A stretch of DNA of 64,000 bases from IMG/VR virus record IMGVR_UViG_3300037487_001184, positions 60,230-124,229 of that record. One strand, 5' to 3'. The number at the start of each line of letters is the position of its first letter. Positions within the stretch are counted from its first letter, which is position 1. Position numbers and translations under genes: made by a program. Below, in pieces: positions 1 through 64,000 of this stretch. The DNA comes from a virus. The notes under the pieces were generated by a model. That model did not search any database, was not told where the DNA came from, and saw nothing but the letters and a program-made list of their open reading frames with translations.

Positions 1-1093
1 CCTGATTTCCTTGATATCCTTGCGGTCCTTCTAAAGTTCCTTGTGGACCCTCATCTCCCTGATATCCCTGAAAGCCATCAGTGCCCTGGTTCCCATCAAA
101 TCCTTGTACTCCTTGAAAACCATCTGTTCCTTGAATACCATCGGTACCTTGATAACCCTGGAACCCGTCTGTTCCTTGGATTCCATCAAAGCCCTGTGTT
201 CCTTGAAAACCGCCATCTCCTTGATATCCCTGATATCCCTGTGGACCTTCTAAGGTTCCCTGTATTCCTTCGGTACCTTGGTATCCTTGATACCCATCAG
301 TGCCCTGGTTCCCATCAAATCCTTGTGTTCCTTGAAAACCGTCTGTTCCTTGGTTTCCATCGGTACCTTGATTTCCATCAAACCCTTGATTACCTTGCGG
401 TCCTTCTAATGTTCCTTGTGGACCTTCATCACCTTGGTATCCCTGATAACCATCAGTACCTTGATAACCTTGAGGACCTTCAAGTGTTCCTTGAACACCT
501 TCATCACCTTGAACTCCTTGCGTACCCTGATTTCCTTGTGTTCCTTGAGAACCATCAAAACCTTGGTATCCCTGATAACCATCTGTACCTTGATATCCAT
601 CAAAGCCTTGGTATCCTTGGAAGCCATCTGTTCCTTGATTTCCGTCGAATCCTTGGTTACCTCGGTATCCCTGTTGACCTTGTGGTCCTTCCCCTTGATT
701 TCCTTGTGTGCCTTGAAATCCATCAGTACCTTGATTACCGTCAAATCCCTGTGTACCTTGAAAACCCCGATTTCCTTGAGTTCCTTGGTTACCCTGTAAT
801 CCTTCTAAAGTTCCCTGTATTCCTTCATTACCCTGATTACCTTGTGTTCCTTGAAAACCGCTAGTACCTTGTGTACCTTGTGGCCCATCAAAACCACCTA
901 AACCCCGAATACCAGTTGTACCCTGATAACCCTGGTTTCCACGATATCCTTGATTTCCTTGATAACCTTTAGTACCCTGATACCCAGCATCCCCCTGAAC
1001 ACCATCTATACCTTGATTACCTTGGTATCCCTGACTACCCTGACTTCCAATAGCCCCATGAGCCGGTGGGGAAATTACAGTGAAATTACTCAT
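1..1093 (-). CDS. Collagen-like (Gly-X-Y) virion fibre protein, 3' end outside the window; absent from the ORF track
   Basis: ATG at 1093-1091 overlaps the HNH stop (ATGA). Manual translation: MSNFTVISPPAHGAIGSQGSQGYQGNQGIDGVQGDAGYQG...; G-X-Q/G-X-D triplets continue to the window edge, interrupted by GTLEG units. Confidence 0.9.
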   Translation of the reverse strand, partial: MSNFTVISPPAHGAIGSQGSQGYQGNQGIDGVQGDAGYQGTKGYQGNQGYRGNQGYQGTTGIRGLGGFDGPQGTQGTSGFQGTQGNQGNEGIQGTLEGLQGNQGTQGNRGFQGTQGFDGNQGTDGFQGTQGNQGEGPQGQQGYRGNQGFDGNQGTDGFQGYQGFDGYQGTDGYQGYQGFDGSQGTQGNQGTQGVQGDEGVQGTLEGPQGYQGTDGYQGYQGDEGPQGTLEGPQGNQGFDGNQGTDGNQGTDGFQGTQGFDGNQGTDGYQGYQGTEGIQGTLEGPQGYQGYQGDGGFQGTQGFDGIQGTDGFQGYQGTDGIQGTDGFQGVQGFDGNQGTDGFQGYQGDEGPQGTLEGPQGYQGNQ

Positions 1094-1746
1094 TTTTTAT
1101 TAATCCTATTTCTATTACCTGCTGGTGTATTCAGAGCACGTTCAAGAGTCCAATTCTGTATACGGTAATCCAAAGCACTCATACTTATATCTAAACTATG
1201 CGCCCACTGGGCTCTAGTCTTATCCTCACCATTATAGATAATCCTTTTATTACACCTACGATTATTAGACTGCACACTAGCAGTAGCCCATCTACAATTA
1301 CCAGGCTCGTAGTCACCATCATTGTCTTTTCTATCTAAGGTCATACCGTCTGGACGCATTCCCATATCAGCTAAGAAATTTTCAAAACCATGCTTCTTGT
1401 CTAACCATCTATCGCAAACCTTAATACCGCGACCACCATAATTATGATAACCGGCATATTTAGGATTATAGCACCTATTCTTCATGTTCTGCCAACAATT
1501 ATACGTCCCACTTGACCACCCACGTTTAGTGTGGTTATGCTTAGTGAACCATTCAATATGCATTTCTCGCTTAAAACAACCACACGATTTTGTACTACCG
1601 TTATTTAGAGACAGCCCCCTAACTGTTGTAGTATTCCCACAGTCACATATACAGTACCACCAAGAATTCTTTTCGTCAGTAAAAGCAAATCCTAAGACCG
1701 ATAACCTCCCAAATACTTGTCCTGTTAAATTAATGACTTTTCCCAT
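1090..1746 (-). CDS. HNH-type homing endonuclease (phage family with N-terminal CxCxCG...SCGC Zn module)
   Basis: Motifs LTGQVFGRLSV, CICDCG, TKSCGC, NYGGRGIKVCDRW, TLDRKDNDGDYEPGNCRWAT. Confidence 0.85.
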   Translation of the reverse strand: MGKVINLTGQVFGRLSVLGFAFTDEKNSWWYCICDCGNTTTVRGLSLNNGSTKSCGCFKREMHIEWFTKHNHTKRGWSSGTYNCWQNMKNRCYNPKYAGYHNYGGRGIKVCDRWLDKKHGFENFLADMGMRPDGMTLDRKDNDGDYEPGNCRWATASVQSNNRRCNKRIIYNGEDKTRAQWAHSLDISMSALDYRIQNWTLERALNTPAGNRNRINKK

Positions 1747-1782
1747 TACCGCACCCCTTATTGTGTTTTCCTTAGTATTATC

Positions 1783-1835
1783 AATGGGCAGGTGGCTAAG
1801 GTTTCCACTTTTCGGGTAGCTTTCCCTAGCCCATT
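1783..1835 (-). ncRNA. Candidate three-way-junction cis-regulatory RNA upstream of the HNH gene
   Basis: Minus strand AATGGGC-TA-GGG(AAAGCTA)CCC-GAAAA-GTGG(AAACCTTAG)CCAC-CT-GCCCATT: a 7-bp closing stem enclosing two hairpins. Confidence 0.5.
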
Positions 1836-1847
1836 AAATTTGTCCCA

Positions 1848-2258
1848 CTAAGTGCCCCATAAAGTTATTGCACCTTCATTACCCCCGGATGTAAAAACAA
1901 TACTACCTGCCTTGCCATCGGACTCCCAGGTCAAGTATACTTCAGGCGGGATTTGCAACACATCGGCATCATTTCCATTAGCATAAAAAGTCACCACGTC
2001 ACCAGTACGATTATAAAAAATAAGTGTTGCATATCCAGTAACCGCGATAGTATCAGATGGATACTCTGTAATAGATGCCAGCTCCCTAAACGGGTATACT
2101 AATGGCGAGTGACTGGAAAACGTGATTCCTGTAGGGATTACAGTTGGATAAAAATCTGTAGTTGCAGAAGAATTCTTTCTTACAGTCGCGTGCTTCTTCC
2201 CTGAAATGCCACCCCTCAGAGTAATACTGCGCGCCGTTGAGTTCAAGTACGTAGGCAT
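1848..2258 (-). CDS. Hypothetical virion-associated protein
   Basis: 136-aa ORF with AGGAGG RBS, co-oriented with the structural arm. Confidence 0.7.
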   Translation of the reverse strand: MPTYLNSTARSITLRGGISGKKHATVRKNSSATTDFYPTVIPTGITFSSHSPLVYPFRELASITEYPSDTIAVTGYATLIFYNRTGDVVTFYANGNDADVLQIPPEVYLTWESDGKAGSIVFTSGGNEGAITLWGT

Positions 2259-2282
2259 AATTAAAAATCCTCCTGCTTACAA

Positions 2283-2522
2283 TTAATCTTCTACTACTAG
2301 TTCTGGAATCATTTCTTCTTCCACCGGACGGAAGGTTATCACCTTAATTTCTGTTTGGCTAATCCAAATACTACCACCATTTTCCATAGGAACTCTTATC
2401 TTAGCCTGTGACATTAGAGCAGGTTCAATAGCTGCTTGTTCCCCGTCTATAACCATGCTAAATACCACATCATTTCCGTCCGAATCACGTAAATTACTTA
2501 TAATTGTCACTGTCGTCTTCAT
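2283..2522 (-). CDS. Hypothetical protein
   Basis: 79-aa ORF with GGGAGG RBS. Confidence 0.65.
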   Translation of the reverse strand: MKTTVTIISNLRDSDGNDVVFSMVIDGEQAAIEPALMSQAKIRVPMENGGSIWISQTEIKVITFRPVEEEMIPELVVED

Positions 2523-2549
2523 CTGTCTACCTCCCTTTTGTTTTACAGT

Positions 2550-2900
2550 TTATACTTTTAGTGCTGCTACTGCTTTAAACGTAGCAATCTTCTCTGACAT
2601 AGCCAATTCTGTCGGTGTTGCTTCCGCTGCAATAAACTCAGCCAACTCACCTTCTGCTGCATCTGCCACATCCCCTATCTGAGCCTCAACCGCAGTAGTC
2701 AATGCACTGAAGTCTGTCGTGATATCGGCAATAACTTTATTGCCTCTGGTTAGTTTTAAGCCTTCTGGTGAAAGCTGTGCCATGAACATACCGAACACTG
2801 AACTATAAAGCCCAGACTCAGCCGGTCCTGCTTCCTGCCACACTATACGAAATGATTCCGTACCTGAAATTATACTAGCCAAAACATCTGCTGCTGCCAT
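2550..2900 (-). CDS. Hypothetical protein (possibly fibre-associated)
   Basis: 116-aa ORF starting 1 nt after the upstream gene's stop. Confidence 0.65.
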   Translation of the reverse strand: MAAADVLASIISGTESFRIVWQEAGPAESGLYSSVFGMFMAQLSPEGLKLTRGNKVIADITTDFSALTTAVEAQIGDVADAAEGELAEFIAAEATPTELAMSEKIATFKAVAALKV

Positions 2901-2901
2901 T

Positions 2902-3573
2902 TTATTCCCCTTCTACTACTTTTAGTTGTGGCTTTAGTAGTTCTTTTCTAAAGCGCATGAAATCTCCTATGAACCGTTTACCACCAATATGAACATTGGT
3001 AATTTCGGGATCTAAATAAATGCTATACCCCAACTCTCTTAATCTCCTACACATCACATTATCTTCCGACACCAACTCCCCATCTATTATCTTAACGTCA
3101 AATATCATTTTTCTCAATTTGCCTTCATTCTCATACTCAGGACTATTGTCCCATAATGATTGCATGGCTTTATTACTAAGTTTGAGGAATCCAGTACCTA
3201 AACTATTAACTTTGATAAGACCATTCTCTCCTATATCCAAATTTTGTGTGTTAATGTTATAAAGCTCTGCGTCATCAGTCTTTTTACGCACAGTTCCACC
3301 AACTACATCCTCTGGATAATTGAATAGCTTGAAAACATTTATTGGCTCAAACTCCATGTCATCGTCCACGAAGATCATCGCATCGGCACTGTTCTCCAAT
3401 GCTATTGCAATCAAGTCATTTCTTGCCCTTTGGATAAGCGCATCGTGACTGAGATAGATGGGATAAGTGGTAATACCAAGGGATTCACCCATACGAATAG
3501 TTTCTACCATAGAAGCACAGTAGTAGACCGAAACTGTTCCAGAATAACAAGGAGTTCCAATAATTATATTCAT
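2902..3573 (-). CDS. GT-A fold (GT2-like) glycosyltransferase
   Basis: IIIGTPCY, IQRARNDL, IFVDDDM (DxD), GTGF, SEDNVMC, and the C-terminal HIG motif. Confidence 0.8.
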   Translation of the reverse strand: MNIIIGTPCYSGTVSVYYCASMVETIRMGESLGITTYPIYLSHDALIQRARNDLIAIALENSADAMIFVDDDMEFEPINVFKLFNYPEDVVGGTVRKKTDDAELYNINTQNLDIGENGLIKVNSLGTGFLKLSNKAMQSLWDNSPEYENEGKLRKMIFDVKIIDGELVSEDNVMCRRLRELGYSIYLDPEITNVHIGGKRFIGDFMRFRKELLKPQLKVVEGE

Positions 3574-5648
3574 CTAGCTTCCAGTTCCTTTACCCTGGCA
3601 GATAGTTCCTGAATAGCTTTTACCATAACAACCAGTAGATTTCCCGATGCTACCTCCAACCTTTCAGGATTAACATCATAGACTAGGCCCGGTATTGTTA
3701 CACCCTCTTCCTTCTGTGCGATTTGAAGTTCTTGGGCGAGAAAGCCCATACCCGGTATCCCAACTTTGCTACCATCCCTCATATTCCAAGTAAATTCCCT
3801 TGGTTTAAGGCGATTAATAAACTCTAGCCCTACTGGGATATTACCTATGTTAGTTTTATCTCGTTCATCAGATATGGCGGTAATAGAAGTAACCTGACAT
3901 CTCAATGTAGCAACACTGGCATTACCTAATGTTACTTCATTAGCAGCATTAGCAGCAGAAGCATTAGCATCATAGCCTATTGCAGTTAGGTTTGAACCTG
4001 TGGTTACACTGTTAAGAGCCTGAAATCCAACAGCGGTGTTGTTGGCACCAGTAGTATTTGCATTTAAACTGTAAGCCCCTAATGCAGTATTACTAGACGC
4101 AGCACCCCCGATTGTAAGCGAAAACATACCAACAGCAGTATTATTGTTACCTCCACTACCATCCCTACATGCCTGATAGCCTATAATTGTGTTATTACCC
4201 CCGGTCGTATTTACGCTTAGTGCTGACTGACCAACCGCGGTATTAAATACACCAGTTATATTAGCAGCTAATGCCAAATAACCCACAGCAGTATTTGAGT
4301 TCCCCACAGTATTCCCCGCCAATGCTGATGCACCTACAGCGGTGTTGTAGACTCCGGTGGTGTTGGCAGTGAGGGCTTGATAACCAAAAGCAGAGTTGCA
4401 AGTTCCTGTTGAGTTAGTTTTGAGACTTTGACTTCCTACAGCGGTATTACCGGCTCCAGTATTTGCAAAGAGAGCGGCCCACCCTACTGCAACACAATCA
4501 TAACCAATTATATTAGTATAAAGTGCCTCAAACCCAATCGCAGTGTTTCTCACACCCGTTGTATTAGCTGCTAACGTCCAATAACCACACGCAGTATTCT
4601 CAGTCCCCACAGTATTCCCAGCCAATGCTGATGTACCAACAGCCGTGTTGTTGGCTCCGGTGGTGTTGGCAGCCAGTGCTGATGCACCGATTCCAGTGTT
4701 ACTATTAGCAGTATTGTATCTAAGAGCTAAGTACCCCATAGCTACATTAGAACTACCAGTTTGGTTGGTTGTAAGTGCACTAGGCCCAACAGCCACATTT
4801 TGAGTACCTGTAGTAGTTGCAGCAAGTGCAGCGTTACCAAAAGCAGTGTTAGCGTCAGCAAGGTTTGCAGCAAGTGCAGCGTTACCAAAAGCAGTGTTCC
4901 AGCTTCCCACAGTATTCCCCGCCAATGCTGATGTACCAACAGCGGTGTTGTAGGCTCCGGTGGTGTTTGCTTGAAGTGCACAGTATCCTAAAGCCGAGTT
5001 GCTGCTGGCAAGGTTTTGTTGAAGTGCATACATTCCTACGCCAGTATTATTTCCACCAACTAGGTTTGCATATAAACAGCCATACCCAACAGCGGTATTA
5101 TATAAACCAGTAGTGTTTAATTGAAGAGCAGAAGTACCTACTGCTGTCAATTCATGCCCCACCGTATTCCCCGCCAATGCTGATGCACCTACAGCGGTGT
5201 TGTTGACTCCGGTGGTGTTTGCATTCAACGCACTAGTACCAATAGCAACATTTGATGTAACTAATCCAGCACCATAGGATAGGACACGAGAGAATATGAA
5301 ATCACCAGTGGGGAATGTTCCAGCAGTTACTTCAGATGCAGCTACTTGTTCAAATACTAAATTAGCAGTAGTCCCTTTGCCTTTTAATACTAAACCTGTT
5401 GCGGGTGCTGCTAATAGAGTCGGGTCGAACCCTGCATCAGCATACACCATAATACCACGGGATGCACCGTGGGCGATGTTGGTTAGAGCTATATTATTAA
5501 CGGCATCGTCAGGAGAATACTCTTTCTTGTTAGTGCCATCGTATACAATAATCTTCTTAGTATCTGAAGTGTATGCAATTTCATAATCACTGAGCACAGC
5601 ACCACTCATAACCGCTGCGGTTCCCCGTTTAATTTTTATTACAGCCAT
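3570..5648 (-). CDS. Tail fibre/adhesin: Mtd-N-like anchor, beta-roll repeats, C-terminal S74 intramolecular chaperone
   Basis: N-terminus MAVIKIKRGT..EIAYTSDT..VYDG; many 14-aa NTAVGxxALxxNTTG repeats; SDERDKTNI...LKPREFTW...GFLAQE...KAIQEL. Confidence 0.85.
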   Translation of the reverse strand: MAVIKIKRGTAAVMSGAVLSDYEIAYTSDTKKIIVYDGTNKKEYSPDDAVNNIALTNIAHGASRGIMVYADAGFDPTLLAAPATGLVLKGKGTTANLVFEQVAASEVTAGTFPTGDFIFSRVLSYGAGLVTSNVAIGTSALNANTTGVNNTAVGASALAGNTVGHELTAVGTSALQLNTTGLYNTAVGYGCLYANLVGGNNTGVGMYALQQNLASSNSALGYCALQANTTGAYNTAVGTSALAGNTVGSWNTAFGNAALAANLADANTAFGNAALAATTTGTQNVAVGPSALTTNQTGSSNVAMGYLALRYNTANSNTGIGASALAANTTGANNTAVGTSALAGNTVGTENTACGYWTLAANTTGVRNTAIGFEALYTNIIGYDCVAVGWAALFANTGAGNTAVGSQSLKTNSTGTCNSAFGYQALTANTTGVYNTAVGASALAGNTVGNSNTAVGYLALAANITGVFNTAVGQSALSVNTTGGNNTIIGYQACRDGSGGNNNTAVGMFSLTIGGAASSNTALGAYSLNANTTGANNTAVGFQALNSVTTGSNLTAIGYDANASAANAANEVTLGNASVATLRCQVTSITAISDERDKTNIGNIPVGLEFINRLKPREFTWNMRDGSKVGIPGMGFLAQELQIAQKEEGVTIPGLVYDVNPERLEVASGNLLVVMVKAIQELSARVKELEAR
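4302..5222. repeat. Four near-identical 66-bp intragenic repeats (4302-4367, 4605-4670, 4905-4970, 5157-5222)
   Basis: Each encodes ANTTG(V/A)(Y/N)NTAVG(A/T)SALAGNTVG with only a few nucleotide differences. Confidence 0.9.
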
Positions 5649-5653
5649 CTTAA

Positions 5654-6043
5654 TTACTCCTTCAAAAGGTCCAATTGTAAACGTAAGGTGGAGAACTTGA
5701 TAAGCAAATTCATTAAATTCTTATTAGTCTTCATCATAGAAGATAACAACGTATCATGTTTTGCAGACGAATCAGTATAACCACCATCAAAAAAAGGATA
5801 TGACCTATATATAGCAGCGTCTCCACCATCAAATAATACAACCCCACCGGGTATTGTAACTATGCCACCATCTAAATTAACACTAGGTGTAGTAATAAAC
5901 TCCGGCATAAATGTATGTATATCTACTGACCCCCCTATTGTGTCACCATCCACTATAAAGAAAGTACTAGATGGAGTTGCATCGCCACCATCAACTACGA
6001 CAGTCCCCGGAACCGCAATGTCTTTTCCATCTACAATAATCAC
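5654..6043 (-). CDS. Small protein with repeated hydrophobic-DG(G) motifs, putative fibre adaptor
   Basis: IIVDG, VVVDGG, FIVDG, VNLDGG, VLFDGG, PFFDGG; GTG start overlaps the upstream stop. Confidence 0.65.
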   Translation of the reverse strand: MIIVDGKDIAVPGTVVVDGGDATPSSTFFIVDGDTIGGSVDIHTFMPEFITTPSVNLDGGIVTIPGGVVLFDGGDAAIYRSYPFFDGGYTDSSAKHDTLLSSMMKTNKNLMNLLIKFSTLRLQLDLLKE

Positions 6044-6189
6044 GCTTCCTCCAACGCTGCAATCTCTGATTCCATCAATATAATCTCATCCTGAAGAGAA
6101 AGCATATTAGTATTAATCTTTCCCCACGCGTCCATAACTGTGTCTGGACTATCTAAAGTAACTGCTATATATTCTGGTTCAAATGGCAT
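6040..6189 (-). CDS. 49-aa protein below the ORF-track cutoff (MPFEPEYIAVTLDSPDTVMDAWGKINTNMLSLQDEIILMESEIAALEEA)
   Basis: Fills the gap between 6193 and 6043 with a GAGG RBS and a GTGA overlap; carries a DTVxxAWxKINxNM motif followed by a short coiled coil. Confidence 0.75.
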   Translation of the reverse strand: MPFEPEYIAVTLDSPDTVMDAWGKINTNMLSLQDEIILMESEIAALEEA

Positions 6190-6192
6190 CTG

Positions 6193-7350
6193 CTACCTCT
6201 TTATCAACATTGCGGGTGCTGCTTCTGGGAACCTACCAGATTCAGGGCAAAAAGTTACTTCCTGACCACTCTCTACTAATGCCTGATTGACACCAAACTT
6301 TCTCGGTGAGGCATCATGAAATAAAATAATACCACCATTTACCATCTTAGGCAAGTAGAGAGATAATATCTCTTTCGTGTCTGTATATGAGTGTGGGTCC
6401 ACATCTACGTGAAGTAGGGTTATCTCCTCGAATATATCCAATACATGTTTGTCTTTAAAAGACCCCTTAATTATTGATATTCTATCTACGTCACCTAATT
6501 CCTCCGCCTTACACCTAATATTAGTATCCACAAAAGCCGCTTTGTAATCAAACTTATTAATTACCTCCAAAAACATCTTAGCGGATTGTGCCTCACCTAA
6601 ACCCAGCTCTAAAAATACAACAGGCTGCTTCGCTTTGCCTATACTCTCCTTATAGAAAGGTCTATAAGGCTCAAATAATTCTGAGATACCCCGATTACGT
6701 CCTCTTCCATGGTCTCCATTTAACAACTCTCTAGCGTCTGAATGGCTAGATAAAGTAGCATGTCCATAATGAAACAAAGGAGCATTCAAACACTCGACAT
6801 TTAAATAACCAAGACTCTTAGAACCGTTCCATATGTGATCATCTCCATACCACACCAATACATTATCACTGATTGGTCCTATACTCAACCACAAATCTCT
6901 TCGAATAAAATAATGAAAACCTGGAACTCTACCGCCCCTTTCACTCACTATAGGAATCCTGGGTTTAGTATTTAATAGCTCTCGCTTATCTTTAACCTCA
7001 TGCGGAATACATATACCAACTTGAGATAAGTCATGCAGAACAGTCAAGACCATCTCTATAGTATAATCAGCAAATAGAATATCATTATTCAATATAGCTA
7101 CATAGTCTGATTCAACGAGGTTCATACAATAATTCCACGCTGGATTCACCCCAAGATTAGTCTCGCTACGATGATATCGAATAGGTAGCATAGAAAACTT
7201 ATCTACCAATGTTGGTGTCTCATCGGTACTACCATTATCAAACATGAAAATGTTCGTAGGCTGGACAGTGCTATTCTTTATGCAGGTCAGCATCTGGATC
7301 GTCATGTCATATCGGTCATATACAGGTACTACGACATCATAAGTTAGCAT
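6193..7350 (-). CDS. GT2 glycosyltransferase fused to a class I SAM-dependent methyltransferase
   Basis: VVVPVY, DNGSTD, NLGVNPAWN, ILNNDI, YGDD; C-terminal FLELGLGEA, LLHVDVDPHSY, GGIILFHD. Confidence 0.85.
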   Translation of the reverse strand: MLTYDVVVPVYDRYDMTIQMLTCIKNSTVQPTNIFMFDNGSTDETPTLVDKFSMLPIRYHRSETNLGVNPAWNYCMNLVESDYVAILNNDILFADYTIEMVLTVLHDLSQVGICIPHEVKDKRELLNTKPRIPIVSERGGRVPGFHYFIRRDLWLSIGPISDNVLVWYGDDHIWNGSKSLGYLNVECLNAPLFHYGHATLSSHSDARELLNGDHGRGRNRGISELFEPYRPFYKESIGKAKQPVVFLELGLGEAQSAKMFLEVINKFDYKAAFVDTNIRCKAEELGDVDRISIIKGSFKDKHVLDIFEEITLLHVDVDPHSYTDTKEILSLYLPKMVNGGIILFHDASPRKFGVNQALVESGQEVTFCPESGRFPEAAPAMLIKR

Positions 7351-7969
7351 GTTTAGCCCTTACAAAATCATTCAATGCTTTTTCTTCAGACCAACCACGA
7401 TACAGTCTACTCTTCAGGGTACCAGCTCTCATTCCCAAATGCCTCTCCCACTGTGCCACTGTTTTAGTCTCACCTTTGTATGCAACCCAATGATTATTCC
7501 CCTTATTGTTACATTGCTCTCGTTGGGTAGCAAGTCTCCAATTTCCCGGTTCATAATCACCATCGTTGTCAATTCTATCTAAGGTCATACCCTTGGGTAT
7601 CTTCCCGATATCTGCGTAGAAATTCTCAAATGACTCTAACCACCTGTCACAAACCTTAATGCCACGTCCACCGTGGTTTTTATACTTCTTAACTCTCGGG
7701 TTATAACATCTACTCTTCATATTACACCAGACCGCATACTCTTTACTAAATCTACCACCATGAGTTCTAAAGTTATTGCCACAAACCTCAACACGTAAAC
7801 AACCACAAGATTGGGATTTTCCACGAATAATATTATCTATGAAAACAGTCTTAATACTACCACAAGAACACTTGCACTGTGCCATCCACTTTCCAGTATC
7901 CCCCCTAAACCTAGACAACACAGTCCAATTATTATATTTCTTCCCCACAATTAATGTATACTTACTCAT
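7337..7969 (-). CDS. HNH-type homing endonuclease
   Basis: CKCSCG, SQSCGC, HGGRGIKVCDRW, TLDRIDNDGDYEPGNWR; overlaps both neighbouring glycosyltransferase genes. Confidence 0.85.
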   Translation of the reverse strand: MSKYTLIVGKKYNNWTVLSRFRGDTGKWMAQCKCSCGSIKTVFIDNIIRGKSQSCGCLRVEVCGNNFRTHGGRFSKEYAVWCNMKSRCYNPRVKKYKNHGGRGIKVCDRWLESFENFYADIGKIPKGMTLDRIDNDGDYEPGNWRLATQREQCNNKGNNHWVAYKGETKTVAQWERHLGMRAGTLKSRLYRGWSEEKALNDFVRAKHANL

Positions 7970-9618
7970 GTTGACGACCTACCCTGTAGTAGACTATCAA
8001 TAGCACTTATAATCTCATCAACATTATGATTCATACATGGATGTCCCGGTAAAGGGCACACTCTTTTGTCCTGTTGAAACATAACTCCGCCATTGCATGG
8101 TTTGTCCTTCCCTTTCGGGCACATCCCTTGTAGATTCACAATATTCTTCTTATCATACCCGTACATCGAGGCATCACTTCGTCCGAATAATACAACTGAT
8201 GGTACGTTCAAAGCAGCGGCAGCATGTGCAGCCATTGTATCAATACTCACAACACAACGTGCACCTTTAATCCAACGAAAGGCATCCCGATAATTCACAT
8301 TATTCACAAGACGAACATTTTGAAGAGGATCTACCACTTCTGCGCCAGATAACTGTATTACTTCACAATTATATTTATTCCTCAGCTCTTGAATTATAGA
8401 ATCCCACTTACTAATAGGTTCCAAGTGCTTGGTTCTAGAGAAATCACTGAAGTCATATATCTTAGCAGATGAATTATTAGCAACTATTATATAATTTTCA
8501 ATCTCCCCCATTGGTTCTACATTATATAATTCAGGAGATGGGTTGTCTAACTCGGGTAGGTCCAAAGCTTTACAATAAGCATTTGCCAAACTACCACGCC
8601 ACTCGTTCTTCCCCATCCACCCGTACACACTTAACTCTACACGATGTGTTCGTTGGTCGCTCAACGCTGACTTACATATCACATCTATATTAGGATTACC
8701 CTCAAGTACGTCTTTTGCTAGTGGATGCCAAACCGATATATTTCGACCGGGATGTTTCTTACGAAGCTCCGCGAACATCGGGGTTGAGGCGATTAAATCA
8801 CCACACGCGTGCGTAAGGTTGAGGTGGATTCCAGGTTGCATATCTTTTCGAACTAGGTTAAACTTACGTGCATCGTCCAGAGCGTTACCCTGACCACGTA
8901 CTCCACCCGAGGGGGCTCTTAAGTGCCATACTTCTGCCGTCGGAACAATGACTACGCGATGTCCCTCTACATGAAAACGCCAGCTATGAAAAGACTCTTC
9001 CCTAAAATGATCGAACAGGTGTGTATCAAACCCACCTATCTCACGAAGTCTATCTGTACGCATTATCATTGGACACGTAAGATGCTCCACATCAATCAGA
9101 TTCTGGTCTTCATGCCGAATCCATTGAAGGTTTGGGGTATTAGCTATTGTCGCTACCTTCCCCCACGTCTGTCTACGCTCATCCCCTACGGCTAAAGACT
9201 GGATATCTGCACCAGGGTCTAACACAAGACTTGCGGCGCAGGCTATTTTGTCGTCATCGAACACCTTTACCATCTTAGAAAAGTAGTCAGTGTTCAACCA
9301 ATGATCATCGTCTGCTCGACAGAATAATGGGTTTCTCCAGTTCTTCTCTGCCCATAGAAAACCCTCTTGCAGAACTGCACCTACTTTACTGGTCTTAGGA
9401 CTTGCAAGTATCTGCACTTTATGAGATTTTCTCAACTCTGCAATGATGCGCTTGTACATCTCATCCTTTTCCCAGTTTTCGATGTTAAATGGACCCTCAC
9501 TATCATCTACTATAATAAGGTCCCAGTAGGGATAATCTTGATTCCTAAGCGACCAGAGTATCTGGTGAAGCACATACTTCCTATCTTTGGTTGCTATGAC
9601 TGTTGTGACACGCTTCAT
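7966..9618 (-). CDS. GT2 glycosyltransferase fused to a GT9-like (heptosyltransferase-type, GT-B) domain
   Basis: N-terminal VIATKDR, LIIVDDS, RADDD, IGGFD; C-terminal CGDLIASTP, LEGNPNID, VVSIDT..AHAAAALNVPSVVLFG. Confidence 0.85.
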   Translation of the reverse strand: MKRVTTVIATKDRKYVLHQILWSLRNQDYPYWDLIIVDDSEGPFNIENWEKDEMYKRIIAELRKSHKVQILASPKTSKVGAVLQEGFLWAEKNWRNPLFCRADDDHWLNTDYFSKMVKVFDDDKIACAASLVLDPGADIQSLAVGDERRQTWGKVATIANTPNLQWIRHEDQNLIDVEHLTCPMIMRTDRLREIGGFDTHLFDHFREESFHSWRFHVEGHRVVIVPTAEVWHLRAPSGGVRGQGNALDDARKFNLVRKDMQPGIHLNLTHACGDLIASTPMFAELRKKHPGRNISVWHPLAKDVLEGNPNIDVICKSALSDQRTHRVELSVYGWMGKNEWRGSLANAYCKALDLPELDNPSPELYNVEPMGEIENYIIVANNSSAKIYDFSDFSRTKHLEPISKWDSIIQELRNKYNCEVIQLSGAEVVDPLQNVRLVNNVNYRDAFRWIKGARCVVSIDTMAAHAAAALNVPSVVLFGRSDASMYGYDKKNIVNLQGMCPKGKDKPCNGGVMFQQDKRVCPLPGHPCMNHNVDEIISAIDSLLQGRSST

Positions 9619-9645
9619 AAAGCCTCCCCAGTGAAAATAATATTT

Positions 9646-9674
9646 ACACTAAATTGAAAAGTCTGATTTGTCAA
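9646..9674 (-). promoter_or_regulatory. Candidate sigma70-type promoter for the glycosyltransferase/fibre block
   Basis: TTGACA-17 nt-TAGTGT upstream of the GGGGAGG RBS of 7966..9618. Confidence 0.45.
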
Positions 9675-9675
9675 A

Positions 9676-9861
9676 CTATCTTTTTCCTTGAACCTCAATA
9701 AATAAAGCCACTTTGTTTCTATAGGTATCTAAAGCATAAATAAAATCAGATGTTCCGTCTACATTCTGTGCGGAAACCATGTGCTCTAGAGATGATATCA
9801 TTTGAATGATGTTAAGTAAAACCATATCCACTTTTTCATAATCAATGCTGGATACCGCCAT
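9676..9861 (-). CDS. Hypothetical protein
   Basis: 61-aa ORF with AAGGAG RBS. Confidence 0.6.
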   Translation of the reverse strand: MAVSSIDYEKVDMVLLNIIQMISSLEHMVSAQNVDGTSDFIYALDTYRNKVALFIEVQGKR

Positions 9862-9878
9862 AATAATCTCCTTTCTTA

Positions 9879-12800
9879 CTACAATATTATTGGATAAGAT
9901 GTCGGGGTTCTAGTTACTCGAAAGTTCCCAGTGGCACCATCTACTACTGAATAATAATAATTAGCACCCATTACATAAACATAATGAGGAGGAAACGGTA
10001 CTTGATATAAATAAGCTACAGCATCACTCCTACCAACAACAGGAGGGCTACCATAATAAATATCTAATCCTGATTCTGTGTGCCTTGATGCAGATCCCCC
10101 AGGTTGCTCACAATCAACCTCGGAAGAATCCCCGCTATGTCCACCAACCCAATAAGTGATAGTTGCAGAACCAATAGTTATAAAAGCTGAATAACAAGTA
10201 CCATAATTAGAAACATACGCCCTAGTTGTACCAGTCCTACTCAACGAACAAACTACTTCCTCTATTGGACGAATAAACCCAGGAAGCGATATAGAGGTAT
10301 TGGAGTTACCAATAGCAGCTTCCCAATACTGGGTGGGTTGATGATAAATACTCCACAGATTCCAATTTCCACTCATTCTATTTGTAGATGTAACTACTAT
10401 ATATCCGATACAAATACTATCATCATAGTCCATTGTACCTGACTTTCTAGTAGAGAGTGCTGTAAGCCTATTTGTTGGAGGAGTCGCTGATATGTACCAA
10501 TAGTTAGGACTTACCCAATCCGTAGTTAAGGTTACTACGTCACTCATTGCTACTTTCAGATAAATATAATACAAATTTCCTGGAGACAAATTACAAAAGT
10601 CTAACCAAAAACGCGGGACTGCCCCATTATTAACATTAAGTACCCCAGCATTTGGAAAAACAATCTGAGTACCGGTCTCAATCGGGGACAAGGAAAAATA
10701 AGATGTATCTCTATAATCTATCCTAATTGGCAATCCAGCGTACTTCTGGTCCTCGAACTTAAACCTCTTACCAATCCAGTCATACGTCACAATTCTAGGA
10801 ATTGTACCTATATAACCACTTATCAATCCATTCTCTAGTGTATCTATATAACTATCTAGTGCAGACACATCAATTGATAAACTACGCAGATGCGTCCAGC
10901 CATCCTGTATATCATGCCCTAATTGATATGCCTCAGAGTACAAGTTGTTTACATCTAAACTAAATGCATCTGTCAGTCCCCGAAGTATACCAGCATGGCT
11001 ATCCAAGTCATCCATAATATCGTGTAAAGCATCCAAGTCACTAGTCAACGAAAGCCGTAAATCGTCTAGCTGGTCAAAATTAGATTCTAAGGAACCTATC
11101 AAACGGTGAGCATCCGAATACTGATGACTCAAATCCATAGTGTAAGAATACATATCATCATTTAGGCTAAACAGACTATCTACATAAAGGTCTAGAGTAT
11201 TTGCCCTACCACTAATAGTGTCTAGTTTACCGCTCAGACTGTAAACTGTAGCACTAATTCCATCAGTCCTTGTGGATAGTGAATCTAGCTGAATATCCAT
11301 AAGAGATACATTACCGGATAGCGTATTAGCATTACTGTACAAGATGTTAACATGCCCGCTAAGGGATGTGAGTTTACCCCCTAACTGTGTGTCCAGAATC
11401 TGCAAATCACTAATATCCGAAAATAAACTATCCCGTTGATGCTCCAGGCTATGAATTAAATTACCGGCTGTAGAATCAGCGCTACGCAGAAGAGCAGTCA
11501 TTGAATTAAGGCTTGTTATAAGTACACCTTCTGCACTAAGGTCTGCTGACAGACTATCTAACCCATGACTCAGGCTATGTAAATAAAGTGATTGTGTATT
11601 CACATGGGACTGTAAATTAAGAGCTGCTACACTCATACTATATATCAAGGCTGATTGAATATTTAAATCACCTTCTAGTACACCTAGCTGAGAGTCTAAC
11701 ATACTGGTGTATAGTTCTTGCAGAGAAACATCCCCGGATAGCACGTTTAACTGAGACCCAACACTATTCAGATGAGCACTTAGAAGATTAGCATCCTCAA
11801 ACAAAGAATCAGCAGTATTAGATATAAGTGAAACATACCCCTCCAGATCCCCAAACTCACTCCAGAGATGCCCAAGGTCGTGTGATATCTCTAATGTATC
11901 TGAAGTAATGGCAGTAAAACTCATACCAAGAGACGCTTCCATTAAATCTATGTCTACAACCAAGTTACTAAAGTGTCCTGCTAAAGCGTTTAACCAGTAA
12001 CCTACATCACTTATATCCTCACCCAAAGAGTCACCAATAATATACAAGTCAGAGACGTGACCAAATATATTATTAACATCTACTCGCATATAAGAAGCTA
12101 AATCACTGAGAACATCTGTATCACTCCATAAGTTAGATATCCCACTTTCCATAGACCTTTGAATATCACTCAAAACATAGTAATCTGAGCGTAGAGCGCT
12201 TTCCCTTATTTCCATCCAAAACTGCAAATCTTGTAAAATAAGAGTATCATCCCTAATTGCACCAATATTAATCTCCAAATACGAGTACATATCGTGAATA
12301 TAACTATAATCAGAAACAAGACGTTCTTCATAACTTTCAATCTGTGTGGTCACATCACCAATTAGACTTGTAACATCGTCTATATAACCAATAACAGAAT
12401 CCAAGGAGTCTGTAAGCGCAGAAATAACTTCTGCATCACTTAATAAGTCCCATACTTCTTGTGTAAATAGACTCTTAAAGCTAAACAGTCCGTCCACATC
12501 ACCACTAATTAAGTTGATGTTACTGTATATATCCGATACATCTTGATGCAGATTGTCACCTATAGAGTTCAGATTACTATTGATATCATACAAATCGGAT
12601 ACTTGCCATACTAAATCGCCGACTAGTGATTGAACATCCGCAATATCTGACCTCATATAGGATATCTCTGAGTCCATTGCTAGAAGAACGCTGTCTACAT
12701 CACTAATTGTATCAAATAAACCACTAACATCAGACCCTATATTCTCAATGACCTGGTCTAGGGCAGAGAGATTACTCCGTCCCTCACTAATCTCATCCCC

Positions 12801-15173
12801 CATTGCACTTACAATGAGGTCCATATCTGACATAATTGAGTAGGCAGCATCAATGTCCGAATCTATTAAGTCTAACTCGTGATACATGGATTCAACAAGG
12901 ATGGACATATGCCCAGCGGTACTCATGATATTTCGCTGGTCTGAGTCTAGATTACTAAAGTCTTGATACAGGTCTGCTATATCACTCCATATATCTGACA
13001 TAAAAGAGTCCATACCAAGGTCTATGTCAGACCCCCAACCTAATAAGAAATCAATTAAACTGTCATGAGCAAATAAGCTATCATCAATTGCACTTAAATG
13101 ATTTACTCTATCAGCTAAATAACCATAAACAGCGGTTTGGTTTCCAGGACTATCTACCAACCAACTACCTGTAAACTGTCCATTAGCATCCGTCCTTACA
13201 GTTGCTATCCAACGTGCTGAGGTACCAGGATAATTTGAAGATAAATAACCTCTTGTTGGAGCTATTGTAGAAAAGAACAGTGTGTTAGCACGAACGCCCC
13301 AACAAATATCAGTATTAGCCATATACACATAGAGAGTAGTATTAGGATGAGTATTAATTCTAGTTAAATTACTAAGTGGACTTGTAATATTTGCTTCTGT
13401 ATATAATTGAATGTAATCAGTTACATTTGCAGTATGCACACCAGAATCCGTAGAGGGAAGAGTTATTATAGTATCTCCGCCCACATATACAACTCCAGCG
13501 GTACCCTCAATCTCAACTACTTTGAACCGATTCACCGTATCTGGTTTTATTGCAAAGTCTGCTTGACCTTTAAAATGTGTAGGATTTAATACAAGAGATT
13601 TTATATATGATATATCCTTAGCGTATAAAAACCGAGCATTAGCATCTGTCCATATATGCCCCACACACCTAGAAAAGAACAAAGGAAAAGTCTCTGTCAT
13701 CCGATAATGTTCATGTTCTTTGGTAGATAATACTATCTTGAGACGTAAGTCTTTCTCTGGGTCATAATAAGTTTCTGAACCTTCATCAGAAGACTGCCAG
13801 GGTCTTGTAGTAAGTGTATTTATCGCATTGAAGTTTACTGCATCTATCTCATTTATTAAATAAATCCAATAATGCGTATTTGCTAAAATAGGCGTATCAA
13901 CATAGACTGGTAAATCAGTAGCTGGGTCTACAGATATCCAAGAATCAAAACGAGAAGCAGAGTGTCCCTCTCCTAAATAAATTAACTCGTCTGGTAAATA
14001 AATCTGCCCATAGCAACCGTCTGTACGGAGCAGTCTTATCTCATCTTGACTCTCATAACTTAAATAGAAATCAGAGTAATCCCTAAAAGTAGCAGAAAAA
14101 GAGGGTCTCCTTGATATCCAGGAGAAGTCTAAGTTATGTCGAAAGTAAGGACCCCCCTCTGCTTTAGAGGTAACATCTGTCTCAATAAATCCCGCGATTA
14201 TCGCATAATTCTTCAATGAAGGAGTGTCTATATAATCATCTACAGGAGCTATTTTGGATAAAAACAACCTCCCATTAAAATTACAAGCCGGTGTGGAATT
14301 ATGGGTAGAGTCTCCAGGAAGAGCAGGGACACTTATAGGCACCTTACTATTAGCATAATAAACATAATACTCCGTACCAGACTCTACATACTCTGGTAAG
14401 ACCTGCCCATCTACAACTTTTATCGCTGGGTAAGAATTGAAAACAATAGCTGTATCTGTAGGAGTCATCTTCTCACTACCCACAAATACAAAACCTTTAC
14501 CACCGGCTACTAATGTAATTCCAACAGCCGACTTACCGTAATATTCTAACTTAGCATCGGGTATTAAAAACTCAATAAACCCATCCGGTAAATGCTTATA
14601 TTCTTCGTCATCCTCTATTGCTGAGTGTTTCCATCTTCTCCATGCAAGCCCATCCCAAAAAACTTTGATATCATAGTAATATAGAACGTGCGCAGAGCCC
14701 CTATGTAAACCAGGTCTAGGTAATGCGCCTTCGTCATCAATATCCCAATACCACTTAACTATCTTCCATTCTTGAAAATCAACATCCCAGAAATAATAAT
14801 CCTTATCACGCATATCAAAAAATTCTGCATCTTCTGGGGGCCAATTGGGTCTAGGAACAGACCACATCTCGAAATCTTTGCGTGGACCATATGGCAATCC
14901 GGTATTAGGGTTTGTATTACCTAATACGGGGAGTGTTTCGACAGAGGCTGCGGAACCCGCGAGGGTTATTACTTCATAATCTATACCATTCCAGACAACA
15001 GGGTTAGGCCAATCCCTTACCCACCGCTCTTGCCCATAAAAATTCCCTTCTGGTGATTGCCAACCTAATGCTCTGGAGTAATTTACTCCGTCTCCGACGG
15101 GGGGCGCAGTCTGCCCCTCTTCTACATAATAAAATTTATCTCCCTGATCTACTAAGGTAGGATCAAAAGGCAT
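9879..15173 (-). CDS. Giant tail fibre/appendage protein with a ~760-aa acidic coiled-coil stalk
   Basis: Regular heptads (DIWSDIA DLYQDFS NLDSDQR...) flanked by repeated globular beta-rich domains; located in the tail-fibre region. Confidence 0.75.
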   Translation of the reverse strand: MPFDPTLVDQGDKFYYVEEGQTAPPVGDGVNYSRALGWQSPEGNFYGQERWVRDWPNPVVWNGIDYEVITLAGSAASVETLPVLGNTNPNTGLPYGPRKDFEMWSVPRPNWPPEDAEFFDMRDKDYYFWDVDFQEWKIVKWYWDIDDEGALPRPGLHRGSAHVLYYYDIKVFWDGLAWRRWKHSAIEDDEEYKHLPDGFIEFLIPDAKLEYYGKSAVGITLVAGGKGFVFVGSEKMTPTDTAIVFNSYPAIKVVDGQVLPEYVESGTEYYVYYANSKVPISVPALPGDSTHNSTPACNFNGRLFLSKIAPVDDYIDTPSLKNYAIIAGFIETDVTSKAEGGPYFRHNLDFSWISRRPSFSATFRDYSDFYLSYESQDEIRLLRTDGCYGQIYLPDELIYLGEGHSASRFDSWISVDPATDLPVYVDTPILANTHYWIYLINEIDAVNFNAINTLTTRPWQSSDEGSETYYDPEKDLRLKIVLSTKEHEHYRMTETFPLFFSRCVGHIWTDANARFLYAKDISYIKSLVLNPTHFKGQADFAIKPDTVNRFKVVEIEGTAGVVYVGGDTIITLPSTDSGVHTANVTDYIQLYTEANITSPLSNLTRINTHPNTTLYVYMANTDICWGVRANTLFFSTIAPTRGYLSSNYPGTSARWIATVRTDANGQFTGSWLVDSPGNQTAVYGYLADRVNHLSAIDDSLFAHDSLIDFLLGWGSDIDLGMDSFMSDIWSDIADLYQDFSNLDSDQRNIMSTAGHMSILVESMYHELDLIDSDIDAAYSIMSDMDLIVSAMGDEISEGRSNLSALDQVIENIGSDVSGLFDTISDVDSVLLAMDSEISYMRSDIADVQSLVGDLVWQVSDLYDINSNLNSIGDNLHQDVSDIYSNINLISGDVDGLFSFKSLFTQEVWDLLSDAEVISALTDSLDSVIGYIDDVTSLIGDVTTQIESYEERLVSDYSYIHDMYSYLEINIGAIRDDTLILQDLQFWMEIRESALRSDYYVLSDIQRSMESGISNLWSDTDVLSDLASYMRVDVNNIFGHVSDLYIIGDSLGEDISDVGYWLNALAGHFSNLVVDIDLMEASLGMSFTAITSDTLEISHDLGHLWSEFGDLEGYVSLISNTADSLFEDANLLSAHLNSVGSQLNVLSGDVSLQELYTSMLDSQLGVLEGDLNIQSALIYSMSVAALNLQSHVNTQSLYLHSLSHGLDSLSADLSAEGVLITSLNSMTALLRSADSTAGNLIHSLEHQRDSLFSDISDLQILDTQLGGKLTSLSGHVNILYSNANTLSGNVSLMDIQLDSLSTRTDGISATVYSLSGKLDTISGRANTLDLYVDSLFSLNDDMYSYTMDLSHQYSDAHRLIGSLESNFDQLDDLRLSLTSDLDALHDIMDDLDSHAGILRGLTDAFSLDVNNLYSEAYQLGHDIQDGWTHLRSLSIDVSALDSYIDTLENGLISGYIGTIPRIVTYDWIGKRFKFEDQKYAGLPIRIDYRDTSYFSLSPIETGTQIVFPNAGVLNVNNGAVPRFWLDFCNLSPGNLYYIYLKVAMSDVVTLTTDWVSPNYWYISATPPTNRLTALSTRKSGTMDYDDSICIGYIVVTSTNRMSGNWNLWSIYHQPTQYWEAAIGNSNTSISLPGFIRPIEEVVCSLSRTGTTRAYVSNYGTCYSAFITIGSATITYWVGGHSGDSSEVDCEQPGGSASRHTESGLDIYYGSPPVVGRSDAVAYLYQVPFPPHYVYVMGANYYYSVVDGATGNFRVTRTPTSYPIIL

Positions 15174-15428
15174 TTAAACAAACACTCCGGGAAGTTGATA
15201 TGGATTTACGCAAGGACATTGTGTACCACTACAATGCATATTCCGATTGAATACTTCGAAACCACCGTGAACGGGAGCAGTGGTGTCTCCAATAGTTATA
15301 CCTAATCCCCATATAGTAAAACAAGCCTTTGTTATATTATCCCATGCAGTAGCTTGGCTTGCTCCACATACTGCTGGTCCTGGACCAAATGTAACCGGCG
15401 ATTCACTATCTCCTACGTACTTAGCCAT
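15174..15428 (-). CDS. Small Cys-rich protein, paralogue 3 of 3
   Basis: KACF..ITIGDTTAPVHGGF..FNRNM..CPCVNPYQLPGVFV. Confidence 0.75.
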   Translation of the reverse strand: MAKYVGDSESPVTFGPGPAVCGASQATAWDNITKACFTIWGLGITIGDTTAPVHGGFEVFNRNMHCSGTQCPCVNPYQLPGVFV

Positions 15429-15430
15429 GA

Positions 15431-15688
15431 TTATACGACCGCAGTCCCAGGAAGAAAGTACTTATTTGGGCAACAAGGTTGTGTACCATCAACCCTGAAA
15501 TTCCAGTTACAGCACTCCATACCCTTCATCACTGAATCTGCTTTATCTCCAATTATAACAGTCTGCCCTGTTATTGCCCAACAACCCTTTCCTACGGTAT
15601 CGTTTACATACCCACCAGGTAAATCCTTACAACCAGGACTTTGAATAGGAGCATCTGCCGATCCACCTGGAGACCAGTACTTACCCAT
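15431..15688 (-). CDS. Small Cys-rich protein, paralogue 2 of 3
   Basis: KGCW..VIIGDKADSVMKGM..CNWNF..CCPNKYFLPGTAVV. Confidence 0.75.
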   Translation of the reverse strand: MGKYWSPGGSADAPIQSPGCKDLPGGYVNDTVGKGCWAITGQTVIIGDKADSVMKGMECCNWNFRVDGTQPCCPNKYFLPGTAVV

Positions 15689-15966
15689 TATACCACAACT
15701 CCAGGTATAGCATACTTATCTGGACAACAAGCACAGTCTCCATTTGTATGAAATACCCAATTTATATGAGAAAACCCGTCTTTCACAGACATAGCAGTAT
15801 CACCTATAATAACAGGGGGGGAGGTTGTCAAAAAACATTTTTTACCAGTGGGCATTCGACTAGGGTCGTGTGCTGGTGGGTCATACATAGCTCCACCATC
15901 TGAACCACAAGGAGCACCCATCGTTATAACTGAGCCATACTGACTTGGTGGACTAATAAAACTCAT
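15688..15966 (-). CDS. Small Cys-rich protein, paralogue 1 of 3
   Basis: KKCF..VIIGDTAMSVKDGF..INWVF..CCPDKYAIPGVVV. Confidence 0.75.
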   Translation of the reverse strand: MSFISPPSQYGSVITMGAPCGSDGGAMYDPPAHDPSRMPTGKKCFLTTSPPVIIGDTAMSVKDGFSHINWVFHTNGDCACCPDKYAIPGVVV

Positions 15967-15970
15967 TCTT

Positions 15971-16951
15971 TTACTCCAAACAAATAGAACCTAAACCCAA
16001 ATCCCACAGATTTGTTTTTAGGTGTTCGATGTTCTTATTGGCAAATATTCTATCTCGGTAAGACATTCGAACTGTCTCACCCATCTCTGGGAATTCTTGG
16101 TGGGCACAGTTTCTTCCTTGTACAAGCACATTACCTATCATAAACCACCGAAGCATATTATTGTCTTTTTCAATTTCCGGAGGAATCATATCATAATAAC
16201 TTACATCTATATCCGTCAGGAAACGCATTGCTGCTAACACAGCAAAAGTATCATCACAATGCTCCTCTCCTAACCCAATATAATGCAATAATCCAGCATA
16301 CCTATTCCTATCTGCTCTCGCTAGACTATAAAATACTGAATAAACAGTTCCCAGTTTATGAACCAAATGTGGAGATTTAAACATATCCGCCACATCAAAT
16401 ACATGAGCACCCTCAGAAATATCATTGATGCTGGCTTTATCCCAAGGGAGATTCCAATCATTCCTTATCATATAATAAAGTAGCTCTAAAAGTTGCCCTG
16501 TATCTCCATCTGGAAGAAATCGTTTCCTATCACATTTATAATCAAGCACAAAGTAATACTGATGATTTTCTGTATCATGCTCTACATAATCCAGCACCTG
16601 CACACCAGACTTATCGAAATCCTTCGAGTTCCTAATGAGCTTCAGTTCTTTGGGACCACACGTTCCTATGAAATCTGAGAAGTATGGTTGATACTTGTGT
16701 TGAAATATTCCTACTTTACCTTCAAATCTGGGGTCTTTTGCAACATAACCACAGTAAAACACATTAGCTTTCTCTATTACTCCAGGACAGTTTCTGTCCA
16801 TTGTAAGGTGTGTGTCATAAGGCACACCCACGCCTTTATAATAAGTGCTGCCATTTTTACACACCCTACCGCCCACAAATGTCAAGTCAGCAGGTATAGA
16901 AAGAGTTCTTATCTCATCTCCGAACTCATTGTATATTGGTATCTCTGTCAC
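15971..16951 (-). CDS. Hypothetical protein
   Basis: 326-aa ORF within the operon; no motif recognised. Confidence 0.75.
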   Translation of the reverse strand: MTEIPIYNEFGDEIRTLSIPADLTFVGGRVCKNGSTYYKGVGVPYDTHLTMDRNCPGVIEKANVFYCGYVAKDPRFEGKVGIFQHKYQPYFSDFIGTCGPKELKLIRNSKDFDKSGVQVLDYVEHDTENHQYYFVLDYKCDRKRFLPDGDTGQLLELLYYMIRNDWNLPWDKASINDISEGAHVFDVADMFKSPHLVHKLGTVYSVFYSLARADRNRYAGLLHYIGLGEEHCDDTFAVLAAMRFLTDIDVSYYDMIPPEIEKDNNMLRWFMIGNVLVQGRNCAHQEFPEMGETVRMSYRDRIFANKNIEHLKTNLWDLGLGSICLE

Positions 16952-17123
16952 TTTGCATCCCTAATATCATTGACTTAATACTTTCTATCTCATTCAGAAG
17001 ATTATCATTTTGTTCTTTGAGTTTACGCATCTTTTTATCCAAGGGGTTAGGGGCTGATCTGAGCCAGCCCTGTGAACCCCTCACTCTAAAATATCCTAGT
17101 GGTGGTCGGTCGAAACTAGACAC
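16926..17123 (-). CDS. Small coiled-coil protein
   Basis: 65 aa; start overlaps the stop of the DUF4815-like gene; C-terminal heptads. Confidence 0.6.
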   Translation of the reverse strand: MSSFDRPPLGYFRVRGSQGWLRSAPNPLDKKMRKLKEQNDNLLNEIESIKSMILGMQSDRDTNIQ

Positions 17124-20100
17124 TATATACGCTCATTACATAAGAGCCTTATATTTCTGACTCTTGGAGTTACTGCTTTACTTGCAGTAGTCATATCAAC
17201 GCGAAGTCTACATTGTGTAAACTCTGCCAACACCGCGGTCCCGCCTGATGTATATGCTGAGTTCCCTTGACTGTCTACACCGGTGTCTGGGTCTACTAAC
17301 TCAAACGTATTAGCAGTAGCATTAGCCACTCTCCACGTATCATTAGCCGCCGTATTACCCCCCACAGTAGCAACAACAACTATCTCGTTATCGTTAAAAC
17401 CATGACCAGCAGAAGTTATAACTATAGGAGAAGCATTGGTTGCGCCCGTCACTGTTGCTGCATCAGGTCGTGTGGAAAATTCCCATTCCATGAATGGGTC
17501 ATCTTTTGCAACAGCGTTATAACCAGTCTGCACCTTCAACTCACACCAGAAAAGACCATCATCTACAGTGTAATAAGGAGTTACCGACCGAGAACCTGCA
17601 CCATTAACACCATCGGTATCCAAATCAAGGATAGCTCGGACCTCGTTGGGATAGTTCTCTGCATCTGTAAAAGTAATTGAGTTGCCTATATAAGTAGCCT
17701 CATCTTCATGAAGCAAGAACACTATACCATTAAACTCTTTTACTACGGCATACGCCCCACCAAGAGATGTTACATCAATCTTTAGCCGAACCTGTGTAGC
17801 AATAGAACCAAGATACGTATCAACCCACGGTCTATAGGCAACCCAACTTGTTCCGTTATCCAACGAGTAAGACCATTTAGCGTTAGTACCCGGAGCAAGA
17901 AATTCCATCGTCTTCAACACTAAATAACTCGCCTCGATACCTGTAAGGTTCTCGAACACAATTGCACAATCAGACACAAAGTTACTCTTGTATAGTTTGA
18001 ACTTCAGGTCCTTCTTGGTTTCCGGTTGCCATGTACTATTATTAGGAGAATGGAACTGAACCCCACCGTGGGATTGCGTCATAATAACATTACCAGTTAT
18101 GATATCAGTATCACCAAGTTCAGAGTTCCACACTTCATAATCAACACAGTTAGTCATTAGAACAATGGCATATTCTTCCATGTTATAACCAACCACGTCA
18201 GGGAAGGTAAACACAGTCTCAGATGTAGCGTCATCAGATATAGTTATATCAGCCGCTTGCTTTGTCACAGACTGAAAAACATCCTTCGATGGCATTCCGT
18301 TAACCATCTTTCTGATTTCACAGGTCACTGGTTTGGTTGCACTTTTAGCTGCAAAGAACACACCTACCGCACAAAGATATGTATTGTCTTCCATAACAAG
18401 AAACGATTGTGCTAACGGGTCCCATCCCCACGCATCTGTTATCCACCAATCTGAGCGTGTACCTGACACACAAGTAGTATTGACGCGAGCGGAGGTCATA
18501 CCTAATGTGGTAGCTTGCTTAGTTTCCTTCAAACCACTACCGTAGAAGTTTGCGGAGGCTTCACTAACATCATCTGTAGTTGCGTGTAAAATCCTGACAA
18601 GACAGGTCCCACACTCAACCCCTGCTGGCATTGTAAACTTAGCTGTCAACCTACCAGCAGAATCAGTTTTCACAGTAGTAAGACTTGTAGGTACAACCCT
18701 GGAAGTAACCGAAACCTCTCCATTCACAGGATTAGTAGAATAAACCATTGTCACAATATTCTTTGTAACGCTAGTACCTGCTACACTATCACCTGTAGCT
18801 GTTAAATTAACATTCACGCCAGCTATTTCACACCTATGGTCTGCATTCACCATAAGTGAATCAGCAACAACTGCTATCTCAAAGGGAGAATTGTCAGTAT
18901 TCTTAGTTCGCATAAACTGAATTGTGGATAGGTCAACTACTCTATCCCCAAAATCTATTACCTGTCTGTCTGGAACTATTGAATCAATCTGAGTACCTGT
19001 TCGCGCATAATCAATATAATTCCACCTGCCACCGCCCCACCAGGTTTGGAAATCAAACCTGCCACCGCCAGTCCTATTCCATGCACCCCAATCAATCTGA
19101 CCTATTCTCTCAGCATCCAAAATGTTAAGTAGCGCTGCCATATTATTATCATAGTTAATGGTAGCTCTTGGTAACTGCTCAGTATCATAGAACATATCAA
19201 CACCAGGCGTAAGAGTCAGCCTACCATTCATAGGGGACCAGATTAAATCAGGGTTCAAATTCTGTCTACGTGAAGCTGCTTTACTTTCCTGATGCAAAAC
19301 AGGCTGATAACCTAGAACTATCTGATTACCCACCAAACTAATATTTTCACTTTCAGACTCATCCAGAGTAATAAGTTGCTGCACCTGTGTTACAGGAATC
19401 TTTACTTCACGATTCTTAGCATCAATAGCAGCGGTATGAATAACAGCGCCCTCAACTCCAGCAGTATTACCGGTCTTACTAAAAGACCATGACATCTTGT
19501 TCTGCCCTGTAATGGGGTCGGTAAACAAACCCTTAGCGCCAATTGCGGCATCAGAGTAAGTAGTTTGATTCTCCAAGTCGTTCACAGTTTGCCAGTACTC
19601 CAACCTGGCAATACGGTCTTTCATATCGGAAATGCCTAACTGTGTAGTCCTCATAACTCCGACGTTCCTAACCTTCACATCACTCACATAGTAGGTATAA
19701 GGAGAAACGATTATCTGTGCTACTGTAAGTTTACCTTCCTGGTCAGTAGGAATCGGGGGCTCTATTGCTGCATTTCCTTCAATAACTGACAATGTTCCGT
19801 CTGGACTCACTGCCAACTTATCAACGCGTGCAAAGTAAAAATCATAATCGAATACTGGATTATCTGCATTGATGGGTCTACTTGTACTTGTAGTACGAAA
19901 ATCTATACAATCACGTAAATATGTTACACCATCAGGTGCAAGTTCTATACTTGCATAAGTATCATAACTATCAGCCGAAACATAATCACCCTCTGCACTA
20001 TGCGCCCAGTAAGTATAAGATACATAATATTTAGCATTTGTTGTTGGTTGACCAACACCCTGTGCCCCAGCAGTAGACCAATCAATCTGAGAAGTTGCGT

Positions 20101-22030
20101 GAAGCATAGCAGTAGAGTTCTTTAAGAAAACATACTCATCCCACGCATTGTCACCACCAATAGTATTAGATATCTTGGTAATTTCTACAACATCACTGTG
20201 ACCCAAATCATCCTGACCTTGATAAGCAAGTTTGGTAACTTCCTCATTTGCTACCGTAGTGAGAACTCTTGTACCCTTTACTGCATTGCGCTGATAACGA
20301 TACTTAACATAAAGAGGTACCCCGCTACCAGGTTTTTCACCAGACATACCAACAAAGCTTATATAGTCTCCATCGCGTTCAAAATCTACGTTCTTTTCGT
20401 ATGTAAACAAACCATCGTGGCAGTCTGCAAGCACAAGAGAAGCACCCAATACATCATAAACACCGCTATTAGATTGATTATCTAAAAGCAGGTTTTTATC
20501 GGTAGTGCCATTATATGAAACACTTACGACATGCTCGCAAGAATAATTAAGGTCTGTAATTGTTTTTAAGAAAGCATCATTTGCATCGTATATCCGTTGT
20601 CCAGTCGGAAGGATTACACCTTCACTGAGACCTAGAATTGTGTAAGCGTCACCAGCAATAGCCATGATTTCCAGCGTTTGGTCATCCCTAGCTCGTATAT
20701 TAAGAGATCCGGTAGCATCAATACAAGTTATAAGGTCCGGGGATTCATTGGAAATATAACCATTTAATGCTGCCTCAATCTGTGTAGCGACTGTTGCTGC
20801 GGTTGCACTAACCCCAGACAAGGTTACCGTGTGTGCATTACCACTACCGACTTTTAACTTCACCTTCAGCCCATTTACGTTATAATTCTCTGCATTAGTA
20901 GCCGTAGCTGCACCACCATCTGATTCATATGCATCAATCGTAGAATTGTTTCGACTACCATATTCCCTGGCTTTATTAATGTGTTCAAAACGATAACCAA
21001 TGGTCTCAACCGGATATCCCTCAACATAAGCAAGTCCGGGACCAATCTTCAAGGTTAGTTGTGTTGCATCGGTTGCATGTGCTTGCACTTCTACTGGAAA
21101 GTTGCGTACAACAAAGTTGCCAGACACGTCTCTTGTTCTATTAGCTAATTTCCTATCCAGCACTGTAGTTTCTGGTGTAACAGTTACAATCAAAGGAGTA
21201 TTATCGGTAAACTTCTGTATATCAAGCTGATTGTCCTGGTCGATACCCCACACAAACTCATAAATTAACCTAGCAGCACCGTCCTGGGCATACTCTAAAT
21301 CAACCAACTCATCCTGATTTCTCATCACTGGGTCAATTACATGAGACACTACAGTCGGAGTCACCACAATACCAACAGTCTCTACTCCAGTTCCAACTAG
21401 TTCCACCTGACCAGCAGGAACATCAACAATCTGACCCTGAATATAAACCTTACCTGTAGTAAAATTCCATGTAGTACCACTATCAAACTGATAAGCGCAC
21501 CCAGAAATTATATCACCATCACGATGTAATGATGCTTCCGCTAAATCCTTAACTCCACGAAGCATTATCCACTGAAGGTCAATTAGTTCCTGTCGCTGAA
21601 GGTAAACACCATGATTGAAAAGCAAAGCTCTCCACTGCGGTCTACCAGAAGTATTGTCTTCTTTAATTAGTTCCGCAGTCTGTAGTGCTACACCCTTATC
21701 ATTATATGCAGCAATTGATGCAGCAACTTCTTGAAGCAGGTAATAGACACCACCCTGCAACTTATAAAACCTAACAAATGTTGCCGCAGCAGGAACACTC
21801 TCAACAGACAAGGCAATATAATTAGTATTATTTATTGTTGCCGGTCCTGTAGTTACTACAACAGCTTCAGTTGGAGTTGTTTCACCAACTAATGTAACAA
21901 AAGAAGCTCTGTAGGAATAAGAGGTGCTACCAGGAGTTCCATGAACCACTGGGGTAGTCATTACCGGAACAGGAAGATTGTCCCCAGCCCTCAACTTATA
22001 ATCAAACATTTTGTCATTTAAAAGTCCCAT
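17123..22030 (-). CDS. Large baseplate/tail-associated protein (DUF4815/VrlC-like) with C-terminal FCCH-like beta domain
   Basis: LFNHGVYLQRQELIDLQ, RTRDVSGNFVV, GLAYVEGY, INKARE, LRDCIDFR, RIARLEY, DPLAQSF, DLKFKLY; C-terminal TGATNASPIVITSAGHGF. Confidence 0.8.
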   Translation of the reverse strand: MGLLNDKMFDYKLRAGDNLPVPVMTTPVVHGTPGSTSYSYRASFVTLVGETTPTEAVVVTTGPATINNTNYIALSVESVPAAATFVRFYKLQGGVYYLLQEVAASIAAYNDKGVALQTAELIKEDNTSGRPQWRALLFNHGVYLQRQELIDLQWIMLRGVKDLAEASLHRDGDIISGCAYQFDSGTTWNFTTGKVYIQGQIVDVPAGQVELVGTGVETVGIVVTPTVVSHVIDPVMRNQDELVDLEYAQDGAARLIYEFVWGIDQDNQLDIQKFTDNTPLIVTVTPETTVLDRKLANRTRDVSGNFVVRNFPVEVQAHATDATQLTLKIGPGLAYVEGYPVETIGYRFEHINKAREYGSRNNSTIDAYESDGGAATATNAENYNVNGLKVKLKVGSGNAHTVTLSGVSATAATVATQIEAALNGYISNESPDLITCIDATGSLNIRARDDQTLEIMAIAGDAYTILGLSEGVILPTGQRIYDANDAFLKTITDLNYSCEHVVSVSYNGTTDKNLLLDNQSNSGVYDVLGASLVLADCHDGLFTYEKNVDFERDGDYISFVGMSGEKPGSGVPLYVKYRYQRNAVKGTRVLTTVANEEVTKLAYQGQDDLGHSDVVEITKISNTIGGDNAWDEYVFLKNSTAMLHATSQIDWSTAGAQGVGQPTTNAKYYVSYTYWAHSAEGDYVSADSYDTYASIELAPDGVTYLRDCIDFRTTSTSRPINADNPVFDYDFYFARVDKLAVSPDGTLSVIEGNAAIEPPIPTDQEGKLTVAQIIVSPYTYYVSDVKVRNVGVMRTTQLGISDMKDRIARLEYWQTVNDLENQTTYSDAAIGAKGLFTDPITGQNKMSWSFSKTGNTAGVEGAVIHTAAIDAKNREVKIPVTQVQQLITLDESESENISLVGNQIVLGYQPVLHQESKAASRRQNLNPDLIWSPMNGRLTLTPGVDMFYDTEQLPRATINYDNNMAALLNILDAERIGQIDWGAWNRTGGGRFDFQTWWGGGRWNYIDYARTGTQIDSIVPDRQVIDFGDRVVDLSTIQFMRTKNTDNSPFEIAVVADSLMVNADHRCEIAGVNVNLTATGDSVAGTSVTKNIVTMVYSTNPVNGEVSVTSRVVPTSLTTVKTDSAGRLTAKFTMPAGVECGTCLVRILHATTDDVSEASANFYGSGLKETKQATTLGMTSARVNTTCVSGTRSDWWITDAWGWDPLAQSFLVMEDNTYLCAVGVFFAAKSATKPVTCEIRKMVNGMPSKDVFQSVTKQAADITISDDATSETVFTFPDVVGYNMEEYAIVLMTNCVDYEVWNSELGDTDIITGNVIMTQSHGGVQFHSPNNSTWQPETKKDLKFKLYKSNFVSDCAIVFENLTGIEASYLVLKTMEFLAPGTNAKWSYSLDNGTSWVAYRPWVDTYLGSIATQVRLKIDVTSLGGAYAVVKEFNGIVFLLHEDEATYIGNSITFTDAENYPNEVRAILDLDTDGVNGAGSRSVTPYYTVDDGLFWCELKVQTGYNAVAKDDPFMEWEFSTRPDAATVTGATNASPIVITSAGHGFNDNEIVVVATVGGNTAANDTWRVANATANTFELVDPDTGVDSQGNSAYTSGGTAVLAEFTQCRLRVDMTTASKAVTPRVRNIRLLCNERI

Positions 22031-22042
22031 TACTCACACCTC

Positions 22043-22555
22043 TTATTTGAATTCAAAAATTACTTGGACTATTTCTTCACGCTCCAGTGACATCACTATA
22101 GGAGCAGTATTTTCCACATATTCCAAAACACCGGTATCCTCAACATCATCTGGGTCCAACCACAAATCTGTGGTGTGCCCAGAAGCGGGAACTAGGTTAG
22201 AAAAAACACCCATCTGTCTAAATATACCATAAGGTTGCCCAACAGAAGGGTCAAATCTAGCTTTAATGTAAATAAACCTACCCAATTCTGACAACGCGTT
22301 AGAATCCTCTACATAACGATATCTCCGACCGCGTATCATAACATCTTCTTGACTATTAACAAATCTACAAAGACTCACTAACTCTGCTTTAACAAAAACG
22401 ATATGTTCTTCAATATCTGTGAGTCCGGCTTCCGGAGAAGGTGGTGCTAATTCATCGTCCCACGCTGTAGTCTTACCCACTGCGACCCAATAAGTAGAGT
22501 AGGTTTTGTGTAACAACGCAGTCCGCGCACGAGCGGTATAGGGTATTACAGCCAT
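22043..22555 (-). CDS. Baseplate protein
   Basis: YWVAVGKTTAWDDELAPP and FRQMGVF motifs of myophage baseplate proteins; position after the tail-I-like gene. Confidence 0.65.
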   Translation of the reverse strand: MAVIPYTARARTALLHKTYSTYWVAVGKTTAWDDELAPPSPEAGLTDIEEHIVFVKAELVSLCRFVNSQEDVMIRGRRYRYVEDSNALSELGRFIYIKARFDPSVGQPYGIFRQMGVFSNLVPASGHTTDLWLDPDDVEDTGVLEYVENTAPIVMSLEREEIVQVIFEFK

Positions 22556-22566
22556 TTTCTTTCACC

Positions 22567-23496
22567 TCATAATTCTACGCTATCTAAGCGCGGTTTTAAT
22601 GCTGGAGCCGTGGACAATGCAAGTTCCCCTATAAGTTGTTCGCCAATCCGCAGCTCATTTGTTTCGATATCAGTCCAACGTAAAGATGTATACGTATGCA
22701 TATATGTAGTTGTTGGTACTGGGTAAAAAGGAACTTCTCCTAATAAAGTATTTCCAAGAACAGGTCCGAGTGTATCACAATCATTCCAATTAACAATGTG
22801 ATAAGACCACTGTGGTCTCGGTGCAGGACGGTCCCCAACAACTTCAGTTATACCTAAACTACCATAACCAATCCCACCATCAAGACAATTTGTATATGAA
22901 AGAGCGCTGGTGATTAATAAATATCCAACAACCTCATCAATACCAGTCATAACAAAAAAGTATTCGATAAACCAAATAACTCCGGCTGGTGAGGTTTCAA
23001 GTAAAGCAGCAAGTAAGTCCTCTGTTTCTCCGGCTCTATCTACCCCTATTACATACGCACCGTCATGCCAATAATTTGGCGCTACTATATAAGCATCATC
23101 GCATGATAACCTACCTTGCTTACCGAGGATTAATAGCTTAGAGGCATTATCCTGATACTTATTAAGATGTGAGCCGTGCTCTTCAACTAAATCATTAAGT
23201 GATACAAAGGTTCCTTTGTAGGAATATTTACGAATAGAATCTCGAATTCTATTTCTATTCCAAAGTAAAGTTCTATTATAATACCACCTATGTCCTACAA
23301 GGTCTCCAATAAGTTTCAGATGTCGAGTGGGTATCTTGTCAACACTATGGATGTCTAATAAACTATCAGCAAGTTGTTCGATAGAATCAAAATCATCATC
23401 AACAACATTCAGGAACCTCTCCAACACTCCTTGAGTATCTAGTTTACGCCATATATTTGGCAGTCTATCATAGAGGTCTGTTCTTTGTGCTGCCAT
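22567..23496 (-). CDS. Baseplate wedge protein (P2 gpI-like)
   Basis: LYDRLPNIWR..D..LERFL, HLKLIGDLVG, YSYKGT, PAG. Confidence 0.75.
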   Translation of the reverse strand: MAAQRTDLYDRLPNIWRKLDTQGVLERFLNVVDDDFDSIEQLADSLLDIHSVDKIPTRHLKLIGDLVGHRWYYNRTLLWNRNRIRDSIRKYSYKGTFVSLNDLVEEHGSHLNKYQDNASKLLILGKQGRLSCDDAYIVAPNYWHDGAYVIGVDRAGETEDLLAALLETSPAGVIWFIEYFFVMTGIDEVVGYLLITSALSYTNCLDGGIGYGSLGITEVVGDRPAPRPQWSYHIVNWNDCDTLGPVLGNTLLGEVPFYPVPTTTYMHTYTSLRWTDIETNELRIGEQLIGELALSTAPALKPRLDSVEL

Positions 23497-24905
23497 TAGT
23501 CTTGAATCACCACACTAACTGTACCTAAAGTAGCCATATACCCATTAGGTATATCAGTATCAACTACCGGTGCATCAAACTCTATCCAGGATACCCCGTT
23601 AACCCTACTTAATGTTAAGTTAAGGTCTCCAAAATCAACATCTAATGCCAAACCTTGGTTCTCGGACAAAAAGAATGTTGTACAAGCATCCTCAATAGCA
23701 GCTATTACACTAGCATGTTCATATCCAACAGAAACACCAATCCTAATACTCACATCTATTGGAAATGCAGTCCAGTCCTTTATCAAATATCTTCCTTGCC
23801 ACGTACCTAAATGTCCCCAAGTAGTGCATTCATCAAGTAATATATCACGCATAGTAGTAGTAACTACCCCGCCACCCTCTGGAACTACATACATTACAAT
23901 GTAAAGATGGGGCCATTCTAAAGAATCATTTCTATCAATTATTTGACAATGCAGTACACCGGGTAAGTGCTCAATCAACGCTTGATAATCTTCCTTAACA
24001 ACGCCCCTTCGTTGAGCGCGTGTTACAATAGGAATGGATTCTCTTATTGATTCTGTTCCTTCAGAGGGAGCGCCCCCTGTTGCTTCCTCTATATTAGTAC
24101 ACGTTGCCATATCAACCATATTAGCTGGCAACCCGGTAATAACACCGGTACCACAGTTACCACTACTACCATCTGTAGTTATATAAGTAACTGTTATGTC
24201 ACCAAAAGACAGTAGACTTCCCTGCACACCATCCCCAATTACTAGATATACATTATCTGTTTCACCATCAAGTTCCAACATATAGTGCCAATCAGTAGAG
24301 GTAGACCGCCAAAAAGAATCAACCTGTGTCCAAACCACTGATTCGTCAGTATGAATAATCTCAACGGTACCAGCAGCTACTTCCGTTCCAAGATTATACT
24401 TCAACTTATTTGTGTTATCCAAATATTCAAAATCTGATGCGCCCAACGATAGTGTGTGTGCAACACCCTGCAGCACTTGAACATCGGCATAATCTGGAGT
24501 TGCACTAATAGCAGAAGCCGCTACAGAAGAATAAATTAAACCATCTGCTCTAGTAAACTCCATAAATCTAGGTAATACAATCCTGCGCGTATAGCCACCC
24601 CCCCTCGTAACACGCACAACAGAGGCAGCAGCAGAAGCGAGAACGGGCGTATAACCAACAGTGGCTCCAATATCAACAAGTGATTGTCTGAATCTTGCAG
24701 TAGATAAGTATCCCTCTAAAAATACTTCATCAATATAAAAGGATAGCAAATCTGTTTCACGAGACAACAAACGAATTAAAGAGATTCCGCCATCACTATG
24801 ATTTCTATCGGTTAATTCGGGTACTTCAACAGAAAGTAGCGCGAGCAATCGTTCAAAACTCGCTGTATAGTCACGCTGTGTGAATATATTATTCATATCA
24901 GCCAT
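23496..24905 (-). CDS. Baseplate J-like wedge protein
   Basis: RDYTAS, ELTDRNHSDGG, GDGVQG, TNIEEATGGAPSE, RGVVKEDY. Confidence 0.85.
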   Translation of the reverse strand: MADMNNIFTQRDYTASFERLLALLSVEVPELTDRNHSDGGISLIRLLSRETDLLSFYIDEVFLEGYLSTARFRQSLVDIGATVGYTPVLASAAASVVRVTRGGGYTRRIVLPRFMEFTRADGLIYSSVAASAISATPDYADVQVLQGVAHTLSLGASDFEYLDNTNKLKYNLGTEVAAGTVEIIHTDESVVWTQVDSFWRSTSTDWHYMLELDGETDNVYLVIGDGVQGSLLSFGDITVTYITTDGSSGNCGTGVITGLPANMVDMATCTNIEEATGGAPSEGTESIRESIPIVTRAQRRGVVKEDYQALIEHLPGVLHCQIIDRNDSLEWPHLYIVMYVVPEGGGVVTTTMRDILLDECTTWGHLGTWQGRYLIKDWTAFPIDVSIRIGVSVGYEHASVIAAIEDACTTFFLSENQGLALDVDFGDLNLTLSRVNGVSWIEFDAPVVDTDIPNGYMATLGTVSVVIQD

Positions 24906-25805
24906 TTATAGTCCCTCACTCATCAGAATGGTTGCTTTCGGAGGAACTCGTAACATCGTTCCTATTAAGGGATCTGCAAGCGTTTTCATATTAACTCTAC
25001 CAAGACCAGCATCGGCAGAATCTGAGATATAACACCGCGCAAGATAATACCACAACCTAATATCTTTGTAAAACTTATAAGCCAAAAGCAACCAGGTATC
25101 GCCGCGCTTTACGCTATAAAAAGAATCGTTAGAGGATAATGGTATTGGTTTATATTTTTGAAGTCTGATATAGTCATGACTGTTTCGAAAACTTCTAGTT
25201 GCTCCTCTATAACGACTAACATGGTCGTGCCCATTAGAATCAACATTACTCGAATGGTATTCCTGTAATCTAGAAGCCCTGTTTGTAACAAAAGGAATAA
25301 CCAAATTCCCTGGTGCTTGTCCTGTTATAAAATCTATAGTAACCCACATAGGAGCAATTCCCATATCAGCTTGTCTTCCTGTAAGTTTCCACCTAACTCC
25401 GCTATAACCCGCATCTTTGTATTCATGTCCAAAAGTATCCGGCACCTTTGCTCGTTTTTCCCACCTTACTGTAGAGGTCTTAAAATACACTTCTGCTATC
25501 TGCCTAAATTCGTATGTGTTTGGTTCAAACAATATCATGAATATATAAGAACCGAACTCAGGAAGTGTATCATGCTCACCTGGTCTTGTCAAGAGTATAT
25601 GTGCAATTGATTCCGCTATGTGGTTTACGTTAGGGGTAACAGTTTCCCGTATAGACCAGCTATCCTGTAAGTATTCCAAAGCCACAGAAGTAGCATCGGT
25701 ATTTCCTGCCGTAGTTACAACTCCACCTGTCGATGGGTTAAGTCTAAATGGAAACCCGATCCCACGGCCATACACTTTGAGTTCTGTAGCTTTTCGTACT
25801 GTCAA
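24906..25805 (-). CDS. Baseplate gp25/GPW-like protein fused to a C-terminal LysM/tail-X-like domain
   Basis: GRGIGFPF, IAESIAHILLTRPGE..PEFGS, WEKR; C-terminal YSVKRGDTW..LAYKFY..LWYYLA..LRVP. Confidence 0.8.
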   Translation of the reverse strand: MTVRKATELKVYGRGIGFPFRLNPSTGGVVTTAGNTDATSVALEYLQDSWSIRETVTPNVNHIAESIAHILLTRPGEHDTLPEFGSYIFMILFEPNTYEFRQIAEVYFKTSTVRWEKRAKVPDTFGHEYKDAGYSGVRWKLTGRQADMGIAPMWVTIDFITGQAPGNLVIPFVTNRASRLQEYHSSNVDSNGHDHVSRYRGATRSFRNSHDYIRLQKYKPIPLSSNDSFYSVKRGDTWLLLAYKFYKDIRLWYYLARCYISDSADAGLGRVNMKTLADPLIGTMLRVPPKATILMSEGL

Positions 25806-26773
25806 GCGGTTGTAACCTCATTATATAACATAGTCTTACTTATCTCTGCCAATTGGGTCATCAGCGGTTTTACCGTATCTGTTTCAACCTCGAACTTAAC
25901 CAGCTCTTGAATAATATTTTTATTAAACTTTACATCCCCTGTTTTACCACGAACTTGAACTTGCGCGGCTCCTGCAGTGAGTATAATAGAACCACCGTCT
26001 TTAGATGATAGGAATATAGATGGGCCATTTTCAGAATTCATACTATCGGCTACTCTAATAATCATACCACTACCGTCTTCTGCATCTACTATTGTCAACC
26101 CAGAACCGTTTTGCCCAAGAAGTCTAACATAACCTACCTTATTTTTAAATACTTCACCAGGAGCTTTTTGTGTTTTACAGGCTACACAATCATCCCCTCG
26201 CTTATACGCTGTTCTAAACTTAGTCTCTTCTTTCTCGCTTTGTTTTGGTTCTTCACCTTTGTTTGGACCATCTATGAATAAACCAGCACCAGTATTGCTC
26301 TGTAATGCAACACCCTCCTTTCCTGTCTTATCATTAAAAGTTAGTCCAGCTCCTGCAGGTGTCTTCAACTGATAAAAAAGGTGCCCCTCTTTTTTAGTGA
26401 TAGCGTTTGCAGTCTCTTTAGGTAGTAATCCTACCTTGCTATCTTTAGACTCAGAAGATGGACCAGCGGGAAACACAATTTGGTTCATTGGGTCTCCGTC
26501 AATATTAACAAGAACACCCCTTTGCCTTGGAGACATGGGCCAGGATATACCAGTATCGCCTTTATTATGTGTGCCACCAATCGGCATACCACCTACTTCA
26601 ACCCAACTAGTATAGTTTTCCTTCCCAACTCCACTCTTAACAGGGCATTCTACTTGTACCCTATTATCCCCTTTTGGGTCTCCTTCTGTTTTACGAATAA
26701 CACAATCGCTAAAAGTGACAGCTTTTAGAATATTTCCAGCATCTGGATTAACTATTGTTGGTGTTTCCCACAT
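25802..26773 (-). CDS. Baseplate central spike (gpV/gp5 OB-fold plus beta-helix)
   Basis: DPKGDNRVQV, TSWVEV, G.SWP, VLV..GDP; then TPAG..LTFND repeats. Confidence 0.7.
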   Translation of the reverse strand: MWETPTIVNPDAGNILKAVTFSDCVIRKTEGDPKGDNRVQVECPVKSGVGKENYTSWVEVGGMPIGGTHNKGDTGISWPMSPRQRGVLVNIDGDPMNQIVFPAGPSSESKDSKVGLLPKETANAITKKEGHLFYQLKTPAGAGLTFNDKTGKEGVALQSNTGAGLFIDGPNKGEEPKQSEKEETKFRTAYKRGDDCVACKTQKAPGEVFKNKVGYVRLLGQNGSGLTIVDAEDGSGMIIRVADSMNSENGPSIFLSSKDGGSIILTAGAAQVQVRGKTGDVKFNKNIIQELVKFEVETDTVKPLMTQLAEISKTMLYNEVTTA

Positions 26774-26775
26774 TA

Positions 26776-27036
26776 TTATGTCCTATCCACCGATGCATTT
26801 GCGCCATCCTTTTTTACCCCGCCACCTTTAGCCTTTTCAGCACCTCCCCGTGACTGAGTAGTTGACATGGTAAACTTTGCTGATACTATAGTGCTATCAT
26901 CTTTACCAAACGAAACTGTAGCCTGACTTCCAGCATCTAGGTCTCTGGGTCCAATATTAATGTCACCGCCCCCATATATATCAGAGTTAATAACTACCTT
27001 ACCTTTACCTTTTTTTGTTTTTTTAGCTTGTGTCAT
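26776..27036 (-). CDS. Small protein resembling the internal segment of a baseplate hub
   Basis: INIGPRDL..QATVSFGKD..IVSAKFTMST; ATGA overlap with the hub gene. Confidence 0.55.
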   Translation of the reverse strand: MTQAKKTKKGKGKVVINSDIYGGGDINIGPRDLDAGSQATVSFGKDDSTIVSAKFTMSTTQSRGGAEKAKGGGVKKDGANASVDRT

Positions 27037-28130
27037 GTTCTAGCCACCGAAGAGTTCATTCCTTGTTTTACAGAGGACCCTTTCTTATTCCCCTCCTGCT
27101 TCTCATCTGGTTCATTTCTCATCACATGTAGTGTAGTAGAACCACCGTGTCCTTCCTCCCAACCATGTGTACATGTTTGAACATACCAACCACCAGAATT
27201 CTCTGGTCCTAAATTATCAAATTCAATTCCCTTCTTTGCGCGAAGTTCAGGAGACCAGTATAGGACCACATCTCCGCGCACTGACTTACCTTTACTGGCA
27301 TTCTGTGCTGCATTAGCCCTGTTATTATCCACTGAATTAGTATCAGATGAAGAACCATAATCGTAAGTCAAATCACCACCAGCAGCCGCTCCAGCGGCAG
27401 CACCAGCAACTCCTCCACTGCCAGCCCCTCCTCCACTACCGGCAGCAGCTCCTGCAGCAGCTCCTGCAGCTCCGCCCTTGCCTCCATCTGGTTTCTTTCC
27501 GTTTTTTTCCTCACGACCAACCCCAGAATTAAGCGCTGTACCTGTCATACACATTGCTTTTGGCGCGCACGAGGGAGCCTTGAATTCTCCAATATTAAAC
27601 ATAGTCTGCTCTGCGTTATATTGACTGGTAGTTTTACACATATTGGTTAATTCACCTATAATACTCCATACAGTACCATTACACGGGAGTTTTACACCAT
27701 TACCAAAATCAGGACTTTGAAGGTCTACTTTTACACTAGCCTTATTATCAACAGCAGCCTCAACAGTCTCCTTTATAGCTTTAACTGCATCTGTTCCTTC
27801 TTTATACATACCTTTCATAGATTTCCCATCAATATTTGCTATTATATCTTGCCCAAGAATCTCTATAGTTAATGCTTTATCAGAATAAGTCTCTGTGACC
27901 CCTTGAATTTTAAGTTTTGCTGTGTTTGATAAATCATTTGGTGTTCCGAACATAACCTCGATATCACCATCTAATTGAAATAAACCACTAAATAACATAT
28001 CAATGTTAACTATAGTTATATTGCAAGAAGACATCCCATCATCAACTTCCTTAACCGACCATTTAGATACAATCTTCGTTATATCTGTCTCGGCTACCTT
28101 AACAATAAAATCACACTCTTTATCATACAT
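27033..28130 (-). CDS. Baseplate hub (late control D / gp27-like)
   Basis: N-terminal DITKIVSKWSV.E..D...CNITI.N; C-terminal PELRAK..I..LG..SGGWYVQTCTH; Gly/Ala-rich middle. Confidence 0.75.
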   Translation of the reverse strand: MYDKECDFIVKVAETDITKIVSKWSVKEVDDGMSSCNITIVNIDMLFSGLFQLDGDIEVMFGTPNDLSNTAKLKIQGVTETYSDKALTIEILGQDIIANIDGKSMKGMYKEGTDAVKAIKETVEAAVDNKASVKVDLQSPDFGNGVKLPCNGTVWSIIGELTNMCKTTSQYNAEQTMFNIGEFKAPSCAPKAMCMTGTALNSGVGREEKNGKKPDGGKGGAAGAAAGAAAGSGGGAGSGGVAGAAAGAAAGGDLTYDYGSSSDTNSVDNNRANAAQNASKGKSVRGDVVLYWSPELRAKKGIEFDNLGPENSGGWYVQTCTHGWEEGHGGSTTLHVMRNEPDEKQEGNKKGSSVKQGMNSSVART

Positions 28131-28585
28131 TACGCGGTTAACCTCAGAATTGTAACTGCAATTGTTGCATTATATGGTAAAAGAGTATCTGGGTTAGCTA
28201 AAGTTTTGTAGTGTACATCCACTTTATCTACTACACCATATATTGATAATGAGGCACCTGATACAAACATAACTTTTGGTGGTCTCTTGATATTACCACC
28301 ACCAGATTGAGTAGTGTCAGCTAATGCTATAAGACTAGCTGCAAAGCCTCGAACAAAGAAGTCTGAGTTATTATCTCTAGAAACGTCTATAGTAAAATGC
28401 ACTATATGACTTGAACCGCATGTATACTGCAGGAATGGTTCGTTATTACCCGCTGCTTTCATAGGATGCCACTGAGCTGACCTTGAATATTGAATGGTTG
28501 CTGGGTTCCATTGAAAAATAACCGGGGAAGCCCCACCATCGACTGGTATTATCATACCTTTAGTAAAATTAGGTGAGTATGGCAT
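28130..28585 (-). CDS. Tail tube initiator (contractile-injection-system tube-like)
   Basis: FQWNPATIQYSRSAQW, PFLQY, RPPKVMF; lies directly after the tape measure gene. Confidence 0.75.
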   Translation of the reverse strand: MPYSPNFTKGMIIPVDGGASPVIFQWNPATIQYSRSAQWHPMKAAGNNEPFLQYTCGSSHIVHFTIDVSRDNNSDFFVRGFAASLIALADTTQSGGGNIKRPPKVMFVSGASLSIYGVVDKVDVHYKTLANPDTLLPYNATIAVTILRLTA

Positions 28586-28605
28586 TTATATAGATAACAT
28601 CCTTA

Positions 28606-31449
28606 TTAATTTGTATAACCGCCCTGTGGTGGTACTTCAGCAGAACCCCCCACTCTAACGTCCTGTGCCATGCCAGGTCCTGCTATCTTAATTCCTGCAA
28701 TAGCTGCTGCCACTCCTGCTAAAGCCGATGCAATACTAGTTCCACCAGTACTAATACTTGCTGCCACTGTGTTGCTAACATCAGTTATAACACCACTAGA
28801 AGCCTCAGCATCAGACATCCCTGTTTTACCCCCAGCAGCGACCACGGACTCCATTGCTCCTTCCATCCCTTCTGGATACAAATCAACACCTGAAGCAAGA
28901 CCTTCTTTATCGAACCAACTCCCTACATAATCTCTATTTAATTTTATGCCTCTTTTAAGTTCACCCCCCCAATAATCACCAGCAACATTATCATCTTTAC
29001 GATTGGGATCTGAGAGACTATTCCAATACTTCAAGTCTGCTTCATTCTTTAAAACCTGCTGCGCCTTTGTTTGTGTTGAATCTGGAGCATACCTAGATAA
29101 AAAGTTTGAAAGGAATGAGTTTGAGGCAGCAAATTGAGCAACGTCTCTAGAAAAGTTAGCAGTAGCACGTTGATAAACTGTAGAAGCATCTAATAACTTA
29201 TCAGCACCAGTAACGGTATCTCCTTGACCATGAAAAGCCTCCTTAGCTTCTGCTGAAACTTGTTTTACTTGTTCCCTAATAAGAGGATTGTTCATAGAAT
29301 CCATTACTCCCAACACTTCCAGACTCTTCACTCCGCGCCTAGCTTCTCCTTTACCAAATATATCATCCGCACGAGAGGAACTCTCTCCTACTAAATTCCA
29401 TAATTTAGATGGGTCTTCTGCATATAACGCTGGGGTCATCTGCTCAATAGACTGCCCACCAAACTCAGGCAATGGTTTTGTAATCACCCTTCTATTATGT
29501 GTTTGCACCCCAGACTTACTAACATAAGCAGGTGTAAACGCCTTCGCTCCCCTAACAAAGAAATCCCTTGGTTGTTTACTCATCCATTTTAGTTGCTGAG
29601 GGGTAAGCTTATATGGGTCCTCTGGCAAGTACCTAGATTCAAGAACTTTTCCACGCGTAGCACCCATCGCTACTATTCTATTAATATCCTCCATATTTTT
29701 TCCGGTTAAATGTCTAAGTTGTCTACCTTGAGTATTGGCTTTCATGCCCATTGCTCTGGCTGAAAAAGCCATTCCAATTTCTTGTTCAATCGGTCTCCCT
29801 GTATTTAAAAGGGACTGAAATGTATACCTACCACTAGCTATCAAATCCCTAAACCATCCAGAAGAGAACGTTTCCCCTGCCCTGACCATATTCTGAAACT
29901 TAGTAAATCCAGCAGCCGGGTCTTTTGCCATAATATCTTTAAACTGAGGATGTTTTGTTAACAACTCAAACACAGTAGGCATCTCTAGTTGCGCCTGTTG
30001 AGGAGTCATTTTTCCTAATCTAGCACCAACTATCGCATTCTCAGTTAACTTATCCATCTGCCCCGGTGCCATATTCTTAGTACCACCCAAACCCATAAAC
30101 TCCGCCCGCATACTAGCAAAGTCTCCAGAACCTATCCCCTTTAAACCACCATACTTTGCCGATATGTCTGTACCAGTCATAAAAGCAGCTTCAACTTGTT
30201 CCTTAGTAGCACCAGCAGCGTACATATTAACAGCAGATTCTGTAAACTCTCCTCGATGCCTTTGTGTTATGACATCACTCATTACATTTCCAATACCTCT
30301 GACCGCACTATAAGCAGGTACATATACTACTGCAGAACCCATGCCTCTCCCGAAAGTATTAACACCTTCCCTAATCGCCCCACCAGTTGCGCTAGCCACT
30401 CCTCCAATACGTTCTCTTATATTACCACCAGCACCACTAAACATATGAGAAGGACCCGCATCCCAAGGCATCCCCCACTCACCTAACCCAGTTCCGGTAG
30501 GACCACCATAATAACGTCCACGCTGTCTAGCATTGTTCTGTCTGGTCCACTCCGCTCTCCTTATCTCCGCTTCGTTATACTGACTAGACCTACCACCCAC
30601 ATAACCTGGTGCTTGCCAATTAACATAGGCTTGTCTTCCAGCCGCCGTAGTTAGATCAAATTTTGGGGCAGCTCCCGAAACATGAGCGCCCAAATCCGCA
30701 GCAAACTGCCTCATTCTAGGTGTCGGTCCTACACGGTCTGCCCCCCATCTTCCATCTGTCGTTTCAAGAGAACCGGCTGGTCTACCTAGACCACCAGCAT
30801 CCCTTTTCAAAGCTGCGTTGCGTGCTTTTTCTTTTGCTGCGGATAAACTCGCTACATCAGCATCGGCTTGCATTGCGGCATCAACTGCTCTTCGGGCTAG
30901 TGTAACTTTCTGCACATCTAATGCAAGTTGTTTTTGACCTTTATGCATGGTAGCATATTTTTTCTGCTGTGCTGTATTCATCGAGGCGACAAGCTGCGCT
31001 TCAGTTAATGCACCTTGAAGTGCTGCCTGTAATGCAACAGCTTCCTGTTTACCAGCTTTTGTAGTCTTAGCGACGCTCATAACGGCAGCTTTGCTTTGTG
31101 CCGCTGCAAGTTCTGGAGCGTAAAGTGATGAGGGTGTTAAGTTTTTAGCAGAACCACCCGCCACATTGGCAAACATATTTCGAACATTACCAATTACTCT
31201 CTTGGCTTCAGTCTCAAAAGCCTTCAAACTATCAGTGCTTATTTTAGGCTCAACAAGAATATCACCGGCTGCTTTCTTTAACTCAGCAAACTGTTTACGC
31301 AGCGGAGCAGTCAAATCCTTAGACATGGATTTGCCGACAGTTTGCTCAAGTTTGGCACCTAATTGATTAAACTCAGTAGCTATCTTATTTATTTCAGCTT
31401 CTAAGTTTCCAACTAGTGAAACACCTATGGTTACATTGGTATCAGGCAC
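28606..31449 (-). CDS. Tape measure protein
   Basis: 947 aa, Ala/Gly-rich and helical; lies between the tail chaperones and the tube initiator. Confidence 0.75.
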   Translation of the reverse strand: MPDTNVTIGVSLVGNLEAEINKIATEFNQLGAKLEQTVGKSMSKDLTAPLRKQFAELKKAAGDILVEPKISTDSLKAFETEAKRVIGNVRNMFANVAGGSAKNLTPSSLYAPELAAAQSKAAVMSVAKTTKAGKQEAVALQAALQGALTEAQLVASMNTAQQKKYATMHKGQKQLALDVQKVTLARRAVDAAMQADADVASLSAAKEKARNAALKRDAGGLGRPAGSLETTDGRWGADRVGPTPRMRQFAADLGAHVSGAAPKFDLTTAAGRQAYVNWQAPGYVGGRSSQYNEAEIRRAEWTRQNNARQRGRYYGGPTGTGLGEWGMPWDAGPSHMFSGAGGNIRERIGGVASATGGAIREGVNTFGRGMGSAVVYVPAYSAVRGIGNVMSDVITQRHRGEFTESAVNMYAAGATKEQVEAAFMTGTDISAKYGGLKGIGSGDFASMRAEFMGLGGTKNMAPGQMDKLTENAIVGARLGKMTPQQAQLEMPTVFELLTKHPQFKDIMAKDPAAGFTKFQNMVRAGETFSSGWFRDLIASGRYTFQSLLNTGRPIEQEIGMAFSARAMGMKANTQGRQLRHLTGKNMEDINRIVAMGATRGKVLESRYLPEDPYKLTPQQLKWMSKQPRDFFVRGAKAFTPAYVSKSGVQTHNRRVITKPLPEFGGQSIEQMTPALYAEDPSKLWNLVGESSSRADDIFGKGEARRGVKSLEVLGVMDSMNNPLIREQVKQVSAEAKEAFHGQGDTVTGADKLLDASTVYQRATANFSRDVAQFAASNSFLSNFLSRYAPDSTQTKAQQVLKNEADLKYWNSLSDPNRKDDNVAGDYWGGELKRGIKLNRDYVGSWFDKEGLASGVDLYPEGMEGAMESVVAAGGKTGMSDAEASSGVITDVSNTVAASISTGGTSIASALAGVAAAIAGIKIAGPGMAQDVRVGGSAEVPPQGGYTN

Positions 31450-31708
31450 TTTTCCTCTTCTTTTTAGCCTCTTTTTTCTCGAACTCTATCTGAGCTAGGT
31501 ACTGTTTCCATGTATCTTTTCTTACTGAGCTGGGCCAGGACATAATATCATTCTTGCTTTCTTTCATGTGCCACTCAAGATTAAACACATCTTGATTGAA
31601 TCCTTTAAGTGTTTCATAAACAAGTGGGCACCATATTGAAGCATCTCTATAACCCCATTGTACAAACTCACCAGCCACCTGGCGAGCTAGCCCGTTGGAA
31701 ATAAAAAA
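31442..31708 (-). CDS. Tail assembly chaperone extension (GT-like), reached by -1 frameshift
   Basis: The -1 frame is open past the slippery T TTT TTA; DVFNLEWHMKESKNDIMSWPSSVRK resembles tail chaperone T segments. Confidence 0.75.
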   Translation of the reverse strand, partial: FFISNGLARQVAGEFVQWGYRDASIWCPLVYETLKGFNQDVFNLEWHMKESKNDIMSWPSSVRKDTWKQYLAQIEFEKKEAKKKRKSA

Positions 31709-32394
31709 TCCGGGTGTGTAAGCACATTCACCAACGCGGGAGAACTGCACTTAGGGCACACCAACTTAGCCACAGAATCATAACCACATACTAATTTACT
31801 TCTAGCCTTTCTTATTGCTCTATGATCAGCAGAAGGGAATTTAACAACATCTTCATATGAAAAATCATTAGAGCCATCAATAGACCTAATACTCTGAAAC
31901 TCACTCTGATTAGAGTCCACGCCGGTATCCAGTTGAGATAAAACAATAGCTTCTTTGTGTCCGGTAAGTAAACCAAATACAATTTTCTTTTTAGTCTTTG
32001 GAAGTGTAATCTCAACCTCCGGGTCCGCTTTATTCTCTACATCTGGATATGTAAACTTCATAGATTTAAGTGGAAACTCGTGTGGGGAAACTTCTCCACA
32101 TACGTAACACATATTGTTGAACTCAAATACTTCACCGTAATTAATCTTATAGCCCTCTATTAACAAATGGTCTTGATCTGGAATATATAAATCTAATATG
32201 TGATCGGTGGTAACTTTCCTCAAACTACCTATTGATTGAACAAGAACTGCTAGGTAATCCACTATCAGTTCATACATTTTTTTATTTCTTTTGAGAAGCA
32301 GCCTATCAGCGTATCCATCAGTTTCCTGAATAACGACATCTTTTCCGTTTAACGGGAGTGTAACTGTTTTCTTCTCAAGAACATAATCAGACAT
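31687..32394 (-). CDS. Tail assembly chaperone (G-like) with two CxxC pairs
   Basis: Between tube and tape measure genes; CYVC and CPKC; two repeated TLP..K.V halves; ends HPDFLFPTG. Confidence 0.75.
   Translation of the reverse strand: MSDYVLEKKTVTLPLNGKDVVIQETDGYADRLLLKRNKKMYELIVDYLAVLVQSIGSLRKVTTDHILDLYIPDQDHLLIEGYKINYGEVFEFNNMCYVCGEVSPHEFPLKSMKFTYPDVENKADPEVEITLPKTKKKIVFGLLTGHKEAIVLSQLDTGVDSNQSEFQSIRSIDGSNDFSYEDVVKFPSADHRAIRKARSKLVCGYDSVAKLVCPKCSSPALVNVLTHPDFLFPTG
31702..31708 (-). other. Programmed -1 frameshift slippery heptamer TTTTTTA
   Basis: GAT TTT TTA in frame (X XXY YYZ), four codons before the stop. Confidence 0.8.
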
Positions 32395-32412
32395 AAAGCC
32401 TCCCTATTAAAA

Positions 32413-32895
32413 TTATGTTATAATTCGCATAGTCCTTGATTCGTATGCAATCTCCAGCTCTTCAATAACATTAGCAGCTTCTCCCAAAGAGTGCCTGTCT
32501 CCTAATGTAAAGCTAACAGGAAAACCACGTTTATATTCCCACACTCTAGAGGGGTCTCCCTTCGGATCTAACTCATACAAAGTAAAATTTTTCAAGTATG
32601 TAGCTGGAATTTGACCATTACCAGTAACCGGGTCTTGACACAGATTCATCCAATCTTCGAAATAAACCCTTCCAGGTCCATCCAAAGGCGAGACTATACC
32701 AAGTGTACAGTTACCATAATTAAGCATCCCTGCTTCTTTAGCCGGGTGGTTTTGCCCAGCCCCTGCGTGCTGGGTAACACTATTTGTACGAACCCCAGGA
32801 TTAAAGTGCTGCACTAAAGCAGCCGGAAGTCCATTAATCTCTAATCTAAACTTAAATTGCTTCAACACACTAATTGCTGCAGCTTCTACGGGCAT
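32413..32895 (-). CDS. Tail tube protein (T4 gp19-like)
   Basis: FKFRLEING, GMLNYGNCTL, FEDW, YLKNFTL, RVWEYKRGFPV, IEELEIAYE. Confidence 0.85.
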   Translation of the reverse strand: MPVEAAAISVLKQFKFRLEINGLPAALVQHFNPGVRTNSVTQHAGAGQNHPAKEAGMLNYGNCTLGIVSPLDGPGRVYFEDWMNLCQDPVTGNGQIPATYLKNFTLYELDPKGDPSRVWEYKRGFPVSFTLGDRHSLGEAANVIEELEIAYESRTMRIIT

Positions 32896-33000
32896 TTTCT
32901 AGTTCCTCCTATCAATTTTTGTGCACACAAAAATGAACATGGCGAACATGTTAGATGCTCGCCAGATTCTGTCAAGGGGATGTCAGGAGATATGTTACTT

Positions 33001-34038
33001 TTAACTAATCCTATTCTTCAACTCCTCTACCCGTAGACAACCGCAAGATTTGGAAGAGCCCCTCTTCAGGTTGTTTAAAAGAACCTCGGTAACCTTACCA
33101 CAATCGCACTTACATAACGCATATGTGAGATACTGTTTTCCGTTAGATTTTCTGCATGTATTTACTACGGTTAATCTACCAAACCTAATTCCTGAAAGGT
33201 CTTTCAACTTAGAACCTTGAGGGATATTATACTTAGTACCTGGTTTAGTTCCGGGCGTGTGCGCGTTAGGGTCCAATATCTTCTCGGGTGGGTCCCCCCG
33301 TTCATACCTGTTCTTTAATAACTGATACGAAACTCCAAGTTTCTCTGCCCACTCTCCTATAGTCCGTGACTCGCCGCCATATGTAAGAATGGTATTTTTA
33401 ATATCCCTAGTCTTGTTGTCAAGTGTGTTCTTAGATAGAACCTTATCTACAGAAAACTTCGACCTTGACCTTATTCGTTTATGAATAGTAGTGGCTGGAA
33501 TATCAAGTTGCTTTGCCCAATCCTCTACAACACGAGTCTCTCCTTTATATGTCAACTTACGATTCGTACGTTTGTTCCTTGCCTGTTCTCTTAGGCTTTC
33601 GTACCTACAGTTCTCTGGAGAATACCCCAAATCATTATCTTTCCTACCTAATGTCTTTCCATCTGGGCATATTCCCATATCTTCAAAGAAGTTAGCGAAG
33701 CCGTCTTCCCCATCCCACCTATCACAAAAGGTTATCCCTCTCCCTCCATAATTTTTATACTCTTTTCTGTTAGGATTTCTGCATCTAGCACGCGCCCCTT
33801 CCCATATCGTATATTCCTTCTGGTATATACTGTCTTTTGCCGCCCCGCCGTGTTTCACATTAGCGCTGCACCCACAAGAGGTGGATTTACCAGTTCGTAC
33901 TGAATAAGAATCGACGAGTCTCTCTGTTCCACACTCACATACACACTTGTAAAAATAACGTGTAGATGTCCCCATAACCTTCTTAATGACACCAGTCACT
34001 TTCCATTTCCCAAATTTTGTTCCGGCTTTATTTTCCAT
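33001..34038 (-). CDS. HNH-type homing endonuclease with extra C-terminal DNA-binding and Zn modules
   Basis: CVCECG, STSCGC, NYGGRGITFCDRW, RKDNDLGYSPENCR; two TYxGE.R...WA repeats; second DLSG.RFGRL..CKCDCG..SCGC module. Confidence 0.85.
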   Translation of the reverse strand: MENKAGTKFGKWKVTGVIKKVMGTSTRYFYKCVCECGTERLVDSYSVRTGKSTSCGCSANVKHGGAAKDSIYQKEYTIWEGARARCRNPNRKEYKNYGGRGITFCDRWDGEDGFANFFEDMGICPDGKTLGRKDNDLGYSPENCRYESLREQARNKRTNRKLTYKGETRVVEDWAKQLDIPATTIHKRIRSRSKFSVDKVLSKNTLDNKTRDIKNTILTYGGESRTIGEWAEKLGVSYQLLKNRYERGDPPEKILDPNAHTPGTKPGTKYNIPQGSKLKDLSGIRFGRLTVVNTCRKSNGKQYLTYALCKCDCGKVTEVLLNNLKRGSSKSCGCLRVEELKNRIS

Positions 34039-34071
34039 AAAAAAACCTCCTTACATTTTCATAAGGAGGTT
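34039..34071 (-). terminator. RBS-sequestering, terminator-like hairpin before the HNH gene
   Basis: AACCTCCTTA-tgaaaatg-TAAGGAGGTT followed by TTTTT and then the ATG. Confidence 0.7.
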
Positions 34072-34097
34072 ATACCATAAAAAAGATGAAATGTTAA
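34069..34097 (-). promoter_or_regulatory. Sigma70-type promoter of the HNH gene
   Basis: TTAACA-17 nt-TATAAC with extended TG. Confidence 0.6.
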
Positions 34098-34198
34098 GTT
34101 TTACTCTGGAACGCCGTTTGAGTTTTTCCTCAATAGTATGTTTTTTTGTTCCAGACTGAGAAATAAGCTACTTTAAGTATTTTACCTAAGTAGTTGAA

Positions 34199-36835
34199 TT
34201 ATCTTCGAATCCAACCCGGCAGTTCCTTTAACTCTGTGTAGGTCTCGAAAGCCTCACCCGTTCTAAGTACACCTAACTCAAATTCCAGGTAGTAAATAGT
34301 TCTCGTAGGCTGGATAAGCGCCCTACAATGGTAAATTCCTCTATCGATATCAAGTCCTGAGTTGATAACAGCATTCTTTAGTACTCCACCATCAAACCAG
34401 GCATCACGGTCGGTCTGCAACGCGTAGTCATAGATATCATACTTATTCTTCCAATCATCAAAAGCAGGTTCAAGAGTTCTATGAATCTCTCTCCATGTTA
34501 CAGGATGGTTAGGTTCAAACAAGAAGGTTCTCAGTATCGGCATAAGCATCCTATTCATAACCGTAATAAACCTAACAACATTGAGTTCTCTCAATGCGGA
34601 AGGTGCTCTTTGAGTAGTTCTCTGCTCCCAGAACATCGCGCCCTCGATACCTACGTATCTAGATATCATCAGGTAATTGATGCCGTTCTCTGCAAACAAG
34701 TCAGAGTAACCTGTAGTCCTATTAGTTTGGATATCAAAATCCAAATCCTCAACAAGTGTTACCACACCTCGTCTGGGTCCAACAGGAGCGTGACTTGAAC
34801 CGTAATCATTATCAGTCCTACATAAACAAGATGCTAGATGCCCAAGGTTGGAAACCCACTTCCTAGTATCATCCAAGTCATCATAAACCAACGGACGACC
34901 GTACCACAAAGAGAACCTATGACTATTGAAAGCCGGATGGCTCCAAGGGGCTCCACCTAGTCTCCAGGTCACTGCTTCTTCAGGACGCAATCCGTAAGGC
35001 ACCATCCCATACCCTAACATATCGGCTCTATCCTCACAGTATACAATCATCGCTTGATAGACCGTAGCAGAGGTAGTACCTGGAACCATAAGATCCATAC
35101 TCATATGAGCAGTATCTGCAGCATAAATTCCGGTTTGTGAAGGAGAATCACCTATCCAATCGGAATCATCAAAATCATCAAGCCCGTTAAACCCACCTGT
35201 GAGAGCAACACCCAGTGTCTCATCAGAAAGTTCTGGTCGATTAAGCCACCCAACTTCTGTATAAAAATCATTTGAAGAACTTTCATCAGTCACTGTTACA
35301 AGTGTAGACCTTTCATTAATGTAGTTAACAAAATATCTCTGAGATGTTGGGTCCATGCTAAGTGTTGGGAACCACTCTTGCATGGCACTTTGTCGAAGAT
35401 AAGAAACCTTTACATCAAAACTACCTCTTGAATCAAGCGCAGAATCGTATATAAACACTCTAAGGTCATCGCCCCAATCTCCTGGGTCTTTTGATGTGAA
35501 TGTTGCAGTGTCTTCCTGTACCCCTTCATACCCAAGAACTTCTGTAGTTATAAACCCTAATTTTATAGCTGAGGATGACTCAGATTTAATTTGTACAGAA
35601 GAGTCATCACCAGAAGCTACAGTTCTAAAAGCTAGTTTACCATCTACGGACAGCACAGTAGCCCCTTCTAATCCTGCCTCGTTTATTTGAGTAACTAACT
35701 GAGCAGAGGTCAATCTAAAAGAAGAGCCCGGTGATGTAGAGGGGCTTCTTTCATAAACACCTTCTACAAATCCTAATACAGTATAACAATGAAGAGCTAC
35801 TGTCATTATCTCTATATCATCTGCTACATTTGTAGCAAATACTTTAATCTTATCTGTACTTGTAGCCACGGCACTAACGTCATCAATAGCTGCAATTTCT
35901 TCCGCTATTTGTGTAGCAGTTCTTTGAATACCAGCAGTTAATGTTATAGTAGTGGGACTCCCCCACTCTCCATTATGCCTGACCCTAATTTTAAACTTAT
36001 CATTCTCAGTATCCGTCGCTTTAATAACAAACGGACCGGCAACAGTACCAGTTGTCCTACCAGATATAGTCGAATCATAAGCAAAGGAAAAATACTGATC
36101 TGCTCCACCATCTATGGATACAATTAGTTCATCTTCCCCAACGATATGCATATACTGTCCCATAGTGACACCAATAGTGCTATAAACATCATCAGCAACA
36201 TCCGATATCTCTAAATCATCGTCAGGGTTATCAGTAAATATCTTTACATGCCCGTGTATAGCTTCCGCATTTATACCTGTTGCTGCTGCTATTTCAAGAG
36301 CAATCTGTGAAGCAGACCTCGTTGTACCTTCAGTTAATGTTATAGGTAAAGCACTTCCCCATGTTCCTTCGTGTCGAATTTTGGCTGAGAACGCTTTATT
36401 ATCTGCGGTTATCTCAAACGGTCCTTCAACAGTACCAGTTACATGCCCACCAAAACTCTGAATAAATGTGTAAGGACCAGTTCTTCCTTCAACATAAGCA
36501 TGAGTTATAGCGTTACCTCTATCCGGGATAGTAACAGTAGCTGTAGTTGCAGTTAATGTGGAGGCATCAGAAGTTACGTCATAATGCGCCGTACGTATAA
36601 GATTCAAACGCGCACCCTGTCGAAGTGCCATTTCACAAACCAACGGATCATTTGTATATGGAACTTTCAGCCCATATGCTCTACGATAGTCATCAAGTGA
36701 TGTTACAGTCATTGGAACACCAACAGGTCCGCGTTCTGCTTGAATAACCATAGTAACATAACCCATAGCTACGGCATCGACAAACATTGAAAGGTCGTTT
36801 ATAGTCCAAATTACTCTAGCAGTGCCTAGTGTCAT
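34199..36835 (-). CDS. Tail sheath protein with inserted domains
   Basis: AERGPVGVP, PGDWGDDL, LTGG, APVGPRRG, ENGIN, RELNVVR, FLFEPN...W, IQPTRTIYYL. Confidence 0.9.
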   Translation of the reverse strand: MTLGTARVIWTINDLSMFVDAVAMGYVTMVIQAERGPVGVPMTVTSLDDYRRAYGLKVPYTNDPLVCEMALRQGARLNLIRTAHYDVTSDASTLTATTATVTIPDRGNAITHAYVEGRTGPYTFIQSFGGHVTGTVEGPFEITADNKAFSAKIRHEGTWGSALPITLTEGTTRSASQIALEIAAATGINAEAIHGHVKIFTDNPDDDLEISDVADDVYSTIGVTMGQYMHIVGEDELIVSIDGGADQYFSFAYDSTISGRTTGTVAGPFVIKATDTENDKFKIRVRHNGEWGSPTTITLTAGIQRTATQIAEEIAAIDDVSAVATSTDKIKVFATNVADDIEIMTVALHCYTVLGFVEGVYERSPSTSPGSSFRLTSAQLVTQINEAGLEGATVLSVDGKLAFRTVASGDDSSVQIKSESSSAIKLGFITTEVLGYEGVQEDTATFTSKDPGDWGDDLRVFIYDSALDSRGSFDVKVSYLRQSAMQEWFPTLSMDPTSQRYFVNYINERSTLVTVTDESSSNDFYTEVGWLNRPELSDETLGVALTGGFNGLDDFDDSDWIGDSPSQTGIYAADTAHMSMDLMVPGTTSATVYQAMIVYCEDRADMLGYGMVPYGLRPEEAVTWRLGGAPWSHPAFNSHRFSLWYGRPLVYDDLDDTRKWVSNLGHLASCLCRTDNDYGSSHAPVGPRRGVVTLVEDLDFDIQTNRTTGYSDLFAENGINYLMISRYVGIEGAMFWEQRTTQRAPSALRELNVVRFITVMNRMLMPILRTFLFEPNHPVTWREIHRTLEPAFDDWKNKYDIYDYALQTDRDAWFDGGVLKNAVINSGLDIDRGIYHCRALIQPTRTIYYLEFELGVLRTGEAFETYTELKELPGWIRR

Positions 36836-36854
36836 TCTATTACCCTCCTATTAT

Positions 36855-37118
36855 TTAGCAATTTATAATCTTAATTTCGCCATCAGCCGCCAGTCTATTT
36901 GTGTAACCTGGGACTAATTTCCTCAATACTGGTCTTGACTTTCCGTTTTTAGGGACTCTACAATTAGCCCCATTTGTAAGGGTAATATCAATTCCACCTG
37001 TCTTCACATCTTGTATGCAGATAAGACCAAGGACCTTAGCCGCTTTAGCACCGGACTCTACCGCCACTGGCTCAACAACTTGTCCTTCAACATTAGTGTA
37101 ATCTTCAAAAGTTGACAT
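36855..37118 (-). CDS. Hypothetical virion protein
   Basis: 87-aa ORF with GGAG RBS, just upstream of the sheath gene. Confidence 0.65.
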   Translation of the reverse strand: MSTFEDYTNVEGQVVEPVAVESGAKAAKVLGLICIQDVKTGGIDITLTNGANCRVPKNGKSRPVLRKLVPGYTNRLAADGEIKIINC

Positions 37119-37129
37119 ATTTTATACTC

Positions 37130-37777
37130 CTATTCAGTAGTTATATCAAACTCAACGTCTGTTGTGGGGGTAGACGTATAATGTTCAATTCTATCTAACC
37201 ATAAATCTAACACGGCTAAAACATAAGCACTGCTAAAAACAGGCTTTTCTAGTTGATCCATACCTAAAACCTTCTCGAATACGAACAATCCGTATTGTGA
37301 TTGGTCTATATCCGGTATCTGAGATTGAAATCCAGGCGGAAATATTTGAAACATCATTTCCGTCAACCAATCATGCTGCGCCTTATCCGTAGCCATTGTA
37401 AACATTTCGTAATATAAATTTATTGGTGTGGGGTATGGTTTTCTAGTAAATCCATCTGGACCTGTTGCCACACCTCCGCCCATAATCTGTGGAATATCGA
37501 CACTAATCTCTGTATCGCTAGGAACAAATACTTCGTGTCCAACCCTAAAACTTATAAGTCTGTGTTCAACGTGAGTACGAACAAATGCAACAGATGGATA
37601 CAAAGTCTCATTTTTTTCCCTATCCGGCATATATTCATAAACCTTCACTGGTCTGTAGTGAACACCCTGTGGTCCAGCAGGTAAAGCTACAGCATAGTTG
37701 AATTTTACCAACTCAAGTCTGCTTTTTATGAATGCATCCACGTACTGTAACACTACTATCGCATCCTTTCGGGCCAA
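37130..37777 (-). CDS. Putative tail terminator/neck protein
   Basis: YPSVAF and PYPTPINLYYE motifs; position upstream of the sheath gene. Confidence 0.6.
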   Translation of the reverse strand: MARKDAIVVLQYVDAFIKSRLELVKFNYAVALPAGPQGVHYRPVKVYEYMPDREKNETLYPSVAFVRTHVEHRLISFRVGHEVFVPSDTEISVDIPQIMGGGVATGPDGFTRKPYPTPINLYYEMFTMATDKAQHDWLTEMMFQIFPPGFQSQIPDIDQSQYGLFVFEKVLGMDQLEKPVFSSAYVLAVLDLWLDRIEHYTSTPTTDVEFDITTE

Positions 37778-38370
37778 GCCCGTTTAGCCCAATTACCATA
37801 TATGCCTTTAGGAGGAGCGCCCTGTAAACGAAATCTTTCCCTCATATCGGAAATCTTACCATATATCGCTGGTGCTCTAGCTGCACCTCCAAAAAATCCT
37901 TTACCTTGTTCGGCAAGTGTTAATACTCTGTTGATGCCGCCTCGACTGCCAGCAAAACCAACTCCACCTATGCTTGCAATAACTGCCGCTTTCACAATCG
38001 CCGCTGCCTCCGGCATACATTTAGCAACCGTGGGCCAGAGGAAAGGTCTTGCTGGCATTCTACCAGTGCCCATTTCATGATAAACAGCATAATCAGCACC
38101 AACAACCACACTGGCTGACATACCACCACCAGGAACAGCCATTATACTACCAATCAAACCTCCAGTACGATTCAAGGTTGCAGGTCCGCCTTCTTTAAGC
38201 GGTGCCCATCCTTCACCGCCCTTAGATATAAAATTCCTAGTCTCTGCGGCTATAAACTCCACTGCATTAAGAATACCGGCTTTACACCCAGCTCTTGCGG
38301 CTGCGGGTATCTTTCTTAAATCTCCGAGAGCTGCGGTTAACCCCTGAATGTCGAACTTAAGTGCTAGCAT
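37756..38370 (-). CDS. Virion morphogenesis / HK97 gp10-like protein
   Basis: WAPLK, LNRTGGLIGSI, YAVYHEMGTGRMPARPFL. Confidence 0.8.
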   Translation of the reverse strand: MLALKFDIQGLTAALGDLRKIPAAARAGCKAGILNAVEFIAAETRNFISKGGEGWAPLKEGGPATLNRTGGLIGSIMAVPGGGMSASVVVGADYAVYHEMGTGRMPARPFLWPTVAKCMPEAAAIVKAAVIASIGGVGFAGSRGGINRVLTLAEQGKGFFGGAARAPAIYGKISDMRERFRLQGAPPKGIYGNWAKRAWPERMR

Positions 38371-38832
38371 CTACCAATCACCAAACTTAAATTTCTCACC
38401 TGTTGAAGCAGCGGGGATGACGTGTTCTAACGCTTCCGCCTTTCGCGCAAAGCAAGTTGTTAGAAGGTCAGTAGCTCCTACTAGTGGTGAATGCTCAGTC
38501 TGAATTCCTGGGAACTTCTCTGTTAAATCATAACGGATATCATTCCAGATGAAATGACCTGCATAATCCAACCCAGTGGTACCAAAAATAGCGGTAATTG
38601 CAGAGGTTTTAAAACAAAATCTAACCAAATCCATTTCAGTTACACCACCAACACCAACGCCATATCCTAATCCCTCACGAACGAACCTAAGATTCTCAGC
38701 CATAACATAGCCTTTAAAGACATATTCTGTTCCTGTAGGGGACACATAAGTTATATCCGAAGAAGCAGTGCCATCAAAAACACTCTCTATTATAGTTTTA
38801 ACTTGTGAGCCTATACTGTTCCAATTGGTCAT
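38371..38832 (-). CDS. Putative head-closure protein
   Basis: Size and position between the adaptor and gp10-like genes. Confidence 0.5.
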   Translation of the reverse strand: MTNWNSIGSQVKTIIESVFDGTASSDITYVSPTGTEYVFKGYVMAENLRFVREGLGYGVGVGGVTEMDLVRFCFKTSAITAIFGTTGLDYAGHFIWNDIRYDLTEKFPGIQTEHSPLVGATDLLTTCFARKAEALEHVIPAASTGEKFKFGDW

Positions 38833-39440
38833 GCTACATAATCCGGAGAATCAAGCAAGGTAGTGGCAGTAACAACTCTGGTTGCAAAAGTTCCTCCCCT
38901 GAACTGAGCAAGGTATGGTTTTAACAACATCCAGATAGGTGCTCCATAAGCTTTCATAGTTTTATACAGCAATGGTTTGTTTACAGAAGTCTGTTCCTTA
39001 ATTGTGGCTGCGTCCATAGTATTCTGAAGACCAACTTCCAATATGCCCATAATCTTAACACTTTTAACAAGTGCATTTTCAAGTAGAATATCGCCGCCTA
39101 CGGCTTGTTCATCTATGTTAGCTATATTCTTATCTATAACAAGACAAGCTGTTAATGCCTGTGCTTGTTTTACAGCATCTGGAATCTCAGTAACATCAAG
39201 TTGACAAGAGCGAGGAAAACAAAGCGCCTGATTTGCATATACTAAGTTGCCACGCAAAGGGAATGTACCCATAAACTGAGCAGCAACTCTAAGTCTGAAC
39301 TCCTTAGCTAAATCTTCGAAATTCAGCCAAGTGTCTAAGTAAGCTTCGTCGATACCAATATTCTGTAGAAAATCATCAGCATCTACAGCTTCTATAAAAC
39401 TATCAGCATATGCTCCGCCAACTGTAGTATCTACAGACAT
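38829..39440 (-). CDS. Head-tail adaptor (DnaT-like-family neck protein)
   Basis: ADSFIEAVDADDF, NQALCFPR, IPDAVKQAQ, LLKPYL. Confidence 0.75.
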   Translation of the reverse strand: MSVDTTVGGAYADSFIEAVDADDFLQNIGIDEAYLDTWLNFEDLAKEFRLRVAAQFMGTFPLRGNLVYANQALCFPRSCQLDVTEIPDAVKQAQALTACLVIDKNIANIDEQAVGGDILLENALVKSVKIMGILEVGLQNTMDAATIKEQTSVNKPLLYKTMKAYGAPIWMLLKPYLAQFRGGTFATRVVTATTLLDSPDYVA

Positions 39441-39634
39441 TAATCCTTCTCATTATCAGAGGTTATTTTAAACCTCGGATCATCAGTGTTATATTTTTTC
39501 AAAGTTCTTAAAAACTTTGCGGCTTCTTTATCTACCTCTACTGGTTCATAATAAGGAAACTCAGTCTTTACATCTTTATGCATAAGGAAGTACTTACTTT
39601 CCTTGGGTCCAAGATATGTTGCGAATATTTTCAT
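39440..39634 (-). CDS. Small hypothetical protein after the major capsid gene
   Basis: 64-aa ORF with GGAGG RBS; stop overlaps the next start. Confidence 0.65.
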   Translation of the reverse strand: MKIFATYLGPKESKYFLMHKDVKTEFPYYEPVEVDKEAAKFLRTLKKYNTDDPRFKITSDNEKD

Positions 39635-39656
39635 AATACACCTCCCCTGAATAGGG

Positions 39657-39684
39657 TAGGTGGGCTCACATTAGAACCCACCTA
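39657..39684 (-). other. Stem-loop directly downstream of the major capsid gene
   Basis: TAGGTGGGTTC-taatgt-GAGCCCACCTA; no U-tract, so more likely a stabiliser or attenuator. Confidence 0.5.
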
Positions 39685-39695
39685 ACTGATTAATT

Positions 39696-40685
39696 TTAAT
39701 AAATACCCGTAACCTGGACCACCCCATTTTTGTCTTCGATTTGTAAGGCTATGCGAAGCGTAAGAACTATGATGATAACACGAGCAGAGATGTCCTTGTC
39801 AGTTTCTACCATAATCCTACGCTGAATACCCATAATAAGGTTCTTTGGGTCGCAGAATAATGTGGTACCATCGGGCATAAGCGAGCACGGTCTGATTGTG
39901 GTTCCAAAGACCTGAAGTGCATCATTGTAAGTTGCACTAAGTCTAATGTCACCAAGACCAGTCAATCTCTGACCAAGATACTTTGCATAATCAAACTCAA
40001 GTCTATGTGAAGTATATATCTTCATAGCTGACTTAAGGCGCTGATATCTAGTCGGAAGTGTACTAATGCTATATGCAAACACGTTCTCGTCAATTGACGG
40101 AGCCGTGGCATAAGCACAAGTATAAGCATCAGCCAGCTTCAAGATTCCATCCTGAGCCAATCGCATATCAGTAGCCGACCAATGTGTATCGGACACCGGT
40201 TCGGCATCATGTTTAATGTGATGAGTTTTATCGCCGGTAAGCAGAAGCTCTTCGAGTTCATACGAAACTTTCTGAGTGACTAGTTCCATAACAGTCTGCT
40301 CAAACCTTCCACCCTCGATGTTGTCTTCTAACACGTCGTAAGGAATACGCACTTCAGCTACTAGTTCCTGAGTATCAAGGTCAACGTAGCTAGTCGTAGG
40401 CGCAGCATAATCAGTAGATGCCAGCGGGGTAATACTTCCGCCGGGCTTGTGTAGCAGCGTATCGGACATAACTATCTTGTTAAGACGCATAGAAGGTCCG
40501 CTCATTGTTACTGTGCGAATCTCGTTTAGGATAGTAGGCTGGTCAACAATCATTCTGATGAATCTATCAGCCTGTTCCCTGTTAAGTAAACCACCACCAG
40601 CTCCACCAGAGCCGATGAGGTCGGTAGTCATGAAGATAGAGCCAGCGGCTCGTTCAACCATGTCTTGTGTGTTCGGTCTTGCCAT
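39696..40685 (-). CDS. Major capsid protein (HK97 fold)
   Basis: GGLLNREQADRFI, YDVLEDNIEG, LEELLLTGD, QDGILK, LPTRY, DPKNLIMGIQRRI. Confidence 0.9.
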   Translation of the reverse strand: MARPNTQDMVERAAGSIFMTTDLIGSGGAGGGLLNREQADRFIRMIVDQPTILNEIRTVTMSGPSMRLNKIVMSDTLLHKPGGSITPLASTDYAAPTTSYVDLDTQELVAEVRIPYDVLEDNIEGGRFEQTVMELVTQKVSYELEELLLTGDKTHHIKHDAEPVSDTHWSATDMRLAQDGILKLADAYTCAYATAPSIDENVFAYSISTLPTRYQRLKSAMKIYTSHRLEFDYAKYLGQRLTGLGDIRLSATYNDALQVFGTTIRPCSLMPDGTTLFCDPKNLIMGIQRRIMVETDKDISARVIIIVLTLRIALQIEDKNGVVQVTGIY

Positions 40686-40713
40686 CTTATAAATTCCTCC
40701 TAAAGTTAATTAA

Positions 40714-41829
40714 TTACGCCAATGCAAAAAGACCCTTGAACACATTATCGCTGTCACGGTCTTTTCTTGTAACTGGTTCTTTATCCTCAGTAATTCTACT
40801 AATAGACACATCTTCCTCTTCGAACTTGGTGAGTCTCTCTTCAAGTTCTTTTATTTTAGCCTCAAGTATTTCAACACCATCGACCCTAACTTCTACCACT
40901 GTATCAACCGCTGCCTTCACTTCCTCCACAGGCGGGGGGGCAAGTTTCTCAGAAAGTTGCTCAACAACCTTCGCCATTGCAGTTTCTAGTCTCTCATCAA
41001 GAGCCTTACCGATAGCATCGGGCAGACGTGTTTCCAGCAACTTTGAAAGCTGCTCTGAAGGATCAGTAGTAATCTCTTCAGTTCTCTCAATAACTTCTTC
41101 CATTTGTATAACCTCTTCAGTTTTTTTTAGCGAGTCCATTGGATTGGATTCAAATCTGAGCGCAATGCCCTCACCAGAATTATCCAGTCCCATACTCACA
41201 TAGGTACTAAAAGCATCAAGAGCGGACGCAACCGACTTTTTCTTGCTCTTAGAATCCAAGCTACTCATACTAAGTGTGCTAATAACATTAGTCACAAGTG
41301 AGTCTAATTCACGTAATATAATATCACCAAATGTCACAACGAATCCGTTAGAATCTATTCCAACTGTTGAAGCCATAGAGTTGCCCCTTACGGTTACAGC
41401 TTTTGAATCAGACTCTAGTAATTCACCAACTAATGCGAGCGCCCCACCCTCAAGCCTTTCCATATAGAAAGACCCTTTATTGAAAGCATCCATTGGTCGA
41501 TGATTAAACTTTTTATAAAAATCAAACTCCTCCACCCTCTGAACTTCCATATCATGTAACCAAACAAGTTTCTCCTTCAGTTCGTCAATGTTGGAAGTAG
41601 AAGGGACTAAAACACTTTGAATCACATCATTCATTCCTTTTTCCCCTCTTTTGTTTTTATCTATATTCCTAACAGTCCACTGAGCACGTTCTTCATCTTC
41701 TCTGACAATTTTAAAAGGCAATCTGTTACTACCGTGGTCGACAAGCGATACAAACTCAACATCAAAATCTGTAAGGTAGTTTACAAACTTGCTCTCTTCC
41801 ACAGTATTCTCGTCAATAACTTTACTCAT
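40714..41829 (-). CDS. Capsid scaffolding-like protein
   Basis: N-terminal EFVSLVDHGSN motif; acidic coiled-coil C-terminal half; immediately upstream of the capsid gene. Confidence 0.65.
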   Translation of the reverse strand: MSKVIDENTVEESKFVNYLTDFDVEFVSLVDHGSNRLPFKIVREDEERAQWTVRNIDKNKRGEKGMNDVIQSVLVPSTSNIDELKEKLVWLHDMEVQRVEEFDFYKKFNHRPMDAFNKGSFYMERLEGGALALVGELLESDSKAVTVRGNSMASTVGIDSNGFVVTFGDIILRELDSLVTNVISTLSMSSLDSKSKKKSVASALDAFSTYVSMGLDNSGEGIALRFESNPMDSLKKTEEVIQMEEVIERTEEITTDPSEQLSKLLETRLPDAIGKALDERLETAMAKVVEQLSEKLAPPPVEEVKAAVDTVVEVRVDGVEILEAKIKELEERLTKFEEEDVSISRITEDKEPVTRKDRDSDNVFKGLFALA

Positions 41830-42436
41830 TTACAACCCCACAACTGCAAGTAAATCTATGACTATGGTCTAACTCTATCTCAGTGGCAGTGGACAGTAAT
41901 ACTTCATGCACATGACGCATAGCTTCTGAGGACCAGGTAGGTATAACCTTGCCGTCCTCATCAAATACTATATGAATCACGTGTGAATGTTTATCTATAC
42001 TTTCGGATAGGTTCAGTTCTGTTTCTACGTCTAATTCTGTTGTTCTTGTTAAATCAACATAGGTTTTAGTTTCATCTGAAAAACCAGCTATCGAGTAGCC
42101 ATTGTATTCGCCTCTTAATACTTTATCCCAAATAGCGTCGCCTACGATTTGTGTTCCGAGAACCCAAGACCCTGTATAAAATTCGTCCGGGTCGTTCTCC
42201 CTCGCTATAAATGATTCAATCACGTAACAGCCGGATTCTTTCCAAGAATGTTGCTCATCAATCCGATTCACATACCCTTTTTTCATAAAATCATAGGCGA
42301 CGCGTTTAATCTCATTAGCGGTCATAGTAGTCCCATGCGAATCAATAAAACCAGGACGATATACTTCACCGAAAACAATGCGCTCATAAGTGTCTCTAAC
42401 AACTAGGCGCTTGTTTTTGTCGGGGCTACTACTCAT
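41822..42436 (-). CDS. XkdF-like prohead serine protease
   Basis: RIVFGEVYRP..IDSHG, IDEQH, VIESFIA, GSWV, WDKV..GEYNGYSIAG. Confidence 0.85.
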   Translation of the reverse strand: MSSSPDKNKRLVVRDTYERIVFGEVYRPGFIDSHGTTMTANEIKRVAYDFMKKGYVNRIDEQHSWKESGCYVIESFIARENDPDEFYTGSWVLGTQIVGDAIWDKVLRGEYNGYSIAGFSDETKTYVDLTRTTELDVETELNLSESIDKHSHVIHIVFDEDGKVIPTWSSEAMRHVHEVLLSTATEIELDHSHRFTCSCGVVNE

Positions 42437-42539
42437 ATAATAGCACTACTAAAAAACACGTAATATTGTCAAGGGTAAATGCATTACTCCCTGCGTAAAA
42501 CTTGACAAATCAGTATGCATGGTTAATTATAATGCACAC

Positions 42540-42870
42540 ATCGAGAAGGTGCCCCCAAAATGCAAAGATTTACTGCAAAAGAAACTTGTCAAGATGGTGC
42601 CCCAAAACGGGGGCACCCCCTCCTACAATTTAGGGCAAAACATGAAAGCGCTTTCATAATTTTAATCAGAAAATGAGGCGACATGGCGTGTCGCCCCCTG
42701 CGACATGGCGTGTCGCACCCCTCGCCCATAAGTCTTTGATTTTCTTAAAAAATTGGATTTCTGCTAATATAATGAACGTTCTAGTTAACAAACTAATAAA
42801 GTAAGATAAGGAAACGTACTTAATAAATATAAGATATTTATTAAGTACGTTTCCTTTTTTTTTTTATAAG
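42540..42870. other. Putative replication origin / divergent control region
   Basis: GGTGCCCCCAAAA x2, GCGACATGGCGTGTCGC x2, palindrome ATGAAAGCGCTTTCAT, AT-rich 23-bp inverted repeat; at the strand switch, next to replication genes. Confidence 0.6.
42808..42856. repeat. Perfect 23-bp inverted repeat with 3-nt loop
   Basis: AAGGAAACGTACTTAATAAATAT-aag-ATATTTATTAAGTACGTTTCCTT. Confidence 0.95.
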
Positions 42871-43021
42871 ATAAGACGCAGGACTGCGTTTCCCCCTTCA
42901 GAAAAACCCCAGGAGCTTCGCGTATGCAGGAAAGTATAGGAGAGGGAGAGGGAGAGAAAGGTAAAGAGAGGAGCGTGGGTGGGTCGCTGCCCCCCATCGC
43001 GCGGTATTAAAGTATTCATGC

Positions 43022-43050
43022 TTGCAATTATTTTGAAATCGTGATATACT
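43022..43050 (+). promoter_or_regulatory. Sigma70-type promoter of the replication operon
   Basis: TTGCAA-17 nt-TATACT with extended TG; GGGAGG RBS downstream. Confidence 0.65.
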
Positions 43051-43088
43051 ATTTGACATTGGAATTTTAGTTTTTTGGGGAGGCGGGC

Positions 43089-44174
43089 ATGGAGAAAAGG
43101 TTATTCAAGGAGAATGAATACAATACACTCACTGCTTTATTTAGTATGGCATTAGCGGCGGCACCTAAGTTTACGTTAAATGTCACTAGTATAGCTCTAT
43201 TCATGTCAAGTAGGGCATCTCGTTGGGGGGGCATTGCAGCTACTACATCAACTGCTGATATTAGAAACTTTTTAATAAACACTCCGCATACAAATGCTCA
43301 CAGAACTGTCCAGAGGTCTATGGTTTCAATCAAAGAATCTAATCTATTTATATTTACTTCAGCCACCAACTATGTTATCAATTTTCCTGGAATACTGTCG
43401 CATTATTTTTCATATACTGCACTTAAAGGAAGCGCACTTAATTTTTTTAATGGTTTGTGGAGTAAGGTAGTCACGGCATATCATGACCAGGGCATTGCTT
43501 GCGACATTCCTATATTTGGTGGGGTTAGTAATATGAAACTCGATGAACTTGTTGAAGATGCAAGGGCTAAAAGTATAGCGAGTAAGAAGCCGACGAAAGG
43601 CAACGCGCTTACTGTAACCGGCTTTATAACTGCTATGAAAGCACTTTCATCAAAACACAACCGGAGTTTTAACGCTATCGAGGAGCCAAGAACTTTCAAG
43701 AAGGTTAAGAACTATCTTGCCGAATGTATAAAGGAGGAAAGGGACCCAATTGATACTATAGATAATACTATCCCTTATTGGAATGGCATAGTAACTTTTT
43801 TAATAGATATCACTGGTTATACTAGTATACAAGGTATCACTTTTGATTTTGAAACATTTTATAATTTTAGAGGATATGTGTATGATTACTTGTCGGTTCG
43901 TGAAGGAGGTGAGGGGATACGAGCATCTGAAAGAATTGTAGGAGGTATTTTTCTTAAAAGACTATTAGATGCAGGAAAGAGACCTGTTGCTGGTAAAGAT
44001 CACCGCATAGAGATTAAAGGTTTGGACGCTATGCTTACTAGCATAGAAGCGGGTGGACCTGTTGTTGTTGGACCTAATGTAGATTTGCCAGCTACTGAGA
44101 CCCCTAGTAAGTGGTTGAAGAGTGGTAAAACATTAAAAACATTGAAAGAAGAAAGAGCAAAGGAGAAAAGGTAA
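43089..44174 (+). CDS. Hypothetical protein, possible replication initiator
   Basis: First gene after the putative origin, upstream of loader and helicase; N-terminus could be a winged HTH. Confidence 0.5.
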   Translation: MEKRLFKENEYNTLTALFSMALAAAPKFTLNVTSIALFMSSRASRWGGIAATTSTADIRNFLINTPHTNAHRTVQRSMVSIKESNLFIFTSATNYVINFPGILSHYFSYTALKGSALNFFNGLWSKVVTAYHDQGIACDIPIFGGVSNMKLDELVEDARAKSIASKKPTKGNALTVTGFITAMKALSSKHNRSFNAIEEPRTFKKVKNYLAECIKEERDPIDTIDNTIPYWNGIVTFLIDITGYTSIQGITFDFETFYNFRGYVYDYLSVREGGEGIRASERIVGGIFLKRLLDAGKRPVAGKDHRIEIKGLDAMLTSIEAGGPVVVGPNVDLPATETPSKWLKSGKTLKTLKEERAKEKR

Positions 44175-44175
44175 A

Positions 44176-44847
44176 ATGGAAACTAATTATCCGGTAACAC
44201 CTTGGGATGATACTGAATTTTCTGGGAGCCGTGCCAACAAGGATTTGATTTACAGTAAGTTGATAGAACGCGGGTATGATATAGAAACAGCCTCCATTCA
44301 ACCACCGATCCCGATGATGAATATATTAGCAGACATATTAGCAAAACTAGATGAGCATAGATGGCTTGTCTTTCTTGCTAATAGTCAGAGTATGTTGGAT
44401 TCAGTCTGTAATTTCATCCCTATAATATTTGCACTTAATACGAAGAAGTCCGTTGCTAATGTATCTAACAATATGTTAGTTAGACTCTTTAGTGGGGATA
44501 GTGGAAATGATTTCCGTGATCCTAACGAGTATTTAAAGGAAATATCCAGGTCTACATTGATAGTACATACGGATATAGCTGATGGCGATAGTCGCATGTC
44601 TCATTACAAGGGAAGTATGTCTGCTTTCATAAAGTATAGAGATAGACCGACCTATAAGTACTTAATAACTAATTTATTCGAGGGGACTATGAATGAAGCT
44701 GTAAAAAGTACCTTCTTTTCCACTATTAAGAATACACTAGGTACATCTTTATTAATCAATATAGAAGAGAAAGCCGAGTATCTATATCACGAGAGTTCGA
44801 GAGCACAAGCCGCTAAAAAATGGGGTAAAGTGAGGAAAACAGATTGA
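44176..44847 (+). CDS. Degenerate DnaC/IstB-like helicase loader
   Basis: STLIVHTDI (Walker B-like), R.RPT...ITNL and LG layout, but no GxxxxGKT. Confidence 0.5.
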   Translation: METNYPVTPWDDTEFSGSRANKDLIYSKLIERGYDIETASIQPPIPMMNILADILAKLDEHRWLVFLANSQSMLDSVCNFIPIIFALNTKKSVANVSNNMLVRLFSGDSGNDFRDPNEYLKEISRSTLIVHTDIADGDSRMSHYKGSMSAFIKYRDRPTYKYLITNLFEGTMNEAVKSTFFSTIKNTLGTSLLINIEEKAEYLYHESSRAQAAKKWGKVRKTD

Positions 44848-46091
44848 GCGTAGGATTAGGCTTTTTACATCAGGTGTTGATAGACCGTCCGTGCTTGGAT
44901 TTCCTTAATAACTTCGGGCTGAAGATTGAGGATTTCGATGAGCGTGAGCAAGAGGTAATTGAGATTATTAAGAATCACATCTTAATATATTCAGTACTTC
45001 CATCAAAGGAGACTGTGGAAGCCGAATGGGGAACTCAGTTCTCAAAGTTCCCTAGAGAACCTATAGATTACTGGACTGATGGTATTATTAGGCGTTCTGC
45101 CAATATGCTTATATCTGAATCATTTGATGCCGTAAAGAGGCATATATCCAATAATGATGTGGATGAGGCACAGGCTAGAATAAAGAAACTCTATTTGGAA
45201 CTGCAGGAGCGCAGGGGCGCGCCCCCCGCGGTTAATCTGGCTGACCTTGGTAAGCTGGTGTTAGAAGAACATGATAAAGCACAGGTATCTAGGCACGATG
45301 CGGTAATTTCGCTTGGTTTTCCGTACTTGGATAAGGTATCCGCGGGCGCGCATCCGGGAGACTTCATAGCCATAGTGGGGAAACGATCGGCTGGAAAGAC
45401 TTACATAATGTTGAAGATGGCGAACGCTATTCATGCTGCCGGTAAGGTTCCTATGGTTATCTCTACAGAAATGAGTCCTGTGCAGTACGCGAGGAGAATT
45501 CTTGCTTTAAGGAGTGGGATAAAGTTTAGTGCCATCCGAACTGGCAGACTTATTCATCACATTGGCAGAAGCATGATAGAAACAGACATTCAGACACTAT
45601 TAGAATGCAAGAACCCATATCTCGTGATGAAGAGTGCTTTGACAACCACTCTTGAAGATGTTATACTCCACGTTAAGGAAAAACGACCGGACTGTGTTTA
45701 CGTGGACGGCGCGTATCTATTAAGGTCAGAATATTCGAAGCGATTGAACCGATTTGAACAGTACTCACATGGCGCAGATATGTTAAAACTCTTGGCTCAA
45801 GACACGGGTATTCCTGTCATTGCGTCCTATCAACTCCGCAGGAAAACAGCGGGGGGATTAGATGATGTTTACATGTCTGATGTGATTGCACAGAATGCTA
45901 CATTAGTTATAGGCATAAGTGATGTAGAAGAAGAGCATAAGAACGAAGCCGGATGGGAATCAGTTAAATACAAGATTATCGAAATCCTGAAGGGCAGAGA
46001 AGGAGAAACAGGTAAGATATTGGTGTATTTCGATATGGAACGAACGAAGATAGAAGAAGTGGAGGTACTAAGTGAATCTAGCGGGCGCTAA
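44844..46091 (+). CDS. DnaB-like replicative helicase
   Basis: GFPYLD, GKRSAGKT, ISTEMS, VYVDGAYL, YQLRR, SDVIAQNA, LKGREGE. Confidence 0.9.
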   Translation: MSVGLGFLHQVLIDRPCLDFLNNFGLKIEDFDEREQEVIEIIKNHILIYSVLPSKETVEAEWGTQFSKFPREPIDYWTDGIIRRSANMLISESFDAVKRHISNNDVDEAQARIKKLYLELQERRGAPPAVNLADLGKLVLEEHDKAQVSRHDAVISLGFPYLDKVSAGAHPGDFIAIVGKRSAGKTYIMLKMANAIHAAGKVPMVISTEMSPVQYARRILALRSGIKFSAIRTGRLIHHIGRSMIETDIQTLLECKNPYLVMKSALTTTLEDVILHVKEKRPDCVYVDGAYLLRSEYSKRLNRFEQYSHGADMLKLLAQDTGIPVIASYQLRRKTAGGLDDVYMSDVIAQNATLVIGISDVEEEHKNEAGWESVKYKIIEILKGREGETGKILVYFDMERTKIEEVEVLSESSGR

Positions 46092-48003
46092 AGAGTTCCT
46101 TAAAGAACTTGGCATCACGAAATTCACCCACAAAGGAAATTGGGTTAATGCCCACTGCCCACTTGCTAAACATAAGCATGAGAGCGGTAAGGACAGTAGA
46201 CCGAGTTTTGGGGTGAGTGTTTCAGAAGAAGAAACCTCAGTGTGGAAGTGTTTCACTTGTAGTCCCTCACCCAGACCTATGTTTTCGTTAATCCAAGACA
46301 TATGGAGAGCTACTGGGCATTACCCAAGAGCTGCCTCTTTAGTATTAATGCATGGAGATAACGCAACACACAATGAACCCATTACGTATGAACCGCATGA
46401 TTCGTGGAAGTCCTACGCGCAAAGACCAACAGATAAACTCCCAGATGATGTAATTGATATATTCCCACTTCTCTCAAACGATGTATCTAAACCTATAATG
46501 GATTATTTAGTAAACACTAGACGGATAGAACCTGATGTCATTGAATTGATAGGTGTTAGGTGCTGGGTCGATGAGAATCTAATCCTATTCCCTTACACCA
46601 ATAATTTGGGAGAGATTACTTTACTAAAGGCTAGAAGTTATAAAGAAAAGAAGATGTTCAACATAACCCCTGAGTATGTGGGGCAACCTTGGTTACGATT
46701 CAGGTCTGCACAGGCTACAGGGTCTTGGTTAGGACTTCACTTGATTAACTGGCAGGAACCTGTATATATTGTCGAGGGTGAATGTTTTCCACTAGATGCG
46801 TCTGTGTTAACACCAAATGGTTGGATTTGTTTTGAAGATTATAACGGCGAAAATGTTCTTCAAGTATTTGATGATTTCACTGCTTCTTTTGTAAAACCTA
46901 CAGCCATCATTAAAAAAGATTTTGATGGAGAACTTATTACATATGAAACGAAGGGGTACCTCTCTAAGACAACTCCTGGTCATCTGCTTGTCACCCTTGA
47001 TACGGAAGGGAATCTCTGTAAAACAGAAGCACAAAACTATCCTAAACAAGGACACCATGTTCCAAGGGTCGTTCAAGTTGATGGTCCAGGAATTAATCTA
47101 ACAGATAATGAAATTAGATTATGTGTGGCGGTTAGTGCCGATTTCACTATAGATTATAGAAAAGGCACAGGTAGTTGCAAACCTAGAGAAATGAGGTATG
47201 CCAGAGGTGGATTTAAAAAAGAACGCAAGGTGCAAAGAATTTTATGGTTATTAGAAACACTAGGCTTGCATTACTCATGTACTAAACCAAGCAAAAAGAA
47301 GTATATATATATTAGTTTCTCTATGCCGGATTGGGTTGTAGGTAGGGAGTTTCCACATGAGTGGTTATCACTGGCCACACTACACCAAAGAAACTTGATT
47401 TTGGGGGAGATGGTATACTGGGACGGGAACTCCGTTAAACACAGAGACCAAACCGAGTATACTTCTATGTCTTATAAAAACATAGTATTTATGCAAACAT
47501 TAGCCCACACATGTGGCAAGATTTCCACTGTTATGCATCGCCGTAACCAATACGGAAGTTGGTATAAAATTTCTATTCTACACGGGAAATCTACAAACTC
47601 TACACAATGTCTACGCAAAAGCTCAGACTATTACAAAGGTAAAGTTTTTTGTGTGTCTGTTCCCTCTGGAATGTTATTAGTTAAACAAAATGATAAAATA
47701 ACAGTGACAGGCAACTGTGATATGATGCGATTATTATCATTAGGTCGGTCTAATACCATAGCGGCAGGTACCAGTGGAATATCCCAGGCGCAGCTTGATG
47801 CACTTCATGGAATAAATTATAGGTTAGGATTTGATGCTGATGATAGTGGGCGCGCTGGTGCTGCCAAAGTCTACAGGATGCTAAGTAACAAAAATATTGT
47901 TAGTGTCTTGGATTGGAGTGTGGCTGGGTGTAAGGACCCAGGAGATATAACCTCAGAAGAACAGATTGTTAATGTGATGGAGCATTTACGGTTATCACTT
48001 TGA
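46072..48003 (+). CDS. DNA primase (Zn finger + TOPRIM) interrupted by an intein
   Basis: CP..H..DSRPSF..WKCFTC; IVEGE-[intein]-CDMM; GFDADDSG; CKDPGD. Confidence 0.9.
   Translation: MNLAGAKEFLKELGITKFTHKGNWVNAHCPLAKHKHESGKDSRPSFGVSVSEEETSVWKCFTCSPSPRPMFSLIQDIWRATGHYPRAASLVLMHGDNATHNEPITYEPHDSWKSYAQRPTDKLPDDVIDIFPLLSNDVSKPIMDYLVNTRRIEPDVIELIGVRCWVDENLILFPYTNNLGEITLLKARSYKEKKMFNITPEYVGQPWLRFRSAQATGSWLGLHLINWQEPVYIVEGECFPLDASVLTPNGWICFEDYNGENVLQVFDDFTASFVKPTAIIKKDFDGELITYETKGYLSKTTPGHLLVTLDTEGNLCKTEAQNYPKQGHHVPRVVQVDGPGINLTDNEIRLCVAVSADFTIDYRKGTGSCKPREMRYARGGFKKERKVQRILWLLETLGLHYSCTKPSKKKYIYISFSMPDWVVGREFPHEWLSLATLHQRNLILGEMVYWDGNSVKHRDQTEYTSMSYKNIVFMQTLAHTCGKISTVMHRRNQYGSWYKISILHGKSTNSTQCLRKSSDYYKGKVFCVSVPSGMLLVKQNDKITVTGNCDMMRLLSLGRSNTIAAGTSGISQAQLDALHGINYRLGFDADDSGRAGAAKVYRMLSNKNIVSVLDWSVAGCKDPGDITSEEQIVNVMEHLRLSL
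46783..47715 (+). mobile_element. Intein (311 aa) with LAGLIDADG-like endonuclease domain
   Basis: Starts CFPLDASVLT; TTPGH (block B); EMVYWDG; VFCVSVPSG..VTGN followed by Cys+1. Confidence 0.9.
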
Positions 48004-48194
48004 GACCAGACCCGTTATATGAGTATGAAGGAAAGATGATAACAGCATACGACCTTGCTGAGAAATTGTGTTACAGGAAGAAGTATATTGACAGGATGCT
48101 TAAAAAGTATACTGCCGATGAAGTTGGAGTATTAGTCAAGGCTTTTCACGAGTACCACAGCAAAAATCTCGGATTACTTGACAACGAGGAATAA
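48000..48194 (+). CDS. Small putative HTH protein
   Basis: YEYEGKMITAYDLAEKL resembles the TYxGExxTxxxWAxxL module of the HNH proteins; TTGA overlap. Confidence 0.5.
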   Translation: MRPDPLYEYEGKMITAYDLAEKLCYRKKYIDRMLKKYTADEVGVLVKAFHEYHSKNLGLLDNEE

Positions 48195-48206
48195 ATGTGG
48201 TATTAT
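48178..48206 (+). promoter_or_regulatory. Sigma70-type promoter of the SSB operon
   Basis: TTGACA-17 nt-TATTAT with extended TG; AAGGAG RBS. Confidence 0.75.
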
Positions 48207-48240
48207 GTAAGCATAACAAAATGAAGAAGGAGAAGAAACG

Positions 48241-48987
48241 ATGAATTACGCGACTGGGCTTTCTGCTATTCAGAGAGCAAAAGATGAACGGATCAAAACT
48301 AACAAAATGAGGGAGCGGAGTGGTATTAGGAGATACCGACTCAAGAGAGGGGAGCGCGGAGTAATCACATTTATTGATGTGCCTACCGCGGGCGCGTACG
48401 AACACTCGATTAAGAACAGCAACGGGTTCTACGAGCCCGTGTGGTGTTCGAATAACGAGAATAACGAGGGCGACTGTCCGCATTGCGCGACCGGCGTATC
48501 GAGAAGTTACGTGCTGGTTGGGACAGTTATTAACCATAACAAGTATCCATCCAAAGACGGCACAAAGGAGTATAAGGACCAGAAACAGTATATTGTGTTG
48601 AAGGGTGCTGGGCAACAGGCCATGCTGGAGTTTCTTGATCCAGAAAGTCCTGAGTACATTAATGTGCAGTTTACTGCCTTTCGTGTTACGCGCCCAGATG
48701 AGCAGACAGCTTGCGCGTGCGGTGAGATTTTCCACCCTAAAGGCAAGATTTCACCTGCTAAGCTTAAGGCACTTGCCCCGGAAGGAACAGACCAGGACGA
48801 GTTCATTAAACCGCTTGACTACACTGCTATCATCGATACGATAGATGAGTCTACACCTTTTAAATCTGCTGGCATCGGTGCTAATGATGACCCCTTTGAT
48901 GACTTGAGGGAGGACGAAGAGGCGGAAGGCACAGATGAAGCTGGAGAGGATGAGAAGGAAGACGAAACTGTGGAGAGCCTTTTCTAA
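48241..48987 (+). CDS. Single-stranded DNA-binding protein (gp32-like)
   Basis: EH..C..DCPHC metal ligands, FRVTR, strongly acidic C-terminal tail ending in F. Confidence 0.75.
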   Translation: MNYATGLSAIQRAKDERIKTNKMRERSGIRRYRLKRGERGVITFIDVPTAGAYEHSIKNSNGFYEPVWCSNNENNEGDCPHCATGVSRSYVLVGTVINHNKYPSKDGTKEYKDQKQYIVLKGAGQQAMLEFLDPESPEYINVQFTAFRVTRPDEQTACACGEIFHPKGKISPAKLKALAPEGTDQDEFIKPLDYTAIIDTIDESTPFKSAGIGANDDPFDDLREDEEAEGTDEAGEDEKEDETVESLF

Positions 48988-50354
48988 TGTGGAACTCCTG
49001 CATAGTATCTAGTAGCATATTCGTGGATAAAGCAGAACTTGGGCATAAACTGCCAGTATTGCGGGATTCACTTACATTCCGCAGCAAATTCGATGCTTCT
49101 GCAGAAATTCCAATCTATGAAACGACAGATACTATGTTTGGATTCCCCAGACACCACTTCCCACTGACGAACAAGCTTGCTCGAAACATGATTGATAGGC
49201 GCTCAGTGGGAAGTCCTATAAATTTCAATTCAAAAGAAGCATTTCATCTCTGGGATTACCAAGAACAACTACTTAAAGAATTTAATGCACACACAGATAA
49301 AGGAGGGACAGGATTCTTCTTAGAGGCAGCTCCTGGATCTGGTAAGACTATCTGTGCTATAAAGTTTATACAATCCCTTGGTAAGACCGCGTTAGTAGTG
49401 GTCCCAAAATCAGACCTAGTTTTACAATGGATAGATAGAATAGTATCGAGTACCGATATTGATCGTATTAGAATAGCGACCGCTCAAAACGGTAAGCTAG
49501 ATGATAATTGGGATAGTGCTTACATAGTTATAGCTCTTGTGCATACATTAGCACTTGATAGATTCGGAGAGGATTTCAAGAACTATTTCGGAACTGTAGT
49601 TTTTGATGAGGTTGATTCCTCAGTTCCCCCAGCAACATTCGCTCCTGTAGTTGGACTATTCCCGGCAAAATACCGAATTGGGATTACAGCTACCAGGTAC
49701 AGGAGCGATGGTCTCCACAAGATATTTGAGGAACATCTTGGACAGATATACTTAAAGGCTACATCAAGTAACACTTTGATGCCATCTGTTACACAGATTC
49801 AATATAATGCCCCCTCTGGGTATTTGAACCCGGACTTAGAGTTTAAGTTTAGAAGGGGTAAAGTTCTGACACTACTGAGTGATAATAAGGATAGAACTGC
49901 ACTCATAGCAAACCGCATAGCAAGGTTGTATGAAAGCGGCAGACAGACACTTGTGTTGTCGGACCGTAAAGAGCAGTTGTTATCTATGTGTGAGCAACTT
50001 ATTGAAACATACGACATTCCAGAAGCTGAAATTGGTTTTTTTATGCGAACTATGGAAGGGAAACAATTCAAGAAGGAATACACAAAAAATGTATTAGAGA
50101 ACTGTAAGATAATCTTAGGAACATACGGTATGGGTTCTCGTGGCACTGATATCCCAAGACTAGATGCCCTAGTTCTAGCCACACCACAAACCAAGATGCT
50201 TCAGATATCAGGTAGAATCGAACGGTTCTTAGATGGTAAGAAGACTCCTGTAATAATAGACGTAGTTGATAATTTTTATGAAGATTTGCGCGTCTCTGGT
50301 TATGCTAGATTGAAATATTATAGGGGGAGGGGGATGCAGATTACATATGAATGA
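48987..50354 (+). CDS. Superfamily 2 DNA helicase
   Basis: LWDYQ, APGSGKT, FDEVD, GITAT..RSDG, GTDIPRLD, QISGRIER. Confidence 0.9.
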   Translation: MWNSCIVSSSIFVDKAELGHKLPVLRDSLTFRSKFDASAEIPIYETTDTMFGFPRHHFPLTNKLARNMIDRRSVGSPINFNSKEAFHLWDYQEQLLKEFNAHTDKGGTGFFLEAAPGSGKTICAIKFIQSLGKTALVVVPKSDLVLQWIDRIVSSTDIDRIRIATAQNGKLDDNWDSAYIVIALVHTLALDRFGEDFKNYFGTVVFDEVDSSVPPATFAPVVGLFPAKYRIGITATRYRSDGLHKIFEEHLGQIYLKATSSNTLMPSVTQIQYNAPSGYLNPDLEFKFRRGKVLTLLSDNKDRTALIANRIARLYESGRQTLVLSDRKEQLLSMCEQLIETYDIPEAEIGFFMRTMEGKQFKKEYTKNVLENCKIILGTYGMGSRGTDIPRLDALVLATPQTKMLQISGRIERFLDGKKTPVIIDVVDNFYEDLRVSGYARLKYYRGRGMQITYE

Positions 50355-50363
50355 GGTTAAGAA

Positions 50364-50657
50364 ATGGTAAAAAAAGTAGAGAAACAAGAAGGTACTGTTA
50401 CGGTATCCAAAACAATACTAAAACAGACAACACAGAAGCAAGAAAAAATAGAGATACGTCCCTTCGTAACTGACGCTACTGCCTCAGTGGGCATTAGATT
50501 AGACAGGACACTGAACATAGGTAATTTCGAAAGCATAAAACTAGGCGTTAGTCTTACAGTTCCATGTTATATGGAGGAGGTAGTAGATGTGTTTCACCAA
50601 ACAATAAAACTAACAAAAGAGCTGATGGAAGAACAGCTTGAAAAGCTGGAGGCATAA
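50364..50657 (+). CDS. Hypothetical protein
   Basis: RTLNIGNFESIKLGV motif common in phage replication regions; GAGG RBS. Confidence 0.7.
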   Translation: MVKKVEKQEGTVTVSKTILKQTTQKQEKIEIRPFVTDATASVGIRLDRTLNIGNFESIKLGVSLTVPCYMEEVVDVFHQTIKLTKELMEEQLEKLEA

Positions 50658-51754
50658 TGCTCTTAAATGAAGTGGCGGAACAATATAATAAAACATATGG
50701 CGAGAACACCTGTGTTCCAGGTACTCAAATTCTTCCACACATAGATAGACTTCCAACTGGGATATTCTCTCTAGATTTTGCTTTGTGTGGCGGATTACCT
50801 ATGAATCAAATGGTCTGCTTTAGGGGTCCAGAATCTGGAGGTAAAACATCTACTGCTATTAGTACCGCTGCAAATGCAGCTAGAATGTGCTGGAGGTGTA
50901 TGAAAATTGAGTGTGAATGCTCGCAGCCCCCCCTTCATATGAAAACTCTCTGGTTGGATGTAGAGGGTTCCTTCGATAAACAATGGGCAACAGATTTAGG
51001 GTTAGATGAAGAAAGTTATGTCATTGCTACCGCTGAAGACTTGGAGCAGTATGTTGATATTGCTACGGCTGCTATACGCGCAGAGGATGTAGGATTGATA
51101 GTGGTAGATTCAGTAGCCGCGTTAGTGCCGTCTAAGATTATGGAAGGCTCATCCTACAGTAACTATATGGGTGTTAATCCTAGAGCAGTAAAGGATTTTG
51201 TCAGAAGGCTTAACCCGGTGCTTATTAGAGAGGGCTTCAAAGGGCACCCTGTCGTAGTGATACTTACAAATCAAGTCATGTTTCTAGTTGGAGAACTGTT
51301 CAAGAATCCAGAGAGTATGCCTGGAGGAGAAGCGTTAAAACACTTCACTTCTTTATGGGTAAGATTCTCTAAGAAGGCACTGACAGACTCTGAAAAGAAA
51401 CAGAGAGATGAGAGTAGAAAAGTCTCATTGGTGCAGAGACATTCTTTCACTGTAGAAAGACAAAAGGTTACAATTCTAGCTGGAGGTGGCGAATTTGTAA
51501 GGTGTAAAGAACCCATAAGAGATGAAGAGGGCAACATTGAATTTAGCAGAGGAGAACTATTAGAATACACAACTGTCATAAAACAAGCTAAAACCTATAA
51601 CCTTCTTTTACCAGAAGGGGCAAAGTGGCGAATTGGAAGCACAGTCGGTACACAGAAAGAGATAAAGGAGTTTTGGAGAGCTAACCCCGGTGCATACCTT
51701 ACGGCTCAGAGGGAAATAATAGAAAAAGCCAAACTGGAGATATTCCATGCCTGA
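50657..51754 (+). CDS. recA: RecA/UvsX-like recombinase
   Basis: PTGIFSLDFALCGGLP, GPESGGKTS, LDVEG, IVVDSVAALVP, TNQ, PGGEALKH. Confidence 0.9.
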   Translation: MLLNEVAEQYNKTYGENTCVPGTQILPHIDRLPTGIFSLDFALCGGLPMNQMVCFRGPESGGKTSTAISTAANAARMCWRCMKIECECSQPPLHMKTLWLDVEGSFDKQWATDLGLDEESYVIATAEDLEQYVDIATAAIRAEDVGLIVVDSVAALVPSKIMEGSSYSNYMGVNPRAVKDFVRRLNPVLIREGFKGHPVVVILTNQVMFLVGELFKNPESMPGGEALKHFTSLWVRFSKKALTDSEKKQRDESRKVSLVQRHSFTVERQKVTILAGGGEFVRCKEPIRDEEGNIEFSRGELLEYTTVIKQAKTYNLLLPEGAKWRIGSTVGTQKEIKEFWRANPGAYLTAQREIIEKAKLEIFHA

Positions 51755-52211
51755 TGTTGTTTGTTCTACATGCTCTAAAATGTCTGATGTGGATAATAAA
51801 GACTGGAAGTTGATAGACCCAACATCTGCATACTTCTGCTCTAGCGACTGTCTTCTAAAAGCCATTTACAGAAACAAGCCAAGAGACAGGTTCTTATTTA
51901 ACATGCAGACTATCAGAACCGGTACCTATTACTCAAAAAAACTAAAAACATTCTTTATGTCTAAGTATGAAGAAACTGTAGCATTGTTTTTAGCGGCTCA
52001 CGATATATGGTATCAATATGAAGCTTATTGGTTCCCTATAGTTAAAACTATTTACATTCCAGATTTCTACCTTCCAGACTATGGGTGTTTTCTTGAGGTT
52101 AAAGGGGCTTATGGTATCGGTTCGAAAAACAAATTAGCTTTATTTAGAATAGCGTATCCAGATGAAACATTATTCACAATATCCTGGCACATGAGGCATA
52201 TGTTCTCATGA
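51747..52211 (+). CDS. PD-(D/E)xK endonuclease with N-terminal Zn finger
   Basis: CSTC..FCSSDC; SKYE, WYQYE, YIPDFYL..FLEVKG. Confidence 0.8.
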   Translation: MPDVVCSTCSKMSDVDNKDWKLIDPTSAYFCSSDCLLKAIYRNKPRDRFLFNMQTIRTGTYYSKKLKTFFMSKYEETVALFLAAHDIWYQYEAYWFPIVKTIYIPDFYLPDYGCFLEVKGAYGIGSKNKLALFRIAYPDETLFTISWHMRHMFS

Positions 52212-53059
52212 GTCTACTTACAGAACCAACCATGTTAAATGAACAGGAGCCTTCGTCTAACATACTTAGCATTAATACTGTACGTAATGTACAAAAGCTT
52301 CACTATCCAAGAGCCTCTAGTTTATATAGTGCGTGCATTAGGCAACTAGTCATTGGTACTGCTAAGAAACTAGAGAGAACCGAGATAGTGGGCTTTAGTA
52401 GACAACTCACCTTTGATATTGGTTCTGCGGTTCATAGTTGGATACAAAACAGTGATTCTTATTTTGGTGTTCAGCGAAGGGGAGTGTGGGAATGCACTGC
52501 TTGTGGAAAAGAGAGAATATTTGGAAAGCCCCCCACGCTACCGTGCAAGAGGTGCGGGGCAGATGTGGCGGCATCAAGATACAAGGAAGTCACTTTATTA
52601 ATGCACTCCCCTTATTGCCTAACAGGACATCCTGATTTGTTTATAGAACCTATAGAAGCGCCGGGAAAGATAAGAGTCGTAGAATTGAAAACTATGAACG
52701 GTGACAAGTTTTCAAAATTACTCACACCATTAGTCGAACATGTCTGGCAGATTCAAACATATATGTGGGCTTGTCATAAAATGGCGTTTGAGATGTCTGT
52801 GCGAATAGATGATAGCTGTGGCTACATTGCTTATATATCCAAAAAAGAGACGCAGGGTGAACTTCCTATCAAAGTGTTCCCAGTAATGAAAGACGAGCGC
52901 ATACTAACTGAGATAAAAACTAAATTAAGGTTATACGGAAATTCTATGAAAAGTAAGACCTTACCACCACCAGATCACGATTGCGAGAGAACCAAGTACA
53001 CTAGCTGGAAAGCTAGAAACTGCCCTTGCGTGAAATTTTGTATCCGGGCTAAAACTTGA
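52208..53059 (+). CDS. Cas4-like PD-(D/E)xK exonuclease
   Basis: ASSL..CIRQ, GSAVH, GHPD, VELKT, QIQTYM, C-terminal Cys cluster. Confidence 0.8.
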   Translation: MSLLTEPTMLNEQEPSSNILSINTVRNVQKLHYPRASSLYSACIRQLVIGTAKKLERTEIVGFSRQLTFDIGSAVHSWIQNSDSYFGVQRRGVWECTACGKERIFGKPPTLPCKRCGADVAASRYKEVTLLMHSPYCLTGHPDLFIEPIEAPGKIRVVELKTMNGDKFSKLLTPLVEHVWQIQTYMWACHKMAFEMSVRIDDSCGYIAYISKKETQGELPIKVFPVMKDERILTEIKTKLRLYGNSMKSKTLPPPDHDCERTKYTSWKARNCPCVKFCIRAKT

Positions 53060-53084
53060 CAAACATAAAAAAGCATGGTATAAT
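53056..53084 (+). promoter_or_regulatory. Consensus sigma70 promoter
   Basis: TTGACA-17 nt-TATAAT with extended TG. Confidence 0.85.
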
Positions 53085-53120
53085 GACAACTAAGCTAGAG
53101 AATTACTTGAGGGAGGTTAG

Positions 53121-53495
53121 ATGAGCACTGCCAGATCCAGAATCAGCAAGGGTCGCGCGTTTCAAAAAAGTATTATGCTTTTGATAAAGCAGTGCTTCAA
53201 TCTAGACGATGACGATTTACGCAATCCAGTGGGTGCGGAGAATGGACCAGATGTAATCCTCAATAACAAAAAAACCCGTGACCTAGTAGGCTTGACTATA
53301 GAGTGTAAGAACCAGAAGAGTCTTTCAATCTGGAGCGCGTTAGAGCAGACTAAAGACAATCAGAAAAAGTATTATCCAGATACAACGCCAGCGTTAATAT
53401 TTCACCGATCACAGATGGGAAATAGGGATGTCTGGATAACTGTGCCGCTTACTCATTATCTTGAGTTAAGACAGAAGATTGACGTGGACTGTTAA
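53121..53495 (+). CDS. Holliday junction resolvase-like nuclease (Hjc-type fold)
   Basis: SKGRAFQ, GPDVIL, IECKNQ..IWSALEQ, PALIFHR. Confidence 0.75.
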   Translation: MSTARSRISKGRAFQKSIMLLIKQCFNLDDDDLRNPVGAENGPDVILNNKKTRDLVGLTIECKNQKSLSIWSALEQTKDNQKKYYPDTTPALIFHRSQMGNRDVWITVPLTHYLELRQKIDVDC

Positions 53496-55065
53496 TATGG
53501 CTAATATTGTAGATTATCTTAGAGCCGGAAACCCGTGTTTGTTTTTACCATCTGCAGAGGAGATGTCTGTGGAGGAGACGGTGAAGACTGCACTTAAGGA
53601 ACTCGAAGATGAAGGCAAGGAGCCCACCGATTATGCAGTCTGGAGAGTTACAACAGGATTAAGGATATATGCAGCCGGGCATTATGACAGCTTACCCAAA
53701 ACAGGACCTAAAGACTTAATCCCGTCGCTGCAAGAGATTGAGAAGAGCATCACTCCTCTGGTAGCAATATTCTTCAATGTCAGGTTCCATCTTGATAGTC
53801 CGGCTGTTGTGCAGCAGATAGCAGACACTGTTAATAAAGTGCGTTCTACTTTTTCTGCAGTAATACTAGCCGGTCCATATATAGAACTCCCCCCGGAGCT
53901 TCACGACGTAGTGACCTTCTGTGATTTTCCCCTACCAACACAGAAGCAACTGGAACAACAGTTTACTACTCTAATTAAAGAGTATCTACCCGATTTAACC
54001 AACTTTCCAGCCTCTGCTCCTGAACGCAGAGCTAAAATAAAGAAGGCTGCTATGAACGCAGCCGGACTTACTGCATTAGCTGCCGAGAACGCGTTATCTC
54101 TATCCCTATCAATGACCGGAGGGGTAGATACAAACATAATCCAGCAGCAAAAAGAACAGGATATCCGAAAGAGCGATATCCTTGAATATATATCAACTTC
54201 AGAGTCAATATCCACACTTGGTGGGTTTAGAGCACTGAAGTCATGGCTACAACGAAGGAAGGCTGGGTTTACTGATGAGGCTAGAGAGTTTGGACTATCT
54301 TACCCTAAAGGAATTCTATTGGTAGGAGCCGGGGGAGTTGGTAAGACACTTTGTGGTAAAGTAGCAGCCGCTTATCTGGAGCTTCCATTATTACGGTTAG
54401 ATATGGGACGTGTGTATTCAGCTTATGTTGGGTCCAGTGAGGCGCGTATCAGAAGTGCTTTGAAGATAGCAGAGGCAGTTTCACCATGTCTCTTATTGGT
54501 CGATGAACTTGAAAAGGGTTTGGCTGGACTTCAGGGTTCAGGAACTTTTGATTCGGGTGTAACGGCTAGAGTTATAGCTACGCTTTTGACATGGAGGCAG
54601 GAGACAACGAAGCCAGTGTTCCTGGTAGGCACTGTGAACGATCCTTCTAAATTACCACCTATGGTATACCGACGCGGCAGGTTCGATGAGATATGGTCTG
54701 TAGGGCTTCCTGATGCGGAGGAGCGCGTAGAGATACTTGGCATACATCTTACTAAACGAAAACAAGACCCGGCTCTGTTTGATTTGGTTTTTCTTGCTAA
54801 CAGGAGCAATGGTTACACCGGGGCAGAACTTGAGTCTTGTATAGAAGATGCGATGTTTACAGCTTTCTCAGGTGGTAAGAGGTTAGAGACAGAGCATATC
54901 ATGTATTCCATTCAAAGCACTAAACCACAGTCTAACATAGACAATGAAGAGGCACAGCAACTAGCCGAGTGGATGCATCAACGCGCTAGATCAGTATCAA
55001 TGGTGTCAGATTACAATGTAATGCCGCTACGAAAGGGAGAAAAAGATGTTAAAAACAAAAAATAA
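53479..55065 (+). CDS. AAA+ ATPase (Ycf46-like)
   Basis: LGGFRALKSWL, PKGILLVGAGGVGKT, LLRLDMG, LLLVDELEKG, RRGRFDE, GYTGAELE; the ATG at 53497 is a likely start. Confidence 0.85.
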   Translation: MTWTVNMANIVDYLRAGNPCLFLPSAEEMSVEETVKTALKELEDEGKEPTDYAVWRVTTGLRIYAAGHYDSLPKTGPKDLIPSLQEIEKSITPLVAIFFNVRFHLDSPAVVQQIADTVNKVRSTFSAVILAGPYIELPPELHDVVTFCDFPLPTQKQLEQQFTTLIKEYLPDLTNFPASAPERRAKIKKAAMNAAGLTALAAENALSLSLSMTGGVDTNIIQQQKEQDIRKSDILEYISTSESISTLGGFRALKSWLQRRKAGFTDEAREFGLSYPKGILLVGAGGVGKTLCGKVAAAYLELPLLRLDMGRVYSAYVGSSEARIRSALKIAEAVSPCLLLVDELEKGLAGLQGSGTFDSGVTARVIATLLTWRQETTKPVFLVGTVNDPSKLPPMVYRRGRFDEIWSVGLPDAEERVEILGIHLTKRKQDPALFDLVFLANRSNGYTGAELESCIEDAMFTAFSGGKRLETEHIMYSIQSTKPQSNIDNEEAQQLAEWMHQRARSVSMVSDYNVMPLRKGEKDVKNKK

Positions 55066-55822
55066 AAACAATCAGCAGAGTTCCGGGGAGGTAGTGGGGG
55101 GTGAGGCTGCACTCAGAGCCGAGATAATCACCATAAAGGATTCCATAGAGTCCGGGTTCCTAGTGCTGGCTCGTGACCTACATGAAGTGTTTATGGCTAA
55201 AATGTTTGTAGGGTGGGGGTTCCCTACATACGAGTCCTATATCAAGACAGAACTTGATTTCTCTTATAGGAAAGCCAAGTTTCTTACAGATATATGGCAG
55301 AAAGTTGAGGAGCTTGGGCTTTCACACGATAAGATAACAAAAATGGGTTGGTCTAAGGCTGTAGAACTCATTAAGGTGCTTACACCAGATAATGCTGACC
55401 TTTGGCTCGAAAAAGCAGGGGGCTTGTCTCTAGCTAAGCTTGAGGCAGCAGTTAAAGATGAACTAAACCGCACAGGTAATGACACGAAGCCTAAAGTGAA
55501 TATCATGACGTTTAAACTTGATGCTGCCGACGCTGGTATAGTTGGTGATGCTCTCACAGAAGCGAAACGGATTCACGACACAGACAATGACGTTTTAGCG
55601 TTATCTCAGATATGTGGTGAGTGGCTTATATTCAAAGGCAAGACTCCGGTTAGAACTTCCATCGAAGACTACATAGTGTTCCTGGAAAGGTCATTTGGAG
55701 TGCGCCTTGGGGTTGTTAATGCAGCAGAACCAGTGCCTAAGAAGAAGATGGTGAAAAAAGAAGAGCCGGTGTTCGACGACCTAGATGATAAAAGTATAGA
55801 TGATTTGCTGAGTGACGATTAA
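55046..55822 (+). CDS. Putative DNA-binding protein
   Basis: LARDLHEV..GWGFPTYESYIKTEL..SYRKA..GWSK pattern of DUF3102-like helical proteins. Confidence 0.55.
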   Translation: MLKTKNKNNQQSSGEVVGGEAALRAEIITIKDSIESGFLVLARDLHEVFMAKMFVGWGFPTYESYIKTELDFSYRKAKFLTDIWQKVEELGLSHDKITKMGWSKAVELIKVLTPDNADLWLEKAGGLSLAKLEAAVKDELNRTGNDTKPKVNIMTFKLDAADAGIVGDALTEAKRIHDTDNDVLALSQICGEWLIFKGKTPVRTSIEDYIVFLERSFGVRLGVVNAAEPVPKKKMVKKEEPVFDDLDDKSIDDLLSDD

Positions 55823-56550
55823 TGCTTTCTGTCCAAGATTACCTAACTGGTTTATACAGAGCTGTGCTGCGCGCTGACCCAGCCGTGGCAAAGCTCTGTC
55901 TTGGGCATCTGTGGAAAACGCTGAAAAACACCGATTATATAAAATGGAAACTTCTACTTCTTTGTTGCAGTTCATCTTACCACAATTTAGATGAGGCGCG
56001 CGCGTTACTGAGCAGCGACAAGCTTACTGGTAAGATGGCACTGGAGCTTGCTTACAATCTGTGCATGTTACCAAAAACCAGGGATGCTTTTGCATTAGCA
56101 TGGTTTACAAAAAAGGCGGGTACAATTGTACCCTATGAAGTAGCGTATTTCAAGGAAGCTTTGTTTCAACGAAATCCCCTAGAAGCACTTCCTTTTATTG
56201 GCAAGGGTCCAGTGCTTGGTCACGATGTAATCCTTTTCAAAGCCGCCTTGTTCCTACTGGAGAATAGGATACCAGTGGAGACACACTTTGTTGAGACCCC
56301 TGCGGTAGAGGCGGCTAAGATACTCCCATCATGGGCTACAGCGAAATTGGAGGATGTAGATATTGGTGATAATGCTGTTAATGAAGCATACTTTAATCTA
56401 TTTATAAGTGAGTATACTTACAATGTAGAGATAATAGAGCCTACAATACTACGATTAAAGACAACAGACAACTTACTTTGGACACAATACATGGCAACTA
56501 TATGTAATAGAGCTAACATGAGTCTGGAGGAGCTATGCAAACTAACATGA
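55822..56550 (+). CDS. Hypothetical protein
   Basis: 242-aa ORF with TAATG coupling; N-terminus weakly resembles the RarA C-terminal domain. Confidence 0.65.
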   Translation: MLSVQDYLTGLYRAVLRADPAVAKLCLGHLWKTLKNTDYIKWKLLLLCCSSSYHNLDEARALLSSDKLTGKMALELAYNLCMLPKTRDAFALAWFTKKAGTIVPYEVAYFKEALFQRNPLEALPFIGKGPVLGHDVILFKAALFLLENRIPVETHFVETPAVEAAKILPSWATAKLEDVDIGDNAVNEAYFNLFISEYTYNVEIIEPTILRLKTTDNLLWTQYMATICNRANMSLEELCKLT

Positions 56551-56777
56551 TTAAGAGACAGAGATGGTTTGGAGTGAGAGAAGAGGCTAAGGGTGTCAAG
56601 CTAGCTGGAACTGTGGAAGACTGGCTTGAAGTGAATAAAGATGATTTGGTGTATTGTGAGTCCCTTGGCGCAACCATTCACAAACGACATTGCACAAAGC
56701 ACGTATCTAAGCATGATAACGAGTATAAAGAGCGCAGAGTACTTACCTATTGTAAGAGTTGTCCAATATCCTCTTGA
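56535..56777 (+). CDS. Hypothetical Cys-containing protein
   Basis: 80-aa ORF, GGAGGAG RBS, C..C..CKSC. Confidence 0.6.
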   Translation: MQTNMIKRQRWFGVREEAKGVKLAGTVEDWLEVNKDDLVYCESLGATIHKRHCTKHVSKHDNEYKERRVLTYCKSCPISS

Positions 56778-56823
56778 CAAATGGCTGATAATGTGATTAA
56801 AAGGCGACAGAGGTGATTAACTA

Positions 56824-57543
56824 ATGGAAATAGAAGAAGTTCTTGAAAATAAAGAACTCATGTCAAATATCACGACTGTTGCTAAGGAAAGCACTATAAT
56901 TGGACGGTGGCTTCATGAAATACCAGACCATCTTCTAGCGGAGATATATCTAGACATGAGAGAGGGTGCCACATTTATTGAAATAATAGATAAGGTCCAA
57001 AAAGATTGGAGAATACTGTTTGACAGAAACTCCAGGTCTCTTATGGGTGACCTTGCAAACTTTAAGATGAAGGCACTTAATGATATCGCGCTTGTTGAAG
57101 CACAGTTAAAGAATGGTGAGCCTGGGGCACGCGAGATTAAAGATAAGCTTGAGAACCTGTCGGCAAGGATAGATGCTATGGGTAGATTAGGCTGGCTCGC
57201 AGATGTGCAGACAGCAAGGGTAGAGAAGTTTATAGCTATGGAAGATGTTGAAGGGAAGCCGCTTATAATCCTGAACGATACGATTAGGCAACTAAGCTCA
57301 ATCCTGGAAAAATATATCAAACTTGAGAATGATGTAGGTACAAGCAGAATTACATTCTCTGCAACAGGACAACCGTTAAAAGCATTCGCATTCGAAGCAC
57401 AAGATGATACAGATAAAATAATCTCAGCCACACGTAGACTTCTGGCTTTAACTGAAGAACGTGGGTTAGCAAACATAAAAGACGAAGCGATTGATGTGCC
57501 TGTCATTGAGGCTTCCTCACAGAAGGTAGTAGTCAATGCATAA
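56824..57543 (+). CDS. Putative terminase small subunit
   Basis: Helical protein overlapping the start of the large subunit. Confidence 0.5.
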   Translation: MEIEEVLENKELMSNITTVAKESTIIGRWLHEIPDHLLAEIYLDMREGATFIEIIDKVQKDWRILFDRNSRSLMGDLANFKMKALNDIALVEAQLKNGEPGAREIKDKLENLSARIDAMGRLGWLADVQTARVEKFIAMEDVEGKPLIILNDTIRQLSSILEKYIKLENDVGTSRITFSATGQPLKAFAFEAQDDTDKIISATRRLLALTEERGLANIKDEAIDVPVIEASSQKVVVNA

Positions 57544-59530
57544 GTACATAGAAATAGGAGAAGCACTAGAGGCAGTGCAGCAAATAAGTAAAGATATAGG
57601 ACTTACCAAACAATCAACCGGGTTCTTCGAAGACCTTGTTCTGTCATGTCACATGACAGAGAAAGATGGGCAATTACTGTTAGATAAACATCTGTTCAGT
57701 TTATACTGCGAAAACTATATGAAGACCATGTTATCTAAAGACATGGACCAAATGACAGCCATACGAGGATATAAGAAGCAGCCGGTAGATATCGAAGAGT
57801 TCTTAGAGTCTAAAGAATATATGAACCAAAGAGGTCATCTTAGACCAGTGATAAAATATGAACTGGATAGACTCTTTTCTAACAGAGATAAATATCTTGA
57901 GGTAATTCTTTCGGGTGGAATAGGGATTGGGAAAAGCTTCTTCTCTGAAATGGCATTATCCTATTTGGTGTATCTAAACTCTTGCCTAACAAATATGCAA
58001 GCAGAATATGATTTAGCCCCAGGTTCTACCATCTACTTCATTCTACAGTCTGTATCTATGACATCGGCTAAACGAGTCCTCTTCGACCAGATGATGGGGC
58101 GCATGTCACAAACACATTACTTTACAAGGGTGTTCCCCTTCGATAAAAAAGTTCGCTCTATGTTGAAATTCCCGAACGGATTGTATGTAACCCCGGTCAG
58201 TAGTACTGAAATGTCAGCGATTGGGTTGAATGTGTTTGCAGGTGTGATTTCGGAAGCTAACTTCTTCCAAGTAATAGCAGATAGTAAGTTAAGTAAATCT
58301 GCTGATGGAACATATGACCAAGCGGAACAGAATTATGGCACTATTATGCAGAGAATGCGTTCCAGGTTTGATAAAATGGGTAAAATGCCTGGAATGATGA
58401 TATTAGACTCTTCCGCACGGTACCCAGGCGACTTCCTAGATAGAAAGATGGAAGAAGCGAAGACAGACCCTAGTATATTCGTCATGAAGTATGCACAATG
58501 GGAAGCATTACCTGCGGATAGGATGAGCACAGAGAAATTCCTTGTTGAAATCGGGAATCATGAACGAAGTTCTAGAATTCTACCGAAATATGAGATGGCA
58601 TTCGAAGGGTCCGAAGTTATTGAAGTGCCGATGAACTACTTCCGTGACTTTCAACGAAATTGTGAAGCTGCACTCCGAGACTTTGCTGGTATTGTGCTCG
58701 GTGTTGAAGGTGCCTTCATGAAGAACAAGGAAGCAGTAGTTGATGCTGTTCGCGCGCACGCGGCTGTGTATGATAATAAGCAACTATTCACAATGGATGA
58801 CATTATCATAGATGCTGAGCTAGATTGGGGTTCTCCACACTGGGCGATGCTTATAAACCAGGACTATTTAAAGGAACCATCGTTCGACGCTGGCGCTACA
58901 TTTGCGCTGCACGCTGATATTGGTATCACACACGATAGTACTGGTCTTGTAGTGGGGCATATCCAAGATTATGTGAATCTGCCATCAACCAGTAGATACA
59001 ACGGCAAACTAGACACATTTGTAGAGTTAACCGATTTACTCGCACCAGTATTTTGTATAGATGGGATTATCCGTATTCGCCCACCACATGGCGGCGAAGT
59101 TCACATGGATCTGCTAAGAGGATTCATTTTCTACATCTGTCAGGTTCTTAATATAAAGTTTGGTACGTTTGATAGATTCTCTTCGGTGCAGTTTATACAA
59201 GGGTTGAGGCGATTAAAAGTAAGGAGTGGGTTAGTATCGACAGTAACAACGACACAACCATACAACGAACTTAAATCTGCCTATATTGAACACCGAATCA
59301 TACATCCCAGTCACAAAGTATATGTAGAGGAGCTACTTGGGTTGCAGTTCGAGCCTAAGAAGAACAGGATTGACCATTTACCCGGTGCTGGAAAAGACTG
59401 CGCTGATGCTATGGCTTCTGTTGTACACATACTTACAAACAAAGTGGCGAACTACAGCAGAAAGCACGAGGAAATCAAACAAGTAAAGCGGTACCAAAAG
59501 TTAGGGATTCGGAAATTGAGGTTCAGATAA
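57536..59530 (+). CDS. terL: Terminase large subunit
   Basis: PVDIEEFL, SGGIGIGKS (Walker A), GVISEANF (Walker B variant), LDSS, LHADIG..DSTG, TFDRF, IDH..GKDCADA. Confidence 0.85.
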   Translation: MHKYIEIGEALEAVQQISKDIGLTKQSTGFFEDLVLSCHMTEKDGQLLLDKHLFSLYCENYMKTMLSKDMDQMTAIRGYKKQPVDIEEFLESKEYMNQRGHLRPVIKYELDRLFSNRDKYLEVILSGGIGIGKSFFSEMALSYLVYLNSCLTNMQAEYDLAPGSTIYFILQSVSMTSAKRVLFDQMMGRMSQTHYFTRVFPFDKKVRSMLKFPNGLYVTPVSSTEMSAIGLNVFAGVISEANFFQVIADSKLSKSADGTYDQAEQNYGTIMQRMRSRFDKMGKMPGMMILDSSARYPGDFLDRKMEEAKTDPSIFVMKYAQWEALPADRMSTEKFLVEIGNHERSSRILPKYEMAFEGSEVIEVPMNYFRDFQRNCEAALRDFAGIVLGVEGAFMKNKEAVVDAVRAHAAVYDNKQLFTMDDIIIDAELDWGSPHWAMLINQDYLKEPSFDAGATFALHADIGITHDSTGLVVGHIQDYVNLPSTSRYNGKLDTFVELTDLLAPVFCIDGIIRIRPPHGGEVHMDLLRGFIFYICQVLNIKFGTFDRFSSVQFIQGLRRLKVRSGLVSTVTTTQPYNELKSAYIEHRIIHPSHKVYVEELLGLQFEPKKNRIDHLPGAGKDCADAMASVVHILTNKVANYSRKHEEIKQVKRYQKLGIRKLRFR

Positions 59531-59621
59531 AAAATTTGGGGTATCAAACACAGCCCAAACCTTCTCCTCCCGACCTGGGGCACCTAAGTTATGATACCCT
59601 ACTTTCTCTTTTGGAGGCATA

Positions 59622-59903
59622 ATGGCAATTGAAGTATCAATTTTGGATGAGAATGGAAATGAAACAATACTAAAGGAGGCACAAGTGACTGAAAACTTGC
59701 CAGTAGTAGTGAAAGGTAAATTCCCTAGTCTGCAAGAACAGCTTAAACAACAGCTTAATGCTGCTCACCAGAGATGTGTAGAGGCTGGCAGGGTAATTCA
59801 ACGGGCTGCAGAAGAGCGCGCAGAGTTGTGGGAGAAAATGGCGGATGTCAGCAAGAATGCTTTAAAAGACGATGTGACTACTTTCAACAAATTTGAGTCA
59901 TAA
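59622..59903 (+). CDS. Hypothetical protein
   Basis: 93-aa ORF with GGAGG RBS. Confidence 0.65.
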   Translation: MAIEVSILDENGNETILKEAQVTENLPVVVKGKFPSLQEQLKQQLNAAHQRCVEAGRVIQRAAEERAELWEKMADVSKNALKDDVTTFNKFES

Positions 59904-60512
59904 ATGATTGATTTAACTAATCAAAAGTTTGGCAAGTTAGTTGTGCAGAAGCTAGCTGGCAGAAATGGTAAGCACCTTGCTTGGAGCTGTGTCTGCGAGT
60001 GCGGAAATATTACCAGAGTTCAAGGTGGCAATTTGAAAAACGGGCATACTAAATCCTGTGGATGTCTCAACAAAGAAGTAATTGCTGAGAGAAGTACTTC
60101 ACATGGTCATGCTGTAGATGGGGTGCACACTACAACATATAGTAGTTGGTCTAATATGATGACTAGATGTAACAACTCCACATATTTTAGGTATAAAGAC
60201 TATGGTGGTCGAGGTATTAAGGTTTGTGATAGATGGCATAAGTTTGAGAACTTCTTGGCTGATATGGGTGAACGTCCAGAGGGTACGACACTTGATAGAA
60301 AAGATAACGACGGGGACTACTGCTTGGAAAATTGCAGGTGGGCTACCCCTAAAGAGCAGTGTAATAATACAAGGAGAAATGTGTGGATTAAATATAAGGG
60401 TGAGACAAAAAATGTAACTCAATGGGCAAAAAGTATAGGTATAACAGGTGCGCTTTTGCGGCAGAGGTTGACCAGAGATGGATGGTCAATTGAACGTGCG
60501 CTTACGACATGA
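59904..60512 (+). CDS. HNH-type homing endonuclease
   Basis: DLTNQKFGKL, CVCECG, TKSCGC, YGGRGIKVCDRW, TLDRKDNDGDY..NCRWAT. Confidence 0.85.
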   Translation: MIDLTNQKFGKLVVQKLAGRNGKHLAWSCVCECGNITRVQGGNLKNGHTKSCGCLNKEVIAERSTSHGHAVDGVHTTTYSSWSNMMTRCNNSTYFRYKDYGGRGIKVCDRWHKFENFLADMGERPEGTTLDRKDNDGDYCLENCRWATPKEQCNNTRRNVWIKYKGETKNVTQWAKSIGITGALLRQRLTRDGWSIERALTT

Positions 60513-60528
60513 TAAAATGGAGGGCTAA

Positions 60529-60741
60529 ATGATTATCTTAAAAAAATGTGTATGCAATAGTGCCTTCCAAGACGAAGAATACGGTGAGAATATCCGTGTT
60601 CATAACATGTGTAACCCGGCGGGTAACAAGTTTACCAAAGCTGGCTGCACAGTTTGTGCCAGAGTCAAGGATATCGCCGCAGTTTCAATGGCGGATGATA
60701 CAAAATTATCCAAAAAAGAGAAAAAGAAGGGTAAAAAATGA
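60529..60741 (+). CDS. Small putative Zn-binding protein
   Basis: CVC..FQD.EYG..RVHN..CTVC; GGAGG RBS. Confidence 0.7.
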   Translation: MIILKKCVCNSAFQDEEYGENIRVHNMCNPAGNKFTKAGCTVCARVKDIAAVSMADDTKLSKKEKKKGKK

Positions 60742-60818
60742 TACCTACCCCAGTGGAACTGCCGGGTGTATTTCAGATTCAAGCGAATAGATACCAAATG
60801 TATGTTATAGGAGGCTAA
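60738..60818 (+). CDS. Possible 26-aa coupled ORF (MIPTPVELPGVFQIQANRYQMYVIGG)
   Basis: ATGA overlap with the upstream stop; ends 1 nt before the next ATG. Confidence 0.35.
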   Translation: MIPTPVELPGVFQIQANRYQMYVIGG

Positions 60819-60819
60819 G

Positions 60820-61020
60820 ATGTTAGTACGCGCAAGATATAAAGAAGGTTATAATCCAGGAATAGAAGTGGTTATGGATATGAGCATAGACGAAACGGAT
60901 GTGTTCCACTATATAATGGACTGTGAGGTAGAACGTAACCTTACTATAACGGCTGATTTTGCACAAGAGATACTAGATGTCTTATTAGTAGCAGAGAAAG
61001 ACATAAAAGAATGGAACTAA
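60820..61020 (+). CDS. Hypothetical protein
   Basis: 66-aa ORF with AGGAGG RBS. Confidence 0.65.
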   Translation: MLVRARYKEGYNPGIEVVMDMSIDETDVFHYIMDCEVERNLTITADFAQEILDVLLVAEKDIKEWN

Positions 61021-61379
61021 CACAATCTGATGAGTTCATTAAAGCTATTAACGGAGAGAAGGTATACACATACTACTTCGATGTGTTCTGGGATGTAAAA
61101 GAAAACACGATAATATTATCCCCTGCCAGGTCTGAGCATGAGTCTATGGCTGATTGTGGAGTGACTGGATACCGGAATGGAGACTCCTGGCATTTGCGAG
61201 TAAAAGAAACTAGCGCATCAGCAGCAATGAAGAAAGCAAAGCTGCGGCTTGCTGCACACATCGGCGCGTTGGCGCAACGAGTAATGGATGCAGAGGCAGA
61301 CGACCCATCCACACACATGGGAAGCGAGGGTACAAAGTTTCCAGGATATGAATGGGTAGATGAGGTGTTCTCAGCATGA
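61011..61379 (+). CDS. Hypothetical protein
   Basis: 122-aa ORF overlapping both neighbours. Confidence 0.65.
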   Translation: MELTQSDEFIKAINGEKVYTYYFDVFWDVKENTIILSPARSEHESMADCGVTGYRNGDSWHLRVKETSASAAMKKAKLRLAAHIGALAQRVMDAEADDPSTHMGSEGTKFPGYEWVDEVFSA

Positions 61380-61885
61380 AGCCACATGTGGCTCAAAATA
61401 GCGGGGACAATGAATGGTACACGCCCAGCAGTATCATAACCTCCGCGTTAGCTGTTATGGGTAAAGTTGATCTAGATCCGGCAAGTAGTGAGATAGCAAA
61501 TGAAGTGGTAAAAGCACGGGTATTTTATAACATTAGTGATGACGGGTTATCTAAATTATGGAAAGGGAAAGTGTGGATGAATCCACCTTATGCTCAACCG
61601 CTTGCCTCTCTTTTCTGTAAAAAACTTATATACCATTTTGAAGAAGGGGACGTGCCAGAGGCAATGGCTTTGTTAAACAATGCTACTGAGACAAAATGGT
61701 TTCAGGAACTTGCTAGTGCAGCATCTGCCATCTGTTTTCCTAAAGGTAGGATTAGATACTGGCACCCGGATAAGAAGACTAGTACCCCGTTGCAAGGACA
61801 GGCAGTATTTTATTTTGGGAGTAACATTGAGGTGTTTGTGAATATCTTTAAATTACATGGTAGTTGTTTCGTGGTGTCAACATGA
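61376..61885 (+). CDS. Phage-type DNA N6-adenine methyltransferase
   Basis: NEWYTP, DLDPAS, DDGL..W.GKVWMNPPY, TETKWFQ, GRIRY. Confidence 0.85.
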   Translation: MKPHVAQNSGDNEWYTPSSIITSALAVMGKVDLDPASSEIANEVVKARVFYNISDDGLSKLWKGKVWMNPPYAQPLASLFCKKLIYHFEEGDVPEAMALLNNATETKWFQELASAASAICFPKGRIRYWHPDKKTSTPLQGQAVFYFGSNIEVFVNIFKLHGSCFVVST

Positions 61886-62607
61886 AGCTGCAAGTAGTAC
61901 CCTGGTTTGGCGGGAAAGGAGCAATCTATAAATGGATACTGGCAAACTTCCCAGAACACGATTATTTGGTTGATGCCTTCGGCGGGAGTGGTGTTATTAT
62001 CTTAAATGATAATGTGCCAGGGTTGTATAACGAAATAGATCCAGACCTGTTCTGGATGATGATAAACATCAAATGGGCATGTGCCCAGTTTGTAGATAGG
62101 TTGCGGGAAGTAGAATATTGTGAAAGCACTTGCAAGTCTGCCAGCAGATATTTTAAATTGGCGGAAGGAAGTTTTGATAGAGCGGTAGCCTACTATACGT
62201 GGCAACGAATGCGCTACGCTGGCGGAGAAGCTGCCGGTAGAGGATTCAAATGGACTGGTAGACAAACATGGGAAAACATGCTGCTAAAGTTGCCGGTAAT
62301 CGCCCAGCGGTTGCAGAATATAACTATATTCAACAAAAGTGCGCTAGACTTGTTACCGCTTAATCCTGCGGCCCAGCGGGGTAAAAAACCGCTAATATAC
62401 CTGGACCCTCCGTATCCTAGCGAGTTGAGAACGAGGGGTAAGTACAAATACGAGTTCGACGAGCATGAGAAGCTAATGAAGCTGGTAGAACCCTACGCAT
62501 TTGTGTTGTCAAGCTATGATAGCACGCTTCCTTACCCACACGTTAAGAAACCGACCAGAAACCAGAACGGCAAAGCCAGAGAAGAATACCTCTACATCCA
62601 CGCCTGA
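61882..62607 (+). CDS. Dam-like (D12 class) DNA adenine methyltransferase
   Basis: PWFGGK, DAFGGSG, NEID, IYLDPPY, LSSYD; the ATG at 61882 overlaps the previous stop (the track starts at 61864). Confidence 0.85.
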   Translation: MKLQVVPWFGGKGAIYKWILANFPEHDYLVDAFGGSGVIILNDNVPGLYNEIDPDLFWMMINIKWACAQFVDRLREVEYCESTCKSASRYFKLAEGSFDRAVAYYTWQRMRYAGGEAAGRGFKWTGRQTWENMLLKLPVIAQRLQNITIFNKSALDLLPLNPAAQRGKKPLIYLDPPYPSELRTRGKYKYEFDEHEKLMKLVEPYAFVLSSYDSTLPYPHVKKPTRNQNGKAREEYLYIHA

Positions 62608-62788
62608 AATTTTTCCACCAATTTTTTCTTGAAACCCCTGGTGGAAAAACTTGCCGAAAATCACTAATCGCGAAAAGGTGCCAAACAAATTCTGAGGGTT
62701 AGCTACACCCGCCCCCGCGCTGCATGTGTTATGATTACGATACGTTATCACCCTCCCCATATCCTTTCTTACATACACGCGCGGGAGT

Positions 62789-62901
62789 GACCCAGGTCGA
62801 CCCCGCGACCCTCGACCCAGGTCGACCCCGCGACCCTCGACCCAGGTCGACCCCGCGACCCTCGACCCAGGTCGACCCCGCGACCCCGCGACCCAGGTCG
62901 A
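62789..62901. repeat. 25-bp tandem repeat, about 4.5 copies
   Basis: GACCCAGGTCGACCCCGCGACCCTC exact at 62789, 62814 and 62839, then a variant and a partial copy. Confidence 0.95.
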
Positions 62902-62929
62902 TGTTTTTTCCCGCGAGGGTCGTTTTTCA

Positions 62930-62957
62930 TTGCAATTAGCTATTGACATGCTATTGT
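62930..62957 (+). promoter_or_regulatory. Candidate sigma70-type promoter of the GC-rich gene
   Basis: TTGCAA-16 nt-TATTGT with extended TG in an AT-rich patch; (GAAC)4 and a GAGAGGA RBS follow. Confidence 0.5.
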
Positions 62958-63003
62958 TGGCACTCCCAATACGGGAACGAACGAACGAACGAGAGGACCT
63001 ATC

Positions 63004-63705
63004 ATGTTTAGATTATTTGTTTTATCTTGGGCAACCGCGGCACTCCGCGCCCCCGCGAGAGTTTACATCGTTGACCGTACGGTCAGCGCGCTGACGAACT
63101 GGGTCGCACTCTCCGCGCCCGCGACGACCCTTCGCACTTGGTCGACCTGGGTCGCTGACCTCGCGAGGACCGCGGAAGAAACAAGGACCAGCGCGCCCGC
63201 GAGAATAAGGCAAGGGTCTTGGCGCGCGTTGACCCTCGCGATGATCGCGGAGCGAAGGTACTCGCGACCCGAGCGTGTACCTTGCGCGCTCGCGTGGGTC
63301 GAGGACCGCGCCCGCGATTGGTCGACCCTCGATCCAGTGATCGAAGTCAAGAAATCGAGGGTCGTACGTCGCGAAGTCAAGGGTCGCGCCGCGCTCGCGA
63401 AGACCGGGTCAAACCATTGGGAGCGCGGAGTGATCACGGAACGCGGGGTCTTCGCGCGAGTACTTCCCGACCCAGGGATCGAGGTCTGGTCTCAGGAACG
63501 ACAAATATTTGAGGACCGCGATCAGGGTCGTACCTTTGAGGTCTGCCGACCGATCACATCGCGACCCTTGCCCGCGCCGCGACCCTGGGTCAAGGTCGAC
63601 CGTACGGTCGCGCAAGCAATGCATGCGGATCTAGGTCTTGCGCGGCACCGCGAGGGTCGGTCGGTCGTCGCGAATCCAATGACCTCAATGTTAGATAGTA
63701 TCTAG
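63004..63705 (+). CDS. GC-rich hypothetical protein, stand-alone transcription unit
   Basis: 233-aa ORF with its own RBS, candidate promoter and terminator. Confidence 0.65.
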   Translation: MFRLFVLSWATAALRAPARVYIVDRTVSALTNWVALSAPATTLRTWSTWVADLARTAEETRTSAPARIRQGSWRALTLAMIAERRYSRPERVPCALAWVEDRARDWSTLDPVIEVKKSRVVRREVKGRAALAKTGSNHWERGVITERGVFARVLPDPGIEVWSQERQIFEDRDQGRTFEVCRPITSRPLPAPRPWVKVDRTVAQAMHADLGLARHREGRSVVANPMTSMLDSI

Positions 63706-63725
63706 ACCCTCGACCCTCGACCAAG

Positions 63726-63754
63726 ACCCCCGCGCTCGCGGGGGTTTTTTTTTT
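63726..63754 (+). terminator. Rho-independent terminator
   Basis: ACCCCCGC-gctc-GCGGGGGT followed by a T-tract. Confidence 0.9.
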
Positions 63755-64000
63755 GTCCTCGCTCCCAGGTCGTCCTCGCTCCCAGGTCGTCCTCGCTCCC
63801 AGGTCGTCCTCGCTCCCAGGTCGAGGGTCGCTCCCAGGTCGTCCTCGCTCCCAGGTCGTCCTCGCTCCCAGGTCGTCCTCGCTCCCAGGTCGTCCTCGCT
63901 CCCAGGTCGTCCTCGCTCCCAGGTCGTCCTCGCTCCCAGGTCGAGGGTCGCTCCCAGGTCGTCCTCGCTCCCAGGTCGTCCTCGCTCCCAGGTCGTCCTC
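63755..64000. repeat. 17-bp tandem array with 120-bp higher-order period, running off the window
   Basis: Unit GTCCTCGCTCCCAGGTC; 18-bp variant GAGGGTCGCTCCCAGGTC at 63823 and 63943, six standard units apart. Confidence 0.95.

Follow-up and report, generated by a model that had tools for sequence, protein, structure and literature searches.

This locus raises the question of why the genome of a 124-kb freshwater myovirus, which has a GC content of 0.41, switches abruptly to GC-rich DNA built from a few recurring words, and what those words are for. We analysed a 64,000-nucleotide stretch (the window), the end of which is also the end of the 124,229-bp contig that forms the database record. 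The abrupt switch that had been predicted from the letters was borne out: the GC content of positions 63001-64000 is 0.641, while the remaining 1-kb bins of the window lie between 0.36 and 0.48, except for the junction bin (62001-63000, 0.496). CpG behaves in the same way, with a rho of 1.51 in the island versus 0.64 in the genome. The island is a lineage-specific cassette of about 1.5 kb that runs from 62770 to 64000 and continues, via a tandem array (array 2), into contig bases 1 to ~305. It lies between a replication/terminase/methyltransferase block on one side and a run of small ORFs on the other, and at a GC content of 0.62-0.65 its composition is unlike that of the neighbouring genes. 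Megablast searches of GenBank phages with the island and with positions 55000-62600 returned no match, the two proteins flanking the island have no IMG/VR relatives, and there is no RNA dataset among the listed sequencing runs that contain the island.

The original prediction placed the island in a terminal, first-entering region. This claim rested on the contig end and is not supported, as the 'terminal' position is an assembly break within array 2: the start of the contig falls within the same 17-bp array, and the contig suffix matches the prefix over 13, 30 and 47 bases. The IMG/VR class 'direct terminal repeats' arises because the tandem array matches its own copy at both contig ends, and the locus serves as a warning that a tandem array at a contig break can yield both an unsupported terminal-repeat call and a 'terminal' reading. 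The accompanying caveat, a chimeric join near 62.7 kb, was refuted by L003, an independent 1.7-kb metagenome contig that spans the junction and covers the methyltransferase, array 1 and the ORF. The island is also present in three other studies, and it is not chimeric. Every close relative seen (L002, L003 and runs X2-X4) carries it at the same locus, and no presence/absence polymorphism was found among them. In a relative whose TerL is 62% identical, the DNA behind the TerL gene lacks such an island; there, the entire downstream region differs.

The island consists of one gene bracketed by two co-oriented satellite arrays. Directly 5′ of array 1 lies a conserved non-coding element (62700-62788, + strand) closed by a GC-rich long-range stem; 83 of its 89 bases are identical in L003, compared to 68 of 99 in the preceding spacer, and its fold scores z -2.1 on the + strand and -3.8 on the - strand, with no match in Rfam. 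Array 1 (62789-62901, + strand) holds 4.5 copies of a 25-bp unit (TRF score 210, 97% matches), is self-complementary (fold z -5.2 on the + and -3.2 on the - strand) and is kept, with indels, in L002, L003 and runs X2 and X3. The AT-richer leader that follows (62902-63003, + strand) contains two T-runs, an (ACGA)n run and a Shine-Dalgarno sequence at 62991-62997. A candidate promoter picked out by eye (8/12) has its hexamers at 62930-62935 and 62952-62957, separated by a 16-nt spacer, and their position is kept in the alignment with L002 and L003; a scan of 62400-64000 for sigma-70-like promoters gave 0 sites at ≥9/12, and downstream of array 2 such a scan gave 3 sites versus 3.7 expected. Behind the gene, an intrinsic terminator (63723-63754, + strand) with an 11-pair stem followed by T10 was the sole terminator-like site reported by a scan of 62400-64000, and the only Rfam matches on the island, all sub-threshold, were to this terminator. 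Array 2 (63755-64000, + strand) comprises 14.4 copies of 17 bp with a 120-bp higher-order unit (TRF score 432-492). It is composed of a 17-bp unit A and an 18-bp variant B. The right end reads AAAABAAAAAABAA with a further 6 nt, while at the contig start (bases 1-234) 7 nt precede the string AAAABABBABBBA; a GC-rich tail of ~70 bp with the same words then follows. The gene is thereby flanked by direct repeats on both sides, 25 bp × 4.5 and 17/18 bp × at least 24, the latter without spacing between units. Both arrays run head-to-tail and have the 9-bp core CCCAGGTCG in common. In IMG/VR the exact array patterns gave 0 matches and a gapped core pattern gave 2 chance matches in GC-rich contigs lacking arrays; a 21-mer searched in 185,579 species genomes gave 3 chance matches, in coding DNA of GC-rich MAGs.

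The gene between the arrays (63004-63705, + strand) encodes a 233-aa protein with a pI of 11.1, 33 Arg, 10 Trp and a hydrophobic N-terminus, and its GC-rich core carries the word bias. Compared with L002, the differences are distributed 28/14/64 over the three codon positions, with 49 synonymous and 28 non-synonymous codons and a dN/dS of 0.20 (0.23 and 0.145 in the two halves), a pattern indicating that the 233-codon ORF is a real gene under purifying selection. With its Shine-Dalgarno sequence and strong terminator the gene also looks expressed. Behind the stop codon, the DNA of L002 is no longer the same as that of the window. It is an orphan: among billions of proteins it has only two relatives, P0001 (97%) and P0002 (89%), the second of which is encoded on a 4285-bp contig. 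A tblastn search against phages gave no match, there was none in Pfam, PHROG, NCBIfam or PADLOC, a profile search of the PDB gave nothing at E up to 10, and the ESM Atlas held no usable match for the full protein or for residues 95-233. AlphaFold2, run on three sequences of the protein, gave a mean pLDDT of 34.

Phage morons are autonomous promoter-ORF-terminator units of deviant composition, and the island resembles one in its single orphan ORF, its own ribosome-binding site, its strong terminator and its deviant base composition. It differs from a moron in the satellite arrays that bracket it, in DNA words constrained beyond codon usage and in the lack of presence/absence polymorphism among close relatives, and its promoter is a by-eye candidate. 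A neutral cassette of this kind, in which an orphan gene resembling a moron, deviant in composition and equipped with expression signals of its own, is flanked by slippage-expanded satellites and has no cis function, is a possible explanation, and is nearly as likely as the packaging-zone reading that we prefer and set out below. The Shine-Dalgarno sequence, ORF and terminator do form a unit that stands out in GC (0.64 versus 0.41) and in CpG, the gene is an orphan, and both array copy number and the 5′ leader differ between relatives. The vocabulary would then stem from common descent with ongoing array-gene conversion, or from the signature of a GC-rich donor, after a filter imposed by the phage, which avoids sites of the GGCC type. 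Against a neutral cassette speaks the occupation of the same locus in all close relatives seen, with no insertion polymorphism.

The word counts bear directly on this choice. The by-eye counts for the 702-bp gene all proved exact: CGCG 35, GACC 18 and GGTC 22 (together 40), GATC 8, TCGA 8, GTAC 7, GGCC 0, AGCT 0 and CCGG 1. As controls we used 500 mononucleotide shuffles and 1000 synonymous-codon shuffles, the latter keeping both protein and codon usage. By the former, all six abundant words are enriched (CGCG z 10.2, GGTC 9.4, GACC 7.6, TCGA 3.7, GATC 3.3 and GTAC 3.2). By the latter, CGCG occurs 35 times versus 18.3 expected (z 5.7), GACC 18 versus 9.0, GGTC 22 versus 11.3, GTAC 7 versus 1.8 and CGCGA 15 versus 4.5, with none of the 1000 shuffles reaching any of these counts, and TCGCGA 7 versus 2.0 (1/1000). 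GATC (8 versus 6.0 expected; 169 of 1000 shuffles reach 8) and TCGA (8 versus 8.5) show no excess over the codon shuffle, and within the gene none of the zero or low counts of GGCC (1.6 expected), AGCT (0.5) and CCGG (2.9) reaches significance. Thus, the prediction that the bias is not driven by the protein alone stands for CGCG, GACC/GGTC and GTAC, and falls for GATC, TCGA and the absences of GGCC, AGCT and CCGG. That the bias also covers non-coding DNA was confirmed in the arrays, the 3′ UTR and the tail past array 2. In a scan of 500-bp bins the word score was 29-40 in the island, the median over the genome was 0, and no bin outside the island exceeded 3; the word set is found nowhere else in the genome.

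The vocabulary has also been maintained. In a relative that is 85% identical, CGCG occurs 35 times, as here, despite turnover of individual sites (5 lost, 5 gained), and GACC 19 times versus 18 (6 lost, 7 gained). Third-codon positions have changed at 28 of 129 sites within words versus 36 of 105 outside them (Fisher p 0.039). These results show that the whole island is written in a CpG-rich vocabulary (CGCG, CGACC/GGTCG) under DNA-level constraint. It is a clean case of such a vocabulary superimposed on a gene under purifying selection; to our knowledge, overlaps between a cis code and a protein code have rarely been documented in phages. Since the bias goes beyond codons, is present in the arrays and is kept despite turnover, a protein bound to the island DNA is possible. 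Both the constancy of word counts through turnover and the slower change of synonymous sites inside words argue against a neutral cassette. Word spacing in the ORF and its autocorrelation to lag 120 revealed no 17-bp, 25-bp or ~10.5-bp period (largest z 2.3). An origin of the ORF from decayed tandem repeats was accordingly rejected; while the lack of periodicity or helical phasing is in keeping with a neutral cassette, the lack of decayed repeats counts against it.

Outside the island the genome strongly avoids GATC (O/E 0.20, 90 versus 456 expected) and also avoids CpG; the island shows neither avoidance. It contains 10 of the 100 GATC sites of the genome in 1.3% of the genome length, along with 8 of 9 GTCGAC and 8 of 11 TCGCGA sites. 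So abrupt a local departure from an avoidance of restriction sites and CpG that otherwise holds throughout the genome suggests that the stretch is protected, mutates under another regime or is of recent origin. Several palindromes are also avoided by the genome, with GGCC at an O/E of 0.11 and CAGCTG, GCCGGC, GGCGCC and GAGCTC all at 0, and the most depleted trinucleotides (GCC/GGC 0.30, CAC/GTG 0.36, CAG/CTG 0.42 and AGC/GCT 0.46) belong to such avoided palindromes, as expected of a neutral cassette filtered by the phage. The same explanation would accommodate GATC and TCGA, which lie one step from, or within, the core words, and the free turnover of GATC, of which 5 sites are shared with the relative, 3 lost and 4 gained.

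Two N6-adenine DNA methyltransferase genes adjoin the island: a Dam-family gene (61376-61885, + strand, 169 aa; PF05869 4.4e-17, phrog_111 4.4e-36) and a D12-class gene (61882-62607, + strand, 241 aa; PF02086 4.8e-10, phrog_56 2.6e-32). The original prediction proposed that adenine-containing words link the island to these enzymes, as methylation armour or as a restriction decoy protecting first-entering DNA. The concentration of GATC, GTCGAC and TCGCGA in the island of an otherwise GATC-avoiding genome fits this proposal, as does the finding that 6 of the 10 island GATC sites lie within TGATCR hexamers versus 15 of the 90 elsewhere, which recalls the Dam-regulated pac site of P1. The link did not withstand the codon-shuffle control, in which GATC and TCGA are not in excess, and the words that are enriched, CGCG and GACC/GGTC, are not adenine-methylase palindromes. 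Nor do the methyltransferases track the island among relatives. The D12-class gene is present in all of them (91% DNA identity in L003), and the Dam-family gene is accessory, some close relatives having it and others not: the run X3 contig has 20 nt in place of 61380-61905, and in run X2 the form bearing the gene is a minority of ~10% (depth 29.1 versus 286-299 in the surroundings), with the island kept in both. This gene is lacking from the majority of related genomes with the island, individual GATC sites are not conserved, and the supposed terminal position is an assembly break. By the precedent of T5, moreover, first-entry DNA should be the site-poorest part of a genome and not the richest. 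The link to methylation is therefore weak; methylation is not the organising principle of the island, and armour or a decoy is very improbable. A CRISPR-repeat-like decoy and end-protection sites had resemblance as their sole basis and were set aside.

The words could alternatively act in RNA, with inverted words forming hairpins in a highly structured transcript that would serve stability, decoy or regulation. For the 801-nt transcript region the folding energy is -365.5 kcal/mol, compared to -323.3 ± 8.0 for 20 shuffles (z -5.3), and array 1 is self-complementary. Structure of this kind follows from the occurrence of the words in both orientations, and the same words are found on both sides of the terminator in DNA that is non-transcribed or separately transcribed. 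As no Rfam family scored above threshold on the island either, we consider a constraint at the RNA level hardly credible.

Read depth provides a further line of evidence; it was taken from assembled contigs and covers the left side of array 2 only. Over the unique island segment (62857-63760), run X1 has a depth of 44.4 versus 25.7 in the flank (1.73x), run X2 430 versus 265-299 (1.44-1.62x) and run X3 6.1 versus 3.0-4.9 (1.2-2.0x), while run X4, of very low depth, shows no excess (3.07 versus 3.6-6.0). Library GC bias (62% versus ~45% GC) may be the source of the excess. A second strain is an unlikely one, because between lineages the flanks (91%) are more conserved than the ORF (87%). The excess of 1.5-1.7x in two of the runs is unexplained by a neutral cassette.

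Over-replication could also raise local depth, as in an iteron-type origin or partition-like module in which the basic orphan protein (pI 11.1) binds the two arrays flanking its own gene. Precedents for proteins binding direct-repeat arrays beside their own gene are incC-repA-incA of P1 and parC of R1, and with P1 incC-repA-incA the island, whose repeat units measure 17-25 bp, shares direct-repeat arrays on either side of one gene. Unlike in iteron replicons, there is no Rep-family signal, nor any match of the protein to ParB, ParR or another family in Pfam, PHROG, NCBIfam or the PDB; the arrays are much longer head-to-tail satellites without spacing between units, and the gene itself is filled with the words as well. 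Among the neighbouring ORFs scanned there was no gene for a partition NTPase, and the change in depth in run X2 is a sharp step, not a gradient, because the short contigs that were compared directly adjoin the island. The phage, furthermore, encodes its own helicase, primase and polymerase module, and a candidate for a more conventional origin lies near 42.7 kb: at this divergent switch the cumulative GC skew reaches its minimum at a 22-bp × 2 repeat. An iteron or partition module is accordingly unlikely.

Our preferred reading, which we put forward tentatively, is that the island is a zone of packaging or terminal redundancy in which an early gene is embedded. It would constitute the packaging boundary, i.e. 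the concatemer junction. A DNA-binding protein would recognise the arrays and the dense short words as cis sites repeated many times over. Candidates for this protein are the terminase and other proteins that handle DNA ends, among them perhaps the very basic protein encoded by the embedded gene itself; this gene would then lie at or next to the end of the packaged DNA and be present in more than one copy per virion genome. The depth excess in three runs, estimated from contigs, is consistent with this proposal, as is the cis-acting character of the sequence, with its shared 9-bp core and genome-unique words kept beyond codon constraints. The position is also suggestive: the island lies, on the same strand, 3.3 kb downstream of the large terminase subunit gene (TerL, 57536-59530, + strand, 664 aa) and 5.3 kb downstream of a small terminase candidate (56824-57543, + strand, 239 aa), which was chosen by position only, its stop overlapping the TerL start, and whose best PHROG match (E 0.0044, to a family of unknown function) is not convincing. 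TerL was identified by tblastn, with matches in 352 phage records, the best of them 32-35% identical over 84-87% of the query and annotated as terminase large subunit; it had no PHROG or Pfam match at the thresholds used, and the genome gave no match to the TerL Pfam models PF03237, PF17289 and PF03354.

Several observations weigh against a packaging zone. The depth excess was seen only left of array 2, in contigs and not in run X4, and GC bias of the libraries may underlie it. Relatives of TerL include Rhodobacter, Streptomyces and Maribacter phages, and among those whose ends we looked up, RcZahn is circularly permuted and RcDurkin is given as 'P1 headful' (Table 3, PMC8601537); these typed relatives are headful packagers and not exact-terminal-repeat phages, at an identity (32-34%) too low to decide the packaging type. 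The IMG/VR label is only a self-match of a tandem array, the relative with 62% TerL identity lacks an island downstream of TerL, and a packaging function leaves the saturation of a whole gene with words unexplained.

There are precedents for packaging signals that lie inside a gene or are built from reiterations. In P1, pac is a 161-bp sequence inside pacA with seven TGATCA/G hexamers, whose Dam methylation controls cleavage (PMC10028697). The island similarly offers a possible packaging signal within coding sequence and a GATC cluster in a GATC-poor genome, beside Dam-type methyltransferases and near terminase genes, with the TGATCR preference noted above. Unlike the 4+3 grouping of P1, the island hexamers are scattered over ~900 bp, five in the gene (three of them kept in L002 according to a by-eye reading) and the sixth past array 2, outside the L002 contig. 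Also unlike pacA, the island gene is no terminase subunit by any test, and its GATC sites are not enriched over the codon shuffle.

The herpesvirus 'a' sequence, at the concatemer junction, has in HSV-1 the arrangement DR1-pac1-(DR4)m-(DR2)n-pac2-DR1, with 19-22 copies of the 12-bp DR2 and 2-3 copies of the 37-bp DR4 (PMC10763189). The island is alike in having two kinds of short direct-repeat array of variable copy number beside unique segments, T- or A-runs flanked by C/G-rich stretches and, if the packaging reading holds, a position at the junction of packaged genomes. The two differ in that there is no homology, a protein gene separates the island arrays, and this is a tailed phage with headful TerL relatives and a junction that is a proposed one.

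The island might, further, be a self-encoded end module: the very basic orphan protein would coat its own arrays and gene, mark the packaging start or genome end and shield this one stretch of the genome in place of methyl groups. Although improbable, such a module would explain why only the island escapes the fivefold avoidance of GATC and the depletion of CpG. Should the depth excess be real, it would pinpoint the packaging boundary in this uncultured lineage of 124-kb phages and supply a candidate end-binding protein.

The layout finally recalls phage T7, whose terminal repeat is non-coding and is reported in the T7 genome paper to be flanked, at the concatemer junction, by short-repeat arrays. 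That repeat measures 160 bp (Table 3, PMC4925675). Although T7-type TerL is not the nearest relative of the TerL of this phage, the island resembles the T7 junction in that a unique segment separates short-repeat arrays of two kinds, at what may be the junction of genome units.

The GC content of the window is 0.36–0.48 in its bulk, 0.496 in the junction bin 62001–63000 and 0.64 in the last kilobase, which belongs to a GC-rich island (GC 0.65 as a whole) covering window 62770–64000 and contig bases 1 to ~305. The island is built as a cassette. A conserved non-coding element of 89 bp (62700–62788) lies left of array 1, in which a 25-bp unit is repeated 4.5 times. Next comes a leader, richer in AT, in which two T-runs, a stretch of (ACGA)n and a Shine-Dalgarno sequence can be read, and then an orphan ORF of 233 codons (63004–63705), whose first ~9 and last ~13 codons are AT-rich like the remaining phage DNA. 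Downstream follow a 3′ UTR that shares the island's words, a strong terminator made of an 11-pair stem and T10, array 2 with at least 24 copies of 17/18-bp units, and a tail of ~70 bp (contig bases 235–305) that continues the vocabulary. Both arrays carry, in one orientation, the core CCCAGGTCG, and all 32 genome copies of this core lie inside the island. Long-range pairing of GC-rich ends closes the 89-bp element into a stem; the element carries an imperfect inverted repeat in its middle and has no Rfam match.

The by-eye word counts of the original prediction for 63004–63705 each proved exact on recount, and all of the named words are high against mononucleotide shuffles. Under 1000 synonymous-codon shuffles, which keep the protein and the codon usage, the proposed bias held in part. 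No shuffle reached the observed numbers of CGCG (35 versus 18.3 expected), GACC (18 versus 9.0), GGTC (22 versus 11.3), GTAC (7 versus 1.8) or CGCGA (15 versus 4.5), and a single one reached that of TCGCGA (7 versus 2.0). GATC (8 versus 6.0) and TCGA (8 versus 8.5), however, showed no excess, and the absences of GGCC, AGCT and CCGG within the gene were without significance; whole-codon permutation split the words in the same way. The true vocabulary of the island is thus one of CpG-based words plus CGACC/GGTCG, not of adenine-methylase palindromes. The set GGTCG/CGACC/CGCGA/TCGCG scores 29–40 per 500 bp in the island, whereas 500-bp bins genome-wide have a median of 0 and a 95th percentile of 2, the next-highest bin scoring 3.

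Comparison with L002, a metagenome contig from an 88%-identical relative, shows that the ORF is a real gene, under purifying selection in both halves (dN/dS 0.23 and 0.145; 0.20 overall). The 106 nucleotide differences are distributed 28/14/64 over the codon positions and fall in 49 synonymous and 28 non-synonymous codons; four of the five other frames have 3–8 synonymous codons out of 76, and the antisense frame that shares its wobble positions with the sense frame has 35 of 76. Among 5.8 billion clustered proteins there are two full-length homologues (97% and 89% identity, both 233 aa), and HMMER, run in full on 1.84 billion representatives, returned nothing beyond that one cluster. The protein (pI 11.1, 33 Arg, 10 Trp, hydrophobic N-terminus) has no family, PDB or atlas match, and fold prediction gave no usable model (pLDDT 34). 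By eye, the segments encoded at 63331–63390 and 63469–63530 look alike: each starts with DP(V/G)IEV, at a distance of ~46 residues, and a putative beta-hairpin unit may thus have been duplicated within the protein.

The words are also constrained at the DNA level. Between the window and L002 their counts are kept through turnover, with 35 CGCG in each (30 shared, 5 lost, 5 gained), 22 and 24 GGTC, and 18 and 19 GACC (12 shared, 6 lost, 7 gained). Within words, third-codon positions differ at 28 of 129 sites and elsewhere at 36 of 105, a modest effect (Fisher p 0.039). The ORF has no periodicity at 17 bp, 25 bp or the helical repeat and so does not derive from an array that decayed recently. 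Transcript and array 1 both fold well beyond their shuffles (z −5.3 and −5.2), owing to the presence of each word in either orientation; we consider a constraint acting on the RNA very improbable.

The original prediction had cast the island as DNA coated with modified bases, serving as armour or decoy, with the two neighbouring methyltransferases as writers of the adenine-containing words. Both genes, the Dam-family gene at 61376–61885 (+) and the D12 gene at 61882–62607 (+), do encode N6-adenine enzymes (PF05869 and PF02086). The Dam-family gene is accessory, however, being polymorphic for presence and absence. In a contig from sequencing run X3, position 61379 is joined to 61906 via 20 other nucleotides, so that 61380–61905 are missing, and in run X2 the gene-bearing form is a ~10% minority (depth 29 versus 286–299 in the surroundings), while both runs contain the island. 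Methyl armour through the METHYLTRANSFERASE link thereby loses its main support, given also how GATC and TCGA behaved under codon shuffling, and we regard that model as highly improbable. A weak echo of a methylation link may be seen in TGATCR/YGATCA hexamers, which account for 6 of the 10 island GATC sites versus 15 of 90 elsewhere (window 63245–63555 and contig ~247); TGATCR is the P1 pac word (PMC10028697). By eye, three of the five hexamers inside the gene are kept in L002, and the sixth sits past array 2, outside the L002 contig. Three of the hexamers, also by eye, recur at intervals of ~93 bp (31 codons) with (M/V)-I as their translation, and their source may be a repeat in the protein instead of a signal in the DNA.

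Of the new findings, the contrast between the island and the rest of the genome (window 1–62700 plus contig 431–60229) is the most interesting. Outside the island GATC is fivefold under-represented (90 versus 456 expected, O/E 0.20) and GGCC ninefold (18 versus 170, O/E 0.11), and eleven six-base palindromes are wholly missing, including CAGCTG (24 expected), GCATGC, GAGCTC and GGATCC. This restriction-type avoidance is extreme despite the phage's two adenine methyltransferases. The island makes up 1.3% of the sequence and contains 10 of the 100 GATC sites, 8 of the 9 copies of GTCGAC and 8 of the 11 of TCGCGA, and its CpG rho is 1.51 versus 0.64 outside. GGCC is nevertheless absent from the whole island (0 versus 10–17 expected from its own composition), as are the GC-rich six-base palindromes missing elsewhere, and the trinucleotides most depleted in it are those of which these avoided sites are composed. 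The island therefore appears to have evolved under the phage's GGCC-type avoidance, yet exempt from its GATC and CpG rules. A single transition converts GACC or GGTC into GATC, whose sites turn over freely between the window and L002, so mutational supply may account for some of the exemption.

The window covers bases 60230–124229 of a single virus contig of 124,229 bp and therefore ends where the contig ends, and the original prediction had taken the island to be terminal. The contig opens, however, inside the same 17-bp tandem array that closes its right end: suffix and prefix match at 13, 30 and 47 bases, and the units read AAAABAAAAAABAA followed by 6 nt on the right and, at the start, 7 nt followed by AAAABABBABBBA, for an assembled extent of array 2 of at least 433–480 bp. 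The terminal position is thus no mapped DNA end but an assembly break within a repeat. The IMG/VR class of the record, 'direct terminal repeats', is array 2 matching itself, and the listed completeness of 100 may rest on that match too. Tandem arrays of this kind (here window 63755–64000 against contig 1–234) are a general trap for DTR calls.

The junction near 62.7 kb is not chimeric. In a different metagenome a single contig of 1731 bp, L003, spans the end of the Dam-family gene, the D12 gene, the spacer and array 1 and reaches into the ORF, and in contigs of three runs, X2–X4, from other studies of sediment and lake water, the island is joined to flanking phage DNA at 97–99% identity. Relative to L003, identity is 91% in the D12 gene, 69% in the spacer, 93% in the 89-bp element and 87% in the ORF, and array 1 differs by indels among L003, X2–X4 and the window. 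The right half of the island varies between lineages, since the sequence after the ORF stop in L002 (988–1044) is unrelated to the terminator and array 2 of the window, while still in island vocabulary. As a unit the island resembles a moron, and a neutral cassette of moron plus satellite is almost as probable an explanation as the packaging zone proposed below; the island does not show the presence/absence pattern of a moron, and its promoter is a by-eye candidate in the leader that a promoter scan did not report.

Depth was compared on assembled contigs over 60500–63760, left of array 2. The unique island segment stands at 44.4 versus 25.7 for the flank in X1, possibly the source sample, and at 430 versus 265–299 in X2, the latter from short contigs directly adjoining. 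This is a sharp 1.4–1.7x excess in the two runs of adequate depth, to which library GC bias could contribute. Of the low-depth runs, X3 agrees (6.1 versus 3.0–4.9) and X4 does not (3.07 versus 3.6–6.0). A co-occurring strain is an unlikely source, because the flanks are more conserved than the island.

The phage is a myovirus with its own replication functions (tail sheath, DnaB-like helicase, primase, UvsX-like recombinase, portal, DNA polymerase, ribonucleotide reductase). The 664-aa ORF at 57536–59530 is clearly the large terminase (TerL) by tblastn, which matched 352 phage records, the best of them 32–35% identical and annotated terminase large subunit. It had no PHROG match at 1e-5, a genome-wide search with three Pfam models of TerL missed it, and a sub-threshold Pfam match to SatRNA_48 (E 0.008) was rejected as spurious. 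An overlapping 239-aa ORF at its start is a candidate TerS by position. This TerL belongs to a divergent clade common to 80–130-kb phages of Vibrio, Stenotrophomonas, Rhodobacter, Gordonia and Streptomyces; among relatives with typed ends, Table 3 of PMC8601537 lists RcZahn as circularly permuted and RcDurkin as 'P1 headful'. The island lies 3.3 kb downstream of the phage's own TerL on the same strand; an HNH gene, several small ORFs and both methyltransferase genes come in between, and further small ORFs after it.

From the conserved cassette, its DNA-level constraint, the terminase proximity and the depth excess we infer, tentatively, that the island is a packaging boundary or a zone of terminal redundancy. 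A protein that handles the ends or associates with the terminase, possibly the very basic product of the cassette itself, would use the arrays and words as reiterated cis sites, and the orphan gene would be carried at, or adjoin, a packaged DNA end. As a possible junction the island can be likened to that of T7, with no homology. It bears the same likeness, again with no homology, to the herpesvirus 'a' sequence as outlined in PMC10763189 and to the P1 pac-in-gene arrangement as outlined in PMC10028697. In L013, a relative whose TerL is 62% identical, the 6 kb downstream of TerL contain no such island. A stretch of ~0.9 kb there (L013 13190–14100) is GC-richer (0.54–0.58) and purine-rich, has no convincing ORF or Rfam match, and may represent either a structured RNA of large size or genes in decay.

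The reiterated arrays could also be iterons of a replication origin or partition module, which we judge unlikely; a more conventional candidate origin is found at 42678–42722. There, a 22-bp tandem repeat (two copies) sits where the minus-strand structural genes and the plus-strand replication genes diverge and where cumulative GC skew reaches its minimum.
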